The translations under genes and the position numbers were made by a program. This document shows positions 1 to 64,000 of a stretch of 64,000 nt of DNA, piece by piece. The notes under the pieces are model-generated. The model did no database searches and had not been told where the DNA came from. It was given only the letters and a program-made list of their open reading frames with translations. This DNA comes from Mobula hypostoma (lineage: Eukaryota): positions 121,212,001 to 121,276,000 of the forward strand of contig NC_086097.1 in the NCBI RefSeq assembly GCF_963921235.1, in the 5' to 3' direction. Every line of letters starts with the position of its first letter. Position 1 is the first letter of the stretch.

Positions 1-736
1 AGGTGCAACGAGACCTGGGTGTCATTATACACCAGTCATTGAAAGTGGGCATGTAGGTACAGCAGGCGGTGAAAAAGGCGAATGGTATGCTGGCATTTAT
101 AGCGAGAGGATTCGAGTACAGGAGCAGCGAGGTACTACTGCAGTTGTACAAGGCCTTGGTGAGACCACACCTGGAGTATTGTGTGCAGTTTTGGTCCCCT
201 AATCTGAGGAAAGACATCTTTGCCATAGAGGGAGTACAAAGAAGGTTCACCAGATTGATTCCTGGGATGGCAGGACTTTCATATGAAGAAAGACTGGATG
301 AACTGGGCTTGTACTCGTTGGAATTTAGAAGATTGAGGGGGGATCTGATTGAAACGTATAAGATCCTAAAGGGATTGGACAGGCTAGATGCAGGAAGATT
401 GTTCCCGATGTTGGGGACGTCCAGAACGAGGGGTCACAGTTTGAGGATAGAGGGGAAGCCTTTTAGGACCGAGATTAGGAAAAACTTCTTCACACAGAGA
501 GTGGTGAATCTGTGGAATTCTCTGCCACAGCAAACAGTTGAGGCCAGTTCATTGGCTATGTTTAAGAGGGAGTTAGATATGGCCCTTGTGGCTACAGGGG
601 TCAGGGGGTACGGAGGGAAGGCTGGGGCGGTGTTCTGAGTTGGATGATCAGCCATGATCATAATAAATGGCGGTGCAGGCTCGAAGGGCCGAATGGCCTA
701 CTCCTGCACCTATTTTCTATGTTTCTATGTTTCTAT
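1..736 (+). mobile_element. CR1 (HER1-like) LINE, 3' end of ORF2 plus 3' UTR; young subfamily with (TTTCTATG)n tail
   Basis: ORF 69-638 has CR1 C-terminal motifs (LVRPHLEYCVQFWSP, LEFRRLRGDLIE, FFTQRVVNLWNSLP). 3' UTR GAAGGGCCGAATGGCCTACTCCTGC is followed by octamer repeats at ~713-736. Nearly identical to the copies at 14608 and 40974. Confidence 0.95.
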
Positions 737-852
737 AACTTTTCCCCACTAACTGCTGCTTTCCCAAACTTCAAATACACTATTTATTCTTAGAATGGTC
801 TACCATTTACAAACATTGCAACTTTTTGCATCTTAGAAATATATACTCATTT

Positions 853-1117
853 GGTTACTGCCTATTATGCCACTGGCATTCAGGGCAGCAAGAAGGATCT
901 CCATCTCTGTCTGTTCTTGGCTATCTTCTCTATTGTGTCCTCATGTGATTCAGGGTCCTCCTTTCTTCCTCTAAGGTATGGTGCCAAATTGTCTTTGTCT
1001 CCCAAATTTCCTCTGTCCTTCAGGGTCCAATGAAGAGCTGTCTTGATGATGAAGTTGGCCTCTCTTGTCATCATGTGCCCAACCCATCTCCAATGTTTCC
1101 TCATGATAATTATGGCT
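853..1117 (-). mobile_element. RTE-clade LINE, 3' end (continues at 11748)
   Basis: ORF 880-1104 reads IMRKHWRWVGH...ALHWT, the RTE C-terminal RWRWIGH...ALxW motif. It joins in frame with the piece starting at 11748. Confidence 0.88.
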
Positions 1118-1997
1118 GAGAATCTGGTGCAGGGGCCAGGGCTTCAGGCTCTGGGATCACTGGGATCTCTTCTGGGGGAGGTATGACCTGTACAAAAGGG
1201 ATGGGGTGCACCTGAACCTAAGGGGGACCAATATTCTTGTGAGCAGGTTTGTTAGAGCTGTTGGGGAGGGTTTAAAGTAATTTGGTAGGGGGGTGGGAAC
1301 TGGAATGATAGGACTCAGGATAGACGGATGGTAAATAAGCAAAGATAACATGCAGTCAGACTGTCAGGAAGGGCAGGCAGATGATAGGACAAAATTGCAG
1401 CCAGCAGGGTGAGTATTAGTGCATTAGGGATTCAAAATCAAAAAGGGTAGCAAATACAGTATTCAAAATGATATCTCTCTGTACACGGAGTATAAGAAAT
1501 AAGGTGGCTGATCTTGTTGCACTTTCACAGATTGTCGGGGATGATGTGGCCATCACTGAATTGAAGCTGAAGGATGGTTATAGTTGAGAGCCGAATGTCC
1601 AAGGTTACACATTGTATTGGAGGGATGGGAAGTTAGGCAGAGGGGTTGGCAGGGCTCTGCTGGCCAAGAATTACATCAAATCATCAGAAAGATGTGCCAG
1701 GATCAGAAGATGTTGAATCCTTGTGGGTTGAGTTAAGAAACTGCAAGGGAAAAAAGACCCTTGCAGTTGGGATGTGGAATACAGATTACAATGGGAAACA
1801 GTAGAGGCGTGTCTAAAGGGCAATATTATGATAGTCATGGGAGATTCTAACAGGTAGATTCTAGCAGGTAGATCGTGAAAATAGATCTTAAGAGGGTGAA
1901 TTTGTTGAATGCCTATGAGATCACTTTTTAGAACAGTGTTCAGCCTACTAGGGGATCAGCTATACTGGATTGGGTGTTAGGCAATGAACCAGAGAAG
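1118..1997 (+). mobile_element. decayed CR1: end of ORF1 esterase and APE endonuclease region
   Basis: GGATCACTGGGATCTCTTCTGG...GGGGTGCACCTGAAC (HWDLFW..DGVHLN) matches the esterase end at ~19950. Degenerate GDSN and LDWVLGNEP endonuclease motifs follow. Confidence 0.8.
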
Positions 1998-2781
1998 GTC
2001 ATACGCATTGGTGGAAGAAATCAATGGGCAGACTATTACTTAGATGGGGAGAGAATTCAAAATGCAGAGATGCAAAGGGACTTGGGAGTCCTTGTGCAGG
2101 ATATCCAAAAGGTTGACTTTCAGGTTGAGTCGGTGGTGAAGAAGGCAAATGCAATGTTGGCATTCATTTCTAGAGGTATAGAATATAAGAGCAGGGATGT
2201 GATGTTGAGGCTCTGTAAGGCACTCGTGAGACTACAATTGGAGTATTGTGTCCAGTTTGGGGCTCCTAATTTTAGAAAAGATATGCTAACATTGGAGAGG
2301 GTTCAGAAAAGATTCACGAGAATGATTCCAGGAATGAAAAGGTTACCATATGAGGAATGTCTGGCAGCTCTTGGGCTGTATTCCCTGGAATTCAGGAGAA
2401 TGACGGGGGAGCTCATAGAAACATTCTGAATGTTAAAAGGCCTGAACAGATTAGATATGGCAAAGTTATTTCCCATGGTAGTGGAGTCTAGGACAAGAGG
2501 GCACGACTTCAGGATTGAAGGACATCCATCTAAAACAGAGATGCAGAGAAATTACTTTAGTCAGAGCATGGTAAATCTGTGGAATTTGTTTCCATGAGCG
2601 GCTGTGGAGGCCAAGTCATTGGGTACACTTAAGGCAGAGATAGATAAGTTCTTGATTAGCCAGGGCATCAAAGGGTATGGGGAGAAGGCAGGGGAGTGAA
2701 GATGACTGGAAGAATTGGATCAGCCTATGATTGAATGGCGGAGCAGACTCAATGGGCCAAATGGCCTACTTCTGCTCCTGT
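1998..2781 (+). mobile_element. 5'-truncated CR1 3' fragment inserted in an older CR1
   Basis: Abrupt switch from endonuclease (NEPE) to post-RT sequence (NQWADYYLDGE). Ends in the CR1 3' UTR motif AATGGCCTACTTCTGCTCCT. Confidence 0.85.
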
Positions 2782-4950
2782 AGTTGGTTAGGGTAGACTA
2801 GGAACACAGGCTATATGGTTGGACGGCTGGGGAACAGTGGAAGACTTTCAAAGAAATTTTTCACGGTGCTCAACAAAAGTATATTACAGTTAAAAGCAAG
2901 GACAGTAAGGGTAGGCAGAGCCAGCCATGGATAACTAAGGAAATAAAGGAAGGCATCAAACTAGAAGCTTGTGTGCACAAAATCGCCAAGAGTAGTGGGA
3001 AACTGGAAGATTGAGAAAACTTTAAAAAGCAACGAAGAACCACAAAGCGATCAATTAAGAAAGGGAAGATACATTATGAAAATAAACTAGAACAAAATAT
3101 GAAAAAGGATAGTAAAAGTTATAATAATTTTATAAAGTAGAAAAGGGTGGCCAAAGTGAACGTAGGTCCCTTGGAAGACAACAATGGGGAATTGATATTG
3201 GGTAATGAGGAAAAGGCCGAGGCTTTGAATGATTATTCTGTGTTGGTTTTCACAGTGGAGGACACGTCTAACATGCCGAAGAGAGATGGTATGGATGCAA
3301 TGGGAGGTGAGGAACTCAATACAATAGCTATCACTAAAGAGGTAGTGCTGAGCAAACTTGTGGGCCTAAAGGTGGACAATTCCCCTGGTCCTGATGGAAT
3401 GCACCCCAGGGCACTGAAAGAAATAGCAGAAGTTATAGTTAAGGCTTTGGTGATAATTTATCAAAATCCGCTGGACTCTGGACAGGTCTCGGCAGATTGG
3501 AATACGGTGAATGTCACACCACCGTTCGAAAAAAGGATGTAAGCGAAAGGCAGGTAACTATAGACCCGTTAGATTAACATCTGTAGTTTGGAAAATGTTT
3601 GAAGATATCATTAAAGAGAAAAAATGAAGCATTCTGTAAAGAAATGGGTCCATCAGGCAGATGCAGCATGGATTCAGCAAAAACAGGTCCTGTTTGACAA
3701 ACTTACTGGAGTTCTTTGAGGATATAACAAGCACAGTGGATAGAGGAGAACAGGTGGACATTATTTACTTGGATTTCCAGAAGGCGTTCGATTAGGTGCC
3801 ACATAAAAGGCTTATCAATAAGATAAGGATGCGTAGAGTTGGGGGTAATGTATTAACGTAGCTAGAGAATTGGTTAACCAATAGAAAGCAGAAAGTTGGG
3901 ATACATGGGTGTTTCTCTGGTTGGCAATCAGTGGTGAGTGGTGTGCCACAGTGGTCAGTGCTGAGCTCACAACTGTTCACAATCTACATCAATGATCTGG
4001 AAGAGGAAACTGAGTGTAGTATATTTAAATTTGCTGATGACACTAAATTGAGTGGAAAAACAAATTGTGCAGAGGATAAGGAGAGTCCGCAGAGAGATAT
4101 AGATAGGGTAAGTGAGTGGGCAAGGGTCTGACGGTTGGAGTACGATGTTGGTAAATACGAGGTCATCCACTTTGAAAGGAAAAATGGAAATTAGATTTTT
4201 ATTTGATTAGTAAAAGATTGCAGCATGCTGCTGTGCAGAAGGACTTAGGAGTATTTGTTGCGTGAATTGCAATAGGTTGGTTTGCAGGAGCAGCAGGCTA
4301 TCAAGAAGGCAAATGGAATGTAGGGCTTCATTGCTAGAGGGATTGAATTTAAAAACAGGGAGGTTATGCTGCAACTGTATAGCGTACCGGCGAGGCCGCA
4401 TCTGGAGTACTGCATGCAGTTCTGGTCTCCTTACTTGAGGAAGGATATACTGGCTTTGGAGGCAGTGCAGAGGTGGTTCACCAGGTTGATTCCAAAGATA
4501 AGGGGGTTAGACTACGAGGAGAGATTGAGTCACCTGGGACTGTATTCACTGGAACTCAGAAGGATGAGAGGAGATCTTACGGAAACATATAAAGTTATGA
4601 AAGGGATGGGTAAAATAGAGGCAGGAAAGTTGTTTCCACTGATAGGTGACACTAGAACTAGGGGACATAGCCTCAAGATTCAGGGGAATTAGATTTAGAA
4701 TGGAATAAGGAGGAACTTATTTTCTCAGAGAATGGTGAATCTGTGGAATTCACTGCCCAATGAAGGAGTGTAGGCAACCTCAGTAAATATATTTAAGACA
4801 AGGTTGGATAGATTTTTGCATAGTAGGCGAATTAAGGGTTATGGGGAAAAGGCAGATAGGTGGAGATGAGTCCATGGTCAGATCAGCCATGATCTTATTG
4901 AATGGCGGAGAAGGCTCCACAGACCAAATGGCCTACTTCTGCTCTTATGC
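2782..4950 (+). mobile_element. decayed CR1 ORF2 (RT to 3' UTR)
   Basis: Fragmented ORFs 3147-3542, 3931-4131 (SGVPQ, FADDTK) and 4366-4692; 3' UTR near 4900-4950. Confidence 0.9.
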
Positions 4951-5953
4951 ACACTAGCGTTCTGAAAGAGGTAGCAGTAGAGATTGTGGAGGCATTAGTA
5001 ATGATCTTTCAAGAATCATTGGACCCTGGCATGGTTCCAGAGAATTGGTAAATTGCAGGAAGGGGTAGGGGGGAGGCAGCAGAAAGACCAGTTAGACCAG
5101 TTAGCCTGACCTCAGTAGTTGGGAAGTTGTTGGAGTCAATTGTTAAGGATGAGGTTATGGAGTACTTGATGACACAGGATAAGAGATGACAAAGTCAACA
5201 TGGTTTCCTTAGAGGAAAATATTGCCTAACGAACCTGTTGGAATACTTTGAGAACATTAAAATTAGGATAGATAAAGCGGATGCGGAGATGTTGTATATT
5301 TGGATTTTCAGAAGGCCTTTGACAAGATGCCACACATAATGCTGCTTACAAAGTTGAGAGCCGATGGTATTACAGGAAAGTTACTAACATGGTTAGAGCA
5401 TTGTCTGATTGGGAGGAGGCAGCGAGTTGGAATAAAGGGATCCTTTTCTGGTTATTGTCAGTGACTATTAGTGTTCCACAGGGGTTGGTGTTGGAACCGC
5501 TTCTTTTTATGCTGTATATCCATGTTTTAGATGATGGAATAGATAGCTTTGTTGCCAAGTCTGCAGATGATACAAAGATTGGTGGAGGGGCTGGTAGTGT
5601 TGAGGAAACTTAAAGGCTGCAGAAGGACTTAGACAGATTGGGAAAATGGGCAAGAAAGTGGAAAATGAAATATAATGTTGGAAAATGCATGGTCATGCAC
5701 TTTGGTAGAAGAAATAAGTGTGCAGACAATTTTCTAAATGGGGAGAAAATCCAAAAATCTGAGATGCACAGGGACTTTGGAGTCCTTGGACAGAACATTC
5801 TGAAGGTTAACTTGCAGATTGAGTCAGTGGTGAGGAAGGCAAATACAATGTTAGCATTCATTTCAAGAGGTCTAGAATATAAGAGCAGGGATGTGATGCT
5901 GAGGCTTTGTAAGCACTAGTGAGGCCTCACCTCGAGTATTGTGAACAGTCTTG

Positions 5954-6379
5954 TGTCACAACCACGGATTCGGCAGCACAGTAGATACGGCAATTGTGCT
6001 TGTGAATATGCACGTGTCAGCTAATTATTATTTATTTGTAATAGTATTTAACTCTGTAGTTGTTGTCGTAGTTCTCGTCGAGACTTGGACAGAGCACAGC
6101 AACACTTAGCTACCTGTTTGCATTCGGTGTTCCCTGAGAAATTAGACTTCGAGTCAACTGACTCTGAAGACTAGCGGTATTTGTTTAATGTTTAGATGTT
6201 CTTTTCAGCCACACTGTAAGCTTGGTTTTCCATTTGAGGGTTTTAGTTAACGGCCCTGTTTGGCCTAGCATTTATTGTTTAATTTTTCCTTTAACACTGT
6301 TCGCATTAAAGTCTGTGTACTATCAACCTGCTTCAGTGTCTCTCACTCCGCCTTTGGGCCACATCCAAACTGGGTAACA
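5954..6379 (+). repeat. 5' LTR
   Basis: TGTCACAACC...GGGTAACA. TATA-like TATTTAA at 6045-6051 and ATTAAA at ~6305. Direct repeat of 10631-11056. Confidence 0.95.
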
Positions 6380-6400
6380 GCAAGTCTCGACCACACAAAG

Positions 6401-7600
6401 ATGGACCCAGTGGAGAGAGAGCAGCTGACCTTGGCCGTGAGATTCATTGGTCAGGTAGGAGACAAGCTACAGGCAATGGAATCTGTTCTCAGTGTAATTA
6501 TGGAGGCAATGAAGCAGATAATCTCAGGCCAACAAGCCCAGTCTCACTTGGAGGAAAAGGTATCGTTCCTAGCCGCAATTGTTCAACAGCTCAACATAAG
6601 ACAATCGGACTCAGGTGTCTGCGATTTCCACACTCACGGCCGCTGACCACGAACTTACTGTGAACAGCCAGCATCAGCTGACAGCCATTAACATTCTCGC
6701 CAACTCAATTCAGCAGCTTCAGGCCACCTCAGTCCCACTCCCAGCATCTCGCAGATAACTCCTTTCCTGCTGCCCCAACAATTTCTGCTACTAATGCTCC
6801 CGCTCCCACGCCTGGACCAGAGCCGACTCCCACCACCATACAGGAACCGAGGATTCCACCACCAGGCAGATATTCTGCTGATCCTGATGGTTGCAGGAAT
6901 TTTATCACCCAATGCAAGCTGACATTCCAAGCCCAGCCTAGTCGTTTTGGTGGTGATGCGCGAAAATTGGCGTACATAGTCAATCTTCTTGATGGACCTC
7001 CACTCAGCCTGTTCAATGCTTTACAGGAGCAAAGATACCCCGCAGCCCAGTCATTCTGACATCAAGGAGGGTGCTTGATCTTCCAGTACGGGGTCAGGAG
7101 GCTGCCCACCAACTCTTGGACCTGCACCAAGGTAGAAGAATGGTTGAGAGTCTATGCAGTTAAATTCCATACCCTTGCAGCAGAGATGGGATGGAATGAG
7201 AAATCTCTCATCACTGCCTTCCAGCGTGGACTGAATGCAGGGATCTGGCATGAGTTTGCTGTACAGGATGAACAAGGTAGTCTGGATGACCTGATTAATC
7301 TGGCTGTTCGAGTTGACGACCGGGTAACTGAATGGCACAGGGAAAGAATATTCAAACTTCTTATGTGCTGCTTGATCACTGTCTTTCCTCACCCTCTCCC
7401 CCTCCCTCACCACCCAGCACCCAGCCCACGGAGGAGCCTATGCAAGTGGGACACATGCGCCTGTCTCAGGAGGAATGAGAGCGGCGCCGGAGAACAGGTT
7501 CCTGCCTCTATTGTGGTGATCCAGGACACTTCCGGGCGGCATGTTCCAAGCGTCCGGTAAAAGAGAATACCTGTCAGCAGGGAGGGAAATCCTGACGGGT
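6401..7600 (+). pseudogene. sushi-like gag, frameshifted
   Basis: MDPVERE start at 6401. PGRYSADPDGCRNFITQCKLTFQAQPSRF (RTL1/PEG10-type capsid segment) at ~6862-6945, YAVKFHTLAAEMGWNE, and CLYCGDPGHFRAAC zinc knuckle at ~7503-7544. Confidence 0.88.
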
Positions 7601-10600
7601 CGATTCTCTCTTCAGTCAGCTTCCCCTCATTCTGTAATGCTCGCAGCTTCCTTGTCGTGGAATTATCAGACCCATAAACTTAAAGCATTTATTGACTCTG
7701 ATGCAGCTGGGAATCTTACGGACATCTCACTCGCTCAAACATGGGGAGTTCCAACTCAGGAATTAAGAGAAAAGATCAATTTTAAGGCGCTGGACGGTCA
7801 GCCTCTGGGAACCAGCCAGATCCACCTTTCCACCCAACCCCTCCAACTGGTGCTGGAAGGCAACCATGAAGAAATACCTTTCTATCTGGTTAATTCACCT
7901 GAACTGCCACTCGTACTTGGTCTCCCCGGTTATCTCGACATAACCCATGGATCGATTGGTCTCTGAAGGTACTCCAAGAGTGGGGACTGGCATGCCTGTC
8001 TACCTGTCTGGGTCCAGCTCGAGCTCCGTTCCACGAATTCCCTCCTGTGTCAGCTAAGGATGTGCACCTGTCTGGGATTCCGGCTGAATATGCAAATTTC
8101 TTTGAGTTTCTCAGTAAAAGAAAGGCCACCACCCTGTCCCCACACCGGCCATACCACTGTGCTATAGACCTCTTACCTGGCACTAGTCCTCCCCGGGGCC
8201 GGCTCTTTTCCCACACTCGTCCTGAAATGGTGGCCATGGAGGAATATATTAAGGAGGCATTGAGCATGGGGTTTATCCGTCCGTCAACCTCGACGACAGG
8301 TGTGGGCTTCTTTCTTGTGAGCAAGCTCTGTTCCTGCATCTGTTATCGGCCCTTAAGCAACATCAATCTGAAGAACCTCTACCCTCTTCCCTTGCTGGCG
8401 TCTGCATTTGAACATCTCCAGGGAGCAACCATATTTTCCAAAATTGATCTGTGCAATGCTTACAATCTGATTCACATAAGAGAAGGGGATGAGTGGAAAA
8501 TGGCTTTCAACACCTTTAATGGCCACTATGAATACCTGCTGATGCCTTTTGGTCTGGCCAACACCCCCACTGTAATCCTCGCCTTGGTTAACGATGTGCG
8601 CAGGGACATGTTGAAGCAGTTTATGTTTGTTTCTTTAGATAACATCCATGGCTATTCCCACGCTCATCGGGAGCACATCCAGCATGTCCGGAGAGTACTC
8701 AGCCACCTTCTTGAAAAGGACCTGTATGCCAAGCTGAAAAATGTGAATTCCATAAAGACTAAGTGTTGTTTTTGGGTTATATACTTACCCCATCCAGTGT
8801 TCAAATGGACTCTGGTAAAGTTCAGGCAGTTGCAGAATGGCCCAGACTGTGAACAGTCAAACAGGTACATGGGGTCTGCGAACTTTTATCACCGTTTCAT
8901 CCGGAATTCTGGCTCTATCACGGCTCCAAATAATGCACTCACCAAGAAGACCTCGGCAGGAGTCTCTTGGACAGACGATGTCGACCAAGCGTTTTCTGAG
9001 CTAAAGTGACACTTCACCACTGCCCCGCTGCTGCAACACCCAGACCCATCTCAGCCATTCATTGTCGAGGTGGATGCATCCGATGTAGGCATTGGAGCTG
9101 TCCTCTCTCAGCGCTCATCTGCAGATAGCCAGCTACACCCTTGTGCCTCTCTTTCCCATCGCTTGACTCCAGCCGAGAGGAATTACGATGTTGGGAACCA
9201 GAAGCTTCTGGCTGGAAGGAATGGCGACACTGACTGGAGGAGGCAGAGCATCCATTCTTGATCTGGACAGATCACAAGAACATCTCCTATATTCAGGATG
9301 CTAAGAGACTTGACTCTCATCAAGCCCGGTGGGCTCTCTTCTTCACACGGTTCAATTTCGTCCTCACTTATCATCCCGGCAGCAAGAATACAAAGGCTGA
9401 CGCTCTCTCCCGGCAGTCTGACGGATCTGAGGACAATGCTGATCCAGAGCCCATTCTCCCTTGCTCGTGTATCACTGCTCCGGTGATCTGGGGAACAGAG
9501 GCAGTGGTGAGGGCCGCCCAACGATCACATCCAGGCCCGGATGGGGTACTTCCCAGCTGGCTGTTTGCCCCTGCTGCGGTACGTTCCAAAGTGTTGGAAT
9601 GGGGTCACTCCTCCCATCTGGCTAGACATCCAGGAATTCAACGGGCACAGGAGTTTATAAGGAGACAATTTTGGTGGCCATCTATGCCCCAGGATGTCCA
9701 GAACTTTGTATCTGCCTGTCCCATCTGCACTCGGAACAAGACATCACAACAGCATCCTGCCAGTCTGTTATGTCCACTGCTTGCGCCCCACCACCCCTGG
9801 TCCCACCTCTCAGTAGATTTCATCACTGGTCTGCCCCTGTCTGATAGAAACACCACCATTTTGGTCTTTGTGGATTGATTTTCCAAGGCTGCCCACTTCA
9901 TTGCCCTCCCCAGGCTCCCATCGATTCGTGAGACTGCCACACTCATTGTTCAACATGTGTTCAGGCTCCACGGTTTTCCTCAAGACATAGTGTCTGATCA
10001 TGGACCACAGTTCACTTCCTGCTTTTGGAAGGATTTCTGCTCTCTTGTAGGAGCCAGGGCAGCCTATCGTCTGGATTCCACCCCCCAATCTAATGGCCAG
10101 ACTGAGAGAGTGAACCAGGAGTTAGAGACAACCCTGTACTGTCTTGCCTCTTCCAACCCCACGTCCTGGAGCTCCCAATTAGTTTGGGCAGAGATTGCCC
10201 ACAATTATCTCCAGTCGTCCTCCACCAGTATGTCTCCCTTTGAGTGCCAGAAGGGATTCCAGCCCCCTGCTCTTCCTTGATCAGAAAATTGACGTAAAAG
10301 TTCCTGCTGTTGAACACCTGATCCAGCACTACAAGCGGACCTGGAGATGAGCCAGGGCTTATCTGCTGCATGCCCAAAAACAACATTCCCGGCAGGCTGA
10401 TAAACTCTGTCGAAAGGTAAGGCCATTCAAGCCAGGAGAGGAGGTCTGGTTGGCATCAAGGGACCTTCCCCTGAAAGTCGAGAACCGGAAATTGGTACCA
10501 CGCTACGTGGGACCGTTTGTAGTGGAAAAGGTTGTCAACAAGGTGTCCTATAGATTGTGTCTACCAGCATCACTGAAGATTCCACGTTTCCCAGCTCAAG

Positions 10601-10630
10601 CTGCTTCCAGTGGACACAGGTCTGTGGCCC
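7541..10630 (+). pseudogene. pol (protease-RT-RNase H-integrase) with multiple stops and frameshifts
   Basis: ORFs 7541-7966, 8047-9009 (FSKIDL, YEYLLMPFGLAN; catalytic YLDD decayed to SLDN), 9070-9261, 9258-9878, 9957-10280 and 10450-~10600. Confidence 0.92.
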
Positions 10631-11056
10631 TGTCACAACCATGGATTGGGCAGCGCAGTATATATGGCAATTGCGCTTTGAATATGCGCATCTCAGCTAA
10701 TTATTATTTCATTGTGATAGTATTTAACCCCATACTTGTCGTCGTAGTGCTTGTCGAGACTTGGACAGAGCACAGCAACACTTCGCTGCCTGTTTGCATT
10801 TGGTCTTCCCTGAGAAATTGGACTGTCAAGTCAACTGACTCTGAATACGAGCAGTATTCGTTTAATGTTTAGATGTTCTTTTCATCCGCAGTGTAGGCTT
10901 CATTTTCCATTTGAGAGTTTTAGTTAACAGCCCTGTTCAGCCTAGAGTTTATTGTTTTATTTTCCCTTTAATACTGTTCACATTAAAATCTGTGAACTAT
11001 CGACCTACTTCAATGTCTCTCACTCCGCACTTGGGCCATATTAGAACATGGTAACA
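10631..11056 (+). repeat. 3' LTR
   Basis: TGTCACAACC...TGGTAACA, followed by the TSD TCTTG. Confidence 0.95.
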
Positions 11057-11146
11057 TCTTGGGCTCCTTATCTAAGAAAAGATGTGCTGGTGTTGGAGAG
11101 GGTTCAGAGGAAGTTCACAAGGATGATTCTGAGTATGAAGGGGTTA

Positions 11147-11315
11147 CCCTTGGAGGGTCAGACACCCTGAGCCAATAGGCTGGTCCTGGACTTATTTCCT
11201 GGCATAATTTACATATTACAATTTAACTATTTATGGTTTTATTACTATTTAATTATTTATGATGCAACTGTAACGAAAACCAATTTCCCCTGGGATCAAT
11301 AAAGTATGACTATGA
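11147..11315 (+). mobile_element. short 3' tail of a Rex1/L2-type non-LTR element inside CR1
   Basis: Interrupts CR1 GGGTTA|TATGAGG. Ends GGGATCAATAAAGTATGACTATGA (polyA signal plus short repeat). Confidence 0.6.
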
Positions 11316-11747
11316 GGGATGTTTGATGGCTCTGGGCCTGTACTCACTGGTATTTTGAAGGTTGAGGGGGGATCTTATTGAAATCTTTCAAATATTGAAA
11401 GGCCTAGACAGAGTAGATGTAGAAAAGATGTTTCCCATTGTGGCAGAGTCAAGGATAAGAGGGCACAGCCTCATTTATAACAGAGATACAGAGAAGTTTC
11501 TTGAGCCAGAGGGTGGTGAATTTGTGGAATTTGTCACCACAGGCAGCTAGGGAGGCCAGGTCATTGGGTGTAGTTAAGGCCAAGATTGATAGGTTCTTGA
11601 TTGGCCATGGCATCAAAGGTTACAGAGAGAAGACTGGCGAATGGGGCTGAGGAGGGGGAAAAAGATCTGCCATGATTGAATGGCAGAGCAGACTCAATGG
11701 GCCAAATAGCCCAATTCTGCTTCTATGTCTTATGGTCTTTTGGTCTT

Positions 11748-14585
11748 ATTTCCTCTTGGTGATGCTGATGGAGTAGGGCATGGCTAGAGATCTTCCTTGG
11801 CCAGGAAATATGGAGGATCTTCCAGAGGATCGTGGTGTGGAATGACGACAGCTTGGCAAGTTCGCTCTCTGTCACGCACCAGCATTCTGACCCGTACAAG
11901 AGTGTGGACAGAACACAGCTCTGGTACTGCTTTACCTTGCTGTGGACGCTGTACTTGGTTGATCCCCCTCCGTTGCTCGTTGATCTGAAGACGTTTCTAG
12001 CTTTGCTGAGTCTGCACTGGAGTCGTCCTCGATCCCACCATCCTGCCAAATGATGCTGCCCAGGTAGGCGAATCTCTCAGTTCCGATTAAATCATCACCA
12101 AATGCCTTGATAGAAGGAGGAGACTATTCAATGAGTGTCATGGTCTCAGTCTTTCTCTGGCTGACTCTGGGTCCAACTTGTCCAAAGGTACACAAGTGCT
12201 GAGTTTTCTCTTGTATGTGTTGGTATGTATGTGATAAGATCTACCTAATGCCTCTGTGTTGATCTTTCGCTGTTTGCCTCATAACCCAGTCAATCACTAG
12301 ATTAAATAATATCATCAACATCACACAGTCTTGCCTGATTCCTGCCTTGACTTCAAAGCTCAAATTGCAGTCCCCAACTGTTCAGATGAAGCTAGCATAG
12401 AAACTCCGGATAAGCTGGACAACTTTGGACGGGATCCTGTGTGATCTGAGAATTTGCCAGTGCTCTCCCCGTGGATGCTATCAAAAGCCTTTTCAAATTC
12501 AACAAAATTCATATACAGTTTCCTCTGCACTGTTCTATGATGTTACACAGTGTGAAGACCTGGTCAACAGAACCTCTGTTTCTCCCGAAGCCAGCTTGCT
12601 CTTTCCTCAAGCACACATCGACAGCATCTGTAATCCATTGGACAATGACTTTGGTGAGAATCTTACTGGGCACTGACAAAAGTGTGATGCAAGTTGTTGC
12701 AATCACTTATTGTTCCTTTCTTGGGGTTCCTAACAATAACTCCCTTTGTCCAGTCCTTGGGTACTTGTCCCTATTCCCTGATTATAGTAAAACAATGGTT
12801 ACAGGATGGTTGCTGCAACTTTCGGTCCAACTTTGAACAGTTCGGTATTCAAATTGTCATGCCCGGGAGCTTTGCTGTTCTTTAATGATTTAATCGCAGC
12901 AGTCTTTCTTAGGTGAATTTATGTTGATGTCAAGGTCCTCTGGTGCCTCTTCATTTGGTGGTGGTCTATTCAGATATTCTCTGAAATACCCTGTTCATCG
13001 CGCTTCTGGCTCTTTCTCAGTTAACAAAAGCAAAACATTCTTATCTCTCAAGGGACCTCTGGATCTGGATCTTTCCATATGTCAATTTTAAAATCTTTAT
13101 ATATTTTCCTGATCACCTTGATTGGATGCTGCTTCAGCAAGGTCATCCATATAGACTGTCTTATCCTTTTTTACGTCTCTTCATTTTCTTGTCAGTTTCA
13201 GTATGTTAGTTGAAGTTTCTCCTTAATTCATGTTGATTTTGCATCTAACACTTTCTTCTTAATTTTCTGTCTTTCTTCAAAGGCTGTCCATGTTTCCTGC
13301 TGTATCCTTTCTTCGTTCTTCTTTCCATCCTCGTCAAGGTCTTGCAAGGCTTGGAATTTGTTCTTCAGATAAATGGTGAAGGCAGCTCCCACGCTGGTGT
13401 CCTCGAGCTTTTCAGCACCAAAACATATTTGTACATGTGTTCTTGTCCAGGTGCTTCTCAGCTTGTTTCATCACTGCTACAACAAGGTGGTGATCATTTC
13501 CTGTATCTGCTCCTTTCTTCACCTTTAGATCTTGCAAGGACTAACCCCACGTACCATTGATCATTAAATGGTTAATCTGGTTCTTGTCACGTGCACTGGG
13601 TGAGCACCATGTCAGTTTGTGGATTTTACGATGTGGAAAGATGGCTCCTCCTATGACCAGATTGTTCATGGCTCAGAATTCCACCTGTCTTTCACTATTG
13701 TTATTCATCATTCCACATCCATGCGTGCCCATGGCTTTAGTGAAATGTCAGTTGTTATTACCCATGTTGGTGTTTAGATCTGCCATGATGACAATTATGT
13801 CATGGCGTGGTGTTAACTCTAACTCCAATTGCAGCTGTTTGTAGAAAATGTCGTTTTCTTCAATGTCACTATTGCTAGTTGGAGCATAGCACTGGATCAC
13901 AGTCATGTTCACTCGCTTCCCTTTCAGTCTGACTGTCATCAGCCTCCTGTTGATTGGTTTCTACTCCTACAAGCAGTTCTCAATGCCTTTCTTCAAAATT
14001 ACCGCTACACCATCATGATGCTGACCATCTTCCCTTCCTGAGCTGAGTACCAAACTGTTTCACCAGTTGCTGCCTTTAGTCTGCCAGACTCTGTCTATCT
14101 ACTTTCACTGACGCCCAGTATAGGAAGTTTGTAATGGCACATTTCTGTAGTTATTTGTACCAGCTTGCCAGTGTGGTACATGGTCCGTATAGTCCAAAAA
14201 CCAATTTTGGTCTTGATCTTAGTGGTATTCAGGGTTTCCTTCATTGTACCAGTAGCTTCCTCTGGATTTTCACCTCTGTCTGTCATGCAAATCCTGGGTG
14301 GAGACTTGGACATGCAGTCACATACAATATAGGATTCTTCATGGCTGTTTCTGTAGCAATATTTTTTGGCTAGTCGGGGTTGTTAGCTTTGAGCTGAACT
14401 CCTGAACCTGGAGGACTGGTGGACCAGATTTAGTCTGGTCTCTACCCTTTGACCGGTTTGGCATGAGTGACCCTACCAAGAGCCAAAGCACAGGACTCTG
14501 ACTCCAGCCAACATAGCTCTCCAGGTTATTGAGGCAAGCAAGCCTTCAAACCCCACAACAAGGTTCTGGTCCTCTTGGAGGAAGC
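11748..14585 (-). mobile_element. RTE-clade LINE, 5' UTR + APE + RT, decayed; full-length when joined to 853-1117
   Basis: Minus-strand KIGFWTIRTM, ILGVSESR, IQCYAPT, ITLLSVPSKIL, EQAGF and YQSCVLSTLLYGSECW. Expander/Rex3-like 5' UTR at ~14370-14585. Confidence 0.9.
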
Positions 14586-14607
14586 ATACACTCAGTGGCC
14601 ACTTTAT

Positions 14608-16728
14608 TAGAAACATAGAAACATAGAAAATAGGTGCAGGAGTAGGCCATTCGGCCCTTTGAGCCTGCACCACCATTTATTATGATCATGGCTGATCATC
14701 CAACTCAGAACCCTGTACCTGCTTTCTCTCCATACCCCTGATCGCTTTAGTCACAAGGGCCATATCTAACTCCCTCTTAAATATAGCCAATGAACCGGCC
14801 TCAACTGTTTCCTGTGGCAGAGAATTCCACAGATTCACCACTCTCTGTGTGAAGAAGTTTTTCCTAATCTCCTTCCCCTTTATCCTCAAATGGTGACCCC
14901 TCGTTCTGGACTTCCCCAACATCGGGAACAATCTTCCTGCATCTAGCCTGTCCAATCCCTTTAGGATTTTATACGTTTCAATCAGATCCCCCCTCAATCT
15001 TCTAAATTCCAATGAGTACAAGCCCAGTTCATCCAGTCTTTCTTCATATGAAAGTCCTGCCATCCCAGGAATCAATCTGGTGAACCTTCTTTGTACTCCC
15101 TCTATGGTAAGGATGTCTTTCCTCAGATTAGGGGACCAAAACTACACACAATACTCCAGGGGTGGTCTCACCAAGGCCTTGTACAACTGCATTAGTACCT
15201 CCCTGCTCCTGTACTCGAATCCTCTCGCTATAAATGCCAGCATACCATTTGCCTTTTTCACCGCCTGCTGTACCTGCATGCCCACTTTCAATGACTGGTG
15301 TATAATGACACCCAGGTCTCGTTGCACCTCCCCTTTTCCTAATCGGCCACCATTCAGATAATAATCTGTTTTCCTATTTTTGCCACCAAAGTGGATAACT
15401 TCACATTTATCCACATTAAATTGCATCTGCCATGAATTTGCCCACTCTCCCAACCTATCCAAGTCACTCTGCATCCTCTTAGCATCCTCCTCACAGCTAA
15501 CACTGCCGCCCAGCTTCGTGTCATCCACAAACTTGGAGATGCTGCATTTAATTCCCTCATCCAAGTCATTAATATATATTGTAAACAACTGGGGTCCCAG
15601 CACTGAGCCTTGCGGTACCCCACTAGTCACTGCCTGCCATTCTGAAAAGGTCCCATTTATTCCCACTCTTTGCTTCCTGTCTGCCAACCAATTCTCTATC
15701 CACATCAATACCTTACCCCCAATACCGTGTGCTTTAAGTTTGCACACTAATCTCCTGTGTGGGACCTTGTCAAAAGCCTTTTGAAGATCCAAATATACCA
15801 CATCCACTGGTTCTCCCCTATCCACTCTACTAGTTACATCCTCAAAAAATTCTATGAGATTCGTCAGACATAATTTTCCTTTCACAAATCCATGCTGACT
15901 TTGTCCGATCATTTCACCGCTTTCCAAATTTGCTGTTATCACATCTTTGATGACTGACTCCGGCAGTTTCCCCACCACCGACGTTAGGCTAACCGGTCTA
16001 TAATTCCCCGGTTTCTCTCTCCCTCCTTTTTTAAAAAGTGTGGTTACGTTAGCCACCCTCCAATCCTCAGGAACTAGTCCAGAATCTAACGAGTTTTGAA
16101 AAATTATCACTAATGCATCCACTATTTCTTGGGCCACTTCCTTAAGCACTCTGGGATGCAGACCATCTGGCCCTGGGGATTTATCTGCCTTTAATCCCTT
16201 CAATTTACCTAACACCACTTCCCTACTAACACGTATTTCGCTCAGTTCCTCCATCTCACTGGACCCTCTGTCCCCTAATATTTCTGGAAGATTATTTATG
16301 TCCTCCTTAGTGAAGACAGAACCAAAGTAATTATTCAATTGGTCTGCCATGTCCTTGCTCCCCATAATCAATTCACCTGTTTCTGTCTGTAGGGGACCTA
16401 CATTTGTCTTTACCAGTCTTTTCCTTTTTACATATCTATAAAAGCTTTTACAGTCAGTTTTTATGTTCCCTGTCACTTTTCTCTCATAATCTTTTTTCCC
16501 CTTCCTAATTAAGCTCTTTGCCCTCCTCTGCTGAACTCTGAATTTCTCCCAGTCCTCAGGTGAGCCACTTTTTCTGGCTAATTTGTATGCTTCTTCTTTG
16601 GAATTGATACTATCCCTAATTTCTCTAGTCAGCCATGGGTGCACTACCTTCCTTGATTTATTCTTTTGCCAAACTGGGATGAACAATTGTTGTACTTCAT
16701 CCATGCGATCTTTAAATGCTTGCTATTG
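14608..16728 (-). mobile_element. young 5'-truncated CR1
   Basis: (TAGAAACA)n tail on + strand at 14608-14628; ORFs 15142-16704 and 14686-15075. Confidence 0.95.
15142..16704 (-). pseudogene. CR1 ORF2 RT domain, 520 codons open, premature stop at 15142
   Basis: NYRPVSLTS, QHGF, YLDLQKAFDKV, SGVPQGSVLGP, FVDDTK; no endonuclease part. Confidence 0.92.
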
Positions 16729-17786
16729 GTACAGCCTGTGGCCATTGAGTGTATGTTCATAGTCTTCTGCTGATGTAGCCCATCTATTTCAAGGTTTGAT
16801 GTGTTATGTGTTCAGAGATGCTCTTCTCATAGCACTGTTGTAATGCATAATTTTTTTCAGTTAGTGTCGTTTTCCTATCAACTTGAAACATTTTATCAAT
16901 TCTCCTCTGACCTCTCATTAACAAGACCTTTTCACCCACAGAGCTACCACTCACTCAATGATTTTTTTTGTTTTTTACACCATTCTCTGTAAATTCTACA
17001 AACTGTTGTGCATGAGAATCCTAGGAGATCAGTAGTTAATGAGATACTTAGACTACCCTATCTGGCACCAACAATCAATCCCAATAAAAGTCACTTAAAT
17101 CACATTTCTTCCCTGTTTGGACATTTGGTCTGAACAACAACTGAACCTCTCAACCATAACTGTATGCTTTTATGCATTGAATTGCTGCCACATGACTTGG
17201 CAAATGAAATATTTGCACAGGTGTATCTAGTAAAGTAGCCACTGACTGTTTTAGAGCAATTTTTGAGGTTAGCTTTTGTAGCAATTAACTTAATCAATTT
17301 CAGCCACTAGCCTTCAAATTTGAATACGTATTGAAGATTAAATCTAAAGTGCAACTCTGAACAACGAGTAGACAATGCTGGTTTAAATTCATTATTTGTG
17401 TGTATTTGGGTGTCTGTAGTATGGGTGTGAATGAGGGAGGTGTGAAAGGGGTATGTATTTCAAAGTCAGCAATTGAATGTTCTCTGCAGGCCAGGCAGCA
17501 TCTATGGAAAAGTACAGTTGATGTTTTGGGCCTCCAGCATTTTGTGTGTGTTGCTTGTATTTCAAAGGAAGCTTTGTAAATATGGATTTGTTGGAATTAT
17601 TCTGAATCTTTCTTTGATCTTTAGCACATTAAAGTGTTATGTAGGGCTGGGCCAAGCAGAACTTTCCACTGAAAGGGTCTCAATATGATGCCTGCTGTAT
17701 GTTCTTTTGTTGAATAAAGAGGCTGCTTCACGTCCACCAGCACCTCTCTATGGTGACTTCATTCACACAACAGCAACTGTATATGC

Positions 17787-17915
17787 CTGACGAAGGGTCT
17801 CGGCCTGAAACGTCGACTGCGCCTCTTCCTATAGATGCTGCCTGGCCTGCTGCGTTCACCAGCAACTTTGATGTGTGTTGCTTGAATTTCCAGCATCTGC
17901 AGAATTCCTGTTGTT
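17787..17915 (+). mobile_element. 129-bp Penelope terminal-repeat fragment with truncated hammerhead core
   Basis: Flanked by a 9-bp direct repeat TGTATATGC (17778-17786, 17916-17924). Sequence matches the terminal repeat of the Penelope at 31862. Confidence 0.85.
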
Positions 17916-18045
17916 TGTATATGCATTCTGTTAGATTTCCTTCTTTCCACACTTGCATCAATGCAATATATTTTAATTTCTTCTTTTATTAACTGTTTTT
18001 CCTTTATTCACTTTTCTTCTGTCATTGTCTATCTATCTTGTAAGA

Positions 18046-18200
18046 GGTGGCATGGTAGCATAGCAGCTATCGCACAGGCTGTAATATCAGGGTTTGATTC
18101 CAACTGCTGCCTGTAAGGAGTTTGTATATTCTCTGCATATTCCAGTTTCTTCACACATTCCAAAGACATACAGTTAGGGTTAGTAAGTTGTGGCCATGGG
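18046..18200 (+). mobile_element. tRNA-derived V-SINE (HE1-like), decayed
   Basis: A-box-like GGTGGCATGGTAGC, B-box-like GGTTTGATTCC, TGTAAGGAGTTTGTA and CACATTCCAAAGAC V-domain remnant. Confidence 0.65.
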
Positions 18201-18915
18201 CCTTCTTTCTGGTAAGCTTCCCTCCAGCCTCTCGTTCTAGCACCATAGCCCATCTCACTCTCTCTGTCTTCCTCATACACCATCAGCTCTACAGGCACAG
18301 GAGGCTCTGGTGGATTCTGACCTAGCTGGCAACTTTCTGGATCAGACTTTGTGTCTGTATCTTTCACCCCTCCTGCATCTTGGCCTTTGTTGGACATCTC
18401 CTGGGGTCTGGGCTGGTCAGAGTGCACACATGGTCTGTGTGCATGAGCATCGAAGAGCACTGCAATTCTATCCAATTCCTCCTTATTGGCTCACCCGACA
18501 CTCCTTTCATCCTGGATTAGTCCTTGCCCTCCATTCATGACCCTCACTTTGCCTGATCATCTGCTTCACTGCAAAGTTAACTCACTTGCAAGAAGACTTG
18601 CCTGCATCCTTAACTGACTTCACCCGGTAATTCCAAGGAGCTGGAGGAGCCTCTCGACCAACTCCCACAGAAATATCCTGATTTGGCCATCCCCGTCAGT
18701 AAAAGGAAAGCCACCACCCTGCCCCTTCACCAACCACTGGACTGCGCAATCAACCTACTGCAGGGCACCAGCCCTTCCTGAGGTCATCTATTCTCTCTCT
18801 CCCCTCCTGGGATCCAAACCATGAATGACTACATTGCCAAAGTACTAGAGCATGAGTTCATTTGACCATTTCATACCCCAGCCGGTGCAGGATTCTTCTT
18901 TGTCAAAAAGAAAGA

Positions 18916-21900
18916 TTTTTTCTTCTTATCATTGGAGTTAAGAGAGGCGGGACTGCGCGGGTGTATGATGTCGGGCAGTGAAGTGTGGAAGATTTAAAAG
19001 GAACACAGCCGTATACAGCTGGCAGCATCGTTTTGCGGGCAGCGGTGTGAGCCGGGAGTAGAGTGAAGGCTTAACGGCTTGGCGCTTAAGTGGAAATGGG
19101 CAAGGCAAAGTAGGTTTGGTTTTCAATTTTTCCTGTTATTTGAGGAAAGGGGGAAGTATAAGTGTGAGGGCAGCTTGCTGTTCTCGGTGTCGGATGTGGG
19201 AGGTCCTAGAGTCTCTAGCCTCTCGGACGTCCACATCTGCTCCAGGTGCACCGAGCTGCAGCTCCTAAGGGACCGTGTTAGGGACCAGACCTTCGTCTGG
19301 TCAGGGAGAGTGAGGAGTTGATGGAGAGGGGTTACAGGCAGGTGGTCACACCAGGGCCACGGGAGGCAGACAAGTGGGTCATGGTTAGGAGTGGGAAGGG
19401 GAAAAATCAGGTACTAGAGAGTACCCCAGTGGCTGTGCCCCTTGACAATAAGTACTTTTGTTTGAGTACTGTTGTGGGGGACAGCTTACCTGGGGGAAGC
19501 AACAGTGCCCGTGCCTCCCGCACAGAGTCCGGCCCTGTAGCTCAGAAGGGTGGGGAAGGGAAGAGGAGGGCAGTAGTAATTGCGGATCGATATTTAGGGG
19601 GTCAGATAGGCCATTCTGTGGACGCAGTCAGGAGATCCGGATGGTAGTTTGCCTCCCTGGTGCCAGGGTCCGGGATGTTTCTGATCGCGTCCAAGATATC
19701 CCAAAGTGGGAGGGTGAGGAGCCAGAGGTCGTGGTACATACAGGTACCAATGACATAGGCAGGAAAAGGGAAGAGGTCCTGAAAGAAGAACATAGGGAGT
19801 TAGGAAGGGAGTTGAGAAGAAGGGCCGCAAACGTAGTAATCTCGGGATTACTGCCTGTGCCAATCGACAGTGAGAGTAGGAATGGAATGAGGTGGAGGAG
19901 AAATGCGTGACTGAGGGATTGGAGCAGGGGGCAGGGATTCAAGTTTCTGGATCATTGGGACCTCTTTTGGCGCAGGTGTGACCTGTACAAAAAGGACAGG
20001 TTGCACATGAATCCCAGGGGGACCAATATCCTGGCGGGGAGATTTGCAAAGGCTACTGGGGAGACTTTAAACTAGAATGGTTGGGGGGTGGTTATCAAAT
20101 TGAAGAGACTAGGAGAGAGGAGGTTAGTTCACAAATAGAGAAAGCTAGTAGACAGTGTGTGAGGGAGGATAGGCAGGGGAATTTGAACAGGAGCGCTCAG
20201 ACTGAAGATGTAGGGGAGAAGGAAGAAAAAGATAATAAAGTTGTTTGCGCCATTAGGGATAAACAGACAGTAAGAAATGGAGAGTTTCTTAAATGCATCT
20301 ATTTTAATTCTAGGAGCATTGTAAGAAAGGTGGATGAGCTTAGAGCATGGATTGATACCTGAAAATATGATGTTGTAGCTTACTGAAACATGGTTGCAAG
20401 AGGGGTGTGATTCACAGCTAAATATTCCTGGATTTCATTGCTTCAGGTGTGATAGAATCAGAGGGGCAAGAGGGGGAGGTGTTGCATTGCTTGTCAGAGA
20501 AAATATTACAGCGGTGCTTTGGCGGGATAGATTAGAGAACTCGTCTAGGGAGGCTATTTGGGTGGAATTGAGGAATAGGAAAGGTGTAGTAAAGCTAGTA
20601 GGGGTGTATTATAGACCACCTAATGGGGAGCAAAAATTGGAGGAGGAAATTCGTAAGGAGATAGCAGATATTTGTAGTAAGCACAAGGTTGTGATTGTGG
20701 GAGATTTTAATTTTCCACACATAGACTGGGAAGCCCATTCTATGAAAGGGCTGGATGGTTTGGAGTTTGTAAAATGTGTGCAAGATAGTTTTTTGCAGCA
20801 ATACATAGAGGTACCAACTAGAGAAGGGGCAGTGTTGGATCTCCTGTTAGGGAATGAAATAGGTCAAGTGACGGAGGTATGTGTTGGGGAGCACTTCGGG
20901 TCCAGTGATCACAATGCTATTAGTTGCAATATATTATGGAGAAGGATAGGACTGGACCAGAGTTGAGATTTTTGATTGGAGATAGGCTAACTTTGAGGAG
21001 ATGCGAAAGGATTTAGAAGGAGTGGATTGGGACAATTTGTTTTATGGGAAGGATGTAATAGAGAAATGGAGGTCATTTAAAGGTGAAATTTTGAGGGTAC
21101 GGAATCTTTATGTTCCTGTTAGGTTGAGAGGAAAGGTTAAAAGTTTGAGAGAGCCATGGTTTTCAAGGGATATTGGAAACTTGGTTCAGAAAAAGAGAGA
21201 GATCTACAATAAATATAGGCAGCTTGGAGTAAATGAGGTGCTCGAGGAATATAAAGAATGTAAAATGAACCTTAAGAAAAAACTAGACAAGCTAAAAGAA
21301 GATACGAGGTTGTTTTGGCAAGTAAGGTGAAAATAAATCCAAAGGGTTTCTACAGTTATATTAATAGGAAAAGGATAGTGAGGGATAAAATTGGTCCCTT
21401 AGAGAATCAGAGTGGACAGCTATGTGCAGAGCCAAAAGAGATGGCGGAGATTTTGAACAACTTCTTTTCTTCAGTATTCAGTAAGGAGAAGGATATTGAA
21501 TTATGTAAGGTAAGGGAAACAAGTAGGGTAGTTATGGAAACTATGATGTTTAAAGAAGACAGGATATTCCCTAGGACCTTGGGGGAAGTTAGTGTGTAAA
21601 TAACAAGGGCTCTGACAGAAATATTTCAAATGTCATTAGAAATGGAGATGGTGCCAGAGGATTGGTGTATTGCTCATGTTGTTCCATTGTTTAAAAAGGG
21701 TTCTAAGAGTAAACCTAGCAATTATCAGCCTGTGAGTTTGATGTCAGTGGTGGGTAAATTGATGGAAAGTATTCTTAGCGATGGTATATATAATTATCTG
21801 GATAGACAGGGTCTGATTAGGAAAAGTAAATACAATATGGATTTGTGCGTGGAAGGTCATGTTTGATGAATCTTATTGAATTTTTTGAAGAGGTTACTAG

Positions 21901-23020
21901 GAAAGTTGATGAGGGTAAAGTGGTGGATGTTGTCTATATGGACTTCAGTAAGGCCTTTTTACAAAGTTCCACACGAAATGTTAGTTAGGAAGGTTCAATC
22001 GTTAGGTATTAATGTTGAAGTAGTGAAATATATTCAACAGTAGCTGGATGGGAGATGCCAGAGAGTAGTGGTGGATAACTGTTTGTCAGATTGGAGGCCG
22101 GTGACTAGTGGTGTGCCTCAGGGATCTGTACTGGGCCCAATGTTGTTTGTCATATATATTAATGATCTGGATGATGGGGTGGTAAATTGGATTAGTAAAT
22201 ATGCAGATGATACTAAGATAGGTGGAGTTGTGGATAATGAAGAAGGATTTCAAAGCTTGCAGAGAGATTTAGGCCAGTTAGAAGAATGGGCTGAAAGATG
22301 GCAGATGGAGTTTAATGCTGAATAAATGTGAGGTGCTACATTTTGGTAGGACTAATCAAAATAGGACATACATGGTAAATGGTAGGGCATTGAAGAATGC
22401 AGTAGAACAGAGAGATCTAGGAATAATGGTGCATAGTTCCCTAAAGGTGGAATCTCATGTGGATAGGGCATTGGTGGGGCCAAATTTGTAGTATTGTGTA
22501 CAGTTTTGGTCACCGAATTATAGGAAAGATGTCAAGAAAATGGGGAGAGTACAGAGAAGGTTTCCTAGAATGTTACCTGGGTTTTATCACCTAAGTGACA
22601 GAGAAAGGTTGAACAAGTTGGGTCTTTATTCTTTGGAACGTAGAAGGTTGAGGGGGGATTTGATAGAGGTATTTAAAATTATGAGGGGGATAGATAGAGT
22701 TAACGTGGATAGGCGTTTTCCATGGCGAGGGGGTCAAACAAAAGGACGTGAGTTGAGACTTAAAAGACAAAAGTTTAGGGGGAACTTCTTTACTCAGAGA
22801 GTGGTAGCTGTGTGGAACGATCTTCCAGCAGAGGTGGTTGAGGCCGGTTCGATATCGTCATTTAAAGATAAATTGGATAGCTATATGGACAGGAAAGGAA
22901 TGGAAAGTTATGGGCCGAGTGCAGGTTGGTGGGACTAGGTGAGAGTAAGAGTTCAGCACAGATTAGAAGGGCCGAATGGCCTGTTTCCCTGCTGTAATTG
23001 TTTTATGGTTATATGGTTAT
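18916..23020 (+). mobile_element. full-length CR1 (5' UTR, ORF1 zinc finger + SGNH esterase, ORF2 APE-RT), decayed
   Basis: 8-bp TSD AAGAAAGA (18908-18915, 23021-23028). CSRC..HICSRC, VVCLPGA, HTGTND, YRPP, VGDFN, YADDTK; (TATGGTTA)n tail. Confidence 0.93.
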
Positions 23021-23182
23021 AAGAAAGAGGATCTTTATCCCTGCATCAACTACCATGGACTCAACAAAGTCACCATTAAGAACTGTTTCCCTCTTCCCTT
23101 GATGAATAGCAAAACACCCGTGGGGCGCAGATCGTAACCAACTGGATCTATAGAGTATGAGTGGAAGACAGCGTCCATGACC

Positions 23183-25800
23183 TAAGAAATCGCAGGGGTA
23201 AAAGGACCCTAATGGCAGTTATTTATAGGCCTCTAAACAGCTGCAGTGATGTGGACTACAAATTACAACAGGAAATAGAAAAGGCTTGTTAGAAGGGCAG
23301 TGTTATGATAATTGTGGGGGATTTTAACATGCGAGTGGATTCGGAAAATCAGGTTGGCACTGGATCTCAAGAGAGAGTACTTGCAGAATGTCTGCTAGAT
23401 GGCTTTTTAGAACAGCTTGTTGTTGAGCCCACTAGGGGATCGGCTGTACTGGATTGGGTATTGTGTAATGAACCGGAGGTGATTAGAGAGATTGAGGTAA
23501 AGGAACCCTTAGGAGGCAGTGATCATAACATGATTGAGTTCACTGTGAATTTTGAAAAAGAGAAGCCGAAATCTGATGTGTCGGTATTTCAGTGGAGTAA
23601 AGGAAATTACAGTGGCATGAGAGATGAACTGGCCAAAGTTGACTGGAAAGGGACACTGGCGGGAAGGACGGCAGAGTAACAGTGGCTGGAGTCTATGCGA
23701 GAAGTGAGGATGGTGCAAGACAGGTATATTCCAAAGAAGAAGAAATTTTCGAATGGAAAAAGGATGCAACCGTGGTTGACAAGAGAAGTCAAAGCCAAAA
23801 TTAAAGCAAAGGAGAGGGCATACAAGGAAGCAAAAATTCGTGAGAAAACAGAGGATTGGGAAGTTTTTAAAAGCTTACAAAAGGAACTAAGAAGGTCATT
23901 AAGAGGGAAAAGATTAATTATGAAAGGAAGCTAGCAAATAATATCAAAGAGGATACTAAAAGCTTTTTCAAGTATATAAAGAGTAAAAGACAGGTGAGAG
24001 TAGATATAGGACCAATAGAAAATGATGCTGGAGAAATTGTAATGGGAGAGAAGGAGATGGCAGATGAACTGAACGAGTATTTTGCATCAGTCTTCACTGA
24101 GGAAGACATCAGCAGTATACCGGACACTCAAGGGTGGCAGGGAAGAGAAGTGTGCACAGTCACAATTACGACAGAGAAAGTACTCAGGAAGCTGAATAGT
24201 CTAAAAGGTAGATAAATCTACTGGACCAGATGGAATGCACCCTCATGTTCTGAAGGGAGTAGCTGTGGAGATTGCAGAGGCATTAGCGATGATCTTTCAA
24301 AAGTTGATAGATTCTGGCATGGTTCCTGAGGACTGGAAGATTGCAAATGTCACTCCGCTATTTAAGAAGGGGGCAAGGAAGCAAAAAGGAAATTATAGAC
24401 CTGTTAGCTTGATATCGGTGGTAGGGAAGTTGTTGGAGTTGATTGTCAAGGATGAGGTTACAGAGTACCTGGAGGCATATAACAAGATAGGCAGAAATCA
24501 GCATGGATTCCTTAATGGAAAATCCTGCTTGACAAACCTATTACAATTTTTTGAGGAAATTACAAGTAGGCTAGACAAGGGAGATGCAGTGGATGTTGTA
24601 TATTTGGATTTTCAGAAGGCCTTTGACAAGGTGCCACACATGAGGCTGCTTAACAAGATAAGAGCCCATGGAATTACGGGAAAGTTACATACATGGATAG
24701 AGCGTTGGCTGTTTGGCAGGAAACAGAGAGTGGGAATAAAGGGATCCTATTCTGGTTGGCTGCCGGTTACCAGTGGTGTTCCACAGGGGTCCGTGTTGGG
24801 GCTGCTTCTTTTTACATTGTACATCAGCGATTTGGATTATGGAATAGATGGCTTTGTGGCTAAGTTTATGCTGACGATACAAAGATAGGTGGAGGGGCCG
24901 GTAGTGCTGAGGAAACAGAGAGTTTGCAGAGAGACTTGGATAGATTGGAAGAATGGGCAAAGAAGTGGCAAATGAAATACAATGTTAGAAAGTGTATGGT
25001 TCTGCACTTTGTCAGAAGAAATAAACGGGCAGACTATTACTTAAATGGGGAAAGAATTCAAAGTTCTGAGATGCAACGGGACTTGGGAGTCCTCGTACAG
25101 GATACCCTTAAGGTTAACCTCCAGGTTGAGTCGGTGGTGAAGAAGGCGAATGCAATATTGGCATTCATTTCTAGAGGAATAGAGTATAGGAGCAGGGATG
25201 TGATGTTGAGGCTTATAAGGCGCTGGTGAGACCTCACTTGGAGTATTGTGGGCAGTTTTGGTCTTATTTAAGAAAGGATGTGCTGACATTGGAGAGGGTA
25301 CAGAGAAGATTCACTAGAATGATTCCGGGAATGAGAGGGTTAACATATGAGGAACAGTTGTCCTCTCTTGGACTGTATTCCTTGGAGTTTAGAAGAATGA
25401 GTGGAGATCTCATAGAAACATTTCGAACGTTGAAAGGCATGGACAGGGTGGATGTGGTAAAGTTGTTTCCCATGATTGGGGAGTCTAGTATGAGAGGGCA
25501 TGACTTAAGGATTGAAGGGTGCCCATTCAGAACAAAGATGCGAAGAAATTATTTTAGCCAGAGGGTGGTGAATCTATGGAATTTGTTGCCACAGGCAGCA
25601 GTGGAGGCCAAGTCATTGGGTGTATTTAAAGCAAAGATTGATAGGTATCTGAGTAGCCAGGGCATTAAAGGTTATGGTGAGAAGGCGGGGGAGTGGGACT
25701 AAATGGGAGAATGGTTCAGCTCATGATTAAATGGCGGAGCAGACTCGATGGGCCGCATGGCCGACTTCTGCTCCTTTGTCTTATGGTCTATGGTCTTATA
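23183..25800 (+). mobile_element. 5'-truncated CR1, (TATGGTCT)n-tail subfamily
   Basis: ORFs 23305-23679, 24235-24888, 24924-25229 and 25226-25702. Splits the gypsy RT motif EWKTA..|TPTAHYKYLVM. Confidence 0.93.
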
Positions 25801-26432
25801 ACACCCACTGCCCACTACAAATATTTGGTTATGCTTTTTGAATTTCCAACAGTCCAGCCATTTTCCAAGCCTTCAACAAGATCCTCTGTGACAGGCTACA
25901 CAGGTATGTGTTCATCTGCAATGATGACATCCTCATCTTCTCCAAGGATCCCTAAGGCCACATCGTTCACATCGTTCAGTCCTTCAGCGTCTCTTCGAAA
26001 ACCAGCTGTACTACAAGTTTGAGAAATGCCAGATCCACACCTGAATCATCTCCTTCCTGGGATATATCCATTTCACCTAAAGGCATAACTGTGGACCCAG
26101 AGAAAGTGTGCACCTTCATTGAATGGTCACATCCAAGCTACCTCAAACAGTTACAGTGCTTCTTGGACTTCTCCAACATCTACTACTGTTTCATTAGAAA
26201 CTACAGCCAAATCGCCACACCTTTCACTCCACTCAGAAAGTCATCTACCTTACGTTAACCTTGTCTGCTGCTGTGAGCTATGCTTGTAAGGAGCTCAAGA
26301 AATGCTTCACCACTGCTCCCATCCTATGCCACGCAAACCCCTCCGGACCTTTTGTGGTAGAGGTGGATGTATCTATGTGGGTGTTGGGAACATCTTGACC
26401 TAGCAAGGATCGGATAAGAAGACACTCCTTCA

Positions 26433-26855
26433 TGTCATGACGTACGCAGGCAAGGTCAGAACCCAAGTGCGGAGGAAAGACAGACTCCCATGTAGAAATG
26501 GCGATGAGAGTTTATTCATAAGAATTCCAAAAGAACTTTCATGGATCGGCTGACCGACACCGCAAAATGTAACATTCTCAAAACTAGGACCCTGCAATTA
26601 TCACTAATCAGCAGTCCACTTCAATAATACAAGTAATACAGAATTCCCAAGCCTATCAAAATAGACTTTACAAATTTTTGTAAGAAGCACCAGGAGACCG
26701 CATTACAAAGAGCAAGTCACTTGAGAAAAAAACATAAGGAATTCTAAATGATTAAGGACTCTCATTAAACAACAATTAACCAATCCAGGTGTTCTTAAAA
26801 ACCTTGGAGCCTAATGCTCTTCAGTTCCCTGCACAAATCTAAAGAGCTCATTACA
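26433..26855 (-). repeat. solo LTR (sushi-type) in reverse orientation
   Basis: 423 bp bounded TGTCA...TTACA. CCCAAGTGCGGAG is the reverse complement of the CTCCGCACTTGGG seen near the 3' end of LTR 10631-11056. Interrupts the RNase H HPCA motif; TSD only imperfect (TCCTT/CCCTT). Confidence 0.7.
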
Positions 26856-28019
26856 CCCTTGTGCCTGCTTCTTGCATAAGTTCAACTCTTCACAGCACCA
26901 TTATGATCTGGGAGAGAAGGAGCTACTCACCATTAAATAGGCCTTGGAAGAATGGAGACATTGGCTGATAGAAAACACCAAGCAGTTCCTGATTTCATGG
27001 ATTTCATCACGAGTTTGCCACCTTCTGATGGGGCCATGATGATCATGACAGTGGTGGACCGGTTCTCCAAGGTGGCCCACTTCATTACTCTCTGCAAACT
27101 TCCATCAGCTGCTGAGGCGGCAGACCCGGTTCGCCACCATGTCATTCATGGTTTCCCTCAGGATATTGTATTGGACAGGGGCCCGCAATTAGTCTTGCAC
27201 TTCTGGCAAGCCTTCTGCTCCCTCATCGGCATCTCAGTGAGTTTGTCCTCTGGCTATCATCAGCAGACCAACAGTCATCAGAAAAAGCCAATCAGCAAGT
27301 TGTAAAAGTGTCTGCGATGCCTTGCCACCTCCAACTCTCTGGAAGAAGTATCTGCTCTGGGCCAAACTATCCCACAATCTACACACCTCCTCTGCAACAG
27401 GTAGGTCATGGCTACCAACTCCGGATGGCTCTTCCGCCGGAACAATGTTAGAGGTCCCATCCACCAGGACCCTGGTTTGCTGATGCTGGTATGCTTGGAA
27501 GAGCTCACAGAGGACTACACTAGCTGCCAAGCATACCTACTGCTGGTAGACTAATTGTTGTTGGTGCCCAGTCAGACTACTTAGGCCTGGAGACCATGTC
27601 TGGCTGTCCACCTGTGATCTGGCCCTGTCCATTGACTCCTGCAAGCTTTTGTCCCAGTTTATTGATCCCTTTAAGATTATTCATAATATCAACCCAGTTA
27701 CTTACCATCTCTAGCTACCACTGTCCCTCAGGATCACACCTACCCTCCACATGTACTGCCTCAAGCCTGTTATGAATGGATCACTCAACCTGAGCCTGCA
27801 CCTTTGGAACCAAGAATGGTGGAAGGTGATCCAGTGTACATGGTTTGCTGGTTGATGGATTCAAGTCTTTGTGGACAGGGTGTGCAGTACCTGGTTGACC
27901 AGGAATTGTATAGTTGAGACGAAAGGTCTTTGGTGCTGTCTAGATTCAACTTAGATCCATCACTCATGGAGAAGATCCACCAGACCCATCCAGATCATCC
28001 TGGGCCATCATATGCCAGC

Positions 28020-28357
28020 TGTAGAATGAGGTCCCATCAGACCTGCACAGGCAGGCACCTTCCAGTTCCCACCCTGCTAACAGGAGTCACCTGCAAGTTT
28101 CCAACTCATCACCTGCAGCCTATTTAAACCCTGCACTTATCCACAGCCCTTGTTCACTCATCAAACCAGCCAGCCCTAACCCAGTTGCTCCTAGCTTTCA
28201 GTTATCTTGCTGCCTTGTCACATCAAGTATCTGCACTCTCTTGTTTTGAGGCCCCCTGTGGCTTGCTATTTTGCAGCTTATTAGAAAAATACCATTTACT
28301 GCTAAATTGTCTCCACTGCTTTGCTTTTGGATCAAACCTCCTCTACATTTCCTGACA
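28020..28357 (+). repeat. 3' LTR of the second gypsy element
   Basis: Follows the chromodomain. TGTAG start, TATTTAAA at ~28121, ends TGACA. Confidence 0.6.
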
Positions 28358-28740
28358 CCTTCAATATATCTTTGCTATGGACTGCTTAAATAACAGGTTC
28401 AACTCTGGTAAGCTATGGTTTTCATCAACTTCCAAAAATTGGCAACAATGCCTTTGACCAGTCTCCATGCACCAGTGATTATTTCTATGTCCACTGTTGA
28501 CTATGACAGAGAGAACAAGACAACCTCAGCACTTATATGCTGCACTTCTTGAGTTTCGCATTCCATCTTCTGTATTCTCCATCACTGAGTTCTCCTATTT
28601 CCAGATATTACCAGTACCTCACTTCCAATCAAAACCTACTAAGTCCCAGGTCATCCCTTCATCATTCCTTGGATCTCACCTTTTATCTCCAATCAATTCC
28701 AGCTTCAAATTTTTGCTGTCCATGTAATCACCCATTCTAA
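28358..28740 (-). mobile_element. ancient CR1 endonuclease-region relic
   Basis: Degenerate reverse-strand similarity to the LDLV.GNEPG / SDH / ..WE.FK region. Confidence 0.5.
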
Positions 28741-30237
28741 AGAGTATTCAGTCTCAATATCACTCTGAGAGCTATTGATCCTTGTAAGCATTCACATCAG
28801 ATTGGTTGAAGGACTTTGAGTCAGTCTTCCTCTAGAAGAGGAAACAATGAGCAAGAGGGGAAAGATATCAAAGTTTCAATGGCAATGAACCAAGAAGTGT
28901 GGAAGTAAATAATACCTGTCCAAAGACAATAACAAATATACCTTAATCGCAGTTTTTTTCATCTTAGAAACATAGAAACGTCGAAAACCTACAGCACAAT
29001 ACAGGCCCTTTGGCCCAGAAAGCTGTGCCGAACATGTCCATATCTTAGAAATTACCAAGGGTTACCTATAGCCCACTGTTTTTCTGAGCTCCATGTATCT
29101 GTCCAGGAGTCTCTTAACAGAACCTGTCCTATCCACCTCCACCACTGTTGCAGGCAGCCCAATCCATGCACTCACCACTCTCTGCGTTTAAAAAAAAAAT
29201 CACCCCTGACATCTCCTCTGTACCTGCTTCCAAGCACCTTAAAACTGTGCCCTCTCATGCTAGCCATTTCAGCCCTGGGAAAAAACCTCTGACTATCCAC
29301 ACGATCAATGCCTCTCATCATCTTATATACCTCTAACAAGTCACCTCTCATCCTCCGTCACTCCAAGGGAAAAAGGCCGAGTTCACTCAACCTATTCTAA
29401 TAAGGCATGCTCCCCAATCCAGGCAACATCCTTGTAAATCTCCTCTGCACCTTTTCTATGGTTTCCACATCCTTCCTTTAGTGAGGTGACCAGAACAGAG
29501 CACAGTTCTCCAAGTGGGGTCTGTCCAGGGCCCTATATAACTGCAACATTACCTCTCGGCTCCTAAACTCAATCCCACAATTGATCAAGGCCAATGCACT
29601 GTATACTTTCCTAACCACAGAATCAACCTGCGCAGCAGCTTTGAGTGTCTTATGGACTTGGATCCCAAGATCCCTCTGATCCTCCACACTGCCAAGAGTC
29701 TTACCATTAATACGATATTCTGTCATCATATGTGACTTACCAAAATGAACCACCTCACACTTAACTGGGTTGAACTCCATCTGCCACTTCTCAGCCCAGT
29801 TTTGCATCCTATCAATGCCCCGCTGTAAACTCTGACAGCCTTCCACACTATCCACAACATCTCCAACCTTAAATAACAGGTTCAACTCTGGTAAGCTATG
29901 GTTTTCATCAACATCCAAAAATTGGCAACACTAAAGCAAATGCCTTTGACCAGTCTCCATGCACCAGTGATTATTTACTAACCCATCCCTCCACTTCCTC
30001 ATCCAAGTCATTTAAAAAAATCACGAACATTAGGGGTCCCAGAACAGTTCCCTGAGGCACACCACTGGTGACCGACCTCCATGCAGAATATGACCCGTCT
30101 ACAAACTGTCTTTGCCTTCCGTGGGCAAGCCAGTTCTGGATCCACAAAGCAATGTCCCCTTGGATCCCATGCCTCCTTACTGTCTCAATAAGCCTTGCAT
30201 GGTATACCTTGTCAAATGCCTTGTTGAAATTCATATA

Positions 30238-31780
30238 CAGGTTTCCCCCGCCATCCGAAGGTACAGCGTTCCTATGAAACGGTTCGTAAGCCGGAATGTC
30301 GTAAAGCGAAGAAGCAATTACCATTTATTTATATGGGAAATTTTTGTAGTGTTCGCAGACCCAAAAATAACCTACCAAATCATGCCAAATAACACATAAA
30401 ACCTAAAATAACAGTAACATATAGTAAAAGCAGGAATGATATGATAAATACACAGCTTATATAAAGTAGAAATACTTTTCGACGGTCATTGCCTGAACTG
30501 TTCTCCGTAGGGAAAATCTCACGCAAGCGCCATCGGCAAAAGCACGGCGCAAGCGCTCTCCAGTAACCTTTAAGCTATGAAGCTGCCAAATCATACCAAA
30601 TAACACAGCCGATATAAAGTAGAAATAATGCATGTACAGTGTAGTATCACTTACCGGAATTGGGACTGTGCTGAGCACACTAATGGTGTGTTAGACTGAG
30701 TCATCGGAGTTTGGGTGGTGCAGTGGCCCCCACCCTCCGGGCGGCGAACTGATACTGATCCGTGAAGCATGCAGCGGTAGCCGGGAGGCACACAGCACAT
30801 CTTTAAGAAAAAAGCCGAAATAAACATGCTAATTAATTAGGTGCCGCCCGGCATGTATTTGTCGGCCCAGATCAGTGCCGATTGCCAATTGCATCGCCTC
30901 TGATCTGGTTCGACAATTACGTGTCGGGCAGCACCTAATTAATTAGCATATTTATTTCAGCTTTTTTCTTAAAGATGTGCTGTGTGTCTCCCGGCTACTG
31001 CTGCATTCTCCACGAATTGGTATCTGTCCGCGGCCTGGGAGTTGGGGTGGTAGGACACTGGGGTGTCATCTCATCGTCTGTTCCCATTAGGGTAGGCAGC
31101 TCATCTTCTCCTATGACTGCCCGCCTCGATGTCGAAGTTGAGGTTCGTCGTCTGCTGTGGCTGATGTGGAAGGTTTTCTTGACTGCTGAGCCTCTCACAT
31201 TTTTCTATCATACAGTTCTTTGTAGACGCTCAAACCATCCTGCAAATATCCCTAAACCGACGTACCCTTTCAAAATTAAAGTCGTACTTCATCATTACTC
31301 GTTCGGTTTTGATTGTTATTCTTTCCTCTTCCAATTACATCAGCTCTTCATCTATCAGTTCTTGGTCATGGGATGCCAAAACCTCTTCAACATCATGTTC
31401 ATCAGCTTCCACAAGCCAAACTCACTTAGTCCTTACTTCGTTCACTACGATTAAAATGCTTAATTATGTCTAGTTTTATGCTAAGTGTAACACCCTTACG
31501 AGCTCTTTCAGGCTTTTCCGATACCATAGAACTCATCTTGCAAACGGCTGCTCACAGGCACGTGTTTAAGCAATGCCGGCGAGAATGCTGTTCCGAATCC
31601 GGGGGAGAGCGGCTGCTAGGGGCACGCGCTGCCTTTTATCGCGCGCTGATTTTTTTTCACGCGCTGCCTTTCTTCGTAACAGTGAAAACACCTTCTGTTA
31701 GTGAAAACAGGGTACTAATGTAGGTCTTTCGTAACAGTGAGGTTTCGTAAAGCCAACGTTCAAAAAGCGAGGGACGCCTA
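30238..31780 (-). mobile_element. Tigger/pogo non-autonomous DNA transposon
   Basis: TA|CAGGTTTCCCCCG...GAGGGACGCCTA|TA. Internally deleted transposase remnant; homologous to 38822-40433. Confidence 0.9.
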
Positions 31781-31921
31781 TACACTACATCTACTGCCCT
31801 ACTTTTATCAATATGTTTAGTCACATCCTCAAAAAATTCAATCAGGCTCGTAAGGCATGAAACACACTATTAAAATTGCTGGTGAATGCAGCAGGCCAGG
31901 CAGCATCTACAGGGAGAAGTA

Positions 31922-31959
31922 CAGTCGACGTTTCGGGCTGTGACCCTTCATCAGGACTA
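31922..31959 (-). ncRNA. minimal type-I hammerhead ribozyme
   Basis: Minus strand UAGUC-CUGAUGA-A-GGGU(CACA)GCCC-GAAAC-GUC-GACUG: complete core, helix I UAGUC/GACUG, 4-bp helix II, palindromic ACGU helix III. Confidence 0.85.
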
Positions 31960-33582
31960 ACTGAAAGAAGAGATAGTAAGAGATTTGAAAGTGGGAGGGG
32001 GAGGGGGAGATCCAAAATGATAGGAGAAGACAGGAGGGGGAGGGATGGAGCTAAGAGCTGGACAGGTGATTGGCAAAAGGGATATGAGAGGATCATGGGA
32101 CAGGAGGCCTAGGGAGAAAGAAAAGGGGAAGGGGGAATCCTAGAGGATGGGCAAGGGGTATAGTGAGAGGGACAGAGGGAGAAAAAAAAAATAAATACAT
32201 AAATAATTAACAGATGGGGTACCAAGGAGAGGTGGGGCATTAACAGAAGTCAGAGAAGTCAATGTTCATGCCATCAGGTTGGAGGCTACCCAGGCGGAAT
32301 ATAAGGTGTTGTTCCTCCAGCCTGAGTGTGGCTTCATCGTTACAGTAGAGGAGGCCATAGATAGACATATCAGAATCGGAATGGGACGTGGAATTAAAAT
32401 GTGTGGCCACTGTGAGATCCTGCTTTCTCTGGTGGACAGAGAATAAGTGTTCAGTGAAACGGTCTCCCAGCCTGCATGGGGTCTCGCCAATATATAGAAG
32501 GCCACATCGGGAGCACCGGACGCAGTATATAACTCCAGCCAACTCACAGGTGAAGTGTTGCCTCACCTCTAAGGACGGTCTAGGGCCGTGAATAGTGGTG
32601 AGGGAGGAAGCGTAAGGGCATGTGTAGCACTTGTTCCACTTGCAAGGATAAGTGCCGGGAAGGAGATCGGTGGGAAGGGATGGGGGGAGGGGGAATGAAT
32701 GGACAAGGGAGCGATCCCTGCAGAAAGCGGGGGGTGGGGGGGGAGGGAAAGATGTGCTTAGTTGTGGGATCCCGTTGGAAGTGGCAGAAGTTACGGAGTA
32801 TTATATGTTGGACCCGGAGGCTGGTGGGGTGGTAGGTGAGGACAAGGGGAACCCTATTCCTAGTGGAGTGGCGGGAGAATGGGGTGAGAGCAGATGTGTA
32901 TGAAATGGGAGAGATGCATTTGAGAGCAGAGTTGATGGTGGAGGAAGGGAAGCCCCTTTCTTTAAAAAAGGAGGTCACCTCCTTCGTCCTGGAACGAAAA
33001 GCTTCATCCTGAAAGCAGATGCGGCGGAGATGGAGGAATTGCGAGAAGGGGATGGCATTTTTGCAAGAGACAGGGTGAGAAGAGGAATAGTCCAGATAGC
33101 TGTGAGAGTCCGTAGGCTTATAGTAGACATCAGTAGATAAGCTGTCTCCAGAGATAGAGACAGAAAGATCAAGAAAGGGGAGGGAGGTGTCGGAAATGGA
33201 CCAGGTAAACTTGAGGGCAGGGTGAAAGTTGGAGGCAAAGTTAATGAGGTCAACGAGCTCAGCATGCATGCAGGAAGCAGCGCCAATGCAGTCATCGATG
33301 TAGCGAAGGAAAAGTGGGGGACAGATACCAGTATAGGCTTGGAACATGGATTGCTTCATATAGCCAAACAAAAAGGCAGGCATAGCTGAGACCCATACAG
33401 GTTTCCGTGGCTACACCTTTAGTTTGGAGGAAGTGGGAGGAGCCAAAGAAGAAATTATTAGGAGTAAAGACTAATTCCGCTAGATGGAGCAGAGTGGTGG
33501 TAGAAGGGAACTGGTTAGGTCTGGAATCCAAAAATAAGCGGAGAGCTTTGAGACCTTCCTGCTGGGGGATGGAAGTATATAG

Positions 33583-34448
33583 TGTGACGAGAATACACAT
33601 AAAATTAAGATGTTTGCTGGCCTGGGTTAGCATCAGTGGCATCAGTAAGTGGTCTGCCACCTGTCCTCAGGGGAAGGAGAGATAAGGAACAATGGAGCAC
33701 CGTCTGGAGATGTGTAATGAAGGGACGGGAGAGAGAGCTGCCTGGAGCGGCTCCCCCTTTGAACCCTGAACTGTTTGAAGTGATGGACAGGCGATACCCC
33801 AGCAGGGGGATAAAAAGGGACAGATTCGCTAAGGCAAGACACACACGACACCCGAGGTAACGAGACCCTGGAAGCGGTGCGCCTCTCACGAGTCGGTGGG
33901 AAGTACCGCACCTTAAATGCACAGGGTGGAAAGGTACGATCAGCGGGAACCCAGTGTGTGTCCACCCTCGCTTGGGTGCCGGGTTCACTGCAGAGGATCG
34001 ACCGCATCTGGAGGAGGGGTCACAGTCGGTGACCTCAGGTGACATCACAAAGGACCTGCCCGAAAGCTGCTTATGAGCAATATCGCCGGTCTGTGAGTAG
34101 AAGCCGTTTCTGAATGATCAGTCGTTCCCGTTCTCTCTCTCTCCCTCCCCCCACGTTGTCCATTGCCATGGCAACGATTACTGTGAACTGAACTACTAAA
34201 TTGGACTGAACTTTGTGTCACTTTGAAATTGGTCATTTATCCCTAGACAACGATAGAGCTTGATTGACGCTGTTATCTTAATTCTGTGCACATGTGGGTT
34301 TATCATTGCTGAACTGTTGCATTTATTATCCTTTCGATTACTGTGTTGCTTGTTTCTTTAATAAAACTTTCTTAGTTCTAGTAATCCAGACTCCAACTGA
34401 GTGATCCATTTCTACTGGTTTGGCAACCCAGTTACGGGATACGTAACA
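33583..34448 (+). repeat. 866-bp solo LTR
   Basis: TGTGACG...CGTAACA termini, 4-bp TSD ATAG (33579-33582, 34449-34452), GATAAAAA TATA-like box at ~33809, AATAAA at ~34360, CpG-rich. Confidence 0.9.
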
Positions 34449-34989
34449 ATAGGGACTGGACATCCATGGTGAAAATAAAGCGGTGGGGGCCAGGGAACTT
34501 AAAATCATTGAAAAAATTCAGAGCGTGAGAAATGTAAGGCATGACCTGCCTTTCACAAAGCCATGCTGACTATTCCTAATCATATTATGCTTCTCCAAAT
34601 GTTCATAAATCCTGCCTCTCAGGATCTTCTCCATAAACTTACCAACCACTGAAGTAAGACTCACTGGTCTATAATTTTCTGGGCTATCTCTACTCTCTTT
34701 CTTGAATAATGGAACAACTCCTGCAGCCCTCCAATCCTCTGGAAACACTCCAGTCCCCATTGATGATACAAAGATCATTGCCAGAGGCTCAGTAATCTCC
34801 TCCCTCGCCTCCCACACTGGCCTGGGGTACCTCTCGTCCAGTGCCAGTGACTTATCCAATTAGATGCTTTCCAAAACCTCCAACACATCCTCTTTCCTAA
34901 TACAATTGCAAATTCAGCTTGAATTAGTGGTATATGTGATCCAATATGATGGATCATAAAATATAGAACATTACTGTACAGAGTAACGT

Positions 34990-35150
34990 ACACAAAATGC
35001 TGGAGGAACCCAGCAGGTCAGGCAGCATCAATGGAGAGGACACACTGACTGTTTATTCCCCTCCAGAGGTGTTGCATGACCTGCTGAGTTCCTCCAGTAT
35101 TTGTGTGCATTCCTCCAGATTTCCTGCATCTGCAGAATCTATTTTGTTTA
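34990..35150. repeat. Penelope terminal-repeat-derived inverted repeat
   Basis: ACACAAAATGCTGGAGGAACCCAGCAGGTCAGGCAGCA pairs with TGTTGCATGACCTGCTGAGTTCCTCCAGTATTTGTGT. Confidence 0.75.
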
Positions 35151-35382
35151 CACATTACAACACAATACAAGTCCTTCAGCACACAATGTTGTGCTAACAT
35201 TTTAACCTACTCTAAGATCAATCTAATCCTTCCCTCTCACGTAGCCCTCAATTTTGCTATCATCCATGTACCTATATTAGATTTTCTTAAATGCCCTGAT
35301 GTACATTTCTATTCTATTTACACCTTGCCAGCACATTCCACACACTCACTGTACCCTCTCCAATGCTTCCACATCCTCCACA

Positions 35383-36066
35383 TGTAGTGGAGCGTGTATC
35401 AAGCTTCAAATTCCTTGGTGTCCACATTTCCGATGATCCCACCTGGTCCCTGAACTCCTCCATCCTGATCAAAAAGGCACAACAGCGCCTTTATTTCCTA
35501 CGGAACATCAGGAAGCTCACCTCTGTCCCAGGATACTGACGGACTTTTACCGCTGCACCGTTGAGAGCATACTCACCAACTGCATTTCAGTGTGGTATGG
35601 CAATTGTCCCGTATTGAACCACAAAGCACTCCAGCGGGTGGTGAAAACTGCCCAGCGGATTATTGGTACCCAATTGCCCACCATTGAGAACATCTACCAT
35701 AAACACTGCCTGGGCAGGGCGAAAAGCATTATCAAGGATTCCTCACACCCTAACCATGGACTTTTTACTCTCCTCCCATCCGGTAGGTGCTACAGGAGCC
35801 TCTGCTCCCGCACCAGCAGGCACAGGAAGAGCTTCTTCCCTGAGGCTGTAACCCTGCTGAACCTCACATCACAGCGCTAAGCAGTATTGCATCCATATTG
35901 GACTGTCTCAGTACTTTTATATTTGTATGTTGTAGCACTTACGTTTTATTCGCAATTTTGTAAATAACACTATTCTTTTTGCACTTCTGGTCAGATGCTA
36001 TTTGCATTTCATCGGCTTTGTATCTGTACTCGGCACAATGACAATAAAGTCGAATCTAATCTAATC
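35383..36066 (+). mobile_element. Rex1/Babar-type LINE 3' fragment
   Basis: VERVSSFKFLGV, KKAQQRLYFL, WYGNC, HPNHGLFTLLPSGR, SFFPEAV; AATAAAG + (TCTAA)n tail. Confidence 0.88.
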
Positions 36067-36450
36067 CTTCTTATAACGAGGAGACCAGAACTGAACACAA
36101 CATTCCAAGTGTGGTCCAACCAGGGTTTTATAGAGCTGCCTTTGAACTCAGTCCCCTGACTGATGAAGGCCAAAACAACATACACCTTCTTAACATCTTT
36201 ATCAACTTGAGTGAGAATGTTGAGGGATCTATGAAGGTGGATCTCAAAATCCCCCGATTCCTCAACACCGCAAAGAACCCTGCCGTTAACTCTGTATTCC
36301 GCCTTTAAATTCGACCTTCCAAAGTGATTCACTTCACACTTTTCCTGATTGAACTCCATCTGCCACTTCTCAGCCCAGCTCTGCATCCTGTCAGTGTCCT
36401 GCTGCAACCTATCCCCTGCACTATCTACAACACCACCAACCCATCAACTC
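36067..36450 (-). mobile_element. CR1 fragment
   Basis: ORF 36009-36407 WAEKWQMEFN..KCEV. Confidence 0.8.
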
Positions 36451-36600
36451 GTCAGGCAGGTTTTTTTGCACCATGGTCAATTTGCTATGCTCATGAATGC
36501 AAGTGACAATCTAATTTTAAGTGGAAATCAGAACATGTGCAGGTGAATCAGACAGAACATAACTGTTTTGAGAAAAGGGCTGCCACCTTGTCAATGTAAA

Positions 36601-37085
36601 TGGCGCAGATGGTAGTGTAACAGTTAGCGTAATGCTATTAAAGCACCAGTGATCAATGATAGGGGTTCAATTACCGTCACTGCTTGTGAAGAGTTTATAC
36701 TGTATGTTCTCTTTGTAACCTTGTATATTTCCTGTGTGCACTCCAGCTTCCTCCCACGTTGCATTTATATTAATATTTATATTTATTGTGTTTATCATTA
36801 TTATTTTATTCTTTTTCCTACTGTGTTTTTGTGCACTGCACCAGATCTAGAGTAGCAATTATTTCATTTTCCTTTACCCTTGTGTACTGGAAATGACATT
36901 GAACAATCTTGAAAGTTGAAGGGTAGATAGGTTAGGATTACGAGTTGTTGGCATGCTACGTCAGCTCTGAAGGTGTGGCAACAATTATCTAGCATAACCC
37001 TCAATGATTTGATTTAATTTGACACTAAAAAATGCATTACACTGTATGTTTCAATATACATGTGACAAATAAAGCTAAAGCTAAT
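36601..37085 (+). mobile_element. V-SINE (HE1-like), interrupted by a LINE tail at ~36760-36915
   Basis: tRNA-like head (GGTAGTGTAACAGTTAGC, GGTTCAATTACC), CTCCAGCTTCCTCCCAC V-domain, TGTGACAAATAAAGCTAA end. Confidence 0.65.
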
Positions 37086-37641
37086 TTTAAAAACATATAT
37101 AAATTGTTTTGGGACAGAATGGTACTCGACAGTTGTGTGCCTCTTCTGTACAGGGAAGATTCTCCAAATGAATCTAACAGCGAATTGTCAATGATCTCTC
37201 ATTTTCACCGAGTCTCCACCATAAAGAGCAATGTCCACCAGGGCTGGAGCGCACAATGTGGTGCCAAATTCCTGCTATATTTCATATTTTATTAAGGGTT
37301 TTTCAGTTGTGTCAGTGAATAATTTTTGCGTGTGGTGTTGCATGTAATTTCACAGCATGCCTTCAAACTACTAAAATGTGCTTTTGATGCTTATTTTTCG
37401 GCAGATAGCAGAAAGAGGCATTTGTACCATCATTAATACAAAACACTGAAATGTTTGCATATCTTTAAATGAGCAATACAAATACTTGCAAGCAAAGAAA
37501 TACATAAACTTTACAATGTTTGTCAGTGACAAGTTTTGTAGGTAGAAATAAAAACAGAAATTTGCAAATCATGTCCTGTCTGTAGTTATGTGTGAATGGG
37601 CAGAAATGATGGCAGTGAAGGACTGTGTCTCGAGCCAGACG

Positions 37642-38430
37642 TACAAAATGCTGGACAAGCTCGGCAGGTCAGGCGGCATCTATGAAAAAGAGTAAACAGT
37701 CAATGTTTGGGCAGAGACCCTTCTTCAGGACTTGAAAGGAAAGATGGGAGAGGGGAAAGAGGCTAGCCGGAAGGAGATGGTGAAGCCAGTTGGGTGGGAA
37801 AGGTCAAGGGTAGGAGAAGAAAGAATCAGATAGAAGAGGAGAATGGGCAATAGGAGAAAGGGAAGGAGGAGGGGACCCAGGGGAAGTAATTGGCAGGTGA
37901 GAAGAAATGAAATGTCAGAGTGGAGAGTAGAGTAAGGCAGGGGGAAGATTGTTCACCAGAAGAAGAAATAGATATTCATGCCATCAGGTTAGAGGGTACA
38001 CAGGTGTTGCTCCTCCACCCTAAGGGTGGCCTCATCTTGGCACAAGAGGAGGCCACAGATCAACACGTCGGAATGAGAATAGGAATTAAAATCTTTAGCC
38101 ACTAGGAAGTCCCACTTGTGGTGGATGGTGTGGAAGTGCTCAATGAAGCAGTCCCCCAATTTAGGACGGTTCTCACCATGGTAAAGGAGGCCGCATTGGG
38201 AGCACTGGACACAATAGACGACCCCAGCACATATGGAGCTGGTGTTGGCTCACCTGGAAGGACTGCTTGGAGCCCTGAATGGAGTTGAAAGAGGAGGTGT
38301 ATGGGCAGGTGTAGCACCTAGGCCGATTGCCAGGAGGGGGATTAGTGAGGAGGAATGAATGGACAAGGGAATCGCAGAGAGGGCAATCTATGTGGAAAGT
38401 GGGTGGAGGGGTGGGGGATGGTAAAGGTAT
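37642..38430 (-). mobile_element. decayed Penelope 3' part (GIY-YIG + terminal repeat)
   Basis: Colinear with 31870-32760; degenerate hammerhead at ~37697-37731. Confidence 0.8.
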
Positions 38431-38479
38431 GTTTAGCAGTAGGATGTTCAGTTGTGTCTTGAGCTGTGGCTTTTGGGCC

Positions 38480-40600
38480 CCCTTATCAAAGAAAGGATGT
38501 GCTGCATTGTCGAGGCTCCAGGGGTGGTTCATGAGTTTGATGTTAATGTATAAGGAGAATTTGATGGTTATGGGCCTGAACTTACTAGATTTTATTAGAA
38601 TGAGGGGGGTTTCATTGAAACCTATCAAATATTGAAAGGCCTAGATAGAGTGGATGCGAAGAAGAGGATTGCTGGAGGAATTTTAGGACCAGAAGGCACA
38701 GCTTCAGAATAAAGGATATCCATTTAGAACAAAGATGAAGAGGAATTTCTTTCACGAGAGTGTGGTGAATCTGTGGAATTCATTGCCACATACAGCTGTG
38801 GTGGCTAAGTCATTGGGTATACAGGTGTCCCCTGCTTTTTGAACGTTCACTATACGAAACCTCGCTGTTACAAAAGACCTACATTAGTTACCTGTTTTCG
38901 CTAACAGAAGGTGTTTTCACTGTTACAATAAAAGTCAGCGCACGCCCCAAGCAGCCATGCTCCTCCCCCGGAATTGCATTCTAGCTGGCATTGCTTAAAC
39001 ACGTGTCTGTGAGCAGCTGTTAGCAAGATGAGCTCTAAGGTATCGGAAATACCTAAAAGAGCTCATAACGGTGTTACACTTAGCGTAAAACTAGACATAA
39101 TTAGGCGTTTTGATCGTGGTGAATGAAGTAAGGACAAAGTGAGTTTGGCTTGTGGAAGTTGACGAAGATGATGTTGAAGAGGTTTTGGCATCCCATGACC
39201 AAACGTTGATAGATAAAGAGCTGATGCAATTGGAAGAGGAAAGGATAATAATCTAAACCGAATGCAGTAGTAAACAGACCGAAAGTGAAGTCTTTCAGGA
39301 ACTGAACGTGAAGCAACTGCGTGAGACTTTCGCTGCAATGATTGCAGAAAAGTACTTTAATTTTGAAAGGGTACGTAGCTTTAGGGCATATTTTCAGGAT
39401 GGTTTGAGTGCTTACAAAGAACTGTATGATAGAAAAATGCGCAAGGCTAAGCAGTTAAGCATGCTGTCATTTTTCAAGCCTTCCATATCAGCCACAGCAG
39501 ACAACGAACCTCGACCTTCGACATCGATGCAGGCAGACAAAGAAGAAGGTGACCTGGCTGCCCTGATGGAAACAGACGGCGATGAGATGACACCCCAGTG
39601 TCCCACCACCCGAACCCCCAGGCTGTGAACCGATACCAATCTGCGGAGAATGCAGCGGTCGCCGGGACGCAACCAACACATCTTTAAGCAAAAAGCCAAA
39701 AAAAAAAGCTAATTAATTAGGTGCCACCCGGCACATAAATGTCGGCCCAGATCAGAGACGACGCAATCAGATATCGCCTCTGATCTGGGCCGACATTTAT
39801 GTGCTGGGTGGCCCCTAATTAATTAGCTTGTTTATTTTGGCTTTTTTCTTAAAGATGTTCTGGGTGCGTCCCAGCTACTGCTGTACCACTGCATCCTTCG
39901 CGGATCGGTATCAGTCGGCGGCCTGGAGGTTGGGGACCACTGCACCACCCCAACCTCCAACGACTCAGCCTAACACACCATCATCAGTGTGATCGGCGCT
40001 GTCCCAATTCCGGTAAGTGATACTACACTGTACATACATTATTTCTACTTTATATAGGCTGTGTATTTTTATGTGTTACTTGGTATGATTTGGCAGCTTC
40101 ATAGCTTACAAGTTACTGGAGAGTGTGTTTCTGCCAAGAGTGCTTGCGTGAGATTTTCGCTACGGAGAACAGTGCAGCAATGATTGTAGAAAAGTATTTC
40201 TACTTTATATAGGCTGTGTATTTAGCATATCGTTCCTGCTTTTACTATATGTTACTGTTATTTTAGGTTTTATGTGTTATTTGGCATGATTTCATAGGTT
40301 ACTTTTTGGGTCTGCGAACGCTCACAAATTTTTCCCTTATAAATAAATGGTAATTGCTTCTTCACTTTACAACATTCTGGCTTACGAACCGTTTCATAGG
40401 AATGCTCTACCTTCGGATGGCAGGGGAAACCTGTATTTAAATAAAAGGTTGATAGTTCTTGATTATTAAGGGAGCCAAAGGTTACAGGGAGAAGGCAGGA
40501 GAATGGGGTTGCGAGAGATAATAGATCAGTCACGAGCAGAGCAGACGTGATCGGCTGAATTGTGTAATCTTGTCCTGTGTCTTATGGTCTTATGGTCCAT
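38480..40600 (+). mobile_element. decayed CR1 3' end split by Tigger
   Basis: GTCATTGGGTA|TATTTAA junction; TTATGGTC tail at ~40582-40597. Confidence 0.8.
38822..40433 (+). mobile_element. Tigger/pogo non-autonomous DNA transposon
   Basis: TA|CAGGTGTCCCC...GGGGAAACCTG|TA. The transposase N-terminus MSSKVSEIPKRA..TLSVKLDIIRRFDRGE (psq/CENP-B HTH-like) is joined directly to the C-terminus EVDEDDVEEVLASHD...KAKQLSMLSFF. Confidence 0.9.
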
Positions 40601-40973
40601 GAACAAAACAGTTGATAACCGAGATTTCCATCGAATAAAGAACAGGAAAAATCTTGCTGTAAAAGCAAGGATTAGATCATTTTAATCTTTTCCACAAAAT
40701 ATTCTTCTGGGTCATAATTATAAATGTGTTTTCTCTAGAAGTTATTCTTCAAAATCAATAGTTTGTTGTTAACATCCAAGACCTGGTTGTCGTGGCATGT
40801 TTATTTTTCAATACATGTTGGCAAAGCATGGGGGCGGCGTATTATTCATTGACAGCATTATGCTTTTTGGAAAAGGATGATTGTTTATTAAACTGCTTTG
40901 TGTAATGCATGGGCAAATGGACAGGGTTGTTTAGACATTAAGGAGTTAGCTGTTTCTTTTTCCCCATGTTAAG

Positions 40974-41483
40974 TTGCCATAGAGGGAGTACAAAGAAGGT
41001 TCACCAGATTGATTCCTGGGATGGCAGGACTTTCATATGAAGAAAGACTGGATGAACTGGGCTTGTACTCGTTGGAATTTAGAAGATTGAGGGGGGATCT
41101 GATTGAAACGTATAAAATCCTAAAGGGATTGGACAGGCTAGATGCAGGAAGATTGTTCCCGATGTTGGGGAAGTCCAGAACAAGAGGTCACAGTTTGAGG
41201 ATAAAGGGGAAGCCTTTTAGAACCAAGATTAGGAAAAACTTCTTCACACAGAGAGTGGTGAATCTGTGGAATTCTCTGCCACAGGAAACAGTTGAGGCCA
41301 GTTCATTGGCTATATTTAAGAGGGAGTTAGATATGGCCCTTGTGGCTAAAGGGATCAGGGGGTATGGAGGGAAGGCTGGAGCTGGGTTCTGAGTTGGATG
41401 ATCAGCCATGATCATAATAAGTGGCGGTGCAGGCTCGAAGGGCCGAATGGCCTACTCCTGCACCTATTTTCTATGTTTCTATG
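40974..41483 (+). mobile_element. young CR1 3' fragment
   Basis: ORF 41009-41392, nearly identical to 221-736. Confidence 0.95.
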
Positions 41484-41637
41484 AAATGTTCTGGTATATA
41501 AACACACATATACAACACATACAGTATAAATTTACATATACACACACATACAATACATATATAAATATGTGTAAAAGCATCCATATATATATGTATTTAG
41601 TTGTGTTTGCGTGTGTGTATGTATATATATATAGTGT

Positions 41638-41644
<7 letters not shown>

Positions 41645-41704
<60 letters not shown>
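41645..41704. repeat. compound microsatellite (GT)n(AT)n
   Basis: Direct reading; lies within low-complexity TA/CA sequence 41495-41725. Confidence 0.95.
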
Positions 41705-41708
<4 letters not shown>

Positions 41709-41723
41709 TATATACAGTATATA

Positions 41724-42502
41724 TTGGGCTTCTTATCTAAGAAAAGATGTGCTGTCATTGGAGAGGTTTCAGAGGATGTTCACAAGGATGATTTCAGGAA
41801 TGAAAGGGTTATCACACAAGGAACGTTTGATGGCTCTTGTCTTGCACTTGCTGGAATTTAGTACATAATTATCTATTTAAATGATTATTTTCCTTTTATA
41901 TCATCTCAATGTGTACTTAAGAATGTATAAATAATTGTAGTTTTATACATATAAAAAAATGGAAAAGGTTATATATGTGAAAAAAGTACATGATAATTGT
42001 GAATTCCTTATCCAAATAAAAATAAAATTTAAAAAAAAACATAAAACATATGAACATGATGCATTGAATTGTGGTAAATTATAATAAAAAATAAAATTTT
42101 AATACAAACAGTTGATAAAAAAAAAAGAAAGATGAGGGGGGGATCTCACTGAAAACTTTCAGATATTGAAAAGCCTAGGGTGTGGAAAGGATGTTTGCCA
42201 TGGTGGGGGAGTCTCGGACAAGAGGGCACAGCCTCAGGATAGAGGGGTGTCCATTTAAAACAGAGATGTGGAGAAAATTCTTTAGCCAGAGGGTGGTGAA
42301 CTTATGGAATTTGTTACTACAGGCAGCTGTGGAGGCCAGATCATTGGTGTATTTAAGGCAGAGATTGATAGGTTCTTGATTGGCCAAGGTATCAGAGGTT
42401 ATGGGTAGAAGGCTGGGGAAAAAACAAGGATCAGCCATGATTAAATGGCAGAGCAGACTCGCTGGGCCAATTCTGCTCCTCTCTTTTATGATCTTATGGT
42501 CT

Positions 42503-42504
<2 letters not shown>
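41724..42504 (+). mobile_element. decayed CR1 3' end, with an A-tailed AT-rich insert at ~41862-42126
   Basis: GGAATTTAG|AAAGATGAGGGGG junction; ORF 42182-42379; TATGGTCTTAT tail. Confidence 0.8.

Positions 42505-42542
<38 letters not shown>
42505..42542. repeat. (CA)n microsatellite
   Basis: Direct reading. Confidence 0.95.
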
Positions 42543-42546
<4 letters not shown>

Positions 42547-42690
42547 TATACTGTAGGTATAGTAATTTGCACAATTCTCTTCTTTTGCACAATGGCTGTT
42601 TTTCAGTGTTAATTTATGTATAGATTTTCACAAATACTATTATATTTTCTTGTAAATGCCTGCAAGAAAATGAATTTCAAGCTAGTGTAT

Positions 42691-43646
42691 GTTCAAAGGT
42701 TCAAAGGTTCAAAGATTGATTTATTATCAAAGTAAGTGTGCAGTATACGGCTCTGAGATTTGTTTCTCCAGATGGCCATGAAACAAAGGAAACCATGGAA
42801 GTCATTTCAAGGAGAAACAGCAAACAGCCAACCTATTCCCCACATAAAAAAAGAATGGCCACATGATCATCAATCCCCCAAAAACCCGCATCCAACAAAC
42901 AAAACTCAAGAATATCAACCCCCAAACCCCCTTTCCCCACACAAAATACAAGAACACCAGTCCCCAAATCCCCCTTCCCCTGAACAAAACACAAGAACAA
43001 AAACCCCAAAACCTCCTCCCCCACACAAAATGCAACAGGAACGTCAACCACTAAACCCCACTTCCCCGCACAAAAAAATGTGAAGGAACAGGCGAAAACA
43101 CAAAATATAAAAATCATAAGACTGAAAAAGTCCGAAGTCCATAGTCCAAATCCATAAGCACAGGACCTCGGCAACATCTTCTATTATTATTGAAAGAGAG
43201 AGATAGCAGTCAAACGCAGAGTCCTACACCCGGGACACAGTGATAGGCCACACAGGCTCCTTCTTCGGTAGCAGATGGATCCCATCAGCAATTAGATGGC
43301 AGATAGTTGGCAATGAACCTTAGCTCGCCTTCTGCATTTGCCTGATGCTTCAATCTTCCTTGACACTTTAATTGGTGATTAATGGTGTCGAACATAGGCT
43401 TCTGAACCAGCTCAAAGTTTCTTCACTTTGAGGCCTTTAGGATTTGAGCTCGTGCTTGCTTCCTGGAATCTTCTCCGAGACAGCAAAGTGCTGGCTCACT
43501 CAATTGATCTCTAAACTGTAATCACAGGTTCCAGAAACACACTTAAGATGTAAAACAGATGTAAAAGAAGTGAAATAAACAGTTTTGTGGTCTACCTGGA
43601 AGATGTCGACCAAGGGAGCATTGTACACAGGCGCCACCTTGACCAG
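42691..43646 (-). mobile_element. non-coding, non-autonomous LINE-derived element with internal minisatellite
   Basis: Minus-strand 5' end CTGGTCAAGGTGGCGCC and 3' AATAAA + (CCTTTGAA)n tail. About six degenerate ~40-bp units at 42830-43080. Inserted into another LINE-type tail. Confidence 0.6.
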
Positions 43647-44596
43647 ACATATATGTACTTTGATAATAAATTTACTTTGACTTTGATTGATGGATGCAGT
43701 CTGAACTCTGAAGAAGGCAGGAGTGACAAAAGCTGTAATTAATATTGCAGTAACTGGAATAATGAAGCATTCAGTTTGATTTATAAAATAGAAGAACAAT
43801 AATTTTTAGACTGTTTCTACACTACAGCAAAAATTATATATTGAAAGATCCTGACACAGTTGATCATTTTTCCGATTAGTTATTCATATCCACGGATCAG
43901 TTTGCAAACCCTCCTGAAGTAAAATGTTTGCACCACTTCATAATTTCTGGCAACATGATAATTGATAGCAAAGGAATTATTCAAAAGAAACAAGTAATTA
44001 TTTTTAACATGTGTAAATATAAAATAACAATTAACAGTTTTGTTCCTCATTTTGCAGTTTTTGTCCACTACCTAAAAATTAGCTCTAGATTGCTTCATTT
44101 CTTGCATTTAATTGTAGATTTTCTTTCTGGATAAAACACCATTGTTGCAAATATTGATTGTTCTTGACCTCACATAACCAATCACAGATAATAAGCAGAG
44201 CTAGCTGAAAGGATCAGGAGCTGCTTATAGATTAGTTGTTGGGTTATTTCTCCTGGTTATTGCTGCAACTCTAGTGTGTTCTATAAATCTTTTAGAAGTC
44301 ATTTCAGAAGCCTATGGGGAGTAGCAGCCAGGTGCTTAAATGCACTTCTGCTGGCTCAGAGATTTGCCTTCACAGGGCAAGTAGTTTCTATACTTAGGCA
44401 AAGCTAACTTTGGAGAGGTGAGATGGGGAATAAATCACAATATGATGGGCAACACTGTTAATAGTACTCGAAAAAAATAGTTGGCCACATTCCCCTGAAC
44501 AGCAAGAGGTTGATGTACTGTATGTACTTACGTAGATGGCCAAAGTCAACAAGAGAAGAGAAAGGAAGCATTAAACAAAATGGTAGTGCTTATATA

Positions 44597-44920
44597 AATA
44601 TAAAGAATTGTCACATTTACATTGAAACTTTGAAACATATGTTGAAATGCATTGTTTGATTCAAAGCAAAACAGCAAAGATTGTGCTGGGGCAGCCGTAA
44701 ATGTTGCCATGCTTCTGGAGTCAATATAGCATGCCCACAGCTTACTAACCATAACCGCACATCACTTTTTTGGAATGTGGGAGGAGACCAGAGCACCCAG
44801 AGGAAACCCACACAAGGAGAACATACAAGCTCCTACAGACAGCGGTGGGAATCAAACCCAGATCGGTAATCGTTAAAGCTGTAAAGCGATAACACTAACC
44901 ATTCTGCTGCCTTGGCCACC
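44597..44920 (-). mobile_element. V-SINE (HE1-like)
   Basis: Reverse complement of GGGTTTCCTCTGGGTGCTCTGGTCTCCTCCCACATTCCAAA (V-domain) and GGGTTTGATTCCC B-box. Confidence 0.75.
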
Positions 44921-44999
44921 TTATGTATTGTAAAGAATAGTAGAAATCACACAGATTGGGGGTGAGATAGAGTGACACAGTGAAGGGAAATAAAGAAGG

Positions 45000-45680
45000 C
45001 ACAAAGAGAAGTCAAAATGTTATGAGAACAAGTTTGCAAAAGTTGTTAAGGAGAACACTAAAGTTATTTTCAAGATAAAAAGAAAAATGGTTGATTAAAA
45101 ATAATGTGGAATTTTTATTAATAGATACAGACAATATCATAATTGAAAATCAAGGAATGAAAGGCTTCTTAAACAACTACCTTATCTTACCTTCAGAACT
45201 GAGGCTGGGGATAAGGTATCGGAGATACAAGGTGAACTAAAAATAAATCATGGTGAACAAATAACTAGATTTAATGCAATTGAAGAAACAGAGGTAAAAG
45301 AAAAGCATCTATGAAATCCAGCAAGATTAATGATAGAAAAACCTCTGATATTTTTCACTAGGATATTAGTTAAGGAACTGAAAGATTATGTGTTGGTCAT
45401 GATTTTCCAAAACTCTATGTTGGAATTGTCTGGATTAAAATACCTTCATTGACATTCCATTATTTCAAATATAAGAGAACCCTAAGACCTGTAAGTCTAA
45501 TCTTGTTGTGTTCCAGTTCGTGGAATATATCATTTAGGATGAAGTCATCAGGCATTTGGACAAATGAAGGCTAAGAAGAGAGAGTAATACGGATTCATTA
45601 TTTTTAGCCTGCATCAAATGAATTTAGTTGAATTTTTTTTCATACGACTATGTGGTGGTTGAGGGAATTATATATTTTCC
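45000..45680 (+). mobile_element. ancient CR1 ORF2 relic (continues 46226-46370 and 47480-47900)
   Basis: Degenerate ENTKVIF, IPLF, RPVSLI and ISKFVDE motifs in CR1 order. Confidence 0.55.
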
Positions 45681-45685
45681 TTATA

Positions 45686-46223
45686 TACTCAGTGGCTACT
45701 TTATGAAGTACACATATACACTTGCTCGTTAATGCAAATAACTGATCAGCCAATCATGTGGCAGCATCTTGATGCATAAACGCCCGCAGACATGGTCAAG
45801 AGATACAATTGTTGTTTAGACCGAATATCAGAATGGGGAAGAAATGTGATCTAAGTGATTTTAACCGTGGAATGATTGTTGCTGTCAGATGGGGTGGTTT
45901 GAGTATCTCAGAAACTGGGATTTTCATGCACAACAGTCTGTAGAGATTACAGAGAACAGCGCAAAAAGCAAAAACATCAAGTGAGTGGGCGAAAATACTT
46001 TGTTAATGAGGAAGGGCAGAGGAGAATTGCCAAACTCGTTCAAACTGCTAGAAAAGTGAGAGTAATTCAAATAACCACACAGTGGTGTGCAGAAGAGCAT
46101 CTCTGAATGCACAACATGTCGAACCCTGAATTGGATGGGCTATAGCAGCAGAAGATCACGAACATACACTCAGTAGCCACTTTGTTAGGTACAGGAGATA
46201 CATAGTAAACTGGCCACTGAGTG
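45686..46223 (+). mobile_element. complete non-autonomous Tc1 element
   Basis: TA-flanked TIRs (T/C)ACTCAGTGGC...GGCCACTGAGTG; MGKKCDLSDF..GMIV transposase remnant; extra internal TIR at 46167. Confidence 0.88.
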
Positions 46224-46377
46224 TACAGTATACGGTCAACAAAGTTTCACGGATGAGACTGTTAACAACAATGATGGTATGTGGAATTGAAGGCAACTTA
46301 ACTGCTTGATTAGGAAACTGTTAAGGAAGTAAAAGCTGAGTGGTGATAATGTGCATATATTTTTTGTCTCATATATA

Positions 46378-46930
46378 GGACCATAAGACTATAAGATATA
46401 GGAGCAGAATTAGGTCATTTGGCCCATTGCATCTCTTCCGCCATTTCATCATGGCCAATTCAATTTTCCTCTCAGCCCCAGTCTCCTGCTTTCTCCCCAT
46501 ATCCCTTCATGCCCTGACCAATTAAGAATTTATTAACCTCTGACTTAAATATATATAAAGACAACCTCCACAGCTGCCTGTGGCAAAGAATTCCACAGAT
46601 TCACCACTCTCTGTCTAAAGAAATTCCTCCTCATCTCCATTCTAAAAGAATACCCCTCTATTCTAAGTCTGTATCCTCCGGTCTTAGACTCTCCCACCAT
46701 AGGAAACATCCTCTCCACATCTACTCTATCAAAGCCTTTCACCATTCAATAGGTTTCAATGAGGTCATCCCTCATTCCTCCGAATTCCAGTGAATACAGG
46801 CCCAGAGCCATCAAAAGCTCTTCATATGATAAGCCATTCAAACCTGCAGTCATTTTCTTAAACCTCCTTTGATCCCTCTCCAGTTTCAGCTTATCCTTTC
46901 TAAGACAAAGGGCCCAAAACTGCTCAGATA
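46378..46930 (-). mobile_element. CR1 3' fragment
   Basis: ORF 46545-46745 (FFRQRVVNLWNSLP); GACCATAA-type tail. Confidence 0.85.
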
Positions 46931-46938
46931 TCTGTACT

Positions 46939-47466
46939 GTCTAGAGTGTATGGTGTGGCCAGGGAGGGGTAGCACCTCTGGTGAAGGGACTTGGATCATG
47001 TCCGTTCTGGGGCAGCTCACTCACCTTTGATCCCCACCAGACACTCAGCTCTTGCCGGTGGCTCCAAGTAGCGGCTAAACCCCAATACACCACTTCAACA
47101 GGCAGGCTCAAGCAGGTGAAGATAGCTGGCAGCTTTGTTCCCCAGTGTGAAAGGGACTTGCCTGTCCTAACATGCAAAGTCAGCTTCAAAGGACTGGGCA
47201 GATGAGATCTACAGTGAGAACCAATGGCTAGGAAGCTGGTTCTGCAACACTCCCTGGAGAGCGAAGGGCATGACAAAGCACAGCAGACATGGTCATCCAC
47301 TGCAACCAAGGAAGACTGCAGTTTGTGACACTGGTTCATACCACTGGACTTGTAATTCTGAAGTTGAGAGAAAGGAACTGCCCCAGTGTAATGGTTTTTC
47401 CACTTTATAAACTCTCCCGCACAGGTTTCCTGTCGTTGTTGGAGATGATGGACAACCACCACAACC
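46939..47466 (+). mobile_element. 528-bp non-autonomous retroposon, probably RTE-mobilised
   Basis: 9-bp TSD ATCTGTACT (46930-46938, 47467-47475) and a CAA/CAC-rich 3' tail. No tRNA head recognised. The RTE link is inferred from tail type. Confidence 0.7.
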
Positions 47467-48104
47467 ATCTGTACTAAGGCATTAGCCTTGCTCTGAATGT
47501 CTAGAATAAAAGATTGACCAATTATCTAAGTTTGTTGATGAAATTAATTTCAATGATGTACCACCAAGCATGGAGGGACATTGACAGATTAAGTAATTCG
47601 GCCAAACTATGGTGGGCGGAGTTCAGCATGGGAAATAAGGGGGACAAGGATTTGTTTTTACGAAATGTAGATTAGTAACTACCAATTAACTGTTATAGAT
47701 TTCAGAGATGACACTGGTAGTTACTGGATGGGTACAAAATAAAAATAATTCAGAAGACCAAGAGAATATTGGGTTTTATTTCAAATAAGTTAGAACATGA
47801 ATGGGTGGCTTATATCAGAGTTACATAAAGCTTGGATTAAATTCAACTTAAAGTATTCATATTTGGGCAGTACACCACTTAAAGGATATACTATTCATGA
47901 ATCATTAACTATTTATTTTTAAAAATATTCAGAAGTTCAAAGGTACAATTTAATGTCAGAGAAATGTATACAATATACATCCTGAAATGTTTTTTCTTCA
48001 CAAGTGCTTTCTAAAAAATATTGAAGATAAATGAACTGTTTGCTAAACAAGGTCAGGAAACCTAGAGACTGGATGTCATATGGTGACACCATGAGAATAT
48101 ATCA

Positions 48105-48242
48105 AGGTGGTGTTGCTCTTTTGCTGAGATGTCAACATGAAGCTCTGTGTGCAGGACGAGTAGGATCCAAAAGGTCATCCTCTGGCATAATCCAATGAAG
48201 AGCAAGGGCATCACTCTGGTGTCACGAAATAATTCCATCACA
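48105..48242 (+). mobile_element. DeuSINE (SacSINE/AmnSINE-type Deu domain) relic
   Basis: Degenerate match to the recalled Deu-domain blocks ...GATGAGACGTTAAAC... and ...GAAGAAGAGCAGGG...GGTGTCC. Confidence 0.45.
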
Positions 48243-48699
48243 GAAACAGTGCAGAACGCGCCCTTCTGGCCAGCAATCTACCTACTTAGTCACAGGACAA
48301 TTTATAATGACCAATTAACCTCCCAATTAACTGTCGGAGGAAGCTCACGCGGTCATGAGGATAACACATAAGCTCTTTACAAAGGACACCAGAATTAAAT
48401 TCTGAACTCTGACACTCCATGCGGTAATCGCATTGTGCTAACCGCAATGCTACTGTGGCACCTCAATTTTCTGTTCACTTTCCAAAATTATAGCATTTCA
48501 ACACTTAACACCTTCAAAGCTCAAAATTAATTTATTAGTAAAGCCTGTATATATCACCATATATTACCCTGAGATTCATTTTCTTGCAGACATTCATAGT
48601 AGAACAAATACAACAGAATCAATGAAAAAATTCACACAAAAACAAATAACCAATGAGCAAAAGACGACTTACAATACTGTGTAAATAATAAATAAATGA

Positions 48700-50060
48700 A
48701 TACGAAACAAAACAATAGTGCAAATAATGGTGAACTATATACAATGAGGTATACCTTTGTATGTACAGGTGAACTTGGGTTATAATAGACTAAAATTCAA
48801 GTGTTCATACGGAAGATAGCATACAGAAAGAAACTGTTCTTGTACCTATTTGTCCTGGCGTACAGTGATCTAAAGCACCTACCAGAAGGAAGGAGTTGGA
48901 ACAGGTGATGTCCAGGGTGTGATGGGTCTACAATGATGCTGCTTGCTCGCTTCCTGACTCTAGATGCATATAAGTCCTGGATCGAGGGCAGCTTCACACC
49001 AATAATCCTTTCCGCAGCCCTGACGGTTCTTTGAAGTCTATTCTTGTCTTGTTTGGTAGCTGATCCAGACCAGACAGTCATGGACGAACAGAGAACAGAC
49101 TGGATTATTCCTGAATAGAATTGAATCAGCAGCTCCTGAGGCAGGTTGTACTTCCTGAGTTGACGTAGGAAATACAACCTCTGCTGAGACTTTTTGACAA
49201 GAGCGTCCGCGTTGGGCGTCCACTTCAGGTCCTGGGAGATTGTGACACCCAGAAACCTGAAGGTCTCCACAGCAGACACAATACTGTTGAGTATAGTGCG
49301 TGGGGGGAGTATTGGGGAGCTCCTCCTGAAGTCCACTGTCATCTCCACAGTCTTGAGCGTATTTAGCTCCAGATTGTTCTGACCACACCAGAGGGCCAGC
49401 CGTTCCACCACCCGTCTGTATGCAGACTCATCACCGTCTCGGATAAGGTCAATGATAGTTGTATCGTCTGCAAACTTCAGGAGTTCAACAGCTGGATCCT
49501 GTGAGGTGCAGTCATTAGTGTAAAGGGAGAAGAGCAGTGGGGAGAGTACACATCCCTGGGGGGCACCGGTACTGATTGTCCGGGTGCTAGAAATGATTCT
49601 CCCCAGCCTCACCTGCTGCACCCTGTCAGTCAGGAAGCTTGTGATCCACTGACAGATGGCGGGGGAGACAGTGAGCTGAGTGAGTTTGGAGTGCAGGAAT
49701 TCTGGGACGATGGTGTTGAACGCTGAGCTGAAGTCAACAAACAGGACCCTCACAGAAGTTCCTGGGTTGTCGAGGTGTTGTAGTATGTAATGCAGTCCCA
49801 TGTTGACTGCATCATCCACTGACCTATTTACCCGATAAGCAAACTGCAGGGGGTCCAGCAGGGGGCCTGTGATGTCATTCAGATGAGCTAATACTAGTCT
49901 CTCAAAGGACTTCATGACCACAGATGTCAAGGCAACAGGCCTGTAGTCATTTAGTCCCTTGATAGTGGGTTTCTTAGGGACTGGAATGATAATGGAGTGC
50001 TTGAAGCAATGAGGGACTTCACACAGCTCCAGTGATCTATTGAAGATCCGTGTGTAGATC
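48700..50060 (-). mobile_element. young 5'-truncated Rex1/Babar LINE
   Basis: [70 protein letters not shown]; no stops over 48797-50060. Confidence 0.93.
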
Positions 50061-50137
50061 AGAGATGCTCTTCTGCATACCACTGTTGTAATGTGTGATT
50101 TTTTTGAGTTACTGTCAGCTTGAACCAGCCTGGCCAT
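48797..50137 (-). CDS. chimeric 446-aa ORF: ~25 aa from a Tc1 remnant + uninterrupted Rex1 RT (expression unknown)
   Basis: ATG and MARLVQAD come from the Tc1 element 50061-50483; the rest is RT. Confidence 0.4.
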
Positions 50138-50483
50138 TCTCCTCTGACCTCTCTCATTAACATGGCATTTTCATCCACAGAACTGCTACTCACTGTTTTT
50201 TTTTTGTTTTTCACAGCATCCTCTGTAAACTCCAGAGACTGTTGTATGTGAAAATCCCAGGATATCAGCAGTTTCTGAGATACTCAAACCACCCCGTCTG
50301 GCATCAACAATCATTCCCTGGTCAAAGTCACTTCGATCACATTTCTTCCCCATTTTGATGTTTGGTCTGAACAACAACTGAACCTCTTGGCCATGTCTGC
50401 ATGCTTTTACACGCTGACTTGCTGCCATATGATTGGCTAATTAGATATTTGCAGTGTGTACCTAAAAAAGTGGCCACTAAGTG
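50061..50483 (-). mobile_element. non-autonomous Tc1 element, 5' half only
   Basis: TIR AAAGTGGCCACTAAGTG|TA at the right; MGKKCDRSDFDQGMIV.ARRGGLSISETADILGFSHTTVS HTH remnant. Confidence 0.88.
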
Positions 50484-50993
50484 TACATCACACATTTTAT
50501 CAGCTGTTTTTTTCTTCCCCTGGCTATACTTTCCCATTTCTATGTTAAGCAAAATATTTAGATTTTTTAAAAAACGAAGCTCAAATCATTTAAAAACAAT
50601 TTAAAAGTTAATTTTATTCATATAATCAAATGTTAAGCACTTTGATTATTAATACCTTATTGTATATGCAGAACAGTTAGTTTATTAGTATATTTCTGGT
50701 CACAACTCATCAAAATATTTATCAAAACACATAACTGTTTGAATATTGGCGACCAGGCTTCTGAATTTCCTGCAAAACACAGGGAATGTTTTTGTGCACT
50801 ATGCAATAAATTTGTATCGAAACTCCATCACCAATGAGATGGTTCCTAAATAATAGGATATGGATGACACGCACATGCACAGATGCAACAGAGTTTGCAG
50901 AGTGACATCACACGACTTGTTTTGGCATCCTGATGTGAAATTGTATCAAGCACACACATCCCATATATAATATGAGCCTTGAGCATTAAGTAT

Positions 50994-52569
50994 CGAGAAC
51001 TGTGCAAAAGTTTTAGGCACCCTAGATTTTTTATATAAACTTTGTTTTAGATGTTTATCTTTTGTCTTCTGCATTAATGTGTCAGTAGAAAAGAGCAAAT
51101 TTTAGATCTTCAAACATTTATATTCCAAAAAATTAGATGTTACAGAGAAATTCTTGTACTTTGTTAAAGAAAGTAATATATTAACTAATCGAGCCCTATT
51201 CAAATAAGAACTTGATTACTTTGTAGGTATATAGCCCAGTGCATGATTAAGCAAAGATAACAAGCATGTGCTAGAGATCAATGGTATATTGAGTTGAATG
51301 AACTAAACTGATTAATTGAAACTGAAACAGGTGTCGAAGGAATCAAATCTGGGCAATGGACAACCAGACTAAAAGGTGAGGGTAAATGTAACAGCTTAAC
51401 CTTTAAATCATCAATTCTTACACCATGGCAAGAATGAGCATAGCAACAAGAAACAAGGTGGTCATCCTGCATCAGCAATGTCTCTCCAAAGCAAAAATTT
51501 CACGGGAGACAGGAGTTTCAAGGCATGCTGTCCAAGCTCCTCTGAAGGAGCACAAAGAAACGGGCAAGGTTGAGGACCATAAATGCAGTGGTCAGCCATG
51601 GAAGCAGACGAGAGATATATTAAACAGATGCCCATTCCAAATCAGAAGAGGTCAAGCACTGCTATTATATCTGAACTCACAGAAACCACTGGAACCCAAG
51701 CACACACCTCTACAATCCAAAAAAGTCTTGACAAAAATGGTCTCTTTTTGGAAGAGTCACCTCAAAAAAGCCATTCTTTGGAAGAGGAAACAAAGACAAG
51801 AGACTCACCCAAACACATAATCAGACTGTGGTACAGAATAGTGCCAGCAAGTGCTCTAGACTGAAGAGTCAAAATCTGACCATTTTGGGCTCAAACAGGA
51901 GGCAATTTGTCTGTAGAAGAGCTGGAGAGTGCTACATGGATGAATGCCTGCAGCCAACAGGGTAGTACAGCAGAGGTTCCCCACATGCTTGAGGTTGCAT
52001 TTCTGCTAATGGGGTTGGTGATCTGCTCAGAATTAATGCAACCCTCAATGCTGAGGAGTACAAGCAGATTCTCAACCACCATGTACTACCATCACGGAGG
52101 TGTCTGGTTGGTTCCAACTTCATTCTGCAGCAGGGCAATGATCCCAAGAACATGGCCAAGGTCATAAAGAGCTATCTTCAGTGAAAAGTAAAACAGAGAG
52201 TTCTGCATCAGATGGTATGACCTCCACAGAGCCTGATCTCAAATTCATCAAGGCTGTCCAGACTTACTTGGAGAGACAGGAGCAAGTGAGACAACCAAAG
52301 TCTGCAGAGGAACTGCGGCAAGTTTTCCAAGATGCATAGAACAGTCAAGCAGACAATTTTCTTAAAGAACTGCATGACAGTCTACCTAACAGAATTGATT
52401 AAGTTTTAAAGGTCACACGAAATATTGATTTTATTTAGTTTTTTTAACTGATTACTGTTCTTTATGGTATATTTTGATATACATCAAACTTTTCATTTCA
52501 TTATTTTTGAAAGTATCTTCACTTTTAGAGGATCTTTTTACGTGTGCCTAAGACATTTGCACAGTACTG
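50994..52569 (+). mobile_element. full-span Tc1 transposon, decayed transposase
   Basis: TIRs ACTGTGCAAAAGTTTTAGGCAC / GTGCCTAAGACATTTGCACAGTACTG|TA. MARMSIATRNKVVILHQ..ISRETGVSRHAVQ HTH, then QQGNDP and PPQS-PDL remnants of the DDE region. Confidence 0.9.
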
Positions 52570-53155
52570 TATCTAATGAGAATAAGGATTAGTTTTATTT
52601 GTCACATGTATGTCGAAACTTCGAATCATACAATGAAATGTGTCACTTGCATCAAACTAAAGCAATGAGGGTTGTGCAGGGGGCACTTGCAAATGTTGCC
52701 ACGGTTTTGGCATCAACTTGGCATGTCCATAACGTAACTTTTCCGATATGGCTTTAGAAATGACTATACACATACATACATATTTCTTATTGTAATTTAT
52801 AGCATACTTTAATTATTGCACCCAAAACAACACATTTTATTGCACCTCAAAACAACACATTTTAATGCACATGTCAGTGATAATAACCTGATCATGATTT
52901 CTGATTTTTTTTCATTCAGCTGAAGAAAAAAGACTTGAAAATCAAATTTATGACCGATGATAACAATCCTGAAGATTTTTATCTGGATTTTATAATGTTT
53001 TCCATTCTTTGACTATTCCATTTTTAATTTTTCCTTGGACAATTGCAGGTAAATTTCCAAATTATATGAAATAAGCTCTGCAGTAGAAATTGTTCCAGAA
53101 TGACATTGGTTTTGAGAAGAGTTTTCTCTTTCTCACTCTGGTTAGACTTACTTCT

Positions 53156-53552
53156 ATACTTTGTGGGTATTTATTGGGTGCACCTGCTCAGTAATGCAAG
53201 TACCTAATCAGCCAATCATGTGGCGGCAGCACAATGCATAAAAGCATGCAGACATAGTCAAGAGGTTCAGTTGTTGTTTAGACCAAACGTCAGCATGGGA
53301 GAAGAAATAAGACCAACATGACATTGACTGCGGAATGACTGTTGGTACCATTCGTTGGTTTGGATTGAGTTTATGATAAACTGTTGATCTCCTGGAATTG
53401 ACACCCACAGCAGTCTCTGGAATTTACAGAGAATGGGGTGAAAAAGACCAAAACATCATTCAATGAGCAGCAGCTCTGTTGGCAAAGAGATTTCATTAAT
53501 GAGAGAGGTCAGAGGAGAATGGCCAGACTGGTTCAAGCAGACAGAAAGGCCA
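53156..53552 (+). mobile_element. non-autonomous Tc1 fragment
   Basis: Colinear with 45686-46060 (CAGCCAATCATGTGGC, GAGAGGTCAGAGGAGAATGGCCAGAC). Confidence 0.8.
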
Positions 53553-54249
53553 TGAAGTTCATTAAAAATTGATATGCGTGGATAATTTTATTATTCCAAG
53601 GAACAAGATTTTGTAAACTGTATATGACACAATTTGCCGTTGAAATTCATCAATTTTCCCTTCGGTTTGGTCAAATTCAAACAATATCATGCTGAAGCGA
53701 AAAGATCACATCACAATGGAAAATCCTCTAACCTTGAAATGATCTTTCTTCTGTTCAGTCTTCATGTAATTTGGCAGAAACTTCAGAAGAGTTTGTGGTC
53801 AAAAGCAAAGAGTAAACTGATTATTTGAAACATGTTTAATGTAGAGTGCGCCGTGCTGAGACGGGACATGTCACTCTTATTTTGCTTACCCTTTTTCTTC
53901 AGCCAGACAGCCGCTAAACAACCGGGACCACCCATATCATGAGACCTTTTGCATTCTTGGTGCTTTTCCATGTTGCAGAAATTTTCAGACATTACGCAGA
54001 GCAGTACAGCACAGGAACAAGCCCTCTGGCTCACAATGTCTGCATCGAACACAATGCCAAATTAAACTATCTCTTCTGCCTGTACATGATCCGCATCCCA
54101 CCAGTCCCTGTATACTCCTGTATTCATCTGAAAGCCTCTTAAATTTCCAGTGCCATATCTTCTCCCACTACTATCCATGGCAGCATATTCCAGGCATTTA
54201 CCCTTCTCTGTGTAAAACTAACTAGAACCAAAATAATTTATTATTTATT

Positions 54250-54515
54250 TTTTTTTATTGAGATACTGTATTGAGTAGGCCCTTCTGGCTCTTCAAACCA
54301 CAGCACCTAGCAACCCCCAATTTAACCCTAGCCTAATCACGGGGCAATTTACAATGACCAGTTAACCTACCAATCCATATGTGGAAGAAAACTAGAGCAC
54401 CCAGAGGAAAGCCACGCAGTCACAGGGACGACATACAAGCTCATTACAGATAGTGGCAGGAACTGAAGCTGGGTGACTGGGTACTGTAAAACATTGTGCT
54501 AACCACTATGCCACT
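54250..54515 (-). mobile_element. V-SINE (HE1-like)
   Basis: GAGCACCCAGAGGAAAGCCACGCAG is the reverse V-domain; GCTAACCACTATGCCAC is the reverse A-box. Confidence 0.65.
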
Positions 54516-55420
54516 GTTCTGCCCTAATACCGAATTGCACTCACCTTCTGAACAAAGATATTTATCTTTACTCACATTGTGGACTCTTGGAGAAAACTTC
54601 CAAATAATTATTAACATTTTGAAGCCTCAGCTGCTTAATAATCTGCTGTCTATATTGATGCAAGTTCTTTCAAGATGTTTATGATACTTTCTCCAATCCA
54701 AGATCTTTTAACTGATCCTTCTTGCTTGTGGCACAAACAACGTTAAAGTCAGCAAGGCTTTAGAGTCAAGGATTCTGCATCCTTCTTGCAGCCCTTATGG
54801 TCGGTCTGAGTACTGAGCCCTCCTATTATCAGTGAATGACAGCACACTGATGACAGTGGAGGAAGAGAGCAACCTGGGATTACAAGTGTACAGTCCATTG
54901 AAAGCAGCCACACAAGTTCACAGGGTGGAAAAAAACATGTTTTGATTGCTAGTTTTTATCAGTCAGAGCATCAAGTTAAAGTTCAAATTCAAGTTTATTT
55001 GTCATTCGACCAAACACATGAATACAGCCAGACAAAAGAGCATTTCTCCGGGGCTAAGGTCCAAATCACTGTGCCAACAGTCACACACAGGATGTAGCAT
55101 ATATAGCTACAACAGCAGAAAAACATACTGTCACAGAAATTATATATCCCCTGTCCCTGTGTGTCATGGCCTGTAGATTGATGGTGCATGGGATGTTGTC
55201 CTGATGCCGCATTTCTGCAAGAACAAGTACACATGCGCTAATGTGACTCATCACACGCTAATGCAACTGCAGACAAACAATGGAATCCAGCTTGTCTTTC
55301 ACCAAGCAAACACTGGAGAGTAGCACTGATGGGAGGGGCCATCCCCTACCCAGCGTGGATTCTTGTTCTCTCCCATAGTGCCTCCGAGGTCTCCTCTACT
55401 GGGCAGATGCAACAGGCTGC

Positions 55421-56500
55421 AACGCGGCATGAGGACCTGGACCAAGGCAAGGCAATTCCATTACCATCAGTCTCTGCAAAGAACCAATGACTGTAATTCC
55501 AAGTCATTTCCAAATTCCTAGACCTAGGGCTCAACACCTCCCTTTGCAACTGGATCCTTGACTTTCTGGCCAAAAGACCACAATCAGGAAGGATAGGCTG
55601 CAAAATCTCTGCTATGATTATCCTCAACACTAATGCCCCACAAGGCTGCAACTTCAGTCACACACTCCACCCTCTGTATATTTCTTCACTCAGAGGCTGG
55701 TGAGATTGTGGAATGAGATTTCAACATTTAAGAGAAATTTTGATAGGTGCAGTATATGGATGGGTGGGCTAAGGGTCTGCGTGCAGGTCTATGAGATTAA
55801 GCAGAATTATAGTTCAGCATGGACTGAGTGGGTCATAAGGCCTGTTTCTGTGCTGTTGTGTTCTATGACTCTTTGACTCTATAACTGCATGGCCAGATTC
55901 TGCCCTAACTCCATTTACAACTTTTTTGACGACACCACTATAATGGGCCGTATCTCAAATAAAAATGAGTCAAAGGTAGGAGATAGAGAGCTTAGTAAAA
56001 TGGTGTCACGACAACAACCTTTCTCTCAATGTCAGCAAAACAATAGAGGTGGTTATTGAATTCCGTGAAGTTTTGGAGCTGCACATGCCCTTATCTACAT
56101 TAAAAGTACCAAAGTCAAGAGACTTGAGAGCTTCAAGTTCCTAGGAGAAACCGTCACTAGAGTCTTTCCTGCTCCAATCTCTTTCATGCCACCACCAAGA
56201 AAGCTCACCAGTGCCTCGACTTCTTCATTAGGCTACAGAAATTTGATTCGCCCTCTTTGACCTTCACCTATTTTTGGAAAATCACCACAGAAAGCATCCT
56301 ATCTGGATTTCTCACAGCTTGGAATGCAATTACTCTGCTAGTGACTGCATGAAAGTGCAGAGAGCTGTGGAGACAGCTCAGCACATCATGGAATCCGGCC
56401 TTCCCCCCATGGACTCAGTCTACACATCTCGCTGCTTCAGTACAGATGGCAGCATAATCACAAAGACCCTATCTACCAGAGGCATTCTCTCTTTTCCCTC
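55421..56500 (+). mobile_element. decayed Rex1-type RT with a short CR1 tail insert (~55680-55880)
   Basis: [33 protein letters not shown] and FKFLG remnants. Confidence 0.7.
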
Positions 56501-56559
56501 CTCCAAAGGTTCAAAGGTTCATTTATTATCAAAGTATCCCATTAAGCAGAAGATACAAA

Positions 56560-57070
56560 AACATAGAACATCGAACAGTACAACACAGGAACAGGCTCTT
56601 TGGCCTATAATATTGTGCTGAACCAGCTAAAAAATAAATCAACACCCCCCCCCTCCCAAAACTCATCCCTCCATCTTCCTCATATTCGTGTGCCTATCTA
56701 AATGTTTCTTAAAAGCCTCTAATGTATTTGCCTCTACCACCACACCAGCCAGCACATTCCAGGCATCTCTGAGTAAAAAAATTTACCCCTCACATCCCCA
56801 TTGAACCTGTCCCCCCTCACTATGCATTCCCTCTGGTATTAGGCATTTCTACCCTGGAAAAAGATACTTCCCGCCTCTCACAATCTTATAACCAGATCTT
56901 CCCCTCAGCCTCCACCGCTCCAGACAAAGGAACCCATGTTTGTCCAGCCTCTCGTGATAGCACATGCCCTCTAAACCAAGCAGCATCCTGGTAAGCCTCT
57001 ATTGCACCCTCCACAAAGCCTCAATATCTTTCCTATCCTGGGATGACCTGAACTGTATGTAATACTGAGC
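56560..57070 (-). mobile_element. decayed CR1 3' end
   Basis: AAACATAGAACAT tail; reverse RKDIEAL.RVQ motif. Confidence 0.7.
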
Positions 57071-57120
57071 CTGAAAGCACTTGCCACAAGGCTCAAGGGC
57101 AGCTTCTATCCCGCTGTTAT

Positions 57121-57360
57121 GGAGTGGCACAATAGCATAATGGTTAGCATGCGGCCAGTTCGATTCCCACCGCTGTCTGTAAGGAGTCTGCATGTTCTCC
57201 CTCTGACCAGGTGGGTTTCCTCCGAGTACTCCGGTTCCTGCCCACAGTTCAAAGACATACAGGTTAGTAGGTTAATTGATCACGTGGGTGGAATTGCGCA
57301 GCACAGGCTCATTGGACCAGAAGGCCTTGTTACTCTGCTGTTTCTCCAAATAAAAACAGA
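57121..57360 (+). mobile_element. V-SINE (HE1-like)
   Basis: GTTCGATTCCC B-box; GTGGGTTTCCTCCGAGTACTCCGGTTCCTGCCCACA V-domain. Confidence 0.75.
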
Positions 57361-57947
57361 AATTAACTAAAATAAAAATAAAATCATTGACTGGTTCCCT
57401 AGTATGATTAGATAGAATTTTAACCTCACAAACTACCTCGTTATGGCCTTGCACTTCACTGTGTAACAACTGCAACACTTCATTCTTCACTCTGTTACTG
57501 TTTAACCTTGGACTAGCTCAATGCACTGTTGTAATAAATTGATATGTATGAATGAAATGCAAGTTCTTCACTGTATTTCCATACATGTAACAATAATAAA
57601 CCAATTTCCCAAAATAATATTCCAAAATTAAATAGATCTCAGTGACCTCTGAGGTGCTGTAGCTTAATGAAGAGGGTCATTTAGTGCCTAGCGCACTGAC
57701 ATCAGTATGTGTAGGAATGGGTCAGTGGGTATAGGGCAGAGTGTGCCCCACAAGGGATAGATCACCAATCATTACTAACTGTACACTCTATGACTTAGAA
57801 ATTAATTGCTTTTATATAGTGATCGCTAATAATTACAAACAGTACATTAAAAAAATAAAGGCAATTCAGGCACAAGCAACATGTACACAGGCGGCTTTCA
57901 AAGTTCAAAGTAAATTTATTATCGAAGTGCATATATGTCACCATATC

Positions 57948-60921
57948 CAGTACCCATAAAAAGTATTCCTCCCACCCCACCGCCTCCCGGAAGTTATCGT
58001 ATTTTATTGTTTTACAACAATGAATCACAGTAGATTTAATTTGGCTTTTTTGACACTGATCAACAGAAAAAGACTCTTTCGTGGCAAAGTGAAAACAGAT
58101 CTCTTCAAAGTGATATAAATTAGTTAAAAATATAAACACAAAATAATTGATTCAATAAGTAATCACCCTCCCCCGCTTTAATACGACACACCAAATCATC
58201 ACTGGTGCAGCTATTTGGTTTTAGAAGTCACATAATTAGTTAAATGGAGATCTGTGTGCAGTCAAAGTATTTCAATTGATTATTGTAAAAAGACACCTGT
58301 ATCTGGAAGGTCCAACTGCTGGTGAGTCAATACCCTGGCAAAAGCTACACCATGAAAATGTCACTCCGCTATTTAAGAAGGGGGCAAGGAAGCAAAAAGG
58401 AAATTATAGACCTGTTAGCTTGACATCGGTGTTTGGGAAGCTGTTGGAATTGATTGTCAAGGATGAGGTTACAGAGTACCTGGAGGCATATGACAAGATA
58501 GGCAGAACTCAGCATGGATTCCTTAAAGGAAAATCCTGCTTGACAAACCTATTACAATTTTTTGAGGAAATTACCAGTAGGCTAGACAAGGGAGATGCAG
58601 TGGATGTTGTATATTTGGATTTTCAGAAGGCCTTTGACAAGGTGCCATACATGAGACTACTTAACAAGATAAGAGCCCATGGAATTACGGGAAAGTTACA
58701 TACGTGGATAGAGCATTGGCTGATTGGCAGGAAACAGAGAGTGGGAATAAAGGGATCCTATTCTGGTTGGCTGCCGGTTACCAGTGGTGTTCCACAGGGG
58801 TCCGTGTTGGGGCCACTTCTTTTTACATTGCACATCAATGATTTGGATTATGAAATAGATGGCTTTGTGGCAAAGTTTGCTGATGATAGGAAGATCGGTG
58901 GAGGGGCTGGTAGTGCTGAGGAAACTGAGAGTCTGCAGAGAGATTTGGTTAGTTTGGAAGAATGGGCACAGAAGTGGCAAATAAACTACAATGTTGGAAA
59001 GTGTATGGTTATGCACTTTGGCAGAAGAAATAAACGGGCAGACTATTACTTAAATGGGGAAAGAATTCAAAGTTCTGAGATGCAACGGGACTTGGGAGTC
59101 CTCAGGACACCCTTAAGGTTGAGTTGGTGGTGAAGAAGGGGAATGCAATGTTGGCATTCATTTCTAGAGGAATAGAGTATAGGAGCAGGGATGTGATGTT
59201 GGGGCACTATAAGGCACTGGTGAGACCTCACTTGGAGTACTGTGGGCAGTTTTGGTCTCCTTATTTCAGAAAGGATGTGCTGAATTTGGAGAGGGTACAG
59301 AGAAGATTCACTCGAATGATTCCGGGAATGAGAGGGTTAACATATGAGGACCGTTTGTCCGCCCTTGGACTGTATTCCTTGGAGTTTAGAAGAATGAGGG
59401 GAGACCTCATAGAAACATTTCAAATGTTGAAAGACATGGACAGAGTGGATGTGGCAAAGTTGTTTCCCATGATGGGGGAGTCTAGTATGAGAGGGCATGA
59501 CTTCAGGATTGAAGGGCGCCCTTTCAGAACAGAAATGCAAAGAAATTTTTTTAGTCAGAGGGTGGTGAATCTATGGAATTTGTTGCCACAGGCAGCAGTG
59601 GAGGCCAAGTCATAGGGTGTATTTAAGACAGAGATTGATAGGTATCTGAGTAGCCAGGGCGTCAAAGGTTATGGTGAGAAGGCGGGGAAGTGGGACTAAA
59701 TAGGATAAAATGGATCAGCTCATGATAAAATGGCGGAGCAGACTCGATGAACCGAATGGCCGACTTCTGATCCTTTGTCTTATGGTCTTACGAAGACAAA
59801 AGAACACTCCAAGCAACTCTGTGAAAAGGTTATTGAAAAGCACAAGTCAGGAGATGGGTACAATAAAATTTCCAAGTCACTGAATATCCCTTGGAGTACA
59901 GTTAAGTCAATCATCAAGAAATGGAAAGAATATGGCACAGCTGTAAATCTGCCAACATTAGGTCGTCCTCAAAACCTGAGTGGCAGTGCAAGAAGTGGAC
60001 TGGTGAGGGTGCCACCAAGAGACCTATGATAGCTCCAGAGGAATTGCAAGCTTCAGTGGCTGAGATGGGAGAGACTGTACATGCAACTGTTGACCAGGTG
60101 CTTCACCAGTCGCAGCTTTATGGGAGAGTGGAAAAGAGAAAGCCAGTTGGAAAAAACTCATATGAAATCTCAGTTAGAGTTTGCCAGAAGGCATGTGGAA
60201 TACTCTGAAGTTAGCTGGAAGAAGGTTCTATGGTCTGATGAAACCAAAATTGAGTTTTTTGGCCATCAGACTAAACACTATGTTTACGCTAAGGCATAAG
60301 CCAAACACAGCACATCAAAAAAAGACCATCCCTACCATGAAGCATGGTGGTGGCTGCATCATACTGTGGGGATGCTTCACTGCAGCAGGCCCTGGAAGGC
60401 TCATGAAGGTAGAGGGTAAAATAAATGCAGCAAAATACAGGGAAATTTTGAAGGATCCAGTCTGCAAGAGAACTGCAACTTGGGAGAAGATTTGTTTTCC
60501 AGCAAGACAATGACCCCAAGCCTAAAGCCAAAGCTACACAGTAATGGCTTAAAACAGCAAAGTTAATGTCCTGGAGTGGCCAAGCCAGAACCCAGACCCT
60601 AATCCAATTGAGAATTTGTGGTCGGACTTGGAAAAAGCTGATAGAGATGAGAGAGGCTCAAGGCTGTAATCATTGCCAAAATGCATCTACTAAACATTAA
60701 CTTTAAGTGGGTGAATACTTATGCAATCAATCATTTTGTGATTTATATTTACAATTAATTTGGATCCCTTTGTAGAGATCTGTTTTCACTTTGACATGAA
60801 AGAGTCTTATTCTGTTGATCACTGTCAAAAAAGTCAAATAAAATTCTCTGTGATTCAATTTTGCAAAACAATAAAACTTGAAAATTTACCAGGGGGAGGG
60901 GGATACTTTTTATAGGCATTG
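57948..60921 (+). mobile_element. Tc1 transposon with long (~200 bp) TIRs, interrupted by CR1 at the start codon
   Basis: 57948-58170 is the inverted repeat of 60705-60921. Transposase [68 protein letters not shown]. Confidence 0.92.
58357..59789 (+). mobile_element. 5'-truncated CR1, same subfamily as 23183-25800
   Basis: ORFs 58276-59133 and 59124-59615; imperfect TSD ATGAA/ACGAA (58352-58356, 59790-59794). Confidence 0.93.
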
Positions 60922-62189
60922 TGCTATCCTGAAATTCATTTTCTTGCAAGAATTCACAGTAGAACAATGGAATACAATAGATGTAATGAAAAAGTACACA
61001 CAAAGACTGACAAACAACCAATATGCAAAAGAGACAAACTATGCAAATACAAACAAAAAACAAACAAATAAAGAAAGAAAGAATACCTAGAACATGAATT
61101 GTCGAGTCCTTTAAACTGAGTCTGTAGGTTGTGCAATCAGTTCAGTACAGAGGTGAGTGAAATTAACAATGTTGGTTCAGGAGCCCGATCACTTTGGAAT
61201 ATTTTCGAATCATCGGGGTCAAATTTTATGCCCTACTTGCTTTTCACGTATAGGCACAAGTTAATTTTGCAGAGAAGATTTAAGGTCAGTATTTAAAAGC
61301 AATCTAATTTCTAAATTACAGAATGTTCAAACCAGGTAGGGTAATGGAATGCAAGTTAGGCATAGTCAAGTAGACACTACTTAGCCCCTTAAGCTAGTTG
61401 AGTACCTTGCTCAAGTTACCTACAAGGAAAATTCTTTAACATGTTGGAGGCAGTGTCAGGCTGAGATCTAACAAGAGGAGGAAGACCCAGATTTTTCTGC
61501 CCAGAGGGGTAGTGTCTGTGATGTGATCATAGCATGATGTGTTGGATGCAAACCAGAATTTTAATAGAAAAATCAGAAGAAATGTCAAGTAGATACAAGA
61601 CAAAACCACAAACACATTGGATGCCTTTTGATGGTTGAACTAATACAGGCCAAATGGCCTTTCTCAACATTTAATTACTTCTGATTTCTTTTTCCTCAGC
61701 TGTTGGTCTTTTATCATTCACTTTATTTTTTTGGTTTATCTTTTGCTTTTTTACTTTAAGATACAGGTATACTCTTTTCTTTTATTCTGCAGTAGGATAT
61801 TAAATTTAGAGAACAGTTCAGATAACTCCAGTACAGAATATGACAAGAGCTTCATGCAAAGCTGCTGTATCATATGAAATAGCCACATTCATTATTTAAC
61901 TGCTGACTCTGCAGAACAGCGCATAAATTATATTTGACAACAGAGCAACTTAATGGAGAGATGTAAAGGGATGACCTACGCTAATTTAATAGAGTACTTA
62001 CTAAAATTTAGTATAATTATTCCTTCATCATTTCCATAACCACATCATTTTGCCTTTTAATCACGCAGGTGTACACCAGTTGGGCATGATTTCCTTTGTT
62101 ATGTATATGTGTTGTACTGATTTCATTTCATTAACCCTTAGAAATCTTCAGAAAGAATTAACACTGGAGAAGACTGGTGCCTGTATTGG

Positions 62190-62715
62190 AGAGCATGCCT
62201 TGTGAGGACAGATTGCCTTGACCAAGCTAGAAGCCAAGGAGGATTAAGGGCAACTTGATGGATGTGTACAAGAAGATAGAGGCATAGAGCGATTGGATAG
62301 TCAGAGACTTTTTCCTAGAGCAGAAAGGGCTAATACCAAGGGACATAATTTTAAGGTGACTGGAGGAAAATAAAGGGAGATGTCAGAGAGTGGATGGAGT
62401 GCACGGAGTCTAGGGGTGGTGGTAGACACAAAGACATTAGGAACACTCTTACTAGCTCTTCTTTCAGTTAGTCCTGATGAAGGGACTCGGCCCGAAACGT
62501 CGACTGTACCTCTTCCTATAGATGCTGCCTGGCCTGCTGCCTTCACCAGCAACTTTTATGTGTGTTGAGGGACATTTAAGAAATGCTTCGATAGGCACAT
62601 CGATGATAGAAAAATGGAGGGCTATGTAGGAGGGAATGGTTGGATTGAATTTCGAATTCGTTGAAAGATCAGCACAATATCATGAGCCAAAGGTCCTGTA
62701 TTATGTTCTATGTAC
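62190..62715 (+). mobile_element. decayed CR1 3' end containing a Penelope terminal-repeat fragment (~62445-62567)
   Basis: RRIKGNLMDVYK remnant; ACATTAGGAACA...AGGGACATTTAAG junctions. Confidence 0.7.
62469..62506 (+). ncRNA. minimal type-I hammerhead ribozyme
   Basis: UAGUC-CUGAUGA-A-GGG(ACUCGG)CCC-GAAAC-GUC-GACUG; predicted cleavage after C62501. Confidence 0.82.
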
Positions 62716-63689
62716 TAACTTATTGGGGTGAAAATACCCGGCAATCTCTAGACAACCTCAGTAACCTTCCAATTATTAATTCAGTCTTATGGAGTATTTT
62801 TCTGGAGATGTTAATGTACAGTCTTTGCTAGGTTAAAATATAGTGTGAAAGGCCGATCAACCCTGAAGCATAAAGACACCATGTAGAAGTTGTTTCAAGA
62901 TAGGAATAGATCAGGAATATTGGATTGATAAAAACCCTGAAGTTATATTCCTTCGGGATAGCTGGAGAAATTGCTTCTTTTTATCATCTGACAGAGAATG
63001 CTTGTTTCTGGTTCAGTTCAGTGCGCTATGAGGTAAGTTATGAGGCCAATGTGAGATCCACGTGCTTCTTCACAGATGAGGTGATTTAGTAGTAACTTGA
63101 GGTAAGGTGCTTCCTTCAATTGTTTTTAATGCATTTCTGAGCTCTCCCAGTTCAAATGATCGATTGATCGATAGATAGATAAATGAATTTATAGACCCCT
63201 TGCATGTGACTCTATACTGTCGGTTGCGGAGTCAGTTCAGCAGTTTCAGTTGTCTTGCTTCAGACGGCCGAAGCAACTAGTTGAAGATGTCAGTAAACAC
63301 TCACAATACCATCCTTGTGCTCCTTGTCTTCGAGTAGTCATGGGCCAGCTAGGCGTGCAACCAAAGCAACTTGCTCAAGGAAGCCAAATGACTTTAACCA
63401 ATGCTGCAGTTCTGGGATGTTGGCCAAGGCAAAGAGGTTAATACTGTTTCAATTTGCTTTGAGGATTTTGTGGAGAAAGCATTGATGGGATCGTCCCATT
63501 GTCTTGAGATTCCTACTGTAGGTAATCTGAGTCTCAGATTTCTATAGGTTTAGTGCTGTTTAGGGGAGCCTTGTGCCATGTTTGAGGACTTGAGAAAATG
63601 TAGTATGTTAAAGATTGGTGAACAGAGTACACAATTTACATCAGTTGTTCAAAAAATTTGCAAAAACCTAATGCCTGATAATGTCATTG

Positions 63690-64000
63690 ACATTAACCAA
63701 TACCATCTGAAATAGACAGCGGCCACTTTAAGATCATCGTGGGTTATTCAGCCTATGTGCTTGGAACTTCCTTCATAAGATTATACTAATCTTTTCTTTT
63801 GCTGAAATTTCCATCTGTGTTTCCAATTCCATATACCTTGATATTTTCAAAAGCATTTGTGGGGAAGGAATTACAAACTGCAACAAATTTATTTGTGAAA
63901 TGGACATTATTTTGGTTCCAAGAAGTCCTAGTAATTTTAAATTCTTGATGTTTTCCTTAAAAATTTTGTCACAGAACATTTTATCATTGTATACCTCATC
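63690..64000 (-). mobile_element. possible ancient L1/Tx1-type ORF2 relic
   Basis: ORF 63773-63979 (ISQINLLQ...ELETQMEIS) loosely resembles the fish L1 ORF2 C-terminal region; no splice signals seen. Confidence 0.3.

What the first reader, a model, noticed from the sequence alone, without database searches (positions are those of the whole stretch)
6045..6391. tRNA-independent self-priming signature in the sushi-type LTR element
Seen: directly after the 5' LTR there is no TGG-type tRNA PBS. Instead CAAGTCTCGAC (6381-6391) is the exact reverse complement of GTCGAGACTTG inside the LTR (6077-6087; also unchanged in the 3' LTR at 10753-10763). That 11-mer lies ~30 nt downstream of TATTTAA (6045-6051), where the transcription start would be expected. 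Established: fission-yeast Tf1 primes minus-strand synthesis with the first 11 nt of its own mRNA, and the same has been proposed for vertebrate Tf1/sushi elements. Inference: this family self-primes.
Basis: partly seen in the sequence, partly recalled or inferred. Interest (0 to 1): 0.75.

Follow-up and report, generated by a model that had tools for sequence, protein, structure and literature searches.

The report
Self-priming sushi-type retrotransposon family
A dead jumping gene in a vertebrate genome has, where a host tRNA would normally dock, 11 bases that pair exactly with a stretch of its own end-repeat, and four sister families keep this pairing, three of them with different letters, so the group likely started copying itself with its own RNA end, a trick already proven in yeast Tf1 and proposed for fish sushi elements.

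Summary
Observation confirmed. In a decayed Ty3/gypsy element (LTRs 5954-6379 and 10631-11056, 5-bp target duplication), bases 6381-6391 are the exact complement of LTR bases 6077-6087; 3 of 20,000 shuffles match that. Five related LTR families in this genome carry four different 11-mers, each matched by its own primer site: 8 of 11 positions change on both sides. Pairing stops at the 11-mer's first base, which lies 30-32 nt after an AT-rich box, and 0 of 91 copies have TGG there. A U5-leader stem is also kept. Three independent fold-back copies are joined seamlessly at this pairing. Sister copies carry a chromodomain; the window copy has lost it and its polypurine tract. Best reading: Tf1-type self-priming, a new member of a known kind (Tf1/sushi). 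Not shown: the transcription start, the cut and the priming itself. The third Tf1 duplex was not found, the tRNA check covered only 26 sequences, and one family pairs only 10 bases. The scan noted a similar pairing before on other DNA of this genome and in other genomes.

The parts
5949..5953 (+). left target-site duplication TCTTG
   Evidence: same five bases at 11057-11061; 5 of 5
5954..6379 (+). 5' LTR, 426 bp, TG...CA
   Evidence: 86% identical to the 3' LTR
6045..6051 (+). TATA-like box, first base 32 nt before the 11-mer
   Evidence: most AT-rich 7-mer starts at -32 in 14 of 19 family-A copies and mostly at -30/-31 in the other four families; promoter role inferred
6077..6087 (+). predicted self-primer: first 11 nt of the RNA
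   Evidence: exact complement of 6381-6391; covaries with the primer site across families; being the RNA 5' end is inferred
6305..6310 (+). ATTAAA, likely poly(A) signal (places 6339-6379 in U5)
   Evidence: role inferred from the motif (recalled)
6339..6362 (+). U5 arm of the predicted U5-leader stem
6380..6380 (+). one-base G spacer between LTR end and primer site
   Evidence: G in nearly all copies of all five families
6381..6391 (+). primer-binding site, not tRNA-like
   Evidence: 160 genome matches of LTR end + site + leader at up to 1 mismatch, control 0
6401..6420 (+). gag start codon and leader arm of the U5-leader stem
   Evidence: ATG at 6401 in frame 6269-6646; pairing
6401..10601 (+). 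broken gag-pol (gag, protease-like stretch, RT, RNase H, integrase, SH3), in at least eight separate frames
   Evidence: PF03732 (below cut-off), PF00078, PF17919, PF17921, PF00665 (below cut-off), PF24626
10601..10626 (+). two deletions relative to sister copies: about 208 bp holding the chromodomain (near 10601/10602) and about 30 bp holding the polypurine tract (near 10625/10626)
10631..11056 (+). 3' LTR, with the unchanged 11-mer at 10753-10763
11057..11061 (+). right target-site duplication; the interrupted LINE fragment resumes after it
   Evidence: contigs of other LINE copies run from 5953 straight into GGCTCC... (table 7)

Best explanation
This is a decayed copy of a chromodomain-type Ty3/gypsy LTR retrotransposon family whose primer site is the exact complement of an 11-mer in its own LTR, and the family likely primed reverse transcription with the 5' end of its own RNA, as Tf1 does. 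Shown: the pairing, its sharp ends, its two-sided changes across families, the AT-rich box 30-32 nt upstream, the absence of TGG, and fold-back copies joined at the pairing. Inferred steps: RNA polymerase II starts at 6077; bases 1-11 loop back onto 6381-6391, which a U5-leader stem (6339-6362 with 6401-6420) would hold open; the RNase H of the element's RT would cut after base 11 (known for Tf1); the freed 3' end would prime minus-strand DNA through the G spacer into U5; the plus strand would later copy the primer and so end in the primer-site sequence. The window copy itself is dead (stops, frameshifts, lost chromodomain and polypurine tract).
For: Exact match, 3 of 20,000 shuffles. Family A: 25 of 30 loci carry the site, 8 of these 25 pair 11 of 11 and the rest 7-10 (window copy included). 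Five families, primer taken by alignment and not by best match: mean Watson-Crick pairs with sites of the same family 8.7-9.9 of 11, between families with different 11-mers 3.3-5.8. Natural examples: window GTCGAGACTTG/CAAGTCTCGAC, L055 GCCAGTTCGTT/AACGAACTGGC, L102 GCCAGATCGTT/AATGATCTGGC, L203 GCTCAATCGTA/TACGATTGAGC. 8 of 11 positions show two or more pair types. Pairing at position -1 is 2 of 41 and at +12 is 0 of 41 in A, B1, B2; 4 and 0 of 20 in C. AT-rich box at -30 to -32, pyrimidine at -1 in 87 of 91 and purine at +1 in 89 of 91 copies. No TGG in 91 of 91. U5-leader core pairs in 37-41 of 42 copies at five positions, 6-11 kcal/mol better than shuffled leaders. Fold-backs: 5 of 7 pattern matches (3 independent loci) read U5-G-site-inverted U3 from LTR base 134 to base 1. 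Chromodomain over cut-off in 5 of 6 sister frames. Tf1 mechanism and its proposal for vertebrates: passages of PMC7175516, PMC4600332, PMC6317226, bioRxiv 10.1101/2022.12.06.519325.
Against: No transcription start, cut site or primer RNA was observed. The minimum-energy fold of 6077-6420 does not form the duplex and is no better than shuffles (z 0.33); competing helices use primer bases in family A. The third duplex of the Tf1 'pretzel', just upstream of the site, was not found: at most 5-6 weak pairs in A and B1, none in B2. Family D pairs only 10 bases, with C opposite A at position 11 in 25 of 25 copies. No covariation within family A. The two-sided changes rest on only four distinct 11-mers, compared by register because LTRs of different families do not align. 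The U5-leader duplex is family-specific for C and D, partly for A, and not for B1/B2. Fold-backs are few, lack their left ends, and could also come from a plus strand paused in the site.
Confidence: 0.86

Rival explanations
1. The duplex is real and selected, but the primer is not the 11-nt Tf1 type: the cut falls after base 10 (two-base spacer) or is set by structure, or the pairing serves packaging, translation control or strand transfer while priming uses another RNA end.
For: Family D pairs 10 bases, then C.A, then C-G. The G spacer is near-invariant. Third Tf1 duplex not found. Seven further fold-backs join at other microhomologies in R/U5.
Against: Position 11 shows three different Watson-Crick pairs in families A, B and C, which argues that it pairs. 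No other primer source is evident at the LTR end.
Confidence: 0.08
2. A host tRNA fragment or other small RNA primes at this site, and the LTR match is incidental.
For: Half-tRNA priming exists in copia lineages (PMC6317226 passage). The tRNA check covered only 26 sequences of 6 anticodon types, and one held 9 of the 11 bases.
Against: No TGG in 91 of 91 copies; longest contiguous complement to any tested tRNA 6 nt; four different sites each follow their own LTR 11-mer, which a host primer would not explain.
Confidence: 0.03
3. The match is chance or a functionless inverted duplication left by one template switch.
For: Within family A the two sides decay independently.
Against: 3 of 20,000 shuffles; same geometry with different letters in families that form separate clades (tree; B1 support 0.97, B2 0.96).
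Confidence: 0.02

Closest known systems
Tf1/Tf2 of Schizosaccharomyces pombe (self-priming shown by experiment)
   Same: 11-base pairing between the predicted RNA 5' end and the primer site; no tRNA site; Ty3/gypsy domain order with chromodomain in sister copies; a duplex between leader and LTR. Tf1 facts from passages of PMC7175516 and bioRxiv 10.1101/2022.12.06.519325.
   Different: One G separates LTR and site here (in Tf1 the site seems to abut the LTR, my inference from a passage of PMC11042837); the duplex upstream of the site was not found; one family pairs 10 bases; nothing here is tested by experiment.
Vertebrate Tf1/sushi (V-clade chromovirus) elements such as sushi-ichi, for which self-priming was proposed by Butler et al. 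2001
   Same: Vertebrate host; chromodomain; nearest RT relatives are fish and amphibian elements, most at 55-62% identity and many with PF00385; LTR ends TGTCAC...TAACA resemble the Sushi motifs TGTYANR/CNTNACA of PMC3601003 Table 3 (passage).
   Different: Different primer letters per family. Butler et al. 2001 is not held, so I could not compare its structures or host list; no tree with sushi-ichi was built.
Tj1, Tosmo1-3, Tcry1 (fission yeasts) and plant Tcn1 clade: self-priming inferred from sequence
   Same: Same kind of evidence: site complementary to an LTR stretch (passages).
   Different: Here covariation is counted on 91 copies of five families in one genome, and fold-back copies mark the pairing.

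Membership tests
Ty3/gypsy LTR retrotransposon | LTRs with TG...CA and target-site duplication | tested here: met
Ty3/gypsy LTR retrotransposon | domain order gag, protease, RT, RNase H, integrase | tested here: met
   (no Pfam hit for the protease-like frame 7520-7963; the other domains hit in this order)
Chromovirus | chromodomain at the integrase C-terminus | tested here: met
   PF00385 over cut-off in three family-A sister copies, one B1 and one D copy, below cut-off in the C copy; deleted in the window copy
Tf1/sushi group | RT/integrase phylogeny with sushi-ichi and Tf1 | tested here: inconclusive
   nearest relatives are fish/amphibian chromodomain elements, some auto-named 'Tf2 polyprotein'; no reference tree
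Tf1/sushi group | no tRNA-type primer site | tested here: met
   no TGG in 91 of 91 copies; internal fragments tested on 26 tRNAs only
Tf1/sushi group | primer site complementary to an LTR stretch at the predicted RNA 5' end | tested here: met
Tf1/sushi group | duplex between leader (downstream of the site) and LTR | tested here: met
   thermodynamic and pair-count support, family specificity only partial
Tf1/sushi group | duplex between the sequence upstream of the site and LTR (third 'pretzel' duplex) | tested here: inconclusive
   only 5-6 weak pairs in A and B1, none in B2; decayed copies, and the published vertebrate structures could not be read
Tf1/sushi group | transcription start at the first base of the self-primer | not testable with these tools
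   only assembled contigs available; TATA-like spacing is indirect
Tf1/sushi group | RNase H cut after base 11 and extension from that end | not testable with these tools
   needs biochemistry

The most novel reading that the evidence does not exclude
Vertebrate sushi elements use a variant of Tf1 priming: a fixed G spacer, a two-duplex fold without the upstream stem, and a cut that need not follow an 11-bp duplex (family D pairs 10 bases). Fold-back insertions joined exactly at the pairing are genomic fossils of the plus strand ending in a copy of the self-primer, and could be mined to map primer ends and start sites of extinct families without any RNA data.
Probability: 0.25. Interest if true: 0.55.

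Novelty: new member of a known kind. Interest (0 to 1): 0.33.

Why it matters
Self-priming is proven for yeast Tf1 and, according to the passages read, only proposed for vertebrate elements. Matched changes across five families in one vertebrate genome, and fold-back copies joined at the pairing, add comparative support and give natural variants (10 against 11 pairs) for a cheap in-vitro test. A self-primed element would also lie outside control by tRNA 3' fragments (inference; that control is described in the abstract of PMC7472051). The mechanism itself is not new, and the window copy is dead.

Tried and rejected
Transcription start: no RNA holder listed as on record; four guessed-RNA runs are contigs and show no start; no evidence either way. 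Global folding of 6077-6420 did not give the duplex. Rfam scan of the window: 0 matches. Host tRNA set: the Rfam search scored 63 candidates and yielded mostly Lys and Cys genes, so the fragment test is partial. Within-family covariation: L043 and L070 look compensatory but are CpG-type changes; L061, L067, L115 and L119 have a variant in both LTRs that the site does not follow, so copying of the primer into the site was not supported. Rows dropped: of 101 sequences, 53 had a direct repeat; 6 were not element LTRs; LTR ends of L092 and L116 were corrected by motif; L086, L089, L110, L117 (partial LTRs) were left out of the family counts, and singletons L074 and L099 were followed up as families C and D, whose 25 loci each were picked by likeness to a query that included the site. 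Two of 7 fold-back pattern hits (L243, L244) are ordinary elements. Lin and Levin 1997 and Butler et al. 2001 are not held. Five literature searches listed no paper on this covariation or on cartilaginous-fish elements; the library lacks most subscription journals, so this is weak. No supplements were read; those of PMC6317226 list predicted self-primers for plants and bear only on the background.

Full report
Observation. The element has 426-bp LTRs at 5954-6379 and 10631-11056, 86% identical, between TCTTG duplications, inside a LINE fragment. After the LTR's CA comes one G, then CAAGTCTCGAC, the exact complement of 6077-6087. Only 3 of 20,000 shuffled LTRs held such a match at any of six offsets, and 0 of 4,220 internal 11-mers match the real LTR.

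What the element is. The internal frames give gag (weak), RT, RNase H, integrase and the Tf2-type SH3 domain in Ty3/gypsy order, broken by stops and frameshifts. The window copy lacks about 208 bp and about 30 bp before the 3' LTR; in sister copies this region holds a chromodomain (over cut-off in 5 of 6 frames scanned) and a polypurine tract. The nearest RT relatives are fish and amphibian elements, many with a chromodomain. It is a chromovirus, most likely of the vertebrate sushi clade; no tree with sushi-ichi was made. The host genome has 3.48 Gb; earlier AI notes call it a ray, which I did not test. LTR pairs of family A are 73-91% identical, so the copies seen are old.

Family A. Of 30 loci from an LTR search, 25 carry the site (window included); 8 pair 11 of 11 and the others 7-10. 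A pattern for LTR end, site and leader finds 160 places, control 0. Within the family the two sides decay independently (9.32 pairs with the own site, 9.29 with others).

Other families. I fetched 80 of the 150 integrase-SH3 hits (20 chosen for long frames, 60 in list order) and 20 family-A loci. Of these 100 and the window, 53 had a direct repeat, 47 were element LTRs and 41 fell into families A (19), B1 (16) and B2 (6). Two singletons led to families C and D, 25 loci each. There are four different 11-mers. Same-family pairing averages 8.7-9.9 of 11; between A, B and C it is 3.3-5.8. Eight of 11 positions show two or more Watson-Crick pair types. B1 and B2 differ by one two-sided change at position 6. 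Pairing ends sharply: position -1 pairs in 2 of 41 and +12 in 0 of 41 copies of A, B1 and B2. In all families an AT-rich 7-mer usually starts 30-32 nt upstream, with a pyrimidine at -1 and a purine at +1, which fits a polymerase II start at the 11-mer (spacing rule recalled). The families form separate clades on natural integrase DNA. The caveats: four lineages are few, and positions are compared by register. Family D is the exception: 10 pairs, then C opposite A in 25 of 25 copies.

Supporting fold. Tf1 needs three duplexes (passage of bioRxiv 10.1101/2022.12.06.519325). A U5-leader stem over the gag start codon is found: five core positions pair in 37-41 of 42 copies (5 of 47 skipped), the distal arms differ between families, and own leaders beat shuffled ones by 6-11 kcal/mol, though B1 and B2 arms pair about as well with other families' leaders. 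The duplex upstream of the site was not found, and the global fold of the window RNA does not show the central duplex, although it is worth -19.3 kcal/mol on its own.

tRNA rival. No TGG follows the LTR in 91 of 91 copies, which excludes a CCA end. Internal fragments were tested on 26 distinct tRNA sequences only: longest contiguous complement 6 nt, best scattered match 9 of 11. The stronger argument is that each site follows its own LTR.

Fold-back copies. Inverted LTR parts seen proved to be insertions with U3 at both ends, some with target duplications, so fold-back cDNA of this family was made and integrated. An earlier AI note (e1-9913754) suggested reading such copies as evidence. If the plus strand ends in a copy of the self-primer, as about half of Tf1 cDNA does (passage of PMC11042837), that end can pair with the LTR 11-mer and copy U3 backwards. 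A pattern for this junction gave 7 hits, control 0; 5 have the predicted structure, from LTR base 134 to base 1, and represent 3 independent loci. Their left ends are truncated, so no target duplication could be checked, and a strand paused inside the site would give the same product. This supports the reading without proving it.

Mechanism and rivals. Most likely (0.86) the RNA starts at 6077, its first 11 bases pair with the site, RNase H cuts after base 11 and that end primes minus-strand synthesis, as shown for Tf1 (passage of PMC7175516). Start, cut and priming are inferred; RNA data were contigs only. A variant cut or another role for the duplex gets 0.08, a host RNA primer 0.03, chance 0.02.

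Comparison with what is known. Self-priming is called a common feature of the Tf1/sushi group in fungi and vertebrates (passages). I saw passages of PMC4600332, PMC6317226, PMC3601003, PMC11042837, PMC5006619, PMC7175516, PMC2864245 and the bioRxiv preprint, the abstract start and one reference line of PMC7472051, and nothing of Butler et al. 2001 or Lin and Levin 1997 beyond citations. The finding is a new member of a known kind. What it adds is counted covariation in one vertebrate genome, a 10-pair family and fold-back fossils; five searches listed no paper on these, which is weak evidence given the library. Interest 0.33.

Noticed in passing
L231-L237 (C9, C22 twice, C63, C58, C91 twice): Seven family-A insertions are fold-backs with a U3 end on both sides: LTR, site, 3-310 nt of leader, then an inverted LTR part from base 168-395 back to base 1 or 2, joined at 2-11 nt microhomologies. 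Target duplications are 5 of 5 in two, 4 of 5 in two, poor in two and unread in one. Three share about the same junction at different sites.
   Followed up: partly
L238-L242: Fold-backs joined exactly at the primer pairing, inverted U3 ending at LTR base 1; left ends truncated; L239-L241 are copies of one locus.
   Followed up: yes
L099, L206-L230 (family D): Same primer site as family B1 but another LTR; the duplex has 10 pairs, C opposite A at position 11 in 25 of 25 copies, and a C-G pair at 12.
   Followed up: partly
window 10601-10626; L116 and L078 before their 3' LTR: The G-rich stretch with the polypurine tract is lost in the window copy and in L116, and shortened in L078.
   Followed up: partly
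L032: Its internal region is 93-95% identical to the window copy over the first 1.6 kb and 83-85% beyond, suggesting a mosaic or gene conversion.
   Followed up: no
window 57-638, 5323-5953, 15142-16722, 20379-20966, 24205-25702, 58240-59615: Many LINE fragments that look CR1-like (label recalled, not scanned); the element sits inside one of them.
   Followed up: no
window 32240-33410 (-) and 48797-50170 (-): An RT plus GIY-YIG-like pair of frames resembling a Penelope element, and a 457-aa open RT frame of another LINE type (labels recalled).
   Followed up: no
G000:C90 about 4.0-4.3 Mb: Dense cluster of tRNA genes; Lys(TTT) and Cys(GCA) dominate the loci read.
   Followed up: no

Follow-up and report, generated by a model that had tools for sequence, protein, structure and literature searches.

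A sequence-complete minimal type-I hammerhead motif in the 3' terminal region of a 5'-truncated Penelope-like element

Introduction

The canonical type-I hammerhead ribozyme is represented by the Rfam family Hammerhead_1, with the Sm-alpha repeat of Schistosoma as an example. Minimal hammerhead ribozymes (min-HHRs) were defined in the flanking repeats of metazoan Penelope-like elements (PLEs), including the fish elements Xena, Poseidon, and Neptune (Cervera & De la Pena 2014, PMC4209133). The features described there are a helix I of 4–5 bp, an unpaired nucleotide between A9 and G10.1, a G10.1–C11.1 pair, a palindrome at 15.2–16.2, and a location in the pLTR. According to the same source, the in vitro activity of metazoan min-HHRs is very low; cutting was weak and confined to dimers and trimers, as with dimeric constructs of the S. 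mansoni min-HHR. That hammerheads are always present in pLTRs is stated in a 2019 review (PMC6765202), which cites Lunse et al. for dimer cleavage. In a 2024 study of the Anolis carolinensis Poseidon element PAc (PMC11167929), the hammerhead is reported to cut only with the protein of the element; cutting was abolished in C3/G8 mutants, with C3/G8 rescue as in true hammerheads, insertion in vitro was unaffected by the hammerhead mutations, and the RNA-seq data reported there had no reads ending at the cut site. The same study attributes the 'tail' of PLEs to internal initiation of reverse transcription. Animal retrozymes are derived from PLE pLTRs according to a 2026 preprint (10.64898/2026.07.22.740005), and 126,247 hammerhead motifs are given for the axolotl in PMC7229834.

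Here we describe a hammerhead motif on the minus strand of a 64-kb stretch of DNA, which is called the window below and was analysed over its whole length, together with the PLE family that carries the motif throughout the genome. The motif matches the PLE min-HHRs described since 2014; its kind is therefore already known, and this family is a further example. A full-text literature search and two of the three supplementary files of PMC4209133 held no match to the exact motif sequence, and the supplementary alignments of that paper may include a close relative of this PLE family.

Results

Sequence and layout of the motif

An earlier note, made from the letters of the window, had described a complete hammerhead core and three helices at 31922–31959. 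Direct reading of the minus strand from 31959 to 31922 gave the same letters, UAGUC CUGAUGA A GGGU CACA GCCC GAAA CGU C GACUG, with the following layout.

31922..31959, minus strand: minimal type-I hammerhead motif, 38 nt (direct reading and pattern match)
31959-31955 / 31926-31922, minus strand: helix I, 5 bp, UAGUC/GACUG (4 Watson-Crick pairs and 1 U.G)
31954-31948, minus strand: core CUGAUGA (C3 U4 G5 A6 N7 G8 A9; direct reading)
31947, minus strand: unpaired A ahead of helix II (direct reading)
31946-31943 / 31938-31935, minus strand: helix II, 4 bp, GGGU/GCCC with loop CACA (3 G-C pairs and 1 U.G)
31934-31931, minus strand: GAAA, containing G12 A13 A14 (direct reading)
31930-31928, minus strand: CGU (direct reading)
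31927, minus strand: C17, with the predicted cut between 31927 and 31926 (hammerhead rule)

The cleavage triplet GUC at 31929–31927 (N16.2 U16.1 H17) leads directly into GACUG, the helix I 3' strand, and application of the hammerhead rule puts the predicted cut at the same position as the earlier note had. The helix III hairpin is replaced by the loop-less, self-complementary ACGU at 31931–31928. The note's assignment to the PLE type of minimal hammerhead is borne out by the further features published in PMC4209133, as described there, all of which were found here; among them are the G10.1–C11.1 pair and the unpaired nucleotide between A9 and G10.1. The stretch 31922–31959 is confirmed as a sequence-complete minimal type-I hammerhead motif, in which every core nucleotide is present.

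The model search that had been named as a check came back empty, the Rfam hammerhead models giving 0 matches at the gathering score in the 64 kb and 0 at E values up to 10 in 31700–32200. This null result does not weigh against the motif, because the published min-HHRs are without the helix III hairpin. In thermodynamic folding, the lowest-energy structure of the 38-mer is not the hammerhead, part of the core being paired with ACGU; the predicted fold of the 130–150-nt context is likewise without a hammerhead, and the two-strand fold is a long duplex (−25.2 kcal/mol). The folding results are taken as uninformative because the motif is so small.

The core pattern matched twice in the 64-kb window, with 0.00 matches expected from 100 shuffles. 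In the whole genome (3.48 Gb), the pattern CTGAYGAN{10,16}GAAACGTC, which is slightly wider than that used for the window in that N7 is C or U and 10–16 nt are allowed for helix II, gave 86,682 matches, as compared with 107 for the reversed control pattern. A chance look-alike having no common origin with hammerheads would agree with the empty Rfam search, but it is excluded by these counts in the window and the genome and by the full set of published min-HHR side features, and its probability is negligible.

The host element copy in the window

Positions in the PLE are given with respect to a longer genomic copy, locus L073, which served purely as a coordinate reference. The features of the copy that carries the motif are as follows.

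31861..34533, minus strand: 5'-truncated, decayed PLE copy (approximately 1697–3514 of the 3514-nt unit from locus L073)
31850..31860, no strand: target-site duplication TCATGCCTTAC, 3' side, 11 bp (direct reading)
34534..34544, no strand: target-site duplication TCATGCCTTAC, 5' side, 11 bp (direct reading)
32240..32800, minus strand: GIY-YIG reading-frame remnant (Pfam PF01541, E 1.3e-4, 22.7 bits against a cut-off of 22.6)
32580..33410, minus strand: reverse-transcriptase frame remnant, containing LRYIDDC and not in the GIY-YIG frame
31861..32186, minus strand: 3'-terminal non-coding region, the portion repeated upstream (pLTR) in longer copies

In BLAST, the L073 unit and the window copy were 88% identical over 1746 columns and 94% identical over 87, and ~870 nt of unmatched DNA lies inside the window copy at 33583–34448. 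The host DNA of the insertion is a LINE-like reverse-transcriptase frame interrupted by the PLE copy. Based on the truncated match to the unit and the 11-bp duplication, the window copy is therefore a 5'-truncated, decayed insertion into this LINE-like frame. The placement of the motif sense to, and downstream of, a reading frame for reverse transcriptase and GIY-YIG in the earlier note is supported by the frames, the Pfam GIY-YIG match, and the L073 alignment, which all agree; the GIY-YIG frame ends 281 nt upstream of the hammerhead, and the hammerhead is 65 nt from the 3' end of the copy. A Pfam search of the reverse-transcriptase remnant (32580–33410) gave no match, and its relatives throughout the genome are 81–87% identical to it. 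In the window copy as well as in L072, L073, and L074, the GIY-YIG frame is shifted by one from the reverse-transcriptase frame, with an overlap of ~220–500 nt, and the change of frame seems to occur close to a proline-rich and C-rich run.

The location of the motif, which had been given as the terminal repeat of a Penelope element, was retained in part: the motif does lie in the 3' terminal region of a PLE, but this region is single here and is repeated only in longer copies. In the comparison with the L073 unit, the window copy was found to be without the upstream repeat, the 3' terminal region alone being present. The window copy is most likely an inert fossil, because its frames are broken and no partner motif is present on the sense strand within the 64 kb.

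Other copies of the motif in the window

Core-complete copies at 17787–17814 and 62469–62506, both on the plus strand, were absent from the earlier note, and a decayed hammerhead belongs to a second PLE family.

62469..62506, plus strand: second core-complete motif (3 differences, all in the top and the loop of helix II)
17787..17917, plus strand: 131-nt insertion of the same PLE family (unit 3421–3514, then unit 1–38 as the PLE 'tail')
37697..37733, minus strand: decayed hammerhead in a second PLE family, reading CTGAAGA..CCCAAACATT (the GIY-YIG frame of that family, 37989–38249, is ~250 nt upstream)

The motif at 62469–62506 is located inside a 119-nt 3' fragment of the same PLE family (62448–62566). 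The 131-nt insertion starts exactly at the hammerhead C3 and is flanked by a 7–9-bp duplication, (TG)TATATGC (within 17778–17926); its hammerhead (17787–17814) has a complete core and is without the 5' strand of helix I. This insertion illustrates how short mobilised copies can get. The coding region of the second PLE family is 73% identical to that of the main family. Apart from these copies, the minus strand has a repeat at 34990–35150 with an inverted repeat of 46 nt (83% complementary). The PLE tail box (GATGCTGCCTGACCTGCTG...CCAGCATTTTGTG) is present in it along with a remnant AAAC-GTC-GACTG, and an intact hammerhead is absent; this repeat may represent a non-autonomous relative.

Conservation and variation of the motif

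In an alignment of 13 copies from ~5 families, 13 core columns were invariant. The proposed pairing register left 80% of the cells paired, as compared with 16–38% when the partners were slid by 1–3 columns, and 78.5% of the helix I cells were paired. In the ACGU palindrome, the A–U pair was kept in 13/13 copies and the C–G pair in 7/13, the remainder being CpG-type changes. Between families, the 38-nt block was 76–92% identical, and its 60-nt flanks 43–75%. Many of the contigs in four public runs, which represent four organisms, align with the window solely from 31921–31923 to 31956–31958, and the frequent differences inside the motif, among those listed for the run contigs, are N7 and two bases of loop II; these are Logan contigs, as in all 24 runs found, for which the RNA label is a guess, and they cannot show RNA ends. 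In this genome, family-level variants are located at N7, in loop II, and at position 11.1 (C or U, either of which pairs with G10.1), and the commonest variant is a U at 11.1, resulting in a G.U pair. A small subfamily (e.g., L137, L141, and L152) reads GAAACTTT or a similar sequence where others have GAAACGTC, by which the ACGU palindrome is broken.

Covariation of helices I and II across genomic copies, on which the earlier note had relied as a further check, gave no signal. The number of pairs changed on both sides was 1 among very similar copies, a value equalled or exceeded in 261 of 500 shuffles, and 80.4% of the cells were paired as compared with 79.8% in the shuffles of the 13 similar copies. 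The lack of a signal reflects excessive similarity among the copies and not broken pairs. The overall pattern, which is one of conservation and not of covariation, is consistent with constraint on the ribozyme.

The conserved block may alternatively be a selected RNA signal of the PLE, folded or bound by protein, that serves, for example, assembly with the reverse transcriptase, translation, or template switching, cutting in vitro being incidental or vestigial. However, the positions that are invariant across families are exactly those of the catalytic core, the family-level variants being at N7, in loop II, and at 11.1, and a mere binding site is not expected to reproduce the hammerhead core letter for letter. 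In addition, the Anolis motif cuts with the protein and shows a C3/G8 rescue like that of true hammerheads, as reported in PMC11167929. Observations that speak for such a signal are given below together with the DNA ends.

Organisation of the family across the genome

Locus L073 consists of a 207-nt upstream partial terminal region followed by the 3514-nt unit, in which the hammerhead is located at 3422–3449; the motif region is thus present on both sides of the coding frames. A frame of 900 aa gave a match to RVT_1 (E 4.6e-5, 23.6 bits) that is under the Pfam cut-off of 29.6, and an overlapping frame of 310 aa, one frame off, gave a match to GIY-YIG (E 2e-4, 22.0 bits) that is slightly under the cut-off. 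A sequence search of solved structures with the 900-aa frame gave no relevant match. The 3' end at 31861 is common to all genomic copies, and the 5' ends are variable. The upstream partial unit, i.e., the pLTR arrangement, was found in 24 of 30 loci containing the coding-region start. A 30-nt word across the unit end and the unit start occurs 44,721 times, and the 'tail' beyond the unit end measured 30–52 nt in all 30 sampled loci. The start of the coding region has only 533 occurrences genome-wide; the family is therefore heavily 5'-truncated. Altogether, the family shows the habits of Penelope-like elements, namely, the pLTR, the tail, target duplications, and 5' truncation. As a side observation, contigs from 14 organisms (public runs X1–X24) contain 17–44% of the sampled words of window 31800–32600, and close relatives of this PLE family are therefore common to several organisms.

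A different form of the family was found at locus L135 (G000:C2:157814500-157820499, minus strand), where four tandem monomers of 310 nt, each with a hammerhead, extend over ~2762–4026 in minus-strand numbering. The monomer is composed of unit 3413–3514 joined to unit 1–218, and the array as a whole lies inside one 13-bp target duplication, TTATCTAATTTTA. The C17 position reads U, C, U, and C along the array. L135 is a retrozyme-like multimer that was inserted in one piece. Further tandems with a period of ~262–435 nt were seen at L105, L114, L115/L116, G000:C2:122542727, and 122542989; they consist of the terminal region and the first 190–225 nt of the unit, and their deletion junctions differ, which suggests that the short-period tandems formed repeatedly and independently. 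Head-to-head inverted pairs of 3' fragments are also very common (e.g., L031, L034, L037, L055, and L057; G000:C1:109236/109307), and their junctions are often inside or right beside the hammerhead.

From the short 3' fragments and the 310-nt tandem monomers that carry the same motif in this genome, and from the tracing of animal retrozymes to PLE pLTRs (10.64898/2026.07.22.740005, as stated in the preprint), the motif in the window could be regarded as part of a small non-autonomous retrozyme-like repeat and not of an autonomous PLE copy. This reading holds for L135 and is contradicted at the window copy, which is unbroken from the reverse-transcriptase and GIY-YIG frames through the motif to the 3' end (88% over 1746 columns) and is bounded by one 11-bp target duplication; we consider it highly improbable there.

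DNA footprints of cutting

Copying of an RNA that had been cut at an upstream motif would be expected to yield copies with G1.1 (unit 3450) as their first base. In the 24 loci with an upstream partial unit, the starts of these partial units were scattered, none of them within 2 nt of the cut site, and only 1 of 28 short copies started at the cut site, being itself an inverted junction. Break-point patterns were counted 945 times at the cut site, as compared with 241 and 177 times at two nearby control positions, and real break points made up 24/29 of the inspected sample at the cut site and 15/20 and 19/20 at the controls. The excess at the cut site is thus ~2–4 fold when the narrower third pattern is allowed for, on the basis of two control positions only. 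Of the 24 cut-site break points that were real, 17 are head-to-head inverted junctions, several of which have GAC or GACT as microhomology between the helix I 3' strand and the reverse complement of the 5' strand. Plain ends preceded by unrelated DNA were found in 5/29 (cut site) and in 4/20 and 6/20 (controls), without a clear excess. The excess of break points is weak and confounded, and is not counted as evidence of cutting.

No U6 joined at the cut site was found in 30 loci sampled from 147 matches with TTT directly 5' of the cut-site sequence, 26 of which were variants of the GAAACTTT type; the others were two inverted junctions, one internal deletion, and one locus with unrelated upstream DNA. 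In the best 30 of 48 scored U6 loci, too, none had U6 joined at the cut site. Two of these 30, L189 (G000:C40:59907955-59911060) and L192 (G000:C9:145270851-145273953), are U6–PLE chimeras, in which U6 snRNA is in sense with PLE 3' parts and the junctions are ~38 nt past the cut site and within the part that encodes the endonuclease; they resemble chimeras produced by the PLE machinery through template switching or ligation. Each of the ~87,000 motif-bearing copies derives from an RNA that was uncut, or re-joined, at the cut site.

Several of these observations argue for the selected RNA signal considered above: the 5' ends are without a clear footprint of cut RNA, cut-site U6 was absent from the 30 U6 loci and the 30 T-tract loci, and many head-to-head junctions lie in or beside the motif. 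The same is true of the very low in vitro activity described for metazoan min-HHRs (PMC4209133), and of the Anolis Poseidon hammerhead mutants, for which unchanged in vitro insertion and no reads at the cut site are reported (PMC11167929). With the exact retention of the catalytic core on the other side, we regard this signal as a somewhat unlikely account of the block.

Discussion

The account that we favour, and consider reasonably probable, is that the motif in the window was inherited by a dead, 5'-truncated PLE copy from a family whose active members are predicted to cut their RNA after C17 only when two copies are paired, probably with the help of the protein of the element. Because the palindromic ACGU is unable to fold back on itself, the strands of helix III would have to come from two RNAs, or from two motifs of the same tandem transcript, as has been proposed for other PLEs. 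Each RNA would then supply the core that cuts its partner, in accordance with the published work on PLEs. We propose that the requirement for a partner would keep an RNA with a single motif whole for reverse transcription. In the layout of the unit, the start of reverse transcription is ~100 nt downstream of the predicted cut, so that cutting at the 3' motif would deprive the RNA of this start. Tandem or multimeric transcripts, in our proposal, would be trimmed to unit length and perhaps circularised. Trimming and re-joining into circles are proposed in PMC4209133 and are described as shown for animal retrozymes in PMC7229834, and the L135 array fits this picture. Points against the cutting of RNA by the family are the empty Rfam search, the absence of compensatory covariation, a thermodynamic fold that is not the hammerhead, and the origin of all ~87,000 copies from RNA uncut or re-joined at the site.

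A bolder reading is that the genome keeps a DNA record of PLE hammerheads acting in cells, consisting of the excess of break points at the cut site, the 310-nt arrays, and the ~87,000 motifs. The 310-nt arrays, enclosed by a single target duplication, have the appearance of small circular RNAs copied by a rolling-circle mechanism. We consider this reading doubtful; if it were true, the record would be that of a Penelope family turning into retrozymes, in which cutting and re-joining by the ribozyme is a working step. The window copy alone matters little, as it is a fossil, and PLE hammerheads have been catalogued since 2014 in fishes, amphibians, reptiles, and invertebrates. Because of its great size and uniformity, and because one genome holds both its coding copies and its short tandem derivatives, the family may be a convenient system for asking whether, and why, the weak, dimer-only ribozymes of PLEs cut in living cells.

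Comparison with known systems

Like the min-HHRs described in PMC4209133, the motif is of type I, has no helix III loop, is palindromic at 15.1–16.1, and has a short helix I; it also shares with them the unpaired nucleotide ahead of helix II and the G10.1–C11.1 pair. Furthermore, it is on the sense strand in a terminal region that is repeated in tandem copies, and it occurs in thousands of mostly solitary, truncated copies, as do the min-HHRs of that description. Helix II is 4 bp here and 6–8 bp in S. mansoni and D. virilis according to the same paper, and the copies are very uniform in this genome, whereas high variability is stressed there. The count is ~10 times the maximum given in PMC4209133 (~9,000, in Xenopus), although the descriptors differ. 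In view of the 126,247 motifs of the axolotl, the 86,682 found here are therefore no record.

Compared with the canonical type-I hammerhead, the catalytic core, the cleavage triplet, and the strand order are the same; the window motif differs in having no helix III hairpin, no recognisable contact between loops I and II, and no Rfam score. The combination of a hammerhead in the pLTR and a tail (30/30 loci here) is common to the present family and to PAc, as described in PMC11167929. In PAc, the reading frame opens inside the motif, with the cut 26 bp past the start codon (PMC11167929), whereas the first in-frame ATG of L073 is ~138 nt downstream of the cut site of the upstream motif. Protein-assisted cutting is a feature reported for PAc (PMC11167929), and is a prediction for the present family.

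The hammerheads of newt and axolotl satellites and of animal non-LTR retrozymes are described as weak monomers and active dimers in tandem monomers of ~170–400 nt (PMC7229834; 10.64898/2026.07.22.740005), and these sources show them keeping a short looped helix III and loop–loop contacts. The window copy, unlike the retrozymes, is not in tandem and is part of a coding element. The 310-nt array of L135 has the retrozyme form, with the same motif as the window copy.
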